This document shows, in pieces, positions 1-64,000 of a stretch of 64,000 bases of DNA. The DNA is from Oikopleura dioica (taxonomy: Eukaryota; Animalia; Chordata). The notes beneath the pieces are model-generated. The model searched no databases and was not told the origin of the DNA. It saw only the letters and a program-made list of their open reading frames with translations. How positions within the stretch are numbered: the stretch's first letter is position 1; each line of letters starts with the position of its first letter. A program made the translations under genes and the position numbers. The stretch lies in the NCBI GenBank assembly GCA_907165135.1, contig OU015567.1:2232001-2296000 (forward strand), written 5' to 3'.

Positions 1-2257
1 TTCGGAGAGTGTTGTAATAGCAGCTGAAAGACTTCCCAAAACATACTATGTCATCGATATAAGAAAGCATCTTCTTCCTGGTGGGGCTTGAGTCGAGAAT
101 CGTGTTTACGACGCGCGAGAATATATTCCCCGAGCATCGATAACCGAAAGGTAATCTGCAGAAGGCGTAAGATTTCCCACCCCACTGGAAGGAAGTCTTA
201 TACCTATCGCTTTTCTTAATAGGGCACTGCCAATATCCGCTCCGCAAATCAACTGTGGCGAAATACTTGTTGCCCGGTCCAATGTTCGCGATCGTATCCT
301 CCATGCTCGGAAGATGATATGGGTCGGATTTGTCGGAGAGGCATTTGTTCAAGCTGTTCTTGTAGTTGATGCAGAAGCGCATTTCCCCAGATTTCTTAGG
401 GATTGGCAGAACGGGGCTATTAAACCCTTTCTGGTCCTTGATCTCTTCTATTATTTTCGTATCGAGCAGTTCGGAGATGTGATCAGTGACCTGGCCATGA
501 AAAGCTTGCGGAATAGGGTGTTGACTGATGTTTCGACTCGTACCATCAGTCGGGATTTCGATCTCGAATGGGAATTCACCCATTTTTTGACCGTCGCAGC
601 CGAATCTGTCGTCGAAATCCAAACACAGCTCGGCGACCACCTTCTTTTGCCCCGGGTCGGCGTTTGCTGGTAGGGTAATTCCGAGTTTTTGCTTCGCTAG
701 CTGAATGGGGCACCTGGCTGCGTTCTTGTTAGGTGCGTCCAGCTTTGGGACTTTTGGTGGCGGTTGAGTGCGGGATCGATCGCTATCCTTGACCGCTGAT
801 CTAGTAGTCAAGTATTTCTTGATTTTGGTCCGCTTCACTCCGTCCAGCTTCACCACTTGAGTCTCAGTTTGTGTGAAGGCTTCGTTGTAGCAAAATGAGA
901 GAGTACGATTCTTATTGTCGACTGTGAAGCTGTCCGTCATCGCATTCTCTAGTATATCGCGGCCCAGTAGACTTGGGTATTTACTGCCTGGCATAATGGT
1001 GAGATTCAGGGAGAATGCAGGGCCACCATTGAATGATAAGCGGCAGGGAAGGATACCCATCGGCTGCTCGGCGGGAATATTTGGGCTGAAACCGGTGACC
1101 TTGAAGGGACAGGGCTTCAGCATCTGGAGAAATTCGTCGGGAACGTAAGCAGCGGACAGACAGGAGGACTCGGCTCCGCTGTCGACTTCCATCGATACGT
1201 CAAAACTTTTAGAGCCCGTAATGATGGTAGCCGAAGCGAAATAAGCCTTTCCTGGTCGCTTCTTCTTCACTGTGTAAAAGTGAACGTCGAATGGTTGGAA
1301 ATCTTCAACGTTCTTAGTCGTATTTATCTTCTTGGATTCTGGTTGTTTATCGTCTTTCCCATCCTTAGAATCGTTGCTGGCGCGCTTAGCATTCTTCTTC
1401 TTTTTGTTCTTATTTCTGTTGAAGTGCTGGGAGACGGTCGCGCTGTCAACTCGATTCTGTCTTGTGGATTGGGCGAGACGGCAGAGTTCGTTGATATCGT
1501 AAACTTTTGATAGGCTTGGAAGGATTGCGTTGAAAACGTCTGGTTCTTCTTTCCTAAGATTCAAGTACAGCATCATCGTCGAGAATATGTCAAATATTTC
1601 ATCGACCCCGGCGTCGGCTGACTTCTCTTGTCGGTAAGAGTTCAAAGTCGCTTGCTTCGCCTCGTTCATCTTTTGCAAGACGTTGGCGGTGTAGTGTGCA
1701 AACGGCTTCGAATGGTCGTATTCGACGTCGAAAACTTCGCTTAGCTTCAGTAAGTAGTGACTCTTCGCGGCGAATGATTTCTCTAGCAGCGCCTTGGCCG
1801 ATTTCCAGTCTTGACAATTCAGAAATTCGGTTCCAAGTGAGCGTTCGATGTTCAAGTCGAAGTGGCTGTACACTGCTGCGATGAAAGGCTGTTCACGTGA
1901 AGGTCTGTCGCGGACGTAGGCGCGGTGATAAATGTCGGCTCTGCCCAAGAAGGTGTTGAAAGATGTGTTGCATGCGGCGTCCAGCTTCGGCAAGTCTTGG
2001 ACGTGACGAGACCAGGTAGTGGCCACCCATGCTTCTTCTCTCATTGTCGCATTCGTAGAGTCTTTTCCTTGATCGAGCTCGCAGGTAAGAAGCGTTGTAC
2101 TGAGCTGTTCTAATTTTACTCTGCTTTCTGTGATCAAGGGCTCTAGGCTTGGCTTTAGTGATTCGTCATTTCGCACTTGTTCTTCGAGGTAGTTTACTCG
2201 ATCGTTTATGCTTCTTATTTCGGTGACGGTTTCTAGCAGTGATTTGTTCGCCGCCAT
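1..2257 (-). CDS. Gag-Pol polyprotein, copy A (partial, open to the window edge where checked)
   Basis: Same frame and sequence as 12422 onward (MAANKSLLETVTEIR...). Spot checks give DSG protease and YIDD RT motifs. Confidence 0.85.
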   Translation of the reverse strand, partial: MAANKSLLETVTEIRSINDRVNYLEEQVRNDESLKPSLEPLITESRVKLEQLSTTLLTCELDQGKDSTNATMREEAWVATTWSRHVQDLPKLDAACNTSFNTFLGRADIYHRAYVRDRPSREQPFIAAVYSHFDLNIERSLGTEFLNCQDWKSAKALLEKSFAAKSHYLLKLSEVFDVEYDHSKPFAHYTANVLQKMNEAKQATLNSYRQEKSADAGVDEIFDIFSTMMLYLNLRKEEPDVFNAILPSLSKVYDINELCRLAQSTRQNRVDSATVSQHFNRNKNKKKKNAKRASNDSKDGKDDKQPESKKINTTKNVEDFQPFDVHFYTVKKKRPGKAYFASATIITGSKSFDVSMEVDSGAESSCLSAAYVPDEFLQMLKPCPFKVTGFSPNIPAEQPMGILPCRLSFNGGPAFSLNLTIMPGSKYPSLLGRDILENAMTDSFTVDNKNRTLSFCYNEAFTQTETQVVKLDGVKRTKIKKYLTTRSAVKDSDRSRTQPPPKVPKLDAPNKNAARCPIQLAKQKLGITLPANADPGQKKVVAELCLDFDDRFGCDGQKMGEFPFEIEIPTDGTSRNISQHPIPQAFHGQVTDHISELLDTKIIEEIKDQKGFNSPVLPIPKKSGEMRFCINYKNSLNKCLSDKSDPYHLPSMEDTIANIGPGNKYFATVDLRSGYWQCPIKKSDRYKTSFQWGGKSYAFCRLPFGYRCSGNIFSRVVNTILDSSPTRKKMLSYIDDIVCFGKSFSCYYNTLR

Positions 2258-2769
2258 AGCTCGAAATATATCGGCAGTAAGGGTTTATGGGCCTTGGATT
2301 ACCTTTCAGGCCCTCAGAAAATACTGCGACTAAAAGTCGCAATATGATGAGCTGAGGTGCCTTTTTGCGCAAACGCCCGACGATTTCTCTGTCCAGCGAT
2401 TGTCGAAATTTCAAGGTCTGGTCCAAGGGTCGATTCTTCGTAAACTTCTCTCGATTTTTGGTGAAAAGTGGCGAAAGAATTATGTTTTTCTCAGTATTTT
2501 AGGTTTTCCCCGGCGTGCGTGCGTGGTTGCGTGGGCGCGACTTTCGGCGCGTGGGTCGTGGTGGCGCTCGTGCGGTGGCGCTCGCTCGGGGTGGTGTTGG
2601 TGTGGTGCGGAAAATTCTCTGAGTGGAGTTTCTCCGGCGGCGCGGTGGCGGTTGGTGATTCGGTTCCCCTCGACTCCGCTGACGGCCAATCAGCGTCCAA
2701 GTTGCGAAACTTCGGTTGTCGATGGCGGAAAAATTTATCTTTTCTCCAACGGGACTACTCTGATACCAC

Positions 2770-3025
2770 TGAAGGGATCCTAGCTTCTGCTGAATCTCCC
2801 ACTTCTAGCGTAGTTTGCCTGCTCTCTATATCTGGACGAGTGAAGAAAACGAGTAAAGTATCTTTGACGTCTGTATTTCGAGCTGGAGTAAAATAGAGGT
2901 TAATTCACGAACTGCGTGAATTACCGAATGGAGAGAAATACACGGCGGCGACCGAGCAAAGCTCGATCTAGATAAGCAAGTGACCTTAGGGGACGAGGGA
3001 GTCTAACGAATCTAAGATCCCAATA
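2770..3025 (-). repeat. 5' LTR of copy A (256 bp, TATTGGGATC...GATCCCTTCA on element strand)
   Basis: Matches the LTR at 17885-18140 by eye; carries the C allele at the single LTR polymorphism. Confidence 0.95.
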
Positions 3026-3372
3026 GTATCAAGCTCTTATAAAGAAAGAAAATACAACAAGATAGAAAATCATCCTCTAGAAACCACAAACCTTCTGAAA
3101 CAAATTTCATACATAGAATTTACTGAAATATGAAACACGAGGTACCGCAGTAAGTCGTGATTGTGTATTTAAGTCTACAAATAGGTATGTGAAACAATTT
3201 CAATACGGAATGATCGGTTACTTTATTCATAGTATTGTAGTGATCTCTTAGAGGATGATTTTCAGTCAGAGCGTTTTTGAACGGTCTTGAACAGGGTTAA
3301 TTTTATTAGACAGATAGATTTAGTTTTGTTGTTTTCGTAATAAATAAAAAGAACAGCTGGCAATGTCGGTAA

Positions 3373-5949
3373 TTAACGATCAATTTCTCCAAACACCAAG
3401 TCCATAGTTCCGACAATGCCGCAAATATCGGGTAAGTTGTTTCCAGTGGCCACGTGATCGATAGCACCCAAGTGAGCGAAGCCGGGAGCCTTGATTTTGC
3501 ATCTGTAAGGTCGAGAAGTTCCGTCAGAGACAAGGTACACGCCAAATTCACCCTAAAATCGCATTTGCCAACTTTCAAGCGCTAGAAAAATGTACCTTGG
3601 GCGCTTCAACAGCAGTGTAAGTAGCTCCGGGAGGCACTTGGTAACCTTCAGTCCAGAATTTGAAGTGATGAATGACTGCTTCCATATCGTTCTTCATCGA
3701 GAGTCGGTTTGGTGGAGTGAACTTTCTGTCGTCAGCTTTGATGTCGCCTTCTGGCATTTGATTCAAGCACTTTAAAAGAAGATAAGGAGGAGTCCAATCG
3801 GTATTCCCGAAAGTCGAGGACATAGGCGGAGTAGGGGGCGAAGCTCCTTTCAAAAGCAATCATCTGCTAGCTTCTCAGGGGGCCCCATTCTTCTCAGAGG
3901 AGGTTCGCCTTTCTACTCGGCCTTTGGGATCGGGTAGATGGCTATGCCAAATATTTTACCTGGTGAATGATTCGGATAGACTCTCTCATCTCTTCCATTC
4001 GGCAAAGATATCTGTCAAAGCAATCGCCTCTAGTTCCAATTGGCACGTCAAACTCCACCAAATCGTAAGCATCATAAGGAGCGACCTTTCGGATATCCCA
4101 CTACAACACTTCGTTATCCCCCAATTTTGCTTCCCGGACTTACCTTGATTCCAGATCCACGAAGCATGCAGCCAGAGAAGCCCCACTCCTGGGCAGAATC
4201 GTAGGATACAATGCCGACGTCGACGTTTCGCGCTCTCCAGACTCGGTTTTCTGTCAGCATTTCTTCGACTTCATCGAGTCGAGAAGAGTACTAGAAAGGG
4301 AATTAAAGAAGGGAGAAGTTAAGAGTTGGTCTTACTCGTTTGGCCCAGTCGTAGATATCGTCGCAAAGACCGATTGGCAGATCCAAGTTGACACCACCTA
4401 AGAACGTAAGTATTCATCGAATCGTATGTGAACGTCAATAACTCTGACCGAGGCCGGAAGGCTGACGATGGGGGCGAACCCAAGGGTGTAAAACTCGTTG
4501 ATTTTTGGTATTTTTTCTCTGATAAAATGCAATCGAGGATTACGGGTTTTAGAGGGGGATTCAGACCTACTTTCAGCCACACCGGCATGTGAAGAGAAAT
4601 GGACTTGTTTTATGGAAAATTTACATCTTTATCGTTGATTTTACCTGGTCGGACATAAGCAGCGTGCATTCGAGCTCCACAGACTCGCTCATAGAATTCG
4701 TAAAGCTTCTCTCTTTCTTCGAAGAGCCAGAAGAAAGGAGTCATGGCGCCGAGATCGAGAGCACCACAGCCGACGAAAACGGTGTGGTTCAAGATTCGAG
4801 TGATTTCGGCGAACATCGTTCGGATGTATTTGGCTCGGAGGGGAACCTAAAGATTGAAGGATTGGATCAGAGTTAACTTCTCATTACACGGGCGCGCGAC
4901 TAAGCGCTCAAAACACGGGGTCGGGAAAACCGACCACCAAGCATTATTCAGCCCGCGCGGGGCGCCGAATCCGGGTGTGAAAAACCGCGCCGACTATTTT
5001 GACCTCTTATTCATATTTCCGTTTCGGTATTGAGTTCAAAATTATACTGTTAGAAAGCTTGAACACTGAGCTATTTACTCATCTTATTATCAAGGAAGAA
5101 AAACCTTCAGATTTTTCGATAATGAGCGCGAGAGAAATCTGGTGCAAAGCGCCATTCCTCTTGAGAAATTTCACGAAACTTCGCAGAGTGGTTCGATTTG
5201 TTCATATAAGTGCACATTCCAAAAATTAGGCCAAACAGATTACCAACTTCGAAGTTATTGAGGGCCAAAGTCGCCGTGGTCGGTTTTACCGACCCCGTGT
5301 ATTGAGAAGTTAAGGATGTGTACCTCGATATTGCACAATTTCTCGACAGCGAGGGAGAAGCACTGTTCGTTGACCATCATCGAGCAGTAGTCAAGTCGGT
5401 CGAAGTAGGGAAGCGCCTGGTTGTAGGTTTTGTATTCGATGAGCTTCTCAGTTCCTCGGTGGAGGAGGCCGATATGAGGGTCGCATCGCATGACGTTTTC
5501 GCCGTGGAGCTCGAGGATCAATCGCAACACTCCGTGAGCAGCTGGATGCTGAGGGCTAGAGAACAGAATATAAGATATTTAGAGTTTAAAGGGATCAGTG
5601 ATCCCAGATCACTCGAGGCCTCGGGTTAAAAACCATTGTCTGCTCGATTATCTTACCCGAAGTTAAGCTGCATAGTTTCGAGTTTCTTGTATCCGACTGG
5701 ATCGTGCGTCTTTCGCTCCGACTGGGCATTTCTCAGTTTGAAAGTGTTGGGTGTGTCGAAGAGATTCATGTTGTTCTTCTTCGACTGAGGATTGTAGACG
5801 GCGTCGAAGGTGGGGTCGATTCGCTCGAAGGAGTTGACCTTGAATTTGTCCATTTGGTACTTGCCGGTCAAGCCGCTGGCGCGGTACTCTTGGTTGATCA
5901 TGTACCGGAAGGTACGAGACGACCGACCGGGAGCCAATCGACTGAACAT
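3373..5949 (-). CDS. NDUFS2: NADH:ubiquinone oxidoreductase 49-kDa subunit (NDUFS2/NuoD family), multi-exon
   Basis: Exons give [103 protein letters not shown]-terminus looks like a mitochondrial presequence. GT-AG introns. Confidence 0.95.
4877..5309. mobile_element. Non-autonomous TIR element (MITE) flanked by TTAA, inside an NDUFS2 intron
   Basis: TTAA at 4873-4876 and 5310-5313. TIR CTTCTCA(T/A)TACACGGG at both ends, plus a subterminal inverted repeat CACGGGGTCGG(G/T)AAAACCGACCAC. Removing it leaves a 40-bp GT-AG intron. Confidence 0.8.
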
Positions 5950-6499
5950 TTTCTAAATAAATAAAAAATGAGGATAATTCTCATTATTAATTCTCAATGA
6001 GCACGACATAATCAGACGTTAACCATCTATTTTAAATCCAACAGCACTGTGAATCATTTGTAATTATATTATCATTTTTTAGTATCCAAGATATTCCTTT
6101 GACGAAGACCGAGACAAAGGGCTAAATAGTTGGGATTCTCATTTGATATTTTCTCGAAGGACGAATTCTAGCGCAGTTTTCTTTTCTCTTCCATTTTTTT
6201 CCTCAGAATGACTCATCTTTGGTGCGCTCGGCCAATCGGCGCCGCGAAAAAAATTACCAAAGGGAAGCGCAAGTTCGAGAGAAATCCATTTTTGGCGAAG
6301 AAGGGAAAAAGGAAATTTTCAAAATAATATGAAGTGTTCAATCTTCATGGATTGATATATTTATCACAAAAATAATTAGGGCCAGAAAATTGGTCTAACC
6401 TCTAGAAATACCCGTTTCTCTTGGCGAAAACTTTCATAAGAGAAGATTTCCGAATGAATTTAGTTTATGAAAATTGTTAAAGAACGATAGGCAGTCAAA
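5950..6499. promoter_or_regulatory. Probable bidirectional promoter region between divergent NDUFS2 and PPIL1
   Basis: Head-to-head ATGs at 5949 (-) and 6500 (+), about 550 bp apart. CCAAT near 6232. Inferred from gene geometry only. Confidence 0.5.
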
Positions 6500-7207
6500 A
6501 TGAGCGGAATTCCTGGAAAAAGCTGGCAGCCACCGTTCGTCCATTTAGAAACATCCATGGGTCCCGTAAGAACCCCAATTTTCCACCCAAACTAGCTCTC
6601 ATTTCAGGTGGTACTGGAGCTGTACTGGAACCACGCGCCAGACACATGTCGTAACTTTGCGGAACTGGCAAGAAGAGGCTACTACAACAACTTGATCTTC
6701 CACAGAATCATCGCCGACTTCATGATTCAAGGAGGCGATCCAACTGGAACTGGCCGCGGCGGAGCCTCTATTTATGGGTAAAAAAAAGTGTTGTGGCAAA
6801 GTGTAAAAAAATTGTTCAGAAAAACATTTGCAGATGAAATTTCAAAGGAGCTGAAACACACTGGCGCTGGAATTTTATCGATGGCGAATTCGGGAAAGAA
6901 TACTAATGGCTCGCAGGTTTGAAATTTCGAGCTTCGTTGTCGTCAAATGGATTTATTTAGTTTTTTTATAACTTTGGCTCCGACTCAGTGGCTCGACGGA
7001 AAACACACGATTTTCGGACGAGTGGCGAAAGGGATGAAAGTCGTGGCGAATATGGGAATGGTGAAGACAAATGCCAGGGATATTCCAAAAGATAAAGTTT
7101 CCGTAAGACCTCTTTTTCCCGATTTCCCTTGAAAATGATGGTAATTTTAGATACGGCAGGCGTTCCCGATGGATACAGAAGGAAGACCAGTTCAACATGT
7201 CATTTGA
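6500..7207 (+). CDS. PPIL1: Peptidyl-prolyl isomerase-like 1 (spliceosomal cyclophilin), 5 exons
   Basis: [84 protein letters not shown]. Four short GT-AG introns. Confidence 0.93.
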
Positions 7208-7345
7208 AAAATCGAAAAGAAAAACTGCCAGAAAATCACATGTTACAGTAACGACTGTTAGGTTAAATTCTCCTTTATCACTGCTGAATACACTCAATTT
7301 GTTCCGAAGAGCTACAAACGATCGCGTTTTATTAACAGTTTAGAT

Positions 7346-9089
7346 TCATTTTGAACCCTTTTTCTCTCTGATAAAAACTTCATCTTTTGAATCAAACGAA
7401 ACAAGATCTTCTTCTGTCTCTGGCTGCTCAGATGCTCCGAAATTTTGATTCTTTCCACTTCCAAGCCCTAGAAAAGTGTATCCGCCAACGAGAGAGACTG
7501 CTGCTGAAATAAAGAAAGCATTCTTCCACCCGTCAGCAGCGCTTTTTGACCCCTTCAAAATCTGTTCCACCAAAAGGGGAACGGCTTTTTTCGATTGAAA
7601 AGAAGAGGAAGAACGGTTGAATTATTCAAAGAGATTTTCAATCGGTTCCGAAACCAGCGCAATTGCCAACTGTATTGACGAGTCCTTGAACAATGCCAGA
7701 GTAATCGGGCGCCAAATCCATCGAGTTCGGCTCCAATGCTAGAAATGACCCTAAATTCATAATTTTTCAATTAAAAATGGCGAATCTTCGAACCGATTCC
7801 GACAGAAAAAGCCATCAAAAGAGCGAAAGCAATGTTCAGCTCAAACATACAAGCAGTCCTTGTCAGTAGCACAAGGCACAGAGCAATCCCCATTGATGAT
7901 GTTGTCGATATAGCTTTTCTAGAGAAAGTCGGGGATTTCTTCTTTGCAAGATGATCGCTTATGAAGCCGAAAAATCCGGAAGCGATGAGGGAAAGCGCCA
8001 AAGTCGTGCCAATTATTCCGATTGTGAAAACATCCAGGCCGTAAGAAACTGAGAGAAACTAACAAAAAATTAGCGCGAAAGCAATTCTAGCACCTTTCTA
8101 CCTCTGGAAACTTCGCTAGAATCAAAAAAATGGTCCACTGAACGCATAATTGACCAATAACCAGCGCCCAAAAAGGTATTGACTCGAGAATTTCTCCCCA
8201 AGGAACTTTCTTTGCAGTTTTTCTATCGCAAGATGCATTTCGTTTTGTGATTATGTAATCTGTTTCTTCTTTGGAACAGCGTTTGTCTTGTTCTGGAGTT
8301 GGAAAAACGAAGAATTGCCAGATTCCCGCCCAGATGAGGCACATCAAACCGGACAAATAAAAAACCCTGAAACATTAATAACATATTAAAATCAACGTTG
8401 ACTTACAGTTGCCAACTGTATCTGCTCAGCAGTCCTCCGAAAAACTGAGCAGAAACGATGCCAACAGGGCAGCCAATAATCTGAAGGGATACCATTCTAC
8501 CGATTTCACTCGATGGCGCCCACCCCGACAAGCTTTCTCTGGTAACTGGTATGGCTGGGCCTGAGAGGGCTCCAGCAACGATTCTTGAGATGATGGCCAA
8601 TGTTACGCTTGTTTTCAGAATCACTGGAAAACCAAGTGTCTATGACAAAAATGCTCAATATTCTTGTTTCGCAAGAACTTACCAATATTCCAGAGAAAAG
8701 GGTTGAAATCAAAAGCACTTTTTTAAAACCAATTCTCGTCGCCAACCATGGCCCGGCTAGTTGCGTCAAAACATAGCCAATATTGAAAGCAGATACAAGC
8801 AAGCTCTTTTCATCCTCAGACATTTCTATCACATCTTTTTCGTCTTGAAAAACCGTTGAATTTGTCAAAACAGCTGTCGAGTTTCCACTACTATCACTTT
8901 CTTCAACACAAATCGCCGACTCTTCCGACGAAGATGCAGTTTTCTTCGGAACCTAAGAGGACGCCATAAATGAGCGGTAAAGAAAGCTCTTACAATGACT
9001 AAAATCGCAATAAACATCGAATTCATCATAAAATAAGAACAAGCCAGGCACCAACTTCCCATAAGTGTCACAAAATATCTCCTTTTCAT
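7346..9089 (-). CDS. SLC17/sialin-like MFS anion transporter, multi-exon
   Basis: Multiple TM exons: SAFNIGYVLTQLAGPWLATRIGFK, SRIVAGALSG..., GWAPSSEIGRM, VPWGEILESIPFWAL, DLAPDYSGIVQGLVNTVGNCAGF, WKNAFFISAAV. Confidence 0.85.
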
Positions 9090-9399
9090 TTTGGACGAAT
9101 ACTGATAAACTAAAAATAAAACTAAACGATGGTTCTTTCTCTTTACCCAAACGTATATTTCTGAGAAAATGTATCTAGAGATAACTTATTTGAGAAAAAA
9201 AATCTCACACCCACTTTTGATTTTGTCGTAAACAAACCCGGATCATCAAATTTAAACCCATCAAATTATTGGTTTTATAAAAAATTGTATATTTTATTGA
9301 AGGAAAGCATGAAAATTTGTACAGTAAAGAACTGGAGCAACAGACTTAAAGATTCATCCCAAAGACAACATTCATCGAAGATCGTCGAGATTGAGCTTT

Positions 9400-10200
9400 T
9401 TCTTATCACGGATCAACCCCATAATTAATGATAAAAGAAAGAGTCCTGAAAGAGGACTTTTGTCGATAGTTTCTCATATTTTGACCCATTCCGATAGTTT
9501 CTCTGGGATTTCAGTAGTCGTGTATCCGGATGAAGAGGAGTAAATTGTTATGGAATCGCTAGAAAATCAGTTGCTGGACTGGATATTTTTCAAAATTGAG
9601 TTACCTAGTTTCAGACTCGGAAGAGACGTCGGTTTTCTCGTGTATGGGGTTTTCAGTTATTAATTCCCTAAAGCTATGAAAATATACAGTGTCGATTTCC
9701 GAGAGTTATTTACGGTTCACCAAATGTTGGTGAGATCGTGGCCCTCGAGGGAGTACCTTGCGCGCACCGGCATGTGCACGGGGATAACTGTTCCCTTTCC
9801 CGCATTCGCTGGTGGTACCCCGTAGATGTCCTCGTCCTGCACGTACAGCGGGTTCTTTCGGCGGTCAAAACAAGTTCTCAGGGTTTTTCTTAGACAAAAA
9901 CTTGGTCAACCGTTCCTTGGAGCCCATTACCTTCGACATTGTTTCGTATGTGTTGGCCATGTCTACTGGACCTAAAGAAAAAGGGATGGTTCTCAATTAC
10001 CCTTTGACTCATTTTACCTTTGCTGAGTGTTCGGATGATTCGATTCTCTGCTGCCGTCATTGGCCTCTGGTAGAGCTCGTCGTTGGTATAGTAGTTTGTA
10101 GGTCTAACATCTTCCTTAGGACGCGTGATATTCGGTTTCACCCCCCGCAAAACCTTACTGTTTATCGTGTGAGTTAAACTTATTCTAGCACTTTTGTGAA
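9400..10200 (-). CDS. Probable small spliced gene of unknown function
   Basis: Open frame at 9890-10150 (RGVKPNITRPKEDVRPTNYYTNDELYQRP...) with coding-like composition. Start and other exons unresolved. Confidence 0.35.
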
Positions 10201-10854
10201 AGATGAAAAATTGTACTTACAGCAATATTTAAATGATAGTCGAGCCAATCGTGTGGATTGTGTTTTTGAGTGAGAATTTGTCGCTAGAATAAAGAAAGGA
10301 GCATTTTGAGAAGGTTTTTTAGTAAAAATTGTAGATATCGCTTATTTGAATTGAGTTGGATTTTCTGAGGCCAACTGGGCGGTCGTACATGCCCTCGTAC
10401 ACTGGTTGAGTATTCACTCTTACTACCTCGCGAGTTCGCTCCCGCCGGAGCTTCATTTTTTTCACCACCATCCAAAGCACGATCTGAATAAATCAATTAA
10501 CAAATTCCATTTGAAGCTCTTTCACCAAAATAACGATGAGGATCAAAAGAACCGCAAGGGTTGAAATCACGATTGTCGCTGCGGATTGCTTCAGTTCTCG
10601 AGTTTCTTCTTCATTCATTGGCTCGATTGTTGTGATTCGATCTTCACCTGGTGGTTTCGTAGAGTGAGCCTAGAATAAATGGTAAACATTTGTAAGAAAA
10701 GTAGAAACATACATTGAGGATGTCGAAAAGATACTTTGGAAGAGTCTTTTGGGTAGTGCTAGGAGGGCGAGTTGGACTGGGCCCCTTTTCGAGCAGTTTA
10801 ATCAGAGCTTCAAGATCCATTATAGTAGTTTTCTCTTTTGTTGTCGTTGGTTTT

Positions 10855-11035
10855 ATGGTGGTTGTTGTTGTCGTTGTTGTGGAAGTGGTTGATGTCGTGG
10901 TCGATGTTGTTGTAGTTGTAGTTGATGTGGTTGTTGATGTCGTAGTTGTGGTTGTTGTGGTGGTGGTTGTTGTCCGCTCAGTTGTAGTTGTTGTCTGCGC
11001 CTCTGAAGTCGTCATTTCCGCCGTTGTCGGAACCG
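10855..11035 (-). repeat. Thr-rich (ACN)n coding low-complexity tract (mucin-like stalk)
   Basis: Encodes TTTTTERTTTTTTTTTTTTSTTTST... within ORF 10644-11693. Confidence 0.9.
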
Positions 11036-11731
11036 TTGTGGGCACATTCTCGAAACCATTTTTCATCAAGACCGGACAACTATCCCAAGGGCCGAAAGAC
11101 ACCTCTTGATTGACATTTTCTACGTTGCTAAGCGGCGAGCCGACATCGTCAATCCAGAACTTCTCGCCGCGATCACACGAGCAGTTTTCCTCCTTGTTTT
11201 CAATCTTCTCCGCGGCTTCTTGTTCCCGAACAAGTTTGTCGAAAATATTGATGTCGTAGATGTCGCCAGTGAAAGATTTCAGATTATTGTCGTTTGAGCC
11301 AAAGATGATGGCGCTTTCTTTCTTTTCATTTTTGAACCGAAACTTTTGCGTTTCTAGCGTCACGCCGCCGAGGGAGAAGCGAAAGTACCCACTGTCGGAG
11401 AATGAGAAACAGATCAAATTCCAATCAAACGCCTTGATTTTGTCCCTGGCGCTTACGGAGCTTCGTTGCCCGTTAATTTCCAACGCGAATCCCTGTACTG
11501 CGCCTTCGTCTCGGACGATATTGACGATGATCGAATTTTGACCGTCGACGGCGAAGAGGCGCTCATGCTGAGTTTTCCGATCTTTCGGCTTGAACTGCAC
11601 CCAGAAGCAGCCATTGACAGCGGTTGAATTTGAAAGCCCAGAAAGCTGGTGCTGCCAGAAAGTTTTCTGACCATTTTCAGGTCGGAAACGCAAATGAAGA
11701 CTTTGGCAGGAGAAGCATCGTTTTATCCATG

Positions 11732-11987
11732 TATTGGGATCTTAGATTCGTTAGACTCCCTCGTCCCCTAAGGTCACTTGCTTATCTAGATCGAGCTTTG
11801 CTCGGTCGCCGCCGTGTATTTCTCTCCATTCGGTAATTCACGCAGTTCGTGAATTAACCTCTATTTTACTCCAGCTCGAAATACAGACGTCAAAGATAAT
11901 TTACTCGTTTTCTTCACTCGTCCAGATATAGAGAGCAGGCAAACTACGCTAGAAGTGGGAGATTCAGCAGAAGCTAGGATCCCTTCA
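11732..11987 (+). repeat. 5' LTR of copy B
   Basis: Direct repeat of 17885-18140. Confidence 0.97.
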
Positions 11988-11988
11988 G

Positions 11989-11999
11989 TGGTATCAGAG
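11989..11999 (+). promoter_or_regulatory. Primer-binding site TGGTATCAGAG (initiator-Met-tRNA-like)
   Basis: One base after the 5' LTR; begins TGG (complement of tRNA CCA). Identical in copy A (2758-2768). Confidence 0.8.
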
Positions 12000-12421
12000 T
12001 AGTCCCGTTGGAGAAAAGGTAAATTTGCCGCCATCGACAACCGAAGTTTCGCAACTTGGACGCTGATTGGCCGTCAGCGGAGTCGAGGGGAACCGAATCA
12101 CCAACCGCCACCGCGCCGCCACGACCCACGCGCCGAAAGTCGCGCCCACGCAACCACGCACGCACGCCGGGGAAAACCTAAAATACTGAGAAAAACATAA
12201 TTCTTTCGCCACTTTTCACCAAAAATCGAGAGAAGTTTACGAAGAATCGACCCTTGGACCAGACCTTGAAATTTCGACAATCGCTGGACAGAGAAATCGT
12301 CGGGCGTTTGCGCAAAAGGCACCTCAGCTCATCATATTGCGACTTTTAGTCGCAGTATTTTCTGAGGGCCTGAAAGGTAATCCAAGGCCCATAAACCCTT
12401 ACTGCCGATATATTTCGAGCT

Positions 12422-15400
12422 ATGGCGGCGAACAAATCACTGCTAGAAACCGTCACCGAAATAAGAAGCATAAACGATCGAGTAAACTACCTCGAAGAAC
12501 AAGTGCGAAATGACGAATCACTAAAGCCAAGCCTAGAGCCCTTGATCACAGAAAGCAGAGTAAAATTAGAACAGCTCAGTACAACGCTTCTTACCTGCGA
12601 GCTCGATCAAGGAAAAGACTCTACGAATGCGACAATGAGAGAAGAAGCATGGGTGGCCACTACCTGGTCTCGTCACGTCCAAGACTTGCCGAAGCTGGAC
12701 GCCGCATGCAACACATCTTTCAACACCTTCTTGGGCAGAGCCGACATTTATCACCGCGCCTACGTCCGCGACAGACCTTCACGTGAACAGCCTTTCATCG
12801 CAGCAGTGTACAGCCACTTCGACTTGAACATCGAACGCTCACTTGGAACCGAATTTCTGAATTGTCAAGACTGGAAATCGGCCAAGGCGCTGCTAGAGAA
12901 ATCATTCGCCGCGAAGAGTCACTACTTACTGAAGCTAAGCGAAGTTTTCGACGTCGAATACGACCATTCGAAGCCGTTTGCACACTACACCGCCAACGTC
13001 TTGCAAAAGATGAACGAGGCGAAGCAAGCGACTTTGAACTCTTACCGACAAGAGAAGTCAGCCGACGCCGGGGTCGATGAAATATTTGACATATTCTCGA
13101 CGATGATGCTGTACTTGAATCTTAGGAAAGAAGAACCAGACGTTTTCAACGCAATCCTTCCAAGCCTATCAAAAGTTTACGATATCAACGAACTCTGCCG
13201 TCTCGCCCAATCCACAAGACAGAATCGAGTTGACAGCGCGACCGTCTCCCAGCACTTCAACAGAAATAAGAACAAAAAGAAGAAGAATGCTAAGCGCGCC
13301 AGCAACGATTCTAAGGATGGGAAAGACGATAAACAACCAGAATCCAAGAAGATAAATACGACTAAGAACGTTGAAGATTTCCAACCATTCGACGTTCACT
13401 TTTACACAGTGAAGAAGAAGCGACCAGGAAAGGCTTATTTCGCTTCGGCTACCATCATTACGGGCTCTAAAAGTTTTGACGTATCGATGGAAGTCGACAG
13501 CGGAGCCGAGTCCTCCTGTCTGTCCGCTGCTTACGTTCCCGACGAATTTCTCCAGATGCTGAAGCCCTGTCCCTTCAAGGTCACCGGTTTCAGCCCAAAT
13601 ATTCCCGCCGAGCAGCCGATGGGTATCCTTCCCTGCCGCTTATCATTCAATGGTGGCCCTGCATTCTCCCTGAATCTCACCATTATGCCAGGCAGTAAAT
13701 ACCCAAGTCTACTGGGCCGCGATATACTAGAGAATGCGATGACGGACAGCTTCACAGTCGACAATAAGAATCGTACTCTCTCATTTTGCTACAACGAAGC
13801 CTTCACACAAACTGAGACTCAAGTGGTGAAGCTGGACGGAGTGAAGCGGACCAAAATCAAGAAATACTTGACTACTAGATCAGCGGTCAAGGATAGCGAT
13901 CGATCCCGCACTCAACCGCCACCAAAAGTCCCAAAGCTGGACGCACCTAACAAGAACGCAGCCAGGTGCCCCATTCAGCTAGCGAAGCAAAAACTCGGAA
14001 TTACCCTACCAGCAAACGCCGACCCGGGGCAAAAGAAGGTGGTCGCCGAGCTGTGTTTGGAATTCGACGACAGATTCGGCTGCGACGGTCAAAAAATGGG
14101 TGAATTCCCGTTCGAGATCGAAATCCCGACTGATGGTACGAGTCGAAACATCAGTCAACACCCGATTCCGCAAGCTTTTCATGGTCAGGTCAGCGATCAC
14201 ATCTCCGAACTGCTCGAAACGAAAATAATAGAAGAGATCAAAGACCAGAAAGGGTTTAACAGCCCGGTATTGCCTATTCCTAAGAAATCTGGGGAAATGC
14301 GCTTCTGCATCAACTACAAAAACAGCCTGAACAAATGCCTCTCCGACAAATCCGACCCTTACCATCTCCCAAGCATGGAGGATACGATTGCGAACATTGG
14401 ACCGGGCAATAAGTTTTTCGCCACAGTTGATCTACGAAGTGGATATTGGCAGTGCCCTGTAAAGAAAAGCGACAGGTACAAGACTTCCTTCCAGTGGGGT
14501 GGGAAATCTTACGCCTTCTGCAGACTACCATTCGGTTATCGATGCTCGGGGAATATATTCTCGCGCGTCGTAAACACAATTCTCGACTCAAGCCCCACCA
14601 GGAAAAAGATGCTTTCTTATATCGATGACATAGTGTGTTTTGGGAAGACTTTCAGCTGCTATTACAACACTCTCCGAAACCTATTCATCGCGCTCCGCAA
14701 GTTTAACGCTAAACTCAAGGGCGAAAAGTGCTCTTTCCTACAATCCGAAGCTCACTTTTTGGGCCGAATCATCAACGAAGATGGAATCAAACCGGACCCT
14801 GCGCAAGTCTCCGCTCTTCGTCAGATGAAACCCCCACGCTCCCAAAAGGAGTTAGCTTCATTAATCGGGTCATTGAATTGGATCCGAGGTTTTCTAGAAA
14901 CGAAAATGGGCGAAGCTATTTCATCCGGTTGCTTCTCGAGCAGAATGAAGCCCATAAACGATGTTCGAAATTCGGCGAACGAAACAAATTGTTTCAAGTG
15001 GACCAAAGAAGCGGATTTGGCGCTCAAGGAAATTCAACGACGACTCTCCGAGACTCCAGTCATAAGTTTTCCTAACTTTGACGAGTCTTTTCATCTCTAC
15101 ACAGACGCGAGCCTGTACGCAGCGGGTGGCGTCCTGCTACAAGAGTATGGCGGGAGAGTGCACCTAGTAAGCGCGATTTCCCACACCTTCAACAAAGCTG
15201 AAAGAAAATGGAACACTTCAGAAAAGGAAATGTTTAGCATTGTCTGGTGCTGCGAGCGACTGGAAAAGCTCCTGAAAGGTAGATTCTTTCAGATTCACAC
15301 AGACCACAGATCTTTGATCTTCCTACACAAAAAGAAGTTCAAGAATTCTAAAATAAGCCGATGGCAAAGCCGATTGGAAGAATTCGATTTTCACATTGTC

Positions 15401-17575
15401 TACATCAAGGGATCAGAAAATCAATTCGCCGATTTTATGAGCCGCAGACCTGGCGAGGACGACAAATCACTTGGATACGACTCTGAGTTTCCCGTTGGTC
15501 GCGAGTACGAAATCGACAAGAATTCACCAGTACGTGTCTTCGTCCCTTTCTGGAACGAAAATCAGTTTCCGGAGAAAATCACTTTATCAGAGGTGAAGAT
15601 ACATAAGGTAAACGTCAAGGCTATCGCGGCGCCAATGGAGATTCCGTTGGTGTCAGCGAATTATAATAACATTCTGGACTATCAAAGGGAGGACTCTGCT
15701 CTGAGTGCAATCATCACTTTTCTGGAATCTGGTAAGGAGCCACTGGACATAAAATCGCTGGTGAAGGACTCCGACCACCGACAATCGTCTCTACTCAAGA
15801 TGGAAAAAGCTCTGTTCCTGGATAACACTACCGGGTGCTTGATGTGTCAATTCAAATCTGGCGCGCGGGCGGTGGTACCGGAAGCGGTAAAAAGTCACTT
15901 TCTCTTTCTAGCTCACGACTTGTCCGGTCATCTGGGCGAGCCGCGGACTTTAGAGCGATTAGAGGACGTTTGGTGGCCTTCATTTCAAGACGATGTTTCT
16001 AACTACGTCCACAGCTGCGTCCCTTGCCTACGCAGAAAAGGATCTGCTGGAACTCGTACCAAACCGCCACTTGGAACCCTTCGTCGTGGAAAAACAGCTG
16101 GCGAATCGATTCAGATCGATTTCGCTTGTATGCCTCCCGCTGGCGGATTCAAGTATTATTTGGTGGTGGCGGACACTTTCTCTCGCTACACTTGGTGCAT
16201 TCCGACGCGGTCCGACACTGCTATCTGCGCTGCAAAAGCGCTCATCTACAAGGTCTTCCTTCCCATGGATTTCTTGCCGAAACATCTACACAGTGACAGA
16301 GGTACCCACTTCTGCGCAAGCGTGATTGACGAAATGTGTAAGCTTAACCAGATAAAACATACAATAAGTACCGCATTTCACCCTCAATCAAACGCTTTCG
16401 CAGAAAGAGCGAATCGGACTATCAAAAACAGTCTATTCTGCATGGTCAACTCATCTTCCGGTCGAAAAACTTGGGCCGACTGCGTTCCCCACGTGATGCG
16501 CGCGCTCAATAGTGTGAAAAACAAAAGCACGAAAATTTCACCGCGAGAAGTTTGGTTTGGCCGAAAAAGTACTTTCACCCACTCTACTGGCGCAGAAATG
16601 ACAGCGGAAACACCTCAGGTGTTTGGTCTCAATGTGGGAGCTTTAGCGAAATCGGCGGAAGCCATTGTGAAAACTGCGATGGAAGCTGCTGACCGAGCCA
16701 TGGAGCACAGGCTGAAAAACGAGCCTAAGCCGAGACCAATCCCCGCTGGCGCTGTCGTGTACATTAAGCGAGAAAACCTGACCGACGCTAAAAGCAAGAA
16801 GGAACGCTGGGTAGGTCCCCTGAAAGCCGTTTCGAGCAACGACTGGGTCGTCATGGTCGAAGATAAAAAAGGACAACGTGATTTCATCCATCGAGAACAC
16901 GTGGTTCACGCCGCAGAACGAAATCACGACTTACGCTGGATTGATTACTACGAGGCCGAGTACGTATTCCCACATTTAACCGAAATCGTTAAGTCGAAAG
17001 TCCCACAAAAATCGCCTGTTCCTACTTCCAAACCGATGGAAAAGTCCGGGTCGAAGTCGCATGGGGGGAGGAAATCTTCTCAGGTCGCGTCGACTCCGAT
17101 GGTTGCTATGGAAAAACCGCCAAGATCATCTCTATCACCTATTTTGGAAAGTAGACGCCGATTGGACATGGAAAATCTGGGAGATACAACCGCTACATCT
17201 ATTTTGGACTCGTCGGTAGCTCCAGCCGAGCCGTCAGATCGCTGGTACTCTGGTGGTACTCTTTATGAAACTGCCGAGGACATGTCAGCTGATGCTACAG
17301 TGATTTCGGAGGTTGCTGCGCCCGACAATAGCCATATGTCAGTCGATAAACATAATTCAACAGTAGTTGAGGGCTCAGCAACTGAAAACAGCAAGAAAAG
17401 AACCCGTCCAAAGTCTTCACCAGATCGTCAATACTCAGCCGGCGCCGATCCGAATGCGACTTTAACCGAAGTTGGAGCAGCTCATCTCCCGAAACATACA
17501 AAACGAGCACACCGTGAAACGAGGCCCGTCGAACCTCTAAACATCGGCACAAACTCGGGTCAGTCATACGACTAA
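12422..17575 (+). CDS. Gag-Pol polyprotein, 1717 aa (gag, aspartic protease, RT, RNase H, integrase)
   Basis: VDSGAESS (PR), YIDDIV (RT), YTDAS...EKE...HTDH...ADFMSR (RNase H), HDLSGH...CVPC (HHCC), IDF...HSDRG...AERANRTIK (DDE), GAVVYIK...WVGPL (GPY/F-like). The order PR-RT-RH-IN is Ty3/gypsy. Confidence 0.97.
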   Translation: MAANKSLLETVTEIRSINDRVNYLEEQVRNDESLKPSLEPLITESRVKLEQLSTTLLTCELDQGKDSTNATMREEAWVATTWSRHVQDLPKLDAACNTSFNTFLGRADIYHRAYVRDRPSREQPFIAAVYSHFDLNIERSLGTEFLNCQDWKSAKALLEKSFAAKSHYLLKLSEVFDVEYDHSKPFAHYTANVLQKMNEAKQATLNSYRQEKSADAGVDEIFDIFSTMMLYLNLRKEEPDVFNAILPSLSKVYDINELCRLAQSTRQNRVDSATVSQHFNRNKNKKKKNAKRASNDSKDGKDDKQPESKKINTTKNVEDFQPFDVHFYTVKKKRPGKAYFASATIITGSKSFDVSMEVDSGAESSCLSAAYVPDEFLQMLKPCPFKVTGFSPNIPAEQPMGILPCRLSFNGGPAFSLNLTIMPGSKYPSLLGRDILENAMTDSFTVDNKNRTLSFCYNEAFTQTETQVVKLDGVKRTKIKKYLTTRSAVKDSDRSRTQPPPKVPKLDAPNKNAARCPIQLAKQKLGITLPANADPGQKKVVAELCLEFDDRFGCDGQKMGEFPFEIEIPTDGTSRNISQHPIPQAFHGQVSDHISELLETKIIEEIKDQKGFNSPVLPIPKKSGEMRFCINYKNSLNKCLSDKSDPYHLPSMEDTIANIGPGNKFFATVDLRSGYWQCPVKKSDRYKTSFQWGGKSYAFCRLPFGYRCSGNIFSRVVNTILDSSPTRKKMLSYIDDIVCFGKTFSCYYNTLRNLFIALRKFNAKLKGEKCSFLQSEAHFLGRIINEDGIKPDPAQVSALRQMKPPRSQKELASLIGSLNWIRGFLETKMGEAISSGCFSSRMKPINDVRNSANETNCFKWTKEADLALKEIQRRLSETPVISFPNFDESFHLYTDASLYAAGGVLLQEYGGRVHLVSAISHTFNKAERKWNTSEKEMFSIVWCCERLEKLLKGRFFQIHTDHRSLIFLHKKKFKNSKISRWQSRLEEFDFHIVYIKGSENQFADFMSRRPGEDDKSLGYDSEFPVGREYEIDKNSPVRVFVPFWNENQFPEKITLSEVKIHKVNVKAIAAPMEIPLVSANYNNILDYQREDSALSAIITFLESGKEPLDIKSLVKDSDHRQSSLLKMEKALFLDNTTGCLMCQFKSGARAVVPEAVKSHFLFLAHDLSGHLGEPRTLERLEDVWWPSFQDDVSNYVHSCVPCLRRKGSAGTRTKPPLGTLRRGKTAGESIQIDFACMPPAGGFKYYLVVADTFSRYTWCIPTRSDTAICAAKALIYKVFLPMDFLPKHLHSDRGTHFCASVIDEMCKLNQIKHTISTAFHPQSNAFAERANRTIKNSLFCMVNSSSGRKTWADCVPHVMRALNSVKNKSTKISPREVWFGRKSTFTHSTGAEMTAETPQVFGLNVGALAKSAEAIVKTAMEAADRAMEHRLKNEPKPRPIPAGAVVYIKRENLTDAKSKKERWVGPLKAVSSNDWVVMVEDKKGQRDFIHREHVVHAAERNHDLRWIDYYEAEYVFPHLTEIVKSKVPQKSPVPTSKPMEKSGSKSHGGRKSSQVASTPMVAMEKPPRSSLSPILESRRRLDMENLGDTTATSILDSSVAPAEPSDRWYSGGTLYETAEDMSADATVISEVAAPDNSHMSVDKHNSTVVEGSATENSKKRTRPKSSPDRQYSAGADPNATLTEVGAAHLPKHTKRAHRETRPVEPLNIGTNSGQSYD

Positions 17576-17878
17576 GCGCAAGTACTGCCCCACTCAGGTC
17601 CCCTATTCATCGACCGGGGCCTGAAAAGGTACGGAAATTATCACAGTTTACCGTCGCCGACGTATTTTGAGTTCTTCTACATGTGCAGCTACTCCTTCAT
17701 GTCATCACCGCTCGGACATCACGAAAACTTCGCATCTGATTCAAGCTTTTTCCCAAAAAAGGGTTTTTTAACGCGAATCAGACTGCCTCGACGTTTCGAA
17801 CCTGCCATGTTACTCATCTTACGCTTATACTCCTGCAAAAATCACACACTTTGGCCTTAGAGGACGTTTCAGTCTCAT

Positions 17879-17884
17879 GGGGGG
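17879..17884 (+). promoter_or_regulatory. Short polypurine tract (G6) abutting the 3' LTR
   Basis: ...CTCAT-GGGGGG-TATTGGGATC. Confidence 0.6.
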
Positions 17885-18140
17885 TATTGGGATCTTAGAT
17901 TCGTTAGACTCCCTCGTCCCCTAAGGTCACTTGCTTATCTAGATCGAGCTTTGCTCGGTCGCCGCCGTGTATTTCTCTCCATTCGGTAATTCACGCAGTT
18001 CGTGAATTAACCTCTATTTTACTCCAGCTCGAAATACAGACGTCAAAGATACTTTACTCGTTTTCTTCACTCGTCCAGATATAGAGAGCAGGCAAACTAC
18101 GCTAGAAGTGGGAGATTCAGCAGAAGCTAGGATCCCTTCA
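17885..18140 (+). repeat. 3' LTR of copy B
   Basis: Direct repeat of 11732-11987. Confidence 0.97.
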
Positions 18141-18634
18141 CATGCTTCAGATCCATTTCTAGCGATTAAATTATCACTTCCCATCACGCGAAATTTCGTT
18201 ACTCCACGAAGCGTGACAATGTCTACCCCAGCGCACTCCTCTCCCATCATTTTGCATCTCGCCTTGGCTTTGTCCAAGCTCGTGAAAGTTTTCAACGGCG
18301 AACCCTGAAGTATTTGACCATCGTGCTTTTCCCAAGTGCATGAAGTTTTCTCTCTATCTGCGAAACTCAAAGTAAAGAGACCCAAAATTAAACGAATCAT
18401 TTTTCAGAAACGAAAGAGGGATCCGATAGAAATGAAAGAAAAGGGCTTGCTCCTGACCGATTTTTATCGATCTCAAAACAAGCAGCTGGCGGTGGAGCCC
18501 TGCGATAACCGGTTAAATAAGCACTTTCTAGGAAGTTTTTTGCCGATTGATTTGGCAGAGAGACCATGTTTTTCGCCCTCTGTGAAAGTCTTTGAGTAGT
18601 CATCAAGATATTTTATTGATACAGTAGTCGTTAC

Positions 18635-20544
18635 TCAGTAAGTTTCAAGTCTAATTGTTCCTTCAGTATTTTCTCCAATAGAGTAACCCTTATCGAAATA
18701 TCCGAGAAATTGGTATTTTATCCTGACGACAGCGTCTGATCCAAGTTTAAAGTCGATTTTTGGCTCGACCTAGAGATAAAATTAAGAATAGCAAGCTCTT
18801 GATTTCGAAGAAAGAGGAAGTTAAGAAATACCTGAACAGACCAGGTATGCATGACTTTTGAAAAAGCATAAGTCACCCACGTGTTCGTTGTTTTTGGCGC
18901 TTTGAAAGTCGCCAAGTGTTTTGATTTGTTTTCCTTGTCATTCGCGAAGAATGAGAATTGTCGGACTTTGCATGTTTCGTCCGTTAGAAAGGAGATTCTG
19001 ATCCTCACTCCGGTCAGAAAGGACGGCTGAATCATGTGACTTGTTCGGTGATTGTCTACCGTTCTTCTTTTGTAGATTCCTGTGTCGAGGTCGAGATCTT
19101 CGCCGAGGTTGACTTGATCGCCGAGGATTTCTAGCGAGCACTTCATGAATAAGCTGCCTTTCAGAAAGATCCGTATTCCCATTCCCTTGAAGAAGGATGG
19201 GCAAATTCTTTTTCAAAATTTCTTAGCCAATCAGGCCCTAGTTTTTGTCGTCTAAGCCAATCAAAAGACAGTTTTCCTTTGATTGGATAATCAAGAAAAT
19301 AGTGCCTTCTGATTGGTCAAAGAACCAATTTTCCCAACCCGTCCCTTGATCGGATAAGGCAGAGCCACGAGTTGCGTTGTCGCAACTCTAGAATTTCCAA
19401 CCAGCCATCTTCCGTCATAATAATTCTTTCTCGCGCAAGAAAGATCGTAGAACTCAATTTTTACATCTTTTATCAGGCATAGTTTTTCGTAGTGCTCTCC
19501 TTTCTCAGAGCTAAAGAAATGCAGAAGCGCTCTAGAAACGATGTTTTACCGTAACAGCAAGCCGCGGACGACAAAGGGCTTTTGAAAATCGACTTCTACA
19601 AAGGGCTCCGGGTCATCAACAAGCTCGGGTTGCCACGTTGAATAATCCAGCCTCGGTAGATCTCCGCCTCTGCCGCTAGAAAGCCCGAACTGCCGGTCTT
19701 TCACCACTGCCGGATCGGACAAACCTAGTGGTTCGCCAAACATAGTCGCCATCAATCTCAATTGCTGTCTTTTCTGCCTCTCTCGAAGTCGGCTTTCATT
19801 CAAACTCGTTTCCATTTTCGCCAGAAATTCGGAGAAACTCGCGATTCTATTTGAAAGATCAGCGGTTTGGGAAGCGATTTTGTCGAAATTTTCTTTCTGA
19901 ATCTTCTCAAATCGGCGAGTTTGGCTTTCAAAAATGTCAACGAAGCGTTTTTCTATCTCCAAACTTCACCAGAATAAAAATTTTCAACCGAGAAAAAAAT
20001 CCTATTCTGAAACTTTTTTGAAAGCAGCTGCGCGCGTTTCCGCCTGAGACTGGACCTCGAAAATGACTTGTTTGATATCTTTGAATTTTTCTGCAGTTTT
20101 CGCCGCTTGAATTTCGATTTCTTCTGATCCCGGGATTTCTGTGAGCTCTTCTGGAGCGACCAAGCTTTCTTTTAGATTGTTTTTCATGTGCTCTAGTTTT
20201 GCGCTCTTTTTACTGAGTTCGAGAATTTCCAATCGTCAAAAGAGGTTATCACAACTCGATTCCTGAACTTCGATTTGATTCAGTACGCCCTCGATAATAT
20301 TGGTAAACGGCTCCTTTTCATGAGCATACGCTGTTTTGAGGGTCGTCCCTGATGAAAACTCGGAATCTTCCGATTTTGTTTCGATTGTTTCATTATTATC
20401 GCTTTCTTCAGGACTATCTGGATCTCTCAGAACTGACAAATTTAGCTTCGTGTCGATTTCAAAATTATCACTATTCATTTTATTTGAGCTAATTCTTCCG
20501 AAACAAATTTTTCTGATAATGTTTTTTATTCGTCTTGACTTCAA
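18635..20544 (-). CDS. Protein with acidic N-terminus, coiled coil and F5/8 type C (discoidin)-like domain(s), multi-exon
   Basis: PLGLSDPAVVKDRQFGLSS...WQPE...PFVEVDFQKPFVVRGLL and later QGNGNTDLSERQLIHEVLAR match the F5/8C pattern. Heptad-rich exons at 19750-20232. No signal peptide seen. Confidence 0.65.
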
Positions 20545-20971
20545 GGGTGCTTGAATCTTTTGAGCTCTTTCACGAAGAATTATTTCAATTGTTTTTTATT
20601 CCAAATGCGCATTTCTCATTATTGAGAAATTCCAGCGATTGAACTGAGTGACCATGGAAGGTCAAGAATACTGCCATGTTCAATTTTGTTTCAGTCTCGA
20701 AATTTTTATTTTTCATTTGAAATATTTCAAAGAATAAGCTCTCGGCAAAGGCTTTGGAGATTTTGACTACAAGGATGGCAATTTTCAAAAACAGGTTAAA
20801 TTTTGCTCGTCGATGTTGGGTTAAGCGAGGGCCATGTGTATGTTCTGGAAGAGTACCTCCCATAGGTTCACCCAAAAAAATATCGGCGCCTACCGTGATC
20901 ATGGCCCTGAAATTTCCGACCCTTGTTTAACAAAAGAATTTTATTTGCATCGAAATGTACAGAACAATGAA

Positions 20972-23619
20972 TTAGAAATTGCGAACATTGTGTTTTGGCG
21001 TAAGAGTTACTGAGTATGCTTGAGGAAGAAGATACCATGTTTCTTCTTTCATTTTGTTGACGTGTTCATTAGTAAGTGTTAAAAACTCTCCCTTGTCTCC
21101 GTAATAAATATAATCATAAAAACAGTTGTGGCATTCTTCCATCATTCTGTTACTTGCGTAATATGGTCTTTTGAGAGGGATTCTTATTTGAGAAGAAGAA
21201 TGAGCGATCAAAGTATTTTGAAGAATATATTCGGAGTATTCGACTCGGTCAAGTACCATTTGGTGAAAAATTAAACTTCCGTCGGTGTTGAGAAATGTGC
21301 CGGTAACCACCAAGGGACGTTGAAAGGTGAATTTTTCGTGAAGCAGAACTTTCGAATAAATAATTAATTCCTAAAAAGATAAAACAACCTTTTTGAAAGT
21401 CAAACTCAGATTTTGTACGTAGAGTATCAATGTGCAAAATATCCCATCCACTTTTATGAAAAAATGTTTCAAATTTGAGTCTCTTCAGAAGCATTTCAAT
21501 ATCATTATCCTGGAATTCTTGCTCTTCCATTTTCGGATTTAGAGTAAATCCAGCCAAACTTCGAGGGAAAATGATCATCGTCAGAACTATGAGAATGTTT
21601 TCAAGAGTATAATCATCATTCATTCTTTTATCATTAACTTTCAAATCATTCTTGATCGCCCATCTCAAAATGACGCTGACTGAAATTGGAACACAGAGAT
21701 TGCTTCCTTTCTGATCGAGAACATTTTGAGTAACATTTGTAAACTCGTTTTTCATGGTTCTCTTGAATCGCTGTTTTAAATTCGCCATTGCAGAGGATTT
21801 TGTCAAATTCGGATCATCAAAAGAGGAAAATGACGTTTTTTTGAGAGAGATAATTTTGGTCAGCTTTGAGACTTCTTTTTCGTGATCTTCACCGTAGCTT
21901 GGGTTAACCCAATATTCATCAAAATATTCGTCCTAATTATGGCGATTACAAAAATTATAATTAAAAATTTTTAACAGCAGAAATAACGACATGTCAATTG
22001 TTTGTGCTCAAGAGAAAAAACGATACACTTAAATATATTTTACTTAGGAAAATTTTTCTAGAAAATGACGTCATTTTTTTTAGGCAATCTTTCCGATGAA
22101 TTTTCGTTATTTAAAATGGGTCAAATAGAAGCTAATATAGAAGAAATCTTGCGAAAAGAATATTTAAATTGGCTCAAAATTCGCTCAATATGGCCCTTTT
22201 TGCTATCTTATCAGATCATTTTTGGTGTCGTCGGTTGTTGTTTTTTGCATAATTTTAACCATGAAAATCGGTATAATCTAAGCTTTTGAGCGGAAAAAAA
22301 GATTGGTCAATTCTGTGCTGCAAGTTTTTCTTTATTTCATCTAAATGATTGCAATTTTCAATTATGTTTTACCTCGTTTATTTTCTTTCTGATATTTTCT
22401 TTTTCTTCTGTCGTTAAAGGATTATAAAGAACACTCCATGCAGTTTTCCAGTCGCAAATAATCAAAACATGTAAATTTGTCAAAAAACCACCACTGCCTT
22501 CGCAAAGTTGGCTGATACTAGAAAATCCTGCAGAACCAGCGCCTGTTCGAAAGCAAAAATAAGATAAACTATAAATTTTAAGGTTTAACTTACGTAGAGA
22601 ATGAACATCTTCGTACTTGCATCCTTTCCTTGCATAGCCCATTTCACAATAACTTATTCTCATTGATTCGTTAGTTACGATGCCGAAATCAGTCCATTTT
22701 GGCTTTCCATTTTTAAGAAGGATATTTTCAGGTTTTCTGTCCATATGATGGATATAGATTTCCGTCAAATACTTGTATCCCTCCGAGACGCCTATTGATA
22801 TTAATTTTCTTTCGTCCAGACTCAAATCCTCATTCTTGAGCCTTATTCTCAAATCAGAATCACATTTTTCCATGATTGTTATCCATCCTAGACAGTCTTC
22901 CTTTTTTTCATCTTCTTTTAAAAATATTTGAATATTGCAGAAATTTTTTATAACATTTTCGTGTGATGGAATTGCCCTTGGTATAATATGAAACTTGTTT
23001 TTCTCGGAGTTAATTTTTTCAGCAATTTCATAATCTAAATTTCAGGTTCTAGTAAATAATAAAAACGGAAAAAACCTTTTGAAAGATGAATATAAAAGAA
23101 AAGATCCTGTTTCGCTGCAAAAAGTGCTGGATCAAAACATTGAACTCGAACAACGACTTTCAGTTCTCCAAATATCTCTTGAAAGACAATTGCTTCTCCA
23201 CCAACAGAAAGGATCTTCTCCTCGAAAGAACGACCAAGTGTCCATTCGCCGAATTCTTCTTGCAATTCTGATCGTAGAATTGTCTTATTTTTAAAATCAG
23301 GATTTCGCTCAAGAATTATTTTCTGCAATTCAGTAACGGTCCATCGTAAGCCCCCGAGGTCGGCTGACTCACACTCCTGGCCAGGAAAAAAGACTTGCCC
23401 TTCCTCGTCTCGGAAAATAATCTTGTCCCACCCAGTGTATATATTCTGCAATGACCCATTGATCGCGATCTTGAAATCTTCATGTATCCTGTCAACTGAT
23501 AAAATCAATCTGTCTAAATCATTACGACTTGTCCATCTTTCTAGTTTTCTCGTGAAACATCCAAGCCATTTCTTCACGCTCTCTTTTGTCAATTCGTCTG
23601 GATGCAATGGTATTTTCAT
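20972..23619 (-). CDS. Atypical protein kinase followed by a papain-fold cysteine-peptidase-like domain (one gene or two; linker splicing unresolved)
   Basis: Kinase: ILSVGGEAIVF, VVVRVQ, HENVI, IMEKCD, HHMDRKPENILL, WTDFG (22358-23619). Peptidase-like: DQKGSNLCVPIS and FHQMVLDRVEYSEYILQNT (20972-21950), joined by a GT-AG intron near 21350-21390. Confidence 0.65.
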
Positions 23620-23926
23620 TTTTAGAATTATTGCTTGTAAAGAGGAAAAGTCATCGCTTGAGCACTAAGCAAATGTAACATTTGAAATGTTTACTCGTTT
23701 TTTTTTACAAATAAGAACGGGAAAAAAATGATCATCGACGATTATTAGGTTTTCTTTTTACTGAAAATATACTTTCTTCATCTCAAGGTGATTTTTTTGA
23801 GAATATTTTCGGGATTCTGTCATTCTAAAAATTCTGACTTTGAAAAATCCTCCAGCGATTATGTTTTTCGAGAATCAAACAGTCTGTAATGTTAGTCAGT
23901 TTAGTAAAGCAAGTTGAGCGAGTGTA

Positions 23927-24479
23927 ATGCTAGCTAGTTTTCCTCACATAATTAGTTATTCCTTTATTATACAGAGTAAGTCAGCCCATTCTCATTTTGG
24001 AAAAATTATTATTGACCTCATGGAATATCAGAGAAGTTTTCTGTCTCGGCATCTGAATTGCAAGTTTCTTGGGCAAAAAAGGCAAGTCATTTATTTTCGA
24101 TGGCGAGACGCTGCTCATGATTTGGCCAGGTCACAGTTGATAAGCTTAACGCCTGAAAAGGGTCAACACGTGTCCCTTTTCTGTCAGAAGAAGATCGATT
24201 TTTGCACTGTCATGGATCAGTTTATCAGAGATCTGCAAAATCACGGTGTTCCAGAAGAAAAGAAAGAAGAAGAAAAACCTCCAGAAGAGACGACTGAGAG
24301 CAAAGTTGATCGGGCGATCTCATGTCCAGGAAAATGGCTTGATTTATTTCATCAGGTTCAATTTTGATTTATTTATGAAATATATCAGAAGAAGATCAGA
24401 AGAAATTTTACCGGAGGAATGTCAAACATATTTTTTATTTATCTCGATTGTATTCAGGCAAAAATATATCAATTTATGA
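23927..24479 (+). CDS. Protein of unknown function
   Basis: Long open frame (MEYQRSFLSRHLNCKFLG...) with an acidic EEKKEEEKPPEE stretch. No recognisable family. Confidence 0.4.
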
Positions 24480-24602
24480 GGCAAAATTCTCACTTATGGT
24501 TTTTGTTAAGAAACAAGACAAAAAACTTTAATCTCGATATTTCATTGAAAAACCATCTTTATTCTCTTTACTTTCTCTGAGAAAATTCCAAGCCAATCTA
24601 AG

Positions 24603-25744
24603 AATGCCGAGAGCGACTGAAACGACCGATTCTTATGCTACCATGCGCCCATAATCTTTGCCAAAAATGTGCCCAGAATATTTTCGACAACAAAGGTTTT
24701 CCAACGAGTCAACATGTATCAACCCTTTTCCATAGCAATCGTGATGCGAAATGCTCGTAGCGATCGTCACAAAATCAGATGTCCCTGTTGCCGAAAAGAA
24801 GTCGTCCTTGACATGCATGGAATTCATGGACTAACGCGAAATCTCGTCATTGAGCAATTTATCGAAACTTTCGAAAAGCATGAGAAACTGTAATTTTACC
24901 CTTCATCCTCCTTTCTACCATTTTTCTCTAGAAAAAAATCAGGCAAAACTCTTCCTCCACCCCGATCACGAAAAACAGTAGCGCTGAAGTACATCCCTCC
25001 AAGCTGCAAAACTCACAAGAACCAGAAGCTGAACATCTACTGTAACGACTGTTCTGAACTCACATGCACTTTGTGCAAGTGCTTCGGAGCTCATAAAAAC
25101 TGCCACGTGACTGTCGTCAAGGACTCATTTCAACTCGAAAAAGAAGAGCTCGAAAAAAGCTTGGACAGATCGAAAAATATTCTCAAAGAACTTAGGTTCG
25201 AGTTTCTCAAATTTCAAAAAAAAAGGGAGTTTTAGGGAAATTTGCAAACTGTACGAAGAAGCGCTCAAAACATCGAGAAATCTACAGCTCTCGGAGAATC
25301 AGAGGATTCTTAATGCTTTTCATGAGATTTTCGAGATTCTAGAGAAGCGGAAAAAAGCTTTGCTGAAGTCCATTGACAAGTAAATATTCGTTTTATGATT
25401 GGTCAAAGCAAAGCATGTTGCATTTTGATTGGTTCAAGGGGCAAAATTTTCATTTTAGCGAAGCCAAGTCCAAGTTGACCAACTTGGACAACAACTTGGA
25501 ACAATACGGCGAAATCCTCTCCTCACAGACTGAAATTCTCACCGAAAGTTCTCGAATCAGCGGCGCCAAAAACTGGGTCGGCTTCATTTTCCGCGTCAAA
25601 AACGATCTCATCCCCAAGATCGACAAATTCTGCGACCGGCGAGAGCAAGTTATGACATTGAAAAAAGTTCCATTCAACGAGGATTCGTGGAAATTAAATG
25701 TAGAGCCTGTTCTTTCTTTGATCAATAAAATCGACTTTGAATAG
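24603..25744 (+). CDS. MuRF-like (TRIM54/55/63-type) RING-B-box-coiled-coil E3 ligase, multi-exon; 5' end unresolved
   Basis: PILMLPCAHNLCQKCAQNIF, RCPCCRKEVVLDMHGIHGLTRNLVIEQFI, B-box CKTHKNQKLNIYCNDCSELTCTLCKCFGAHKNC, then coiled-coil exons. Confidence 0.85.
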
Positions 25745-25895
25745 AAGATAATTTCTAAATCGAAAACGAAAAAGGGAAAAACGTGTTCAATTTCTGCACG
25801 GGTCATCAATAGAACATCGGAGCATGAAATTTAACATTTCATCCTTTTATAACCAGCCCTGATAAGCGAATCAGGATCAAAAAAGGCTAGGAAAA

Positions 25896-26599
25896 ATGAA
25901 GGTTTTAACAATTCTAGTGCTTTTGAACTCGAGTTTTATGGAAGCAAGTGAAGTACCAGAGAGTTTATTGCAAGAAATGCAGGTAATCACAAACTTTTTT
26001 TATAAAAAAGACAAATTTTTTGAAGAAAACGATCGAAAAATGTTCGTTTTTCATGGAATTTGCGCTTTTATGTCCGACAGGAAGAGTTTTATAAAAATTT
26101 TTTCATGAAAATAGCTTCTCCTTAGGGCATTTGAATTAGAGGCTCTAGTTCATATCATGGTATGCCATTTTTAATATCATCGAAAAATAAACTCACATAA
26201 GCTCCATTGAAAAAAACCGGCCTTCTCGAGCAACCGACGAGTTTATGGTTTGTTCGTGGCGGGCTCATTCGAAAATACACCCACCGGTTGAGTCAAGTTT
26301 TTCTCGACGCAATTCATCACATTGAACAAAAGAAGTGCACACTTATTCCAGCTCAACTGAAGGAAATTGAGGAGCGAAATGGTTTTGAAGAAGTTTTGGG
26401 GCAAATTCAACGACAGCAGTTTTTGAAAACGAATGTTCCGAAGAATATCGTTGAAGAAATGGGCAACTTTTGTCTTCAAGGTAACTCGGAAATCTAATCA
26501 CGTGACGGTTTATTGTTAGATGTGAGAAAACTCCTCGATGAAAGCTCAATCAAAACTGCGGAAAACGCGGCTCCTGGCTTCGCCGTTTTACTCACGTGA
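25896..26599 (+). CDS. Probable secreted protein of unknown function
   Basis: Signal-like MKVLTILVLLNSSFMEA, GT donor after EMQ, further open frame at 26207-26497. Confidence 0.4.
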
Positions 26600-26718
26600 T
26601 CAAAGATATCAACAAGAAGAAAAACAACTGTAGGAAAATCGGCGCGTTACCAATTTTCCCCCCGAAATAATCTTCATGATGCCTTCCTTGCAAAGTTTTA
26701 ACGAAAATAAACATCTTG

Positions 26719-29110
26719 CTAGGATTTCTCATTTATTTTGGTGGGTTTTTATTGTCAACTTCAAGTGAAATTGTCGGCAAGTCGTAAAGCCAGCGATCGA
26801 TCAGGGCGAGATTTTTATGCTTATTTTCGTTGAAATGCTCGGCCCAGCGAAGATTGCTAGAATGCATTTTTCAGAATTCCATCAAATTTAATTTCAGACC
26901 TTATTGCATCTTCATAATCCTCTCCTTTCTGATTTCTCCACTGAAGGAATGATTCTTTGTTGTATCGCTCAACTTTTTCAGTCACTGATTGAACATCAAG
27001 GTGCTTCAGCAGCTCTAGAATTCATTCTGTATTCAAATTGATAAGCGTTTTTTTACCGCGACGGAGTTTTCGAGCAATATTTTCATCCTGAATTTCATGA
27101 AGTTCTTCGGGATCATTTTTCAGATCGAAAAGTTGGTATCGATGCTGACTGTAGAAAATGAACTTGTAGTCTCCTTGTACGATCATGTAACCAGACGCGT
27201 TCATATGTTCTGCATGGTACTGTGCTTTTTGACAGATGTCAGTTACTGTAACCAATTTTTCCCAGAACAAGGTAAATTTTTAATCAAGACAGGTCTTTTC
27301 AAAACCAAGATTTTGACCCGCTTTTTCATTTAATTCTGGTCAGTGTTTTTTTTTCTGCAGGCATTTTTTATTAATGGCCAATTTTGTTCTACTGAACTCA
27401 TCCGTTTCCTAATACAGGGCGGTTTGAACTGATTCTCTTGTCCGGCAACAGGCTCAATCCGTCAATTTCATGTTCGGTCGTCTTAATTGATATTGACTGA
27501 AACTCCATTCTTGACTCGAGCTGACTTACTGTATTGGCTAAGGACAACAAAGTCGGATAAATATCCAAAAGACTTCGTGGCTCATGTTTTCTCATGTCAC
27601 TTTTGAATGGCGGCCCAGCGGCAATTAGTGGAACTCTGAACATCAAGAAAGAAAATGTTGATTTTCGAATATTTTTTTGATGAACGACCTGACGGAGCCT
27701 TCATAGAAACTCATCTTGTAGTACTGTTGATGCTCCATCGCGAGATCTCCATGATCAGAAGTGAAAAAGACGACGGTTTCGTTCAAATTTGGAATTGAAC
27801 GGAAAAGCTCGCCGAGAATCGCATCCACTTCTGCAAGCATCGCAAAGTAGTACGCGCGGATTTCGAGAATTTCTTCGTTTGACCAGCTTCCAGAGCAGTT
27901 TTTTGTAACGACCGCGTATTGGTCGACAGGATGAAGGTCTTGGAATTTCTTCCAAACTGGAGCTTTGATCTTTGATTTGTCCACTTTCTTCAAATAATAG
28001 GGCGAAGTCTTAAATGTAGATCCACCAGCATTGGGCCCTGCAGAATTGGTTCGATAAGGGTGAGGGAGGTTAATTCCGTAGTAGGCAAGCCATGGAGAAG
28101 ATGAATTTTTTGACGCCTTTTTGATGAACGACCTCACTTTTTTCAGTCGCATCCAATCTTTGAGTTGAACTCTGAAGGAGAAAAAGGCGGAGAGGAGGTA
28201 CTAAGTGCTACTTTTTGGTATTTTGATTGCCAAGAAGCTCGACTGTCGGTCTAGGCTCCTGTCTCAACGTCAATCCCTGTTTAAAATACGTAAAACAAGC
28301 AAATTAGTTATTCAAAAAGAGGCGTACCTGTACCCTAGATGTCCAGGCTTCTATCCGCTCTGATTCTGAAGGCGGTCATTAAAATTGTATTCATCGAAGG
28401 AGGAGGAAATTATTTCTCTCTTCTGGAATATTAAAAACGTACCTGAATGGTCGCCTTTATATTTTTCAAAAGAAGGATTATAAAAACAGGGCAACTGAAA
28501 ACTGAAGACAGAGAAAAAACAGATTTCTTATTGAAAAATATTTCCTGAGTGATCATCAATTTTACCAAATAGACCAATTTTGTAACGAACTAAGTTTTGT
28601 TCAAGACTATTTTTCGGGTTGGAAGAAAAAATTCTTGATAAACAATTCTTTTTTCAAGTCCTCGGTCCAGTTTCCAACACCATTTGAAAGCCCTCGAAAA
28701 TTATTCTAAAACATGTTTCATAACGGCTTTCTTTTCTATTAAAATTTTTACCCAGCTTTCTGTTTTATGAATATGCCGGCCAGAGAACAGAGCTGCTCTT
28801 GATGGAACACACAGGGGCGAGGCACAGTAGGTCCTCGTAAAAGTCGTGCCTACCAGAGGAAAGTTTTAGTCAGATTATTGAAAAACTCTCAGTTAAATTT
28901 TATCTGACAACTGACCGGCGCGCTGGAGTTTTTCTTTCATTATCGGATTTGTCAGTAACCGTATTTATATGAACCGTAGTCACTTTTTTTTATCTTGTAT
29001 TTGAATAATTATTTGAATCTTTTTTAGTCCGATTTTCCTAAATTTGGTAGAGCAACTGGCTTTGTTTTTTCACTGAGAATTCTTCCATCAAAAGCGTCTT
29101 CAAATAATCA
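26719..29110 (-). CDS. ARSK: Arylsulfatase K-like sulfatase, multi-exon; start unresolved
   Basis: DAFDGRIL, CASPLCVPSRAALFSG (CxPSR signature), YGINLPHPY, TSDHGDLAMEHQQYYKMSFYEGS, SLLDIYPTL, QLFDLKNDPEE, NLRWAEHF. Confidence 0.85.
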
Positions 29111-30462
29111 TCAATTTTACGATATTAATAGCTTTGTGAGATAGATGATCTGAGTATTATATAACTAAACGACGTTGAATAGTTCTATTTATTGCACTCT
29201 GAAACTCGATTAGCAAATTTAATTTACGCTCCCTTGGGTTGGAAAATAGGATTTATATAACTACTTATATAACCAAACGAACCTGTAATGACAAACAAAA
29301 TATTCGGGGGCCGGGAAGCAAAGCCGAAGTGAATTTGGGTATTGAGCCAAAAAACAAGGAGGAACATGAACATCGTTTTTTTCTAAGAACACTTGTTTTT
29401 TTTCTCGCTGATTCTTATTTTCGCAACACGTCCTCAAATGATTTTTTGATGGGCTTTTCTTATAAAACCCCTTCTCTCGTTCCTTACCAAATCCAAGTCG
29501 AGATTGGAAAACAGCTCAATCAGGGGCTTTCTGTTTAGATTGAGAAGGAATATTGAGGATGCGATTTTCACAGATTCAATTTTTTTCGATGCTTTTGTTC
29601 GTTACCTCGGCGCTTGAAATTACTCTTGGAATTCCTGAACGTAAGTTTTCTTCCAAAAAATTAACAAACTTAGCAAAAATTTCCCTTTTTTTTCTAAAAA
29701 ATCCACTTTAGCGAAATCAATTTCAAAACGAGCATCATTAACAAGCAGCCTAATATCTCAACTTCAACAGGTTCGATACCTTCTTTCAACCCCTTTTTGA
29801 AGATATTAAAATTAAGAAAGAAGAAAAGAAGCGACAGCTGAATTATTTCATCGAAATGTTGGAAAACGAAAACCTTTAGCGAAACATTTTTTCCTGTCAG
29901 AAATCATCCTTTTTTTACATATATCTTCGTCTGCTAAAGAGAATTTGAGTTTTAATAAAACTAAAAACCAAATTTTTATCGTATATTAAGAAATAGACAG
30001 AGATATAAATTTAAATCGAATCATATAAGATTGTACAAGCTTTATATAATGTCCAATTTCTAGGTCAATTATCTAATCCTTCGTAGAGATATATAAACGA
30101 CCAGATATAAGTGAGATATCGTAATAAAAGCGAAGAATTACGACCCCTTGCAGAAAAATCAATATAGTGACCTAGATACGCTCGTTATTGTTGATTGCTT
30201 TTCTGCTTAAAAATTAAGGTGCAACCCTTGATTTTTTGCTGAGGGGACATTGAAGAAAAAATTGATTTTGAGAGTTCTTTTTTTCTAATCAGGCAATTAT
30301 ATAACCGCTTATTCGCCATATTCAACATAATATTTCTTCATTCTTTCCCGGTCCAGTGATCCTTAATCGACAGAGTTATATAACTCAGTTATATAATTTG
30401 TATTTTATACAGCGAATATAAGCGCTCGCGGTACAACATACTTCACACAAGGGGAAAGAACA

Positions 30463-30675
30463 ATGATGAATTCTTCAAAGAAGCGCAGTGGATTCAAAAA
30501 ACGATCGGGTCTTCAGTTCAAATTGCCGCTAAAATGCGAACTCTGCGGGCGAAACTTTCGCTATGAATATTCTAAGGCTTTGCACATTGAGGAAGATCAC
30601 AAAATCAGGCAACCAAAGCCTCGAGCGATCCCGATCTCAGTCATCGTTAGAAATCCCTGCACAATTTTTCATTGA
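30463..30675 (+). CDS. Small protein or exon with one C2H2 zinc finger
   Basis: CELCGRNFRYEYSKALHIEEDH; basic N-terminus. Confidence 0.55.
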   Translation: MMNSSKKRSGFKKRSGLQFKLPLKCELCGRNFRYEYSKALHIEEDHKIRQPKPRAIPISVIVRNPCTIFH

Positions 30676-30948
30676 ATATCAAGCTGTTATAAAACTGTCT
30701 ACGAAAAAAGACAAATGGGAATAAAATTCAAAGAAAATATTCAAAATCTTTTTCTGTAGGATTTTTGAAAGAAATAACTACGGTAAGAAACAATCAGGAG
30801 CGATTATCGTGTCGATAGTTCCCTGAGCTGGCATTTTCTCAAACAATGGACACCTGTGCTTCCGACGGTATCAAGCCCAGTCTATTGCAAGAGACTTTTC
30901 TTATTTTTTCTTCAAACAGTTTTGCTTCTCGCAAAAATGGTTGACTTT

Positions 30949-32551
30949 ATGAAACGGAAAAAGAGACCGATAATTATAACAATTTTCATCCTAGGTAAGA
31001 GAGAAAGACGAGGGTATAAAGGTTATCTTTGAAAAATTACAGTTATTGTATTTTGTCTTGGAGCTTTGATTTCGATCCCTATTGTCCAAAATCAATCAAA
31101 GACAATTCCGAGCTCGGAAACAACGACGACACAGTCAATTTTCGCAACAGCTGATGATGAAACGACAAGCGCGCATCTTTCTACCCAAAGCTCTCAAAAT
31201 TTATCGTCAACGTTAGCGCTTGATCCCTGTTCATTGAACTCATGTTTAAATGACGGAATCTGCTTTTCAACGGGAAGTACATTTAGATGTGATTGCCCTC
31301 CTGCCTATTCAGGAGCTCTTTGTGAGATAACACCATGCACAGACCAGTCTTGCCAACATGGAGGAACATGTTGGGTAAAGGACGGAGCTTACCAGTGTGA
31401 CTGTCCTCCTGGTTTTACTGGGAGAGAATGTCACCAAAATCCTTGTACTCCGGGACCTTGTCAACATGGAGGGACATGTGACTACTTTGAAGATGGGTCA
31501 TCACCTGATTATCTATGTACTTGCAAAGATGGATACTCGGGGGGAAAATTGCGAAAATACACCATGAGATGATCACAACTGCCTGAATGGTGGGACATGT
31601 GTTCTTGCTGGCGATGGTTACATTTGTTCCTGTGCTGAAGGATATTCTGGAGACACTTGCGATGAAACACCTTGTTCACAAAATAGATATCTTTATGGTT
31701 CTTATTGTCAAATTATCGGAAGTACATATGACGTGCTTTTTTTAAGGTTAACGAAGTTTTCCAGCCCACTTCCGCCTTATAGACCCCCGAACACTATACC
31801 TTTTTAGAATCAGCAGAAAATTTTAAGAAATTTGACGGTTTAAAATTTTCGAAAACTCCACTTCCGGTCGATTCTAGAGCCGGAAGTCGACGAAATTTGG
31901 GATTAATATTAGAGTCTGACCTATCAAATTGATGCTCAGAAGATTTTGACTCATCCAGTAATCAATTTATCAGAAGAAACAGTCCCAAACGTGATCAAAC
32001 CGACCGGTTAAATTATGTAAAAAACGCATAAATTGATGATTTTTTTCAGTTTTTTTCCGGTTGGTATGACCGCGGTTGGTCTTGATTCTTTTTTTAAATG
32101 ATAGGAAATCGTTTGAGCATCATTTTGATAGGTCAGACTTTACCCTAATACGTAAATTTCGTCAACTTCCGGCTCTAGAATCGACCGGAAGTGGAGTTTT
32201 CTAGAATTTTAAACCGTCAAAGTTCTTTAAATTTTCTACTGATTCTAAAAAGGGATAGTGTTTGGGGGTCTATAAGGCGGAAGTGGGCTGGAAAACTTCG
32301 TTAACCTAAGGTTTTTTTAAGTTAAAAAAAGCACGTCATATGCATGTCAGTGCCTGGATTACTTTGCCGGTGATCATTGCGAAATTACTCCTTGCGACTA
32401 TGACAGTCCCACTAAATGTGAAGCTAATGGTAATGGCCAGTGCGAAGTTAAAGATAACGGAGAGTTCACATGTGTTTGCAATCCAGGTCATTGTGGAGCT
32501 TTATGCAATGAGTACTGTAATAATAGATATCACATATGGTACGAGTCATAA
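30949..32551 (+). pseudogene. Type II membrane EGF-repeat gene (about 6 EGF repeats) with frameshift, nonsense codon and exonic MITE
   Basis: MKRKKRPIIITIFIL-VIVFCLGALISIPIV anchor, Ser/Thr stalk, EGF repeats (CLNDGIC...C.CPPAYSGALCE). Extra G in the G6 run at 31539-31544, TGA at 31565-31567 at a Cys position. Insert 31729-32338 splits STY|ACQCLD. Confidence 0.8.
31729..32338. mobile_element. Composite/nested MITE: outer 17-bp perfect TIR, inner 561-bp element with about 197-bp TIRs
   Basis: Outer TGACGTGCTTTTTTTAA / TTAAAAAAAGCACGTCA flanked by TA. Inner GGTTAACGAAG...CTTCGTTAACC at 31746-32306 flanked by TAA. Confidence 0.85.
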
Positions 32552-32591
32552 CTTGGAAGAAGTCACCATACGATTTTTCATGATACATGTA

Positions 32592-33395
32592 CAGTTTGAA
32601 GCACTTTTAAGGCCGACCCTTTTAAGGCCACTTTTTCGAAAAATTCCCAAAATCTGTCATCCTAAAAAAATCCACTTTAAGGCCACTTTCCCTTCAATTT
32701 CAGTTCAAAATCCGAAAGTTACAGTGTCTCTTGAAAAAGCTTTTTATCATCGACTGCGTGATGCCTTGTGTTTTTATCTTTATTTTTCTTTCGGTATTTT
32801 TGGATGTTTTTTCTTGACTTTTTCAATTAACGATAATTTCTTACGGTCTTGTTTGAATTTTCACTTTGATTTTGAGTCCAATTGTTTTAATCTATAATCA
32901 TTATATAGGCGTGTAAAAATACGCAGAGGAATGTCTTAACCATTTTTCTTTCGAAAAAGCTCAGCAATGGTCTTCTTCACGTCACTATTCTTTGACGTCT
33001 TCACTAGAATCTCTACATATCTTTTTTACTTAGCATTTGCCATGTTGATTCTTTTTTAAGACATGCTTTAAGAATATGATCTTTGAAAAAATAAAAGAAA
33101 GAATCATGTTGAGTTCAATTTAAAGGACACATTCTGAAAGAGGCTACAATTCATACTTTGTTCGGCCGTGAAAAATCAAACTATTTCTATTTTTTAGGAA
33201 ATAAGTTGAAAGTATATTCCAAAAACAGTGAAAGAAAGTTAAGTTCCAAATAATTTTATGAACCCTCATTTATTTTTTTTCGCAAGAGAGGAAAAAATTT
33301 GTTGTCATCCGACTCGAGACAAAAAATATCCATTTTAAGGCCACTTTTGAAATTTGCTGTCATCTAAAAATCGGCCTTAAAAGTGCTTCACACTG
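32592..33395. mobile_element. Tc1/mariner-like non-autonomous DNA transposon (804 bp)
   Basis: TA on both sides. 25-bp TIR CAGT(T/G)TGAAGCACTTTTAAGGCCGA. Internal TTAAGGCCACTT subterminal repeats. Stop-riddled Lys-rich minus-strand frame inside. Confidence 0.85.
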
Positions 33396-33439
33396 TACTC
33401 AATAAATATCGAATGCTTTCAATTCAAATAACTTATGCC

Positions 33440-35150
33440 TACAAAATACATATGAAGGACCAAAAATGGGTTGATAAGATGAGTCAGCTGATGACGATAA
33501 AAATCAAGTGGCCTTGAGCGGTGTCTGTCGGTCATGTGCGGCTCGAAAATCATCGCCGCGTCGTCAACTTGCGTGGGCGAGGGTGTCGCCACCCTCCCAT
33601 TGGCTTATTTGGTTCGGACCATGACATCACAGCCAAACATAGAGACGCGAAACCGCTTCATTTTTCAGTTTCTTTTGATTTTCGAGCTTTTTTCGACGCG
33701 AAACCAGATTCCGTCGATTTCGATGTTTCCGAGAGAGCGTTTTTAAAACTTCAGAAAATTAGGCAGTGAGTTGATAGCGCCCTGAACGGGAGAACAAGTT
33801 AAAATACCGAACCGGGTCTATCGTTACTGCTCCACTTTCTGGAAGAAAACTCGACGAAAACCGTCCAGTCAGGATGACTTTAGCAAAATAACTTATTTTG
33901 CCAACTAGAATCAGCTTCAAGGAATTTTTCTATCTTTTCATTTACAGTAGCATAAAGTATTTTATTCAGAGCGATGATTGAAAAGTCGAAATTCATGTTG
34001 AATCGCTAGTATTTGAGTTATTCTTTCAGGCAGATGAATGTCATGCTAAAAATATTTTGCTAAAACAAAGCTAATCCGTTATTTCGAGACTCGAAATTCG
34101 AGTCCCTTACTTGTGACTGCCATCAGGGCCTTCGAAAAGCATCACATCCTTTGATTCCGGATCAGTATTGTATGCAAATTCCATCGTTTCAACAGGATAC
34201 CCATCGCACCAGGGAAGCCTTTCTGTCGATTCGTAATCATCCCATATTCCAGCGAGAAACCTTGAAAATGATCTTGGTCGGGAGCTTAAAATCCACGTCT
34301 CCTAAAAATTAATTCGGTCTGACTCTTCTTTTCGTAGCGTACTTTAAAGGTAGATTTAGCGACGGAAGCAGGGAAGAGATTGTATTTTTCAATAAAAGAT
34401 GGGTAAAGAGAAAAGATTGGGCAGTGGATTGTTTTGTTTTCATGAACAATTACCCTAGAATCAGAAATAAGAAAAATCTAGTCCCTTTCAAACCGTCCAA
34501 AGTCGTCAAAAACGCGATCTTCACAGATGTATCGCATCGTAAATCCTTCATTTATTCGGTTGTTAGTCAAGCAATATCCAAGTTGTCCTTTTCTCAAATT
34601 TCCCCGTCCGTTCTTGGTAGAATCATTATCCCGAAGTCTTTGCTCTCCTGCTCCTTTATAAGACCATCGACTCGTCTCTGAGTTTCAGAACTTATAGAAT
34701 CGTCGTTATAGAAAAGCGGGTCGATCCACCAAATTCGATCAAGATGATGCTCTTTAAGAGGTCTTTCAGGATAAAAATCGACGATTTCGAAGCTAGAATC
34801 GTTGATAAAAAGCACAAAAAAAAACTGTCACCTTTCAGCCGGAATCGACATATTTCTTTTCGCACATTCACTTCTCGCCTTATTAAAAGAAGCAGGCTTT
34901 CCAAAGGCAATTCCAAACCAATTTTCACCGTTAATTTTCACTTTCACATCCATCTCGAGGGGAAGCAGCGTTTCCTTTGACCTTTTGCGTCTCGGATCGA
35001 CTTCATCGGTTCCATAGAAAAAACTAGAAAAGAGAATCTTTCTTCTCATATCTTCGCTTGTTAGTTTCACGCCATCATCGGGAGGATTTTATTGCTTGGT
35101 TTTGATTGACCAAAAATAGGAGATACAAGCCGCTAAAACCTCTGAAAAAC
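33440..35150 (-). CDS. Probable multi-exon gene of unknown function (one segment weakly C-type-lectin-like)
   Basis: Open frames at 34828-35070 (ENWFGIAFGKPASFNKARSECAKRNMSIP), 34594-34815 and about 34120-34290 with GT/AG flanks. Model not closed. Confidence 0.35.
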
Positions 35151-35479
35151 GTCTCATCGAGTCAAGTAAAGTCTCTCCCGACTTACATGATCATAGGAAG
35201 AATGATATAAAGAAGCGAAAAACCGTTCATCTCTTACAAACTGATCAACGCTCTCCCGATGGTTTTTCTTTATACCAGCAAAATTTATCAGAAAAAATCA
35301 TCGGCGCGCGACCATAACTGTTATCTGATGCTCATTTCCTAAAGCAAGAAGCGTCTTTTAACGATTTTTATCGACAAAATTATTTGATGGAAATCATTGT
35401 TAATTGATTGTTCATTTACTAGTCATACAAAGAAACAACTGCTGAAGATGGTTTTATTCCTCTTTTCAGTTTTTTACAA

Positions 35480-36117
35480 GCCACAATCGTCGGCACAGGC
35501 TTCGCACCATCGATGCATTTGGACTTTTGATTGGTCGACTTGGTCCCTGAAGGGCTCATCGTAGTAACTTATGTCGATGAAAAAGAATAAACCATATCAT
35601 TCACACCTTTTTCGGACGATATCATATCTTTGTGGTCTGAAAAATCGAGCCAGCCGCGCTTGCTGATTCTTTCTTGAGGATCTTCTTCGTTGATTTCTGA
35701 TTTCATAAGTTCATCCATATCGACACTTCGTTTTCCAAGCAGATGGGGCGAACAGGCAACGCAAACCTTCGGGCTTAAAAAAGAGGGTTATTGACGTACT
35801 TCTAGACGAGCAAACTCATATAACCAAAAATAACATAATAATAAAATAATGAAATAAATCACGAAAGCAAAGCGTCCTGCTAGCATATAGCTAGGGTTAG
35901 GGTTAGGGCTATGGAGTGGCTTTTTTGGGGTTCTTTAAGAAAAAAAAACTCTACGCAGCTTTTCATTTGAGCTCTTCTTTACCTGACTCAGGCTTTCTGC
36001 ACAGGTTGCTAAGCTCAGGATATAAGGATACAGCATAACAGTACAATGAACTCACCAGAAATCATGGACAGAAAAGGAGTACCCTAGCGCGAAGAAAAAC
36101 ATGAAAAAAACTTTCAT
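35480..36117 (-). CDS. Candidate prepropeptide (neuropeptide/hormone precursor-like)
   Basis: Signal MKVFFMFFFALGYS, 42-bp GT-AG intron 36014-36055, FSVHDF-CLATCAESLSQ, then VCVACSPHLL-GKR, acidic spacer, SKR-GWLDF. Second acceptor is ambiguous; 3' end unresolved. Confidence 0.5.
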
Positions 36118-36370
36118 CTTCTTCTTCTTCTCTCTGTATGTATCGGAATATCGTCACCAACCGCCGCTTTATTTGGTTTTACTTCACTTTCGAATGGTTT
36201 TCTGTCATTTAATTATTAAGCTTCTAATTGAAAAGGATTTTACGGCGCAGATAAAGCACTTCACAAGCATCTGCTATGAATATTTATGACGAAAATCAGG
36301 ATGCATTAGAGTGGTCACTTCTGTTTTTATTCATAAAGTTATACAGGTGCTTGAAAATTTAATACATTGG

Positions 36371-39117
36371 CTAAATGGTTGACTCGGAAGAAGGGATGAC
36401 GGCCAAGTCTGGAGAAAACTGGAGGGAATTTCGCTTTGAAGTAACATTTGAAAAATTAACTGAAAAATTACTGTAATCGAGGTTTATCATAAAGTTACCT
36501 GATTCGGTAGATGAAAAGCGCATTTTGTATAATTTGTTGAACTGAAAATTCTTGGCCCTGGAGTTGAGAGATTCCCTCGTGTGGTCGAGTCTTGTGCTCA
36601 TGCTAAAATACAGTCAGAATAAGTAATACTGATGGTTTCGTACCATTTGGCAGCGTTCATAAAATCTTGTTTGAACTGTGAACTCATGAATGTGTAGATA
36701 AAGGGGTTGAGAGCAGCGTTGAAGAAGATCAGTAATTCAGCGATTGTTTTCAATCCTGAAAAATAAAGAAATCTGCTGATGAAAAGCTGGCTTTCAACCT
36801 GAAGAGGCAGTACAGTGGTGAATCCTCGATTGGGAAGGTCACTTTGACTTGCCGCTTCCCAATCGAGGATTCGGTCCGCACCGCACTTCTCTAGAGATTG
36901 GCTTGCTATATGCGCTGCCGCTTCCCAATCGAGGATTCAGCGCGTCCTTCCCAATCGAGGATTCACCACTGTATTTTCCTCGAACTCAAAGCTTCCCCCC
37001 GAGCAAGGCACTTGATCTTTGTTGATATTTGAAAAGCTGTCTCCAAGATACAGGCTCGGATCGTTTTTCGATCTTTCATAATTCGCCACTTCGATAAGTT
37101 TATCCACGTGGAATGGGAGCCAGCAAAGTACGAAACTCGCCAAAATGACGATGATCATCAAAATCACTCGTTTTCGAAGATCGAATCGTTTTCGTGCTTC
37201 TTTCGATCGAGCAAACTTAATTTTTTTAATCCTTTTAAATTCGACTCAAAAATTACCTTCACCCTTTTACTCGTCTCTTGAAGCTTGGTGCAAATCAATA
37301 TGTAGCAAATGGTCATCAAAATCAGCGGCAAAAAGAAACAAATCGACGCAACGCAGATCAAATAGTCATTATACGCTTTTACACAGAAGAAGCAGCCTCT
37401 TTTCTCCTGCAAAACCTCGATGTAAACTTGCGCATCATAAATTGGATAATCGTCATAATCGCCAAAAACATCAGCACTTTCCATTCTCGAAGGCGCCTCT
37501 AGAATCATCTGAGCTTTTTTGCTTCTATCAAAAATTACCGATATTAAAGCTGTCAGCGATTTCGCACTGGAATTTTTCGCATTCGTCGAATTTCAAATGC
37601 TCAACTATGCTTTCTCCGCAATTTTTTCTAAAAGAACTTATCTCTAGAAAAGAATTGACGGAGTTTCCAAGGTGCACTCTTTCTCAGGATTCTCAATTGT
37701 CCCTCTACCTAAAGCCCCCATGAAGAGAGAACCCTGCTCCACAAAGCTCTCGTTTTTCTAGAGCAATTGCTTGAGGTACTTCCCAGTTCGACCAATTCGT
37801 CGACTTGACCATTTCCCCATCGAGCTGGAGGCTGACTTGACTCGTTCTCGGATCAACAGTGTACCAGATAAACAAAGGAATGCACCAAAAATCGAAAAGA
37901 TCCAGGCAAAAAGGCAAATCAAATTCGTGTACTTTTGAAAAATCTCCCTCGATTTCGTGAATAAAGAAGGAGAACCAACGATCAAGTAAAATCGGTCGAG
38001 AGACATGATCGTGAGAAACGAGACAGAGGCGAAAAATGAAATGAAATTGACGCAGTACATGAACTTTTTCCACTGCCCGTAGATCGTGTTTTTGCTACGG
38101 TGGGAGTTCAGCGCCGAGTTGAAGCTCTGAAGCTCAGAAGGTGAAAGGTCACTATCTCGGATCAATAATGTAAAGTGGATAAATTATCCAGGATAATCCT
38201 GGTAATGACTTCAAATGGTCAATCAACTTGATCGGCCCGAGTCATAGAGTTTCAGCATATCCCGACTTATTCCACAAATCCATCGTCAGATCGATTTCTG
38301 GCAGTCCAATTACTGGAATATTTAACCTTTCGCCACATAAACTGACCCCTGCTTTGTCCAAATAATTGGTACGAATATTGAACTGTTCGACGAATACGGT
38401 ATTTGGAATGCTAAAGCTCAAGATTTCACCGTTTCTACGGCCCAGGAGCCTTTACCTGATGATGAGGAGAATATCTGCTATAGTAAGATTGAGAATAAAT
38501 AGGTTAGCGGAGCGATTGAGCTTTTGAAAATTCCCAATAATGGTGAAGATAACGACCAAGTTTCCAAAAAGGCCGACGATGAATATTAAAAAGTACACGA
38601 CGATAAATCCGGTCGACATTGAAGTCTCGTTGCGCTGGATGAACGATAGCAAAGTTGAAATCGTCTCATCCTCGCAGTCACTTGATACTGTAAGGCTCTC
38701 CTGACAAGGGTCACCTCCTTAATTGAACAACAGGATATTTGGATTAATTCAATTTGGAGGGTTAAAGTGGATTTTCAAAGATTGCCGACTAAAAAGTCCT
38801 GACGAAGATCGAAAATAAACAGTTCGACTTTCGGAAGCTCTGACTGGCCGAAAAAATTGAGCTAATCGTAGTTTTCCGGCCCCTGATTGGTTGGTTGGCG
38901 AAATCTTATTGGCTCAAAACGACACTCTGATAAAATCTATTATGAGTCATAATTTATGACTCATTATATATAAAATATTTTATCGTCACTTTCTTAGGGG
39001 AATGTCTCTGTTACCTGTTAAATTGAAGAAGCAATCAGGCGGTCGATATCGATGCTGACCGAATCCAAAAATTTTTCCAGCATTATCTCCAATTGACTTG
39101 AACGGATTTGGCGACAT
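36371..39117 (-). CDS. Class A (rhodopsin-family) peptide-type GPCR; this allele is interrupted by a MITE in ECL3
   Basis: TM1 GLFGNLVVI, TM2 NLFILNLTIAD, TM3 SLDRF, TM5 FFLPLILMTICY, TM6 CWLPFH, TM7 NAALNPFIY. N-terminal exon at 39117 with an NLT sequon. ECL1 splicing unresolved. Confidence 0.85.
36813..36971. mobile_element. 159-bp Tc1/mariner-like MITE with TA TSD
   Basis: Perfect 26-bp TIR CAGTGGTGAATCCTCGATTGGGAAGG. TA at 36811-36812 and 36972-36973. Internal copies of CTTCCCAATCGAGGATTC at 36855 and 36921. Confidence 0.9.
38942..38964. repeat. Perfect 11-bp inverted repeat containing two AP-1-like TGA(G/C)TCA cores
   Basis: ATGAGTCATAA-T-TTATGACTCAT in GPCR intron 1. Confidence 0.6.
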
Positions 39118-40699
39118 CTAAAAATAATCTTTGAAAAAGTTCCTTTGACGGATTGAAGTAAAAACACTTTTGGCAACGAAAAGCTCAATTTCAATCTTGT
39201 TCTTTCTCTGATGAAAAATTCAAGCTCTGATGAGGATATATTTAATCAAATGATGATCAACCTCGAGTCGTGTATTTTTAATTTCGTCCATGTTAGAACC
39301 CAGCAGAACTGACCTTCAATTTGAGATACAGACGAACTTGTTTGCTTATCCGTTTATCTCCTCTAATAAAAATTCTCTTGAAAAGAGTAAACTCTAAACC
39401 ACTCCTTGGATCTCCAAAAAAGAGGTGACAAAAAAGAGCCCCGCATCTGGATCAAATCGAACCGTACAGTTTATCTTTTACAAAGAACGTATAGCGTCCA
39501 TAATTTATGTATCAAATGACAATCTCTGTCTACTTTTGCTGACTGTCAGCTTTCTTTTCTTTCAGGGAGGCTTTAGGGCATAAGATTTTATTTTTTACAT
39601 AATTGATTGAATTGATTTTTCAGCAACTTAATTGTCCCCTTAATTAAATGTTGTTAATAACAAGTTGTTATGAACAAAAAATGTTATTAATTTTTTCAAT
39701 ACTTCTTGAAACTTTTACCTCCAAGGAAAAATCAAAATCAAAGTAAAAATCATATAAGTCCATTTTCTTCTCTGTGTAAAAATTCTGAACTCTGTTCATA
39801 TTTTTTCATAAATATCACCAACAGGAAATGAAATCAAGGAAGAGGAACTCAATTTTTTTTACCTTATTTTTCGATCCTTTCGGATATTTCTGAAGATATA
39901 AAAAGAAGCTTCTCTTTTTGACTAAAAAAAGAACTTGTGCACTTAACTTTTATAAAATAATCAGATTTAAAAGGCACTCATCCTTTTTTGGGCAAGTGTC
40001 TTCTGAATCCTATTAAATTTGGCATGATAGCGTTTTTGCATGTGTATATTCTGAGCGGGAAAGGGGATCGGAGCGGATTGTTGTTTGTTTATGACCTTAT
40101 TCCAGGCGATCCTCATTACTGAGAGCTTTATGTCTTATTCTTCAATATTCCTGGATATTCTCATCCTTAGAAATCTGTGTGTTTGGCGGACAGACACGAT
40201 TCTTTTGCGAACATCGGTGATTTATTAGCTTGTTTCTTCGCGTGTCCTCGCTCTGCAGACCTGGTCCTTCATTAACCTTTCACAAAGAAACCAGATCACT
40301 TCTTGTACAAGGCGAATATTGATGATTAAACGGAGCCAAATACTTATCTCATAGTCGGATATAGTTGTTTGATCAGGGGTCAAGAATTATTCAAAACGGC
40401 GTATTTAAGAACTCTCTTCTTTCTTCGAAGAACATAGTTCGATTTTAAGATATTCAGAAAATTTTTAAGATGCTTTTTAAAATATATACAATTTTGCCAG
40501 GATTGAGCTCGGCTTTCGGAATATATCAACTGCACAGATTTCGATTTGAATGCATGCAAGGTAATTTTTGGTTAGTTTGACGCTGAAAATCCGCGAATTT
40601 TCCAAAATTTCCGACTCAAATCGACAGATAGGTGCCAAAATTTTTATAAATTGACGAATCAGAGCGCATTTTTCCGAAATTTTTGTCCTTCGATAGTCT

Positions 40700-42450
40700 A
40701 AATAATTGAAAAAAGCTTGAGAAAAAAATAATTTTCAGGTGTTATGTCGATGCCAACAGAAAACCTCAACCCGGAAACAACGATGAGCGAGCTTGAATCA
40801 ATCTGCGACGAGTACATTTTTACTTTGTGGCAAATGCACAACAAGAAACCAAAATACTTTGAAAAACAATGATTGTGGAAAACACAATTGAGCGACATTT
40901 CTTTTACTGTGAATAAATTTTAAAACACATCGAATTTTTCAAAGATGATAAGCGTTTCTTGTTGAAGGAGCTCTAGAAACTGCATCAAACTCAACCTCTG
41001 TTGGCTCATTTAGGTCTAAAAAAGTTTTTTTCTTATTTTTTTTCGCTAAAGATTGTGTTACCGATTCGATTGTAAGAACAACAATAGCAACAGCCAAGAA
41101 CATTTCCTTGAAAAAACAGAATGATGACCAGGGAATTGATAGAAATCATCTGCATCAAAAATAAAACACAGTAGACAGCGAAAATGTAAGGGTCGGAAGA
41201 CGTCATCCACTTCACAATAGAAAGGTAGTAGACATGGCTTCCGACCGAAAGACTGAGCCACAAGAATGCCAGAATCGAGAAAGAACCAATAACATTCGAC
41301 CAGCAAGCTAAAACCCGTTAAAACCTAACCTCAAAGCGAAAAATTTTTCCCACAAGTTTTTCGATATCTTCTCCGAAATCGGCGTTCATCATCGCAGGAA
41401 AGGCAGCATCCACAAATCGAAGGAATCAAGGTCAAAATGCCCATCAAAATGCCGACTCCGTAAGAATAAAATATTGAAGCAGCATATTCATATGGGCAGA
41501 CGACGGATTGAGTTGGCCCACTCCGCACGTGGGGCCAAGGCACGGGAGGTGTCAAGCCGAGAGTCAATAGATGCAAGGGACCACGCCGCCGGGGCGAACT
41601 CCTGCAGAGTACGGTTTCGGGCCAAGTTTGGAGCAAGTCTCGGTGTGAGACCTCGAGTAAACAGAATCAAAGGTCACATTGAGCCCGAGATCAGGATCAA
41701 GCTCATCTCCGGATAAGCCCTAAAAGTGAAGATATAGATGACCTAAAAATAAAATTTGATGAAACTTGGCTCAATAGGGTAAAAGGGCCTTCAAAACACA
41801 GAAAAAAGGCTCTGAATCAAACAAAACTTACGTCAGAACATCGTGGGAGCAATTTGACAAGACCGAAATTCGCGAAAAATCGCATTTTGCGAAATCTTGA
41901 CGAAAACTGAGCTGCGATTGCGATGCGATTGCGATTCGGTCAGAAAAGTTCTTGCGATTGCGAATTTTCTGCAAAATTTCGCATCGCAATCGCAAAATAT
42001 TCGCCAATTGCGATTTTCGCGAAAAAGTCTTTTTCGACCAAAGATTCGGATTCAACGCCCCTGATTACCCTATTGGGCCAAGTTTCATAAAATTCTATTT
42101 TTCGGTCATCTATATCTTCACTTTTAGGGCTGATCCGGGGATGAGCTTGATCCTGATCTCGGGCTCAACGTGACCTTTGATTCTGTTTACTCAAGGTCTC
42201 ACACCGAGACTTGCTCCAAACTTGGCCCAGAACTGGACTCTGCAGGAGTTCGCACCGGCGGCGTGGTCCCTTCCATCTATTGACTCTCGGCTTGACACCG
42301 CCTGTGCCTTGGCCTCACGTGCGGAGTGGGCCAACTCAATCCGTGTTTCCCCATTCATATGTTCCCAAGTAAAAATCCATGGTCAAAATTCCCACATCGC
42401 TGATTATCAGGAAAATTGCAAAAAGAATAAGGGTCCCCCCAGTCGCCTAA
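40700..42450 (-). pseudogene. Multi-pass membrane protein gene interrupted in an exon by a MULE-like element
   Basis: Empty site gives in-frame GTLILFAIFLIISDVGILTMDFYLG-TYE-YAASIFYSYGVGILMGILTLIPSICGCCLSC. Further hydrophobic exons at 41033-41306. Gene limits approximate. Confidence 0.6.
41495..42352. mobile_element. Mutator/foldback-like non-autonomous element (858 bp), about 286-bp TIRs, 9-bp TSD ATTCATATG
   Basis: TSD at 41486-41494 and 42353-42361. Imperfect TIRs at 41495-41780 and 42067-42352. Core rich in GCGATT/AATCGC repeats. Confidence 0.88.
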
Positions 42451-42654
42451 AATCGTAGTATATATAAATTATATTTTATTATATATATAAATTTCATACT
42501 CGTAAAAAGCGCTGGTAGAGCATTCTCTTTTTCAAAATTGAAAAAACCGTATACAAGCAATTGTTTTCGAGGGTAAACATGATTATCGCAGTAACTCTTC
42601 CACGTGAATATTTATTCTTCGCATTAATCGAATAAAAACAGCAAGTATCAAAGT

Positions 42655-44204
42655 TCAAAGTTTGGGTATGATTCTGAGAAGAAACTGCTCTTTCGTCAAA
42701 TTCTGCATTTCGTTGAGCAGCTTTTCGGCCGGGCCCGCTTCCGATAGCAGATATTCCCTGTTTTCGGGCTCGGTGCTCAACGTGTGATAAGCTCCTTAAA
42801 AATATTTACAGAGAAGTTATGTTGTTTTTTTGCTCCGTGAAACAAGCGTATTTACCTAAGACGCTTTGAGCTGCTCGTGCTCGCACTGCATAATAAATAG
42901 CATTTATCTCGGCTTCCGTAAGTTTCCGGGAATGAAGATATCCACGGAGAAGCCAGCTGATTGGCTGGTAGACGGATTCGAGGGATGAAGTTTTGGTGAA
43001 GACTGCCACCATGTGGTAAAGAACAGCGATGGAAAGGTCGAAAACTAAGGCACTCCCGCAGACATCACCGAAATCAATGAAAGCCTTCAGCGCAGCTAAA
43101 AACATGATGAGCAAAAACCTTTTTCACTTTCGAGAACCTTTTCCAGATTCGTCTTTTTCTCCGATGATGTTGAGTGAATTTAAGTCTCCATGAACGACTC
43201 CACTTGGTAAATCACAGTTGTTTTTCAATATCTCTTTGAAATCTTTGATCGCCGCTTTGACTGAAGCGGTTGTTTCTTCTGATTCAAGAGTGGCGATTCT
43301 TTCCTCCCATTCTGGATTCACGACTCGTTCGATTGACCAGATGTGCTTATAAAAATAAAATTGGGTGAGAAGAAGAGGAACTATAACTAGGGCCGACGCG
43401 CAAAAAATCAACCCCAAGAAAGCATCAACGTAGAGAGCTGAAACTTCGGGACATTATGTAGTTCGACCCAACTAAAAAAATTGCTATTGAAAATTTTTTG
43501 GTCAGGTCACGTGGTCACGTGATACAGGCCTCCGAAAAGCTAAAAAAGCTTGACGACCTTGAACGCCTGATCAAGGTCGATCAGCTCATACCTCAAAAGA
43601 AAGCGCTCAAAAAGTTGGGGGGTTTTAGTTGGGTCGAACTACATAATTTCCCGGAGTTTCAGCTCTCAGAAACTCCAATTTTCAAGGTGAATTTATGGCG
43701 TCTACTTTTAACCCAGACGAACTTATTTTCAGATCCCTTTCTTACCTTTAATTTCGAAGTGAAAGGGAACTTCTCTGAAGACCCCTTTCTTTCCATTAGC
43801 AAGTGGCATTTTGCAATAGCTTCTCCGATCTCCGAAAAAAACTGTTCCTCAACGGGCAATTTTTGCAACATCTCTCCTTCAATAAATTCCAACAGCCGGA
43901 CGTAACACTCTCCATCTTTTCCGTTCGCCATTTTTGTCTTGAGCTTCTTCTGCAAAAGCCCTTCCTTTGTCTTGATTATCTGCGGGACGGCGATGCCGGA
44001 ATTGAACCAAAATTGCTGGAGTTCTGCTTGTTCGGAAACGCGGTTTTCATCGGAGGAGAATTCTTCGTGGAAGACTTTCAGGACGACTTTTGTTGAGGTT
44101 GAAGTGGTGATGAGGAAGTTGAGGTCATCATAGCTCGGAAGGGATTTGATTGATTGAGTTTTGATGTTGTAAAAATTGTCTGAAATAGATTTACATGATA
44201 TCAA
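42655..44204 (-). CDS. HYKK: Hydroxylysine kinase (aminoglycoside phosphotransferase-like), multi-exon; start unresolved
   Basis: LPSYDDLNF, YVRLLEFIEG, VHGDLNSLNII, FIDFGD...FDLSIA, LLRGY. Confidence 0.8.
43433..43667. mobile_element. Intronic MITE-like element in HYKK
   Basis: About 45-bp inverted termini GAGAGCTGAAACT(T/C)CGGGA(C/A)ATTATGTAGTTCGACCCAACTAAAA. No clear TSD. Confidence 0.6.
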
Positions 44205-45947
44205 ATTTTAAAATTAAAGTTGTGGTGTTAAGATTGAATACCTGGCCATTCAAGATTATTTTTATGCTTAATGATGTTAATCGCATTTTGCCTTTTATTT
44301 TAAATATAAACAAGAGAAATGAAAGAAAAACTTATGATTTCTAAAGAGAGAACTAAAGCACAGTATGAAACGTACCAAGTACAGTTGTTGCTTCATCAAT
44401 TAAAAGTTTTGGCTTCGTGGGCATCTCTTCAGTTGTATTACTGTTTTTTTTTGTCTCTTTTGAAATCAAACTCGCAAAATTCAAGCAAATATTTTTCTGG
44501 CCAATAAGTTCTGTCTTCGTTTTTGCGTGGGCAAAATTCGAATTTCTACAAATTCTGGAGTCTAGGCCAAAATTTCCTCGTTGATTCCAACGCCAGCAAG
44601 GTTCGAGAAACCGTTATTTTTGATCAAAATATTTTCCATCCGACTCTGATTTAATTCACTCTTCTCATTTTTGAGCCCTTCCAGGTGTACTGGAAAACGT
44701 CACGTGAAGGGAATGAATTTTATTCAGATTTAGAACGCGTCCCTTGTTTTTCAGTGTTTTCAAGATGCGGCAACCTTCTTGAGAGAAAAAAGTGTTGTTC
44801 CGTTAACAAAAATGCAAAGTGGGCTGAGTGTGACGAATACGGAATTGGACGGTTTACGGTTCTTTTCTAGAGCGCGAACTCCACGGCCACTTCAACGAAT
44901 ATTGAAATAATTACGAGCAAACCTGTTTTCCGACCATTTTTTCTTATCATCAAAGGCTATAATAAAGCATAAATCAAAGGGTTTAATTTTTATCAATGAT
45001 AAATTATCATTCAGCTGCTCTGCTCATTTTCCTTCTTTGTTAATAAAATTTTGAAAACAACTCTTCCCAAAACATTGCCAAAAACGTGATTCAACCAACA
45101 AATCAACAATCTTTACGCATTTTATCAGCTGCTTATTCCTTTTTTCGTTCGTTGTTATCTCAAGTCCGCTTATGGGATTTAGCTCCGAAGCCCACGTTCA
45201 ATGACATGAGCCACAATAAACTCGCTCGAGAACATTTTTATGCGCATTCTAATAAGGAAGTAAATCTACGTTTTAAACTGTTTACCAAACGGCGCAAATG
45301 AAAATAATTTGCGGCTTTCGTGGCGTTCCGTATTTTTACGAAATAACCAGGGTACATTTTTGCCGGAAGAAAATATTGTCAAAACTGGTCAAGAACTTTG
45401 TAAATGGATTTCCGTCTTTAGAAAAGAAAAAAAAATCCATCATCTAACAAAGTCAAAACTTTTAAATTCCTGATGTATAAAAAGAACCGCACTTGATTTC
45501 GAACGGAATTCAAGGACAAAACAGGAAGCGGTTTTGCAAATCTTGTTCGTTCTCGTTACTGTTTATGCTGGTCTGATTTGTTTGTAAAAAGCCCTCGTAA
45601 ATATGACCTTTCCGGGCGGAAGGGGTTCCATTCTCGCTTGCTTTTAGAAATCGAATCTTTGCTGACGAAATCATTCTGATTATACTCTCATAATTCTTAC
45701 TCTTCAGCGATGATTTCTAGCGTCGGCAAGGTGAGGCTTATCCAGGTTAATCGCTCTTCAGCTGGTTCACCTAACCGTTCTTGTTTATCAGCTGATTAGG
45801 CAACTTTACGTGAGCTTTTAAATTCTCCGCATTTTCGATATTCCAAAACAACCAGATTAGTCGCTCTTGGGAGCAAAATCTTTCGCTAGCAGCTGGCGTT
45901 GATTTCTTACTTTCTACTGTCAAGTCAAGAGAAAATATCTCTCGAAA

Positions 45948-47688
45948 ATGAAGCTTTCTGCTTTTCTATCTGTTATCCAAGCTACAAAAGCTGATGATTC
46001 CTGCCCGTGAGTCCACTGTCTAATTACCTATTTTATCCTTTTTTTTCTAGAGATCAAGAACTAGGGGACCTCTGTGACGCGAATTGCCGCGATACCCTTA
46101 CCTCCTGCCTTGCAGCTTGCTCCAACGCTTCTTGTCAAGAACAGTGCTACAATTCTTACAGTACTTGTTCCTTCCGATGTCCCTGTAACATCTTCTGCCC
46201 AGACGGGTGTAAAGATTGCGACAACGAAATCTGCCCCGAAGACGGCTGCCCGGATCAGGATTTGGCCGACATTTGCGAGAATACATGCTCAGAGGAGCTA
46301 GGAACCTGTTTGGGAGAATGCTCAGATGCTAGCTGTCAGGAAAACTGCTACATTTCGTACAGCACTTGCTCATTCCGATGCCCCTGTAACATCTTTTGCC
46401 CAGATGGATGTGAGGGATGTGAAAATGAAATTTGCGATGATGGAACTTGCCCGTAAGAAAATCAAAAGTAGCCAGATTGGAACCATTTTTAGAGATGAAG
46501 AGCTGAAGGAAATCTGCGAGTTAGACTGCTACGATGTTCTTCAAACATGCCTTGAAGGTTGTTCAAGCGCAGAATGCCATGAAACTTGCTACAATGATTT
46601 TGTCAATTGTGATCTACACTGTCCTTGCAATATTTTCTGTCCTAACGGGTGTGAGGGTTGCGATGAAGCGCTCATTTGTGGCGGCGATGGAGGCAATGGC
46701 CCGAGAAGAATCGTTCATCTTGGCGATGCTGGAGGAAACGACTTAGTTGGTGCGGCTTTCTTCAATACTGACGAGTTTGGCGAAATTTACGAAAAGCTCA
46801 AGCTCCAGATTCCAGGTAAAATCTTCGTCTAAACTATGACATATTTTCGGTAGCTTCTGGGCAATCTAATACGGCCCTCAGAAACGCAGGCTTCGCTGTT
46901 TACAAAGACGAAGTCTTCACCTTTGGAGGTCAAGTTCGAGAGGACCTGAGGACAAGGATTATGAAACTCAATGGCTGCACATTTACAGCTCTCTCCAATC
47001 AATTGGTGAAGCCCTACAATTCTTATTATGGATCTATTGCGTAAGTTTAGGAAATGATTTGGAATGAGAAGAAACTGAATTCTTTAGAATCTGGGATGGT
47101 GGAAGCTGGGAGCCGGAAGGCGTCTACCTTTGCTTCGGCAGCTGGGACTATCGAAAATATTGTGAGCGGTTCAACGGAACTTCTTCTACTCGAATCGCAA
47201 CCGCAAAAGATTACCATCAACATGGAGCAATGTGCGTTTATGAGAACCAGCTACTCGCCATCGGTGGAATCACAGCTACTGAAAAAAGTGTCGAGATCTT
47301 TAATTGGGAGTGGAACAAGACCACAGATCTTCCTGTCGCGGCGAATTATTCGCCATGCGTGAGTGTCGATGAAGGAGTGTTGCTGTTCACCCAAGCATCT
47401 TCAGGAAGCACATCGAGAGTCTGGCTCTTTAGCGAACTAAAATGGTCACAAGTTGGAAATTTTGTAAAGGGCGCGTATGGTTTTACCGCCGCGAAACTGG
47501 ATAACAACACCATCATGATGTTCCCCGGGCAATATGGAAAGTCTGCGTACCGGACGATTTGGGACGGCGAGAAAATTGACCTTCAGAAGACTCAGCAAAT
47601 ACTGACCAATGGAGAACTAAGACACGATAATGTCATGCATCCAATCGTTTTTGAAGGAGCTCTTGATTGTTTAGAAACAACTTTTTAG
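45948..47688 (+). CDS. Secreted protein with three ~67-aa 14-Cys repeats plus kelch/beta-propeller-like domain (paralog 1)
   Basis: Signal MKLSAFLSVIQATKA. Repeats of DxxLxxxCxxxC...CPCNIFCPxGCxxCxxxIC. VFTFGG, LLAIGG and W-containing blades. Confidence 0.8.
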
Positions 47689-47848
47689 CGAAAATATTTA
47701 CTGTTACCGGATAAGTTCAATATCAGCTGAAACTTTTATTTCTTGTAATTAGTAGGCCTTGGGAATGAACAACGAAATTATCAGCTGTCGAAATTAGCGT
47801 TATTCGAATTTCAGAATCTTGCTTAGAATCGAACTCGCAGTTCGGAAA

Positions 47849-49654
47849 ATGAAAACTTTCGCATTTTTGTCGGTGATCAATGCTTCTCAAGATTTGAGAG
47901 CCTGTCCGTAAGTCCTCGTCTGTTCTTTTCTCCCAGCAAACTTTTTACTAGTGACCAGGAATTAGGAGACCAATGTGTTTCAAATTGCCAAGGGGATCTT
48001 TCGACCTGTCTTGCTAGCTGCTCTGATGCTTCCTGCCAGGAGCAATGCTACAACAACTTCAACACCTGCTCTTTCCGTTGCCCCTGCAACATCTTCTGCC
48101 CCGAGGGCTGCAAGGATTGCGATAACCCGATCTGCCCTGAGGACGGTTGCCCAGATCAGGTCCTCGCCGACGAATGCGAGGGAAAATGTTCGGCTGTTCT
48201 TGGAAGCTGCTTGAGTGGTTGCTCCAGTGCCGACTGTCAAGAAGACTGCTTCAACTCGTACAATAATTGTTCATTCCGATGCCCATGCAATATTTTCTGT
48301 CCTAACGGATGTGAAGGATGTGACAATGAAATTTGTGGCGACGGAACCTGCCCGTGAGTTTTCATAATAAATGTTTGCCGAAACCCATTTTAAGGGACCA
48401 GGATCTCCTGGAAATCTGCGAGGCAAACTGCAATTCAACTCTTCAAATCTGCATGAGCGGCTGCAGCGGTGCCCAGTGCCAGGAAGACTGCTACCATGAC
48501 TTTGTCACGTGTGAGTTCCACTGTCCCTGCAACGCCTTCTGCCCAAGTGGATGTGATGCTATCGGCTGCGATGCTCCAATCTGCGGTGGCGATGGGGGCT
48601 CAGGAGGTTCTAGAAGAATTGTTCACCTTGGTGATCCAGAGTCTACGGATAAAACTGTGTTCTTTGCTACCGATGAGTGGGGCGAGATTTTTGAAAATCT
48701 GTCAATCCAACTTCCCGGTAAATCATATTTAAAAAAATCGGAATCGTAATGAATTTCTAGAGTCGGGTTCGAATTCCTTCACTGTGCTCAACGGAGCCGG
48801 CTACGTAGTCTATAAAAACGAAGTCTACGCCTTCGGTGGCTACACAACCTACGGTGTTCCTAAAACAAGAATCTTGAAGCTCGTTGGCTGCGAATTCCAA
48901 GTTCAGTCCGCGAAGTTGCGATACGACTTCTCCACTTCATACGGCTCTATTGCGTACGTATTCATTTTCTTAAAGAAATTTTCAAATGAAATTATTTCAA
49001 GTGTTTGGGACGGTGGCAAATGGGAGCCCGAAGGTGTGTACATCTGTTTCGGAAGCTTCGACGGCGGAAAACGATGCGAGCGATTCGATGGAACAGAATC
49101 CGTCTACTCTAGCACTTCAAGAAAGTCCCACAGAGATGGGTCGGTGTGCATTTACGACGGAAAACTACTTGCTATCGGTGGGACAAATGACGATGCCAAC
49201 TACACTGAGATGTTCAGCTGGGAATGGAATCCTGCTATTCCACACCCAGAGGGACATTCTTATGCACCTTGTGTCACTGTTGATGAAGGAGTTTTGCTCT
49301 TTTCCAGAAGGACAGGAATCAAAACTTTATTTTAGAAGTTGTTTTTTTCCTTCGTTATTCATCCCTCTTTACAGCAGCGCATACAACAGCAAAGTCTGGC
49401 TCTTCTCAAACTTTGAGTGGTCAGAAGTCGGAGGTTTCCCGGTGAAAGCCTCTTGGTTTACCGCCCTACCTCTTGACAATAATACGATTATGATGTATCC
49501 CGGCGAAGTTGGCAAAGCCGCTTATCGAACAGTCTGGAATGGGGAGGAAATTGTGGAGAGCACGAAAATGCTGGATGATGGAGAACTTCGATACGATAGA
49601 ACAATGAAGCCGATTGTTTTCCAGGGAGTCTTAGACTGCCCAGTTACTGTTTGA
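47849..49654 (+). CDS. Secreted protein with three Cys repeats plus kelch/beta-propeller-like domain (paralog 2)
   Basis: Signal MKTFAFLSVINAS. Same architecture (RRIVHLGD, VYAFGG, LLAIGG, PIVFQGVLDC). Starts 160 bp after paralog 1. Confidence 0.8.
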
Positions 49655-51111
49655 ACGACTGTCAGTAAGAATAAATTAGAGGAATTACATTTTGAACTAT
49701 TACTGTAACCCTACTTGAATTTGTTAGCTTTTCGTCGGGTCTTAGAAGTCCGCACGGCCGTGATATTGCGCGCAAAAAGGTTGACAGCTGTCCGCGATAA
49801 GAGACGACATGCCCGTCGTGGAACCGGTTCACGTTATCGGCGAATATCGCTGGCAGGAAAGAAGCATGATTTTTACCTAGTAATCACTATTTACCTAGTC
49901 CTCCAATGAACCCTGTCTGGCGGTTTCTATGGAAAGAGGGGATAGAGGAACGGTGCTGATTTTGTCGAATTCTCAACCCGCGTTTCGGTTGATTGATGAC
50001 CTCAGCGAGCACCTGAGACATGCCGAGATACGATTCCAATCGAGTTAAAAAGGAATACTCTGGTTGAATTTTATGTCATCGCAAATTAGAAATATCAACA
50101 TAGAGCAAGCAATTTTCACAAAATTTTCTTCAAAATTGTCTTACTTTTTAACCTCTTGAATAAGCAAATCTTGGTTTCTTTTTCCCAAAAAAACTAGTGC
50201 AAAGTCGAGTTAACGATCTTAACCCCCTAAAGCTCGTTCTAGAAAAAAAACTTCAGTAAGTTGATAACAAGCACTCCGATTTTCATGCATAAAACTCGAG
50301 CGGCTCAAACTCCGCCCTCTCCAAATTCATGCACGGTCATTGCCCAGCCCACATTTAGAAAAATTCTCAATCCAGGGCGGCGTTTATTTCCGAAGAGAAC
50401 GTGATTCCAAGTAAACAGGTTGAAATCGATTCAATAGCTACTTGTAGGCTATCAAAACTGCCCTTTTTCAAGCTCGATCGGCCGAGAAAGATCTAAATCT
50501 GGTAAACGCGCCGCGGAGGAAATTGAAAAACGGATTGAGACGGACAGAAAGACGACATGATAGCGTTCGGCAAAATGATCTTGATGAACAAGCTTAGAGT
50601 TTTAGAATTCTGAAAGGAGCTGATAACGACTTTTCTCTTCCTTCTTGTAACAAACGCACAAGTTCAACATTGTTGAAGTGAGATTAAGTTTTAAAAAATA
50701 GGCTGTAAGTAAAGTTTAGTTTGTATGGTGGCGATAGTCTTAGCTTTCCGTTACACGTGCTTTCTGAGAAGGATAAGTAAAAGATTAGTAATATCCGGCT
50801 TTTGCAAATCTCCGTCTTAGTCCATAAATCTGCCCATTTACAAAACAGAAGTCAAAATTTGATAACTGGATTTTCAACTCTCGCTGACTTTTCTTTTCTC
50901 GCTGCCCTGGCAAAATATGATCCTCATGCGCCAACAGGTTAAAAAAGGAACTATGGCAAGTTTTTGTTAAAGAAATTTTATTTAATTTACAGTTTTAATC
51001 ATGTGCGGTAGTACAGTAAGCAAAATTCTGAACCCAGTCTACTTTCGTTTTTGTTTCTTTTTATACAGTTTGAATTTAAAATTTTCACAGTTTTTTATGA
51101 ATTTTGAGCTA

Positions 51112-54100
51112 TTATCTTGATCGAAGAAGCCTGACAGCGGCTTGGCAGACGACTTCGAAGCTTTTTCGCTTTTTATCGGGTTTTGGGACGCATGCGGGGA
51201 TCGAGACTTCTGATCCTGTTGGAGAGCGGTTTTCCTTGTTTTCTTTTTCTTCTGCCCCCGGGCGAGTGGAATTGGGCTGTGTGATGTTGGTGATGCTGGC
51301 GAGCTTGTCTGCTGCTTCTATTGCCTTTTTTACTTCTGGAATCGGCGATTCTAGAGCTGTTGAAAGCCCTTTTAGGAGAAGAGGATATCTCATGACCCGC
51401 TGAATCGGTTCCAGTAAAAATGCGATGAGGGGCAACGCCGAATCGAGAGTCGTTGATGATTCCAGCGATTTTTGGAGAAATTCGCACTGCAGATTTGCTC
51501 GTGAAATCTCAGGATCTTCCTTTTTCAAGGGAAAAAGTCCTCCAGGACTTGACTTTCTCGGCGATAGTTTTCTCTTCAAGAAATTGACTGTATTTCCAGC
51601 CCCAGCCTCGTTGAGATTTTGGACGGACTTGCCAGATGTGAGCGTGTGGCGGCGAAAAACTGCAGAAGTGGAGCGGAATAAAAGCGTATTTGTCCGGCGC
51701 AAGGTGGGAAAGGATGAGTTCTCCAAGCGATCTGAGGGAGAAGGGAGGGAGGAACTCGAGATGGAACTGAAAGAAGCGATTTAAAAGCGGTTTGGGTTGA
51801 GATTATCAAGTGCGAGAGAAGGAGAGAGTGTTCAAAAATTAGGGAAAAACCTCTGACTCAATTTTCAAGAGGGTTATTTTCGGAATAGAATTTTTAGATT
51901 TTATTTGAGAATAAATTATTCGAAAAAATTTAAATAAAAATTTATTTTTTCCTCGAATTATTGCTGACAAAGGTTTATTGTTTACTGATGAACTAATTTG
52001 TTCGAACTAAATCAAATTACTCTGACTAAGAAAAAACGTTATTGCAATGTTCTCCCTTCTTAATCGCACTTGATACCCTCAAGCAGGGGGTACTTTGCAA
52101 GATTATTTCGATCTCTCACGAAGAAAAATCCCCTCTCAAAGTACCCCATCATCAATTTTATAATCAGCGAGCATATATGAATAAGAAATAATAATGACTT
52201 ACTCAGACGGGCTCTTGGAAATCCGGCGAAGAGTTGAGCTTGAATCGCATTTCGCGTTTTGAAAATTCATTTTGGAATTTTTTCGAATTTTTGAATAAAG
52301 TCGAGTTGCGCGGGGAAAGTTGGAGCAGTATTGATGGTAGGCGATGGAGAATTGAGGGAGTTCTTCGGAAATGATCTTCGCCAGCTTTTCTGGCTGCTGG
52401 GAGTCGGAATCGGCGAATTTAGAGAACATCTTTGAGTGGAGGTTGCGCAGTTCAACGATGTTGCCAAAGAGGAGGGCGATTTCGGAAGAAGAGAAGACGG
52501 AGGAGTTCTGGAGGGCGGGCATCATCAATGACTAAAATGAAGGGTTAGATGAAGAAACATTTGATGAAGATAATGATACGTCAGGACAAAAATGCTCAAC
52601 AAAGAATAGTTATCAATAAAATTGGCCTCGTTGGCGCACCTTTAAAAACATACTTTCGGTAACAGTAATGCCCGGGCTCTCGCGAATTTATCATCCCGCA
52701 ATCGTACTACCCACGTTTTTGCGTTCAACCAAGACAAGACAAAAACTTATTCCGACTCATCTACCGCGAAAACATCGAACAAGCGAAAATCTTCAAATAG
52801 AAATGTAGAAATAAGGAGTTCTACTACCGGTAGTAGCGTTTGTTGGGAGTTACTTAGATGCAATAAATAGAACACGTGTTCTGTATTGTGGAGGAAACAA
52901 CGCTGACGCCCTTAATCTTGTTTTATGTATGGTATACGTGGTTCAGATTGCAATCGAGCCGGGCTTTTTTATTGTTTATCCTTATTAGAGTGTTACGGTT
53001 TTCGCCTATCCCTTTTTTATCAGATGAACTAGAGGCGATTCGATTAAAAATAAGGGTATCATTACGTTAACTTCGAGAGAAAACGCTACTTGTTTACAGG
53101 GGTTGAAATTTGTTTACCCCCCTTCTGAAGAAAATCTCAGGCCTTATGAAACTCTCGACCGCGGAAACCAACCACTTGAGTATTTTGGTGACCCAGCTAA
53201 ATAAACACAGGGGAAAGTGGGGTTCAATTTTTTATACATATCACGTGGGAAATCCCCACTTCCTGCATGAATGCATTATTCACGGTGGATAAGCATGACC
53301 ACTGTTTCAGAAAAGAGTCGAGCTTAGAAAGTTATCTCTTAAAAATGTATTGTTTGAATTTTTGATAAAAATCTACGAAAAAAAAACAAATCTCGGCTAC
53401 GCGCAAATTTGCGAAAAGGAAGTCCGGCTGTCTAAAAATCTTTTGGCTTCTCAATTAAAGACTTATTTTTGCATTTTTCATGGGTGATTTGTGGTAAATT
53501 GGCGACGATGATTTGCGAAATTGTTTTTCAGAAGGGGATTTCCAAATTATCGGTCACTTGATAATTTGAGCTCGACTTGAGCTCGAAATTATCGTCACGT
53601 GATATAAGAAGACAAGTCTACAGACAGACAAGGGAGCTGCCACTGTTAGGGGGAACGTGAGGTAAGGGTATCCAACTCGATAATTGAAATGTGGAAGGAT
53701 TATGTCTTATTTTAACTTTTACGGCCAAAAGTCCTTTCTTTTGACCAATTTTCTTTTTGAAAGAAGAAATAAGGGTATCACTATGAATATAAGCAAATTT
53801 CTTTTTAGACAGATACACCCTTAATTAAAGACTTTGTTCTTTGAAAAAAGTATCAAAGAGAAAGAGCTTGTCAAAATATCAATATTTATCTGCCCCAAAT
53901 TCCCCGATCCTTTCTTTGAAAACGAGCCACATATAGGTCCCATATCCGGACTCGACTGCGCCTGTCAAAACTCGCGGAAAGATAAGAGACCCGCGTCGAC
54001 GCAAATCTTGGGCTCGCTCTCTCTCGAGGACACTGGAAAAGGGCACCGCCGAGAAAAATACGGGCGATAAGGATAGGGACTATTGGTTTTCGAGCGAAAG

Positions 54101-57100
54101 GTATTACGCTAAAGGCAGGCGGCTTTGCCGTACGTGTGTTATCGCTAAATGAGGTGATAAGGCAATAAAGAAGCATTTTTAAGGATACTGCCGACGTGTA
54201 TTTCAAATACAGTATTTGACAGTATTTTATGCGGATTTAATGTAAAAATGATGATGTGTTCCCATTTTTGTCAAATTTAAGGGCGTAAGTTTGCTAAAAA
54301 TACAAATTTTTAGAAATTTTTTGTTATCGATGTCCACCCCCTTAAAACCTTAAACCCGGTAAAATGAGCTAAGGAAGCTGTTTTAAACCCCCTTACTTAT
54401 GTAATCATCCATTATGCCCAGCTCTCCAAGTACCTACTCTTTCTCCCCTCGAGTCGAGTATTTGCGCCTACTTGTTGGGCAAAAATCCCCATACAAAAGA
54501 CGCAACATGTGGCAACTCACATGTGCGTCCTCGAAAAAAACCAACGTGTGTTGTCACTCCACTTTTTTTTGATGGTTTATTATTTATACCATCTCTTGAT
54601 TCGAATATTGAGATAGTTTCGACTTCGACGATCACGTGGCTAATTCAAAAATAAGAAGAAACAGGTGTCGTTTCTGTTTATCATGAAATAACAGAAACAA
54701 TTTGCAAAATAAATCCGCTTGAATTTGAAATGACTTGAAATCATTCAAATCAAGGGGATGAAAATTAATCTCTGGCGGTTTCTGATTTCAATCCTTTTTC
54801 GTTCTTAGATCGAAAAATGCAATTCTGAGAAGAAATTCTGCATTTTTTCATTGCGTGAATATTTCAACAGAATGCGAATATCAGACCGCATGCATATTAA
54901 TTAAGGATATACCCTCTACATCGACCAAGCAATTACGCAATGAGCCGGATAAGCATGGATCTGAAAGTGAACCTTATTTGCATAATATCGTCCAAAAGAA
55001 AACCAACCGGAACTTCCTGTTTTCATTTTCTGAGCGATTTCTGCCCGATTTTCCGGCCCATTTGGCGGGCGGAGTTTTCGGTCAGCTTTTCCGCCAGAGC
55101 GATTATGGTCGATTAGGAAATCTGAAACTGCTTTGCTCAATGAAATTTTATAAGTCGGAAGTTCACAATCGTATTAGTCGAGTTCAAGGGAAATTTAAGA
55201 AAGTGACGCCCTTATATATTTTTGGGGGAAAAGAATAAGGGCGTCACTGCTTTAAGAAACTCTTAAAAAATGAGCTTAACGAGGTGTCCCCCCTTAAAAT
55301 CTCAAAGCAAAGAAAAGATCTATATTGTGCGAGTCTAATGACTTTGAAAAAAGTGATTGTTTTTGCAACGTGTATCCCCTTAATACGCTCCATGTATTGA
55401 ATTCAACGATAGATCGTATCATCTCCTCGCTGATGATTTTTTATTCTTGACAGGTTGTCAAAAGTGTCAAATTCGCTCCTTATCAAGGTGTTTTTCGCAT
55501 TTCTTAAGATTTTACTAAGACAGTACTTTTTATAATAAAAACATCTAGAATAATGAATCAAAATTCGAGTGGGGAAACAAGCTCCGTGACAAAAAAGTTG
55601 GTCGATTTTTTCCCGGACCGCGAAACCTCCAACAGTGGTGATTCAGCTGAGCTGACGAAACTCGTAAGTCAAAAACCCCCAGCGTAATGTTATGGCGGTA
55701 ACCCTGGCTCTTCGTTGAACCCAAGACGTAAGGGGTAAGCAAAGAGAGAGCACGGAAACCCAAAACAGGATTTTACAAGCGTACAAGCCCCTTTTCTACT
55801 GAGGAAACACCCTTACATGTCCGGCAAACTCCAATTCTATTGGGTCTATTTTTTGGTCCCGGAAGGATAGAAAACCTTGTTTTTTTAATGAAACAAAAGA
55901 GGGGCATAAATCGAAATATAAAAAATATAAAGGCGATTGGGGAAGAACACCATTCACACGTGTTTGAAGTCAAATGTGCCGACGGAACTCCCGTGGCGAG
56001 GCAAAGAGGATCAAAATCACAGAGAAGCGGATTTGCGGCGAGACAAATAATTCACGGGAATATTCACATAATTCTTTACTGTAATTGGGTCTTTCTAAAG
56101 AAAAGTTCAAAAGTTTCAATTTTGTCTTGAAACGGAGCTTTTACGAAATAGGGGTCTTTTTGGACCGCGTTTACGGAACAGGTTAATAACTAAATTCATT
56201 AAATTAGCCCCTACGAAAACCGCAAAACACTTCCCTTTCCCGGTCCAAGAAATAATACCTTCTTGTTTCAAATCTAAACAGCCCCAGCGCTAGAAATGAT
56301 AAAACCAAATCACTGGAACTGGGAGATATCACCTTAACCCATCAGCGCGAGGAACAGGTGCGAAATGCATTTTTAGGCCGCCGATCAAGAATCTTGATAG
56401 TCAAAAACTCAGTTTTTTACAAGCTTCTTGACCTTCCTCGCAAAATATTTATATATTTACCCATCGAAAAAGAAAACCCAAATTTTCAACCTTTATTGAC
56501 CCCCTTGTAAAAAAATCACTTCCCAAACACGACAAACAGGCTTGTTAACCTGTTTCTTTTTTTCTAAATTTGATCTTGCTTTCTGACTCTTGAGGTTGAG
56601 CAGAAAGAAAGTCAAGTTTTGGTGACACGATTTTGACATTGTCAGTGTCACATTGGTCAGAGCGAAGTTCGTTGTTGAACACAGAATTGACGTCGTTTTT
56701 CGTGTGCAAAAAATAAATAGAAAGTTTTGAGGAAAAATAGCGGTTTCGAAGGAAAAGTCCAGTTTTCAAGCTTTTTTTTACATAGTGACACCCTTATTTT
56801 TTAACTGGAACAAGTTCAATGTTTCCAAAAATACATTTTCCCAAAGAAAGATCGTCACGAGTCTTTTTGTCATTGTTTGCGCCGTCGAAATTTTCGTCAA
56901 TTAAGGCCGTCACCGTGCGTTTCGCATGATTTAATATCGATCATAATTTACCCCTTACGTAATCAAAAAATGAATAAGTTTTCTTGAACAGTAACGATTA
57001 CGGTAACGGGATGATCATTACCCGGGCTCGTCACCAAAACGAGCTTTTGGAGAGCGCTACACTTGACGGCCGAAATTTCTGAGCCAAGAGGATGAGCCAC

Positions 57101-59045
57101 CAGTCGGTTTTGGGTTAAACGGAAAACGCTGGGGACGTGTGAACGTAAAATATGATCCAATGAGGATTAACTCGGCTTTCCGAACGAAAATTTATGCCAA
57201 GTTTCAAGCCAAGTCAGGAAAGCTACCGCGAAGACCAAAAAAAAGCTGGAAATCTGATTGGTTTGCACTGGAATTTTTCGCCTTGAAAAGCAATTTCCGC
57301 CTTAGATCATTATTTTATTGCCTTATCCCTCCAATAAAGCCCTCCCTAACCGTGAAATTATATGTATACACTTTGTACAATCTGCTTGTTTCAAGAATTC
57401 TAGAGTAATCACAAGGTGCCTGGGATGAAAAAAACTCGCCGCCCTTGAAATTTTCGGAACGTCACAGTTCTCAGCTGTTATTTGCTTCTACCCCCTTATT
57501 CATCTTTTCTTGTCACGTGCCAAAAAACTTTATTTTGAACAGTTTTTGAGAAAAAAATAAGGGTGTCTCATTATTAAAATATGAAAAAAGGCTCAAGAAA
57601 CATTTCCAGAAGTCTCGACATTGTTAAGGGGTAAAATTAAGGGTATCACGTCCTTATATTGACCAAAAAATGCGTTTGAAAATGTGGATTTTTAAGGGCT
57701 TCCGCCTTAAAAGTATCAATGTGAAAACAGAAAATTTATCACTTTTTTCGGCTCGAATTCATGTAATAATAAACTTTCTTCTCCTTAGACTCTGATCACA
57801 TGATCCTTGATCAAACAAAGCAGCGGTTCGTAGAACATGTAAAACGGGGCTCAGCCCTAAGCTCTCGGTTTAATTTCAAGGTTAACTCCTCGCGTCATCC
57901 TGCATAATATGCATTTATATGCTCAACCAGCAAGCAGCTCCCAACTCAGAAAAAAAAACTCAAAAACGAATTTCATGCAACATCATAATTTTCGACAGTT
58001 AATCGTTTTAGTTCGTCTTTTTTTGCTGAAGATGCTGTTTTGAAAATTGAAAAAAGAAGAAGCGCGATAGAATAGAATATTGAAATAACAAATATGGAAC
58101 GTATCGAGTAAATTGAAAATTACTTGGAAAAGAAAAAACGGTGGATGATGAAGATGATTTGTTGGAAAAACAGATTGGAAACAAAGAAAAAGAAGCAAAA
58201 GACGACATGGTTTATTTTGAGCCGTGGAAAATCGAAAAGGAGATTGTGAGTATTTTCGATGGATAGAATCAGTCCAAAAATTTTGACAAAAATAGAGGTT
58301 TTCAGAATCCAGCAAAATGGTTTTTTTTTTTCTTTTTTAGCTTATCGCCGATGAGTCATCGGTTTTTGGCAAAAAGATGTAAACTTCAAACGCGATTTTA
58401 AGGGTGTTAGAGTCAAGATAGACCCCCGAAAAATATGCCTAAAATTGTTTTTTGACCAATAAATTTCTACTCATTTGCAATTTTCTGGGGTGAAATTTTG
58501 AGTTTCCGAAATTTGAATTTTGATCGAATTTGAGGGAAAGTCGTTCTTCAAAACTAAATGATTCTGACCCAGTCACTGGAAATGTAAAATATTCTATGTC
58601 AATCTTTTAAGGAAAATAAATCAAAATAAAATCAAAAAATCGTTATAATATGGTTTTTGTTCTTACCTCAACGATGCTATTCAACTTGTCGACATATTTC
58701 TTCTCCGATTCAAAAATCTCTTCCAGCGCGTGTTGAGCTTTCCTCTTCTTTATTACTTGTTCTTCTTTCACCGTCATCCTCTTTTTTCTTCGTTTCTATC
58801 TCTTTAGTTATTTTTTCGGCTTAGTCAGCAAATTATTAATGGATTCGAAAAATGTAGCAATTCAACTTTTTTCCGTTCGCGTGTTCGTTTTTTGGAGGTT
58901 TAGCCGCGAAAAAGCTGATTTTCGAAAATCGAGTTGACGAAAAGCGGACGGAGTCGGCACAGGGAGCGCTGTCTGGTCTTTTTGGCGGAGCGCGGGGGAG
59001 CTCGAGAGCCGGAGGAGGAAAAATGATGAGCAGCGGTGAAGCCAT
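51112..59045 (-). CDS. Dbl-homology RhoGEF, multi-exon with a 6.1-kb intron; 5' end uncertain
   Basis: Exon 58667-58777 HALEEIFESEKKYVDKLNSIVE splices in phase 0 to SLMMPALQNSSVFSSSEIALLFGNI...YHQYCSN (52531), then LPLIAFLLEPIQRVMRYPLLLKGL. No PH domain before the stop. Confidence 0.75.
52900..57720. repeat. Intronic repeat-rich block with dispersed TAAGGGYRTCA motifs in both orientations (probable degenerate or nested DNA transposons)
   Basis: Exact or near-exact copies at 52904, 53051, 53663, 53770, 55204, 55236, 56786, 57558, 57638, plus many weaker TAAGGG/CCCTTA hits. Confidence 0.55.
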
Positions 59046-59964
59046 CTGGAAAGAAGATGACCAGGTTAATTGAGGAAGATAAACTTGTGGTCGACGAAAG
59101 ATGATTAGTTTTATAACAAGAAATGGGATTTTCTTTAATTTGACTCGAAGATTAAATTGCTGCATGGATATGATGAATCAAAGAGTTTTCTCTTTGAAAA
59201 TAAAATCCCGAAGAGCCAAACTTATGGGTCCCATACGGGCCATATAGGGCCATAATGCACTTTTTTTATCTTTTTTTAGATAGATCTGTAAAATTTTCAT
59301 TTTTGATGTCATATTTGCAGCTACGAGTATTTATAAGATTCGGAAGGAATAATCTCAGAATTTCTGATTCAGAAAAAATAAATACATGTTATTTTCTTTC
59401 AGCGAAAACATACAGTAAATTTAAAAAAGATAACATTGACAGTTCTCTTATGGTATTTATTTAGAGAGGTTCCTCAAATCGTCTTAAAATTTTGGCAATT
59501 ATGAAATTGGAATTTTATATTTTTTGGTCAAAAAAGTCAACTTTTCGACGGAACTTTTTTTTGTTCTAATAAACCTTTCACGCGAGCTGTGGTAAAAATT
59601 CCTTGAAGGCGTAATTACGATCAAACGATTCCGAAAATAACGTGTCGACCTTTGACATGAGAGACGAGGAAAAATTCGTGAAAATTTTTACGATTTGTCG
59701 AATCAAAAGGGTGTTTAAGCTCTAGTTGCTTCCTCCAGGGCTTCATGGAGCCTGCTGCTGGCATTTTTATTAGCGCGGGAAGGGTAGAAGCGAACTGGGT
59801 GGGAGAGGAATTTCTAGGAAATGGAGAAGGAAATAGTTGCGGGAAAAGGGCTATAAAAATGTTTTGGAGGGTTTCAACCAGTAAAAAAATAAAAAAAACT
59901 AAAGTTTGAAGAAAAATATAATAATTTTTATTGAGAAAGATTTTAAAAAGTTCTAGTTTTTAAG

Positions 59965-60816
59965 TCAAATTCCAGCATTTATTATTTTCCAACTATCATC
60001 CCATAATTGAAATTGTTTCTTCTCAAAAATATTCGCCGAGAAGCCATGATATCCGACACTGGAGTCCGTTTTGAAGGAAATCCGCAGCATCGATTTTCGT
60101 GGCACTTCAAAAAAGATCCCACCCATCGGCAGCCTAAAAACGTCAATTCTCAACTCTTCGTTCTTCTTCTCCACAAATTCGATGCTCGCTTCTGAGAAGA
60201 AATGAGCAGTTAAGCCGCAAATGATGAATTCGTAAATTTGAGACTTTTCATTTGAAATTGTGAATTGAAGAGAATCTAGTCCGCAATTGTCGAATTTTTC
60301 AATGGCGAATTTTTCGATGAAAATTTGAAAGCCAGTGTCAAAGTCGTCATAAATAAACTGAAAAGATAATAAGAAAAATTTTTCTTGAATTTTTCTAAAA
60401 AGAAAAAACCATAACCCTAACCCGAATTTCGGGAAGTGTCTGGAACCGACAAAAAAATTCGACAAATTTTGCATGGAAATTTTCAACCAATCAGAAGCCT
60501 GGATTCGGCTTAGCGGCCGATAAGCAGCCGAGTAGCCGCCTACGCAAAATTTGTCGAATTTTTTTTGTTGGTTCCAGACACCATCCCCCTAATTTAACCC
60601 TAACCATAACCTTACCCAGTCACAGAAGAGATCATTTTCGTATGGAACTGTCCAGAAGATCTTTTCAGGAAGGCACCAAAGAGGCGGCTCTGGATAATGA
60701 CCATTTATAGAAGAAATTTTTAAATCATCATTTCTATCTCTAATCAAGCAACTCTTCGAATTACTCTTCGGAAATTCTCCCTCGACAAAAGTGAAAAATA
60801 CCATAACAAGCTTCAT
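59965..60816 (-). CDS. Secreted single-CUB-domain protein
   Basis: Signal MKLVMVFFTFVEG; CDW-FIYD...FAIEKFDNCGLDSLQF...ISFKTDSSVGYHGFSA CUB pattern. Confidence 0.65.
60436..60581. mobile_element. ~146-bp intronic MITE-like element flanked by CCTAAC/CCATAAC motifs
   Basis: About 37-bp inverted termini GTGTCTGGAACC(G/A)ACAAAAAAATTCGACAAATTTTGC, inside the CUB gene intron (about 60360-60614). Confidence 0.65.
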
Positions 60817-61099
60817 TCTGACAATCAAAAAGACAGAAAAGCAAGGTTGAGAACATCGTTTTTCTTCGAAGCGTAGCTAGTAAAAACTTCAAAAAAGCTC
60901 AAGAAACAGATGCCAAGCAGAAGGTCACGCAAATAAAAACCGGATGTCCTCTCCGCCGGAATTTTCGAAATTCGCCTTTTGCCAGAAATTAAAGGACGAA
61001 TATACAAATCATATCCGGCGACGAGCCTCAATAGAGTTGCATAAGGGACCGGACGGATATATCTAAAGTGGCTCGACAGGGTGCCGAGAATTAGGCCCT

Positions 61100-63400
61100 T
61101 TGTCTGTAGTTCTTGGAAACCTAACGCGGGTTTTCGTTCTTTAAGGGTATACGCACTCTAAAAGAACGATTTTCCAGCGAAGTTTTCAGGATTTTTTAAT
61201 TTTCTTTTGAAAATTTTTTTGATCTTTTTTGTCTAAAATGGCGATTTTCATCAATTTTTTATCAAAAAACGAGGGTTGCGTAACTAAAGAGGCTATCGAT
61301 CTTCCTTGGTGCAGAAAATAATCCAACCTTGCTATCGATATCAATCAACTAAAAAGTTTCTCCCTCTGTGAGCTGGATCGCATCGTCTTAACTCCGGAAA
61401 TCTTGTCGATAAATCCGCTGGATCCAGACCAAATACCGGATTTGGCAGAAGAGCAGGTTTCTTTGATATTTTTTTGAGTATTTGAGAGTTAAAATCAAGG
61501 CCAAGGAGGGTTTAAGGGAATCCCCCGTTAAGCAATTAGCAGTTTTTCTGTCTCAAAAAGAAGATTCTCTCAAGCGATTGAACTGCAGGTGAAATTCTAT
61601 AAGATGATTGAGGGTTCACGTAATTTAGCGCTAAGGGCGTCCCCTCTGTACTTCTGAAAGGGCTTTCAGAAGTGCATTTGAAGCACTTTTCACTTGTCAT
61701 TTTGGTATTATTGAGCGGCGCCCAGTTTTGGGTACTTCAGTACTTGTCAAAATTGAACACCACAGATATGCATACCGCCATTTGCTCAAGCTCGCATCCT
61801 GTGTGAATACTCTTGCATACTCGAAGGAAAAGAAAAGAAAATAGACTGTGTCGGCGAAATCCTTTGCGGCGGAGGTTTAAAATTGACAGAAAAAAAACCG
61901 CCGAAAACATTTGACATCCTCCGAGTATCGGCTTTCCGAAAAGACAGTTCCCTGGCAGATACGGTGTTTGAAATCGTAACTCTTTGTTTGCACGAGGAAA
62001 TGATTGTTCAATAAGCAAAAAAGGGGAACTCTTTTGGTCTTTACGGAAATTTAAGGGGGTGCACACCGGTTTTTCAAACGAGGTTATCGTCTTCTGAATA
62101 AAGGGAGGGGAGCCCTTTTTTAATATTTTTATCTTTTATCATTTTTTAGAGTTGTCTTTCTAAATAATTTTGAGAAAAATGACGCTTATCATTTAAACTT
62201 CCGTTTTCCCATCCTTCTCCCGGGCGGAAATCCAAAGGGATAATCCAGCATTAGATGCTCTTTAGTTTAAACTCTTTTATGATAATTATATCAAAATGAG
62301 TTTGAGAGAAATTTTTTTTTTAGAAAATTGAAGATTTTGAGCTCTAAAATTGACGTCAATTATACCGGAAGTATCCTCTTATATTGAAAAAGCCCTTTTA
62401 TAATTTTTTGTCTGGCAGACAATGATAAAAAAGGTTCAACGACACGAAGATAAAGTATCTGCTACAGTAGCGGTTGATAATTCAGGGAGATCAGTTCAGG
62501 GCGTTCTTCTTTAGGAGTTATTACAGTGACGACCTTATCTAAGGGAGCCTCTACGCAAGTTGAACTTTCGAGCTGATATTTAGCATAAATTGAGCCCGAA
62601 GATCTGTATGAAAATCCCCAAGCAATGCGCATCGGTTAATTCCGTCTGAAGTGTTTCTTCAAACGAAACTCGCCATGGCTCGATGATTTTGAAAATCCAG
62701 AATTTGCGAAATTTTCGCCAAATTCCTAAGCTGCTTATCAACAAATCCCAAATCCCATAATTGGGATTGTTTTTTGGATAACAGGCACTTGAGGACCCCC
62801 AAGTGGAAAAGCTCTTATTTTCGTTTGAAAAACAGGAATTAATGCTAATTGTAGAAATCTTGTTGGTCCGCGAAATGACGTTAATCAATTTCATCATCAT
62901 TATTTTTTGAAGAGAATAGTAGCATTGCATTTCTTTTGCCACAAACGAGGGGATAGAAGAATCCGTGATTGCAGGCCGTTGATGCTGTTGAACTAGCCTC
63001 TCAAATTACGAAAAGTAACGAAACACCCTTAATCTAGCGACCAAATAACAGGTTTGTTTCGGTTGCAAATCATCCTCGAAAAACATCAGAAGAACTTCGA
63101 TGTAAGCAAATTTTTCTTTATCAAAAAAATTGCATTTTTTATCGTCAGAAATCCCCTTTTCGTGAAAATTTCATAAGACATCTAAGCAGTTTGACGTCAA
63201 TTCACAAAGTTCTAAAAGAAAAAATTTTTTTGATAAACATTTAATGAGCTTCCGACTTTTTTTATCTTCGACGGAAAGGGTTAAGAAACGGAAGTTTAGC
63301 GGTTTATGATTATCTTAATTCTTTTATTAATACACTTGTCTTTCCCCTAGCAACATTTTTGAATCGATTTCTGTAACGAAGGAAAAACTGGATTAGGGAG
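61100..63400. other. Degenerate repeat-derived or pseudogenic sequence with further TAAGGG motifs
   Basis: TAAGGG-type hits near 61143, 61514, 61632, 62051, 62540, 63022; short broken coding-like frames; no intact gene recognised. Confidence 0.3.
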
Positions 63401-64000
63401 CTTATTTTTGCCCCGCTCATTGTCCGTAACATTTCATCCGGATCTGCGCTATTCGGACAACATCTGACATCCAGTTGCCCTTTCATGCTTCCTTGCTGAG
63501 GAAGAGAAACAAAGCTTGTTGTCATTATTTATTAAATATTCAGTTTTTATTGTGAAGTGAGCGGGAAACTGTTGTTTTCATACTATACTGAAGTAATGTC
63601 TGTCAATTCTGAAACACTGTTTTTATGACACCCAGACTTAATTACCAGATACCCTTAGCTAAATAATTGACGACAGGTTGTCGACTAGATAATAATACTG
63701 TCAGTCCAAATGGAGACGGAAAATATTCTTAAATTTTCCGATTTTTTGTCAGATTTTTGACATTTTTATCGATAAATTGGTGATTTTAGATTTTCAGCCA
63801 ATCCAAAGCCCGCATTCAACTTATTCTTCCAATCAGATTTATCAAAGTCTCCTTTGAAAATCATTAAGTAAAATTGGTTTCAGAAACTCATTTTTTTTGA
63901 TAAATTTTTGAAAAAGCCTCAAATTACCGACATCGTTTATTTCAAATCTTGGGTCTTGTTTGACCCTGGCTCCGTTAACCCGTGCTCCAAACTTGATCTT

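Follow-up and report, generated by a model that had tools for sequence, protein, structure and literature searches.

A predicted single-chain pairing of an atypical kinase and a papain-fold domain in a gene family expanded in Oikopleura dioica

Enzymes of the papain clan carry an oxyanion Gln six residues before the catalytic Cys (QGSCGSCWAFS), and the catalytic His and Asn of papain are 16 residues apart (H159...YILIKN175). C39 peptidases show a Gln(-6)Cys and a His(+16)Asp spacing. Kinase-fold domains, for their part, can serve as switches: in IRE1 and RNase L, the effector is turned on when the kinase fold binds nucleotide and dimerises. The Lys of the VAIK motif on strand beta-3 positions ATP, and its replacement by Arg is a classic kinase-dead substitution; mammalian KSR has Arg at this place, with the rest of the catalytic loop kept. 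The only precedent that we found for a papain-like domain and a protein kinase in one chain is that of the plant EDR1/CTR1-type Raf-like kinases (PF14381), whose EDR1 domain falls in a transglutaminase-like group near C71/C93 and not in the canonical papain group (PMC10318531).

Here we describe a minus-strand gene from a window of 64,000 nucleotides of Oikopleura dioica DNA (the whole stretch that was analysed). The gene, at window positions 20972-23619, has five exons, four GT..AG introns and 691 codons (2073 nt); none of the five exons contains an in-frame stop, and the reading frame is uninterrupted across all 691 codons (Table 1). The gene is intact and kept by selection, and its family has expanded greatly in O. 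dioica. Our overall explanation, to which we give a probability of about three in four, is that this intact family member couples an atypical kinase to a clan CA peptidase domain, and we propose that it acts as a kinase-controlled intracellular thiol (iso)peptidase. Each of the two domains is familiar; their pairing is not, and we found no description of this kinase-papain family in the literature.

Table 1. Exons, introns and key residues of the gene, in window coordinates.
Feature	Position	Strand	Length	Details
Exon 1	23076..23619	-	544 nt	ATG at 23619; ~135-aa N-terminal region and kinase N-lobe
Gly-rich loop	begins at codon 23208	-		SVGGEA; exon 1
Beta-3 Arg	23148-23146	-		CGA in VVVRVQ, in the usual Lys position; exon 1
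Intron 1	23035..23075	-	41 nt	GT..AG, phase 1, junction codon GAT
Exon 2	22594..23034	-	441 nt	kinase helix C to activation segment
Catalytic-loop Asp	22741-22739	-		HMDRKPEN; exon 2
Catalytic-loop Asn	22726-22724	-		HMDRKPEN; exon 2
DFG Asp	22690-22688	-		exon 2
Intron 2	22543..22593	-	51 nt	GTAAGT..ACAG, phase 1, junction codon CGC
Exon 3	22373..22542	-	170 nt	kinase C-lobe remnant
Intron 3	21933..22372	-	440 nt	GTAAAA..TTAG, phase 0
Exon 4	21389..21932	-	544 nt	linker and helical half of papain-fold domain
Oxyanion Gln	21713-21711	-		CAG; exon 4
Nucleophile Cys	21695-21693	-		TGT; exon 4
Intron 4	21349..21388	-	40 nt	GTTG..AAAG, phase 1, junction codon GTT (Val)
Exon 5	20972..21348	-	374 nt + stop	stop TAA 20974-20972; beta-sheet half of papain-fold domain
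Catalytic His	21265-21263	-		CAC; exon 5
Asp at His+5	21250-21248	-		exon 5
Catalytic Asn	21217-21215	-		AAT; exon 5

Fold and active site of the C-terminal domain

We searched with single exons or with natural paralog and database sequences, and we built fold models from two paralogs, P0120 and L013, and not from the window's own product. At the sequence level, Pfam had no match for the C-terminal domain in four exon ORFs, six relatives and 14 alignment members, with E limits of 1 or 10; nor did PDB sequences yield anything above chance for it, whether the query was a single exon or a profile. Because it is invisible to both kinds of search, the peptidase half would count as a new family of clan CA.

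The AlphaFold2 model of P0120 reached a pTM of 0.73 and a pLDDT of 79.7. With VIA-align, where the Z scores of 8-10 obtained here only moderately exceed the quoted background, in which a model without a match typically has a best Z of 7-8, the best match to this model was Der p 1 (Z 9.8, 152 aligned residues, rmsd 3.6), and further matches were xylellain (9.6), cathepsin B (8.8), PCAT1 (8.2), ComA (8.1) and ATG4A (8.0). There were 56 chains at Z>=5, and among the best 50 nearly all were named papain-type (clan CA) peptidases. The alignments cover model residues 70-297. Their first model residue, 71 or 72, pairs with residue 29 of Der f 1, 24 of cathepsin B, 45 of falcipain-3 and 228 of cathepsin C, positions that we take to lie at or beside the oxyanion Gln of these enzymes. 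Helix 77-93 of the model starts with Cys77; the adjacent strands 204-215 and 218-222 carry His207 and Asn223, within a strand or at its end. Two characteristics of clan CA are thus seen in the P0120 model: (i) a nucleophile helix packed on an antiparallel beta-sheet lobe; and (ii) Gln, Cys, His and Asn/Asp, in this order, with a helix that starts at the Cys.

The initial annotation had proposed a papain-like fold from the motifs and had named structure prediction as a check. On the paralog, the VIA-align matches bear this proposal out. Foldseek alone did not: it found no significant match to the paralog model in the PDB, and its best rows, which are weak, are also clan CA (PCAT1, E 0.025). A Foldseek search of the viral library BFVD also gave no significant match, so a viral origin finds no support there. 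Among language-model neighbours there are C1 peptidase clusters. The first paralog model, that of L013, had a pTM of 0.50 and gave no whole-fold match by Foldseek or VIA-align; we attribute this failure to the small number of alignment rows that spanned both halves, and rebuilding with spliced database models fixed it.

With E limits of 1 or 10, neither the window exons nor the six relatives or 14 alignment members matched the C1 profile PF00112. The secretory signal, prodomain and conserved disulfides of C1A are absent from this single chain, which has a hydrophilic N-terminus ahead of the kinase, and the sole invariant Cys of the C-terminal domain is the nucleophile. For C39, there was no match to PF03412, and the domain sits C-terminal to a kinase with no ABC transporter; the likeness to this family is structural only (Z 8.1-8.2).

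The Gln and Cys lie in DQKGSNLCVPIS, encoded by exon 4, and the His and Asn in FHQMVLDRVEYSEYILQNT, encoded by exon 5. The spacings of six residues from Gln to Cys and 16 from His to Asn are exactly as the initial annotation had placed them, with about 130 residues between Cys and His; the core helix begins at the Cys, and exon 4 also carries conserved YPRS, NLNP and SGW motifs. Conservation among paralogs, on which that annotation had made its reading depend, proved high: Gln is kept in 200/203 family sequences, Cys in 197/204, His in 129/131 and Asn in 119/126. The four residues rank in the 10 % most conserved family columns and persist in the most divergent paralogs. Since they are retained in 94-99 % of ~130-200 non-identical family sequences, against 55-67 % for the median column, the catalytic motifs are not there by chance. 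Based on the modelled paralog and these residues, we consider it very probable that the C-terminal domain has a papain fold with an intact active site. A further invariant residue, the Asp at His+5 (124/130), competes with the Asn as third catalytic residue.

We predict, with some confidence, that the domain has real peptidase or isopeptidase activity. An active Cys-His enzyme with another chemistry (transglutaminase, deamidase, amidase or acyltransferase) would be compatible with the fold, which hosts all of these activities (PMC10318531), and structure search cannot separate them; moreover, the literature gave one papain-like domain linked to a kinase, that of EDR1, and it is of the transglutaminase-like group (PMC10318531). 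We nevertheless regard this alternative as improbable. At the top of the structural matches are genuine peptidases (families C1, C39, C47 and C54), and there was no Pfam match to EDR1 or transglutaminase families, even at E 10. In addition, the domain keeps its Gln six residues ahead of the Cys; the transglutaminase/deamidase/acetyltransferase cluster is mostly without an oxyanion-hole residue (PMC10318531).

It is also quite improbable that the domain is a dead enzyme, that is, a pseudo-peptidase serving the kinase as a scaffold or for binding. Papain-fold pseudo-enzymes exist, and the Ser-type SERA5 is among the structural matches; within the family, Ser replaces the nucleophile Cys in 7/204 sequences and the His is lost in a few copies. 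However, a scaffold would not need the full catalytic set that stands out so clearly among the family columns, and the window copy has all four residues. The dN/dS values against the eight closest paralogs, 0.12-0.28 in both peptidase exons, also argue for a functional enzyme, and by these comparisons the family is under purifying selection.

The kinase domain

The initial annotation had described a kinase fold with unusual catalytic residues. Each of the motifs that it named is found at the minus-strand coordinates it gave, and Pfam recognises the kinase: exon 2 matches Pkinase (PF00069) with 33.7 bits (E 3.3e-8; gathering cut-off 31.7), and the paralog L016 matches it with 44.8 bits. A profile search of PDB sequences with the kinase retrieved DAPK1, KIT and BRAF at E ~5e-7. 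In exon 3, AGSAGF is found where the APE region would be, and CDWKTAW is the counterpart of the DxWSxG motif of helix F. The kinase C-lobe looks short beyond helix F. The first ~135 aa of the protein, which precede the kinase, gave no Pfam match and no language-model lead.

Across the family, the catalytic-loop residues are conserved in 98-100 % of ~126 copies (HxD-Asp 124/126, Lys+2 126/126, Asn 125/127, DFG-Asp 124/126), and the Trp of DxW is present in 110/110; the window copy has the Asp, the Asn and the DFG-Asp. These residues and the profile match place the domain in the eukaryotic protein kinase superfamily, from whose usual features the beta-3 (VAIK) Lys is missing. The residue at this position (the strand being assigned by motif and spacing, not by structure) is Arg in the window and in 47/47 sampled copies, and never Lys, so the variant noticed in the window is a property of the family. 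Judged by its sequence, the domain is an atypical, non-RD kinase of the Ser/Thr type that keeps the Asp, Lys+2, Asn and DFG-Asp. Because Arg for the beta-3 Lys is a kinase-dead substitution, it may bind nucleotide only, or not even that. The kinase half is a natural test case for "half-dead" kinases, since the catalytic loop is kept yet Arg stands at the ATP-anchoring Lys in every copy sampled.

Joining of the two domains

We had two lines of evidence for a single chain: (i) the splicing of the window copy; and (ii) the arrangement of its relatives. The translations of exons 1 and 2 fall next to each other when aligned to spliced database models, and the junction at intron 4 matches the family sequence '..FEK-V-LLH..' in comparison with spliced database models and intron-less paralogs. 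The linker at 21950-22358, which the initial annotation could not splice cleanly, is now accounted for by intron 3, which has GT..AG ends. The position of this intron is common to the family; paralogs carry a short intron there, which in L015 and L016 is in frame and read through. As a result, L015 and L016 are single open frames (669 and 655 aa) that run from the N-terminus through the kinase to the Cys-bearing half. Both halves also occur together in nine public Oikopleura gene models (692-719 aa), and 25 database proteins have both halves of the peptidase domain. Together with the 691-codon frame, these relatives uphold the kinase-protease fusion that had been left unproven for this allele, and the predicted 691-residue chain containing both the kinase and the papain-fold peptidase is supported.

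That the halves are separate genes in this allele, with a terminator and a promoter in the 440-nt gap giving kinase-only and peptidase-only products, is very unlikely: intron 3 is ~10 times longer than the other three introns and peptidase-only public models exist (e.g. P0120, P0117 and P0108), but the gap ends in a canonical GT..AG, in phase 0 on both sides, exactly at the position of the paralogs' short intron, exon 4 has no ATG ahead of the conserved linker (its first Met is 48 codons in), and the peptidase-only models seem to be annotations cut short, given that in P0101 and at locus L044 a close homologue of P0120 has a kinase immediately before it. Intron 3 is unique DNA, present as a single copy in the genome, and no notable repeats were found in it. 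A repeat or mobile insertion was considered as its source and ruled out, as the DNA is single-copy.

Family, proposed mechanism and comparison with known systems

At least 135 places in the 64 Mb genome of O. dioica match the family (135 matches for exon 4 and 123 for exon 5). Sixty-three matches came from an exhaustive HMMER search across 1.84 billion representatives; the named ones that were looked up are all from O. dioica, and the rest are metagenome fragments. One weak match of this search, the repeat protein P0061, was judged unrelated. A metagenome scan yielded 80 marine contigs, with the Arg-type kinase wherever a kinase was visible. The family thus fills more than 100 loci in one of the smallest chordate genomes. 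A family of this size and narrow distribution is likely to be important in larvacean biology, and its role could be tested in Oikopleura itself, which lends itself to experiments.

In the mechanism that we propose, the C-terminal domain would be a working thiol (iso)peptidase acting inside the cell. The kinase domain would bind nucleotide and could control the peptidase in one of two ways: (i) autophosphorylation; or (ii) nucleotide-driven pairing of chains. Such control would resemble that of IRE1 and RNase L, in which a kinase or pseudokinase switches on a C-terminal nuclease. By this analogy we infer that the protease may be gated by nucleotide or phosphorylation; that the kinase domain in fact controls peptidase activity is a tentative proposal, and somewhat doubtful. 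A conflict-type role in immunity, cell death or gamete recognition is hinted at by the large copy number and by the clustering and divergence of the copies. More speculatively still, the family may be a chordate-lineage, single-chain protease switch gated by nucleotide or phosphorylation, its more than 100 clustered and diverged copies serving as intracellular sensors and executioners in immunity, cell death, self/non-self or gamete recognition, and the invariable beta-3 Arg may mark a kinase fold that senses nucleotide and does not phosphorylate. If this were true, the family would be the protease equivalent of IRE1/RNase L or kinase-fused immune receptors.

Among described systems, the C1 peptidases of MEROPS clan CA (papain, cathepsins, Der p 1, xylellain) resemble the C-terminal domain most closely in structure, with 145-158 aligned residues over both lobes at Z 9.8-8.0, the same Gln-Cys-His-Asn order and spacings of 6 and 16, and the Cys at the N-terminus of the core helix. 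In contrast to them, the C-terminal domain of the Oikopleura family gave no match to PF00112, even at E 10, and none in profile searches of PDB sequences; it has no signal peptide, prodomain or conserved disulfides, sits behind a kinase and places ~130 residues between Cys and His. The C39 peptidases (PCAT1, ComA) align over 125-127 of ~135-150 residues (Z 8.1-8.2) and gave Foldseek its top weak match; like the Oikopleura domain, they have the same spacings and are a cytosolic module attached to another enzyme. However, theirs is a compact bacterial domain, N-terminal on ABC transporters and with Asp as the third residue, and PF03412 found no match here, whereas the eukaryotic Oikopleura domain has twice the size, follows its kinase and uses Asn. 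The EDR1-type kinases have the reverse order, with the EDR1 domain first and a kinase of a different type last; there is no PF14381 match in the Oikopleura family, whose papain-fold domain is C-terminal.

For the kinase half, KSR-type pseudokinases share the beta-3 Arg, and B-Raf-type kinases are among the weak profile matches. There is no specific sequence relationship to KSR, as DAPK1, KIT and MAPKAPK2 score equally, and KSR has no peptidase domain. For the coupling of the two halves, IRE1 and RNase L are the closest analogy. Their effector is a KEN ribonuclease and not a papain-fold peptidase, and we claim no homology, the coupling being drawn by analogy; what they share with the Oikopleura protein is a kinase-fold domain followed directly by a hydrolytic effector in one cytosolic chain.

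Sequence motifs and the putative peptidase domain

We followed up the gene on the minus strand at window 20972-23619, which the initial annotation had read as an atypical kinase coupled to a papain-like cysteine peptidase domain. Its observation was confirmed at every listed motif: all motifs and codons were found on the minus strand as described, and the catalytic spacings of 6 (Gln to Cys) and 16 (His to Asn) were recovered with the same values.

Exons of the predicted gene model and sequence motifs of the kinase-peptidase gene (window positions)
Feature	Position	Strand	Remark
Exon 1	23619-23076	-	predicted gene model
Exon 2	23034-22594	-	predicted gene model
Exon 3	22542-22373	-	predicted gene model
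Exon 4	21932-21389	-	predicted gene model
Exon 5	21348-20975	-	predicted gene model; then TAA
SVGGEA (Gly-loop)	23208	-	first codon
VVVRVQ	23148-23146	-	Arg codon
HMDRKPEN	22741-22739; 22726-22724	-	Asp; Asn
DFG	22690-22688	-	Asp
DQKGSNLCVPIS	21713-21711; 21695-21693	-	Gln; Cys
FHQMVLDRVEYSEYILQNT	21265-21263; 21217-21215	-	His; Asn

Window exons were searched one by one, and folds were predicted for naturally occurring open frames of paralogs and for proteins in public databases. Pfam, at E values up to 10, returned nothing for the C-terminal domain in window exons, relatives, or alignment members, nor did PDB sequences yield a match for it, whether queried by single exon or by profile. A first AlphaFold2 model, of paralog L013, was built from an alignment with few rows spanning both peptidase halves (exon 4, bearing the Gln and Cys; exon 5, bearing the His and Asn); it had a pTM of 0.50 and no fold matched it as a whole. 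The alignment was rebuilt so that about 30 rows covered both halves, and the resulting model of paralog P0120, a database protein, reached a mean pLDDT of 79.7 (78.6-79.7 over five models) and a pTM of 0.73. In this model Cys77 opens a helix (77-93), His207 lies within a strand (204-215), and Asn223 sits just past the next strand (218-222).

Of 48,161 PDB representatives compared with the P0120 model by VIA-align, 56 chains scored Z>=5 and 12 of these Z>=8. The matches included Der p 1 (Z 9.8; 152 aligned, rmsd 3.6), xylellain (9.6), Der f 1 (9.1), cathepsin B (8.8), PCAT1 (8.2), ComA and falcipain-3 (8.1), and cathepsin C and ATG4A (8.0), with staphopain, IdeS, UfSP, ZUFSP, streptopain, and coronavirus PLP2 in the next rows. 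Since a best Z of 7-8 is typical even of models that match nothing, we weighed the fold evidence by how uniform the list is and by its coverage of both lobes (alignments span model residues 70-297), not by Z alone. Foldseek alone gave no significant match to this model; its best weak rows were PCAT1, AvrPphB, ComA, and staphopain. The papain-like fold proposed in the initial annotation is upheld by the VIA-align list for the paralog model. The alignments start at model residue 71 or 72, facing residue 29 of Der f 1, 24 of cathepsin B, 45 of falcipain-3, and 228 of cathepsin C, positions that we take to coincide with the oxyanion Gln of these enzymes or to adjoin it; these ranges suggest, indirectly, that Gln71 and Cys77 of the model are in catalytic register with papain-type enzymes.

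Almost all of the best 50 of 56 VIA-align rows were named papain-type peptidases; a few had no "peptidase" in their titles (CdiA-CT, P210 lyase, CtaG, YopQ, and Alr0975). One unlikely rival reading holds that the domain carries out non-peptidase chemistry on the same fold. The domain has the fold of clan CA, as judged on the paralog model, and its residue order, but by sequence it belongs to neither C1, C39, nor any other Pfam family, and is therefore best described as a new family within clan CA, with a predicted fold.

Conservation of the two domains

Residues were tallied over family sequences, no two of them identical, drawn from loci of the same genome, from metagenome loci, and from database proteins. 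A second, likewise unlikely, rival casts the C-terminal domain as a dead peptidase serving as a scaffold. The residues that the initial annotation had proposed as catalytic are conserved among paralogs: Gln is kept in 200/203 sequences, Cys in 197/204 (the remaining 7 have Ser), His in 129/131, and the Asn sixteen residues past the His in 119/126. They are retained in the most divergent paralogs except two loci, L033 (1318-2037:+; Cys to Ser) and L027 (3329-3598:+; His to Phe and Asp to Glu), both with other degenerate changes; His to Phe occurs in 2/131 family sequences. Some copies, a minority, may thus encode pseudo-enzymes or be in decay. For comparison, median column conservation is 67 % in the first half and 55 % in the second, and only 14/143 and 12/115 columns, respectively, reach 95 %.

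By its spacing, the Asn is the counterpart of the papain and C39 residue. The Gln after the His is kept in 130/131 sequences and the Asp five residues past the His in 124/130; this Asp shares the strand of the His, and because of the odd offset it probably faces the opposite side, which makes a structural role likelier than a catalytic one. Other positions are nearly invariant too (motifs YPRS, NLNP, SGW, and RP..TG, plus a late Trp), and their role is probably to give the active-site cleft its shape. Between the window copy and its eight closest paralogs, dN/dS over both peptidase exons is 0.12-0.28 at dS 1.2-2.5, values that point to old duplicates under purifying selection.

The kinase domain is recognized by Pfam Pkinase on exon 2 (33.7 bits versus a gathering score of 31.7 bits) and more clearly on paralogs (44.8 bits). 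Its profile matched DAPK1, KIT, MAPKAPK2, and B-Raf in PDB sequences, all near E 5e-7, which indicates no close kinase subfamily. In about 126 copies of the catalytic loop H-x-D-x-K-x-x-N, Asp is kept in 124/126, Lys in 126/126, and Asn in 125/127, and 124/126 retain the DFG Asp; the HRD "R" is free to vary, which makes this a non-RD kinase. The initial annotation was right to call the kinase atypical: the beta-3 position is Arg in 47/47 copies sampled, 23 of them metagenomic. Another residue stands for the glutamate of APE (G-x-P-G-F...Q), and the stretch past helix F is short. The picture from these alignments is of a kinase fold that keeps its metal- and phosphate-binding residues with the ATP-anchoring Lys systematically swapped, implying either nucleotide binding with no efficient transfer, which KSR-type proteins reportedly show, or an unusual mechanism.

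Gene model, fusion, and family

The exons of the predicted model sum to 2073 nt (691 codons) with no in-frame stop. All four introns (41, 51, 440, and 40 nt) have GT..AG ends, and introns 1, 2, and 4 split the codons GAT, CGC, and GTT, in that order. The linker at 21950-22358, which the initial annotation could not splice by eye, corresponds to intron 3; though not evident by eye, a predicted 440-nt GT..AG intron, phase 0 at both ends, joins the flanks in frame. At this position paralogs L015 and L016 have a short intron that stays in frame and is read through. An inserted repeat was ruled out, as the intron 3 DNA is single-copy in the genome. Splicing of intron 4 gives "..FEK-V-LLH..", the same junction as in spliced database models and intron-less paralogs.

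That kinase and peptidase are separate genes in this allele is the remaining rival, an unlikely one, in whose favour the long third intron counts. L015 and L016 carry the N-terminal region, kinase, and Cys-bearing half together in single open frames (669 and 655 aa), nine public Oikopleura gene models have the full architecture (692-719 aa), and 25 database proteins have both peptidase halves correctly spliced. The proposed fusion is real across the family, and the window copy is joined by predicted splicing. Peptidase-only database models look like truncated annotations, since the kinase lies directly upstream of a close P0120 homologue in database protein P0101 and metagenome locus L044.

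Beside the gene, window 24635-24893 (+) holds two short ORFs in different frames that look like RING-finger gene exons, with sequence resembling RINGs of the MuRF/TRIM type; the first has sub-threshold Pfam RING matches (zf-C3HC4_3, E 5e-4) and the second a CPCC motif. Just downstream of the kinase-peptidase gene, several ORFs with coiled-coil-like sequence at 19546-20544 (-) look like another gene's exons; to these minus-strand ORFs Pfam gave no more than chance-level matches.

In the 64.3 Mb assembly (G000; 19 contigs), of which the window is C5:2232001-2296000, we found at least 135 matches to exon 4 and at least 123 to exon 5, which are lower bounds and not copy numbers. All four large contigs carry such matches, which cluster densely on C1 (~5.5-6.0 and 15.4-16.6 Mb) and C2 (~11.6-12.7 Mb). 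An exhaustive HMMER search of 1.84 billion representative proteins gave 63 matches, mostly fragments, and a word-index search 67 proteins; every named HMMER match looked up, and all named word-index proteins, were O. dioica. Named public relatives are titled "unnamed protein product" of Oikopleura dioica (e.g., CBY13560.1/E4XV29 and CBY31701.1), which marks the contig as tunicate DNA and not human. A JGI metagenome scan added 80 marine contigs (identity 32-99 %). A literature search for a description of the family found no paper.

Several loci bear on genome organization. L015 (G000:C4:3227500-3234500) and L021 (G000:C4:3282500-3289500), ~55 kb apart, are identical over most of the kinase-peptidase ORF, and next to each stands the same EGF-like gene, identical in sequence and bearing a long Thr-rich tract. 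The pair looks like a recent segmental duplication; in L021 the frame stops earlier, at 574 aa versus 669 aa. L009, on a small contig (G000:C16:1092-4733), scores equally with L010 (G000:C1:5968337-5971978) in both exon searches and is probably an unmerged haplotig or very recent duplicate. At L017 (G000:C1:16135000-16141500), the family copy's open frame has no Gln-Cys segment and is flanked by a 375-aa ORF of no recognised kind and by one that encodes a DDE_1 transposase domain (Pfam E 1.3e-7), placing at least part of the C1 cluster in transposon-rich DNA.

Proposed working and known systems

One chain, as given by gene prediction, combines a kinase fold with a complete papain-type active site, and both are conserved. 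Sequence and model evidence support the initial interpretation, with the window copy as an intact family member of predicted function. The protein would be cytosolic, given no signal peptide, prodomain, or conserved disulfide cysteines, and its C-terminal domain would act as a thiol (iso)peptidase. The copies are many, clustered, and diverged, which does no more than hint at a conflict-type role. The kinase fold may control the peptidase via nucleotide binding, autophosphorylation, or dimerisation, in analogy to IRE1 and RNase L. In the literature we found a single precedent for a kinase and a papain-like domain sharing a chain, plant EDR1, whose domain (PF14381) belongs to the transglutaminase-like subgroup (PMC10318531). 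Pfam PF14381 had no match in the Oikopleura family, and the domain order in EDR1 is the opposite.
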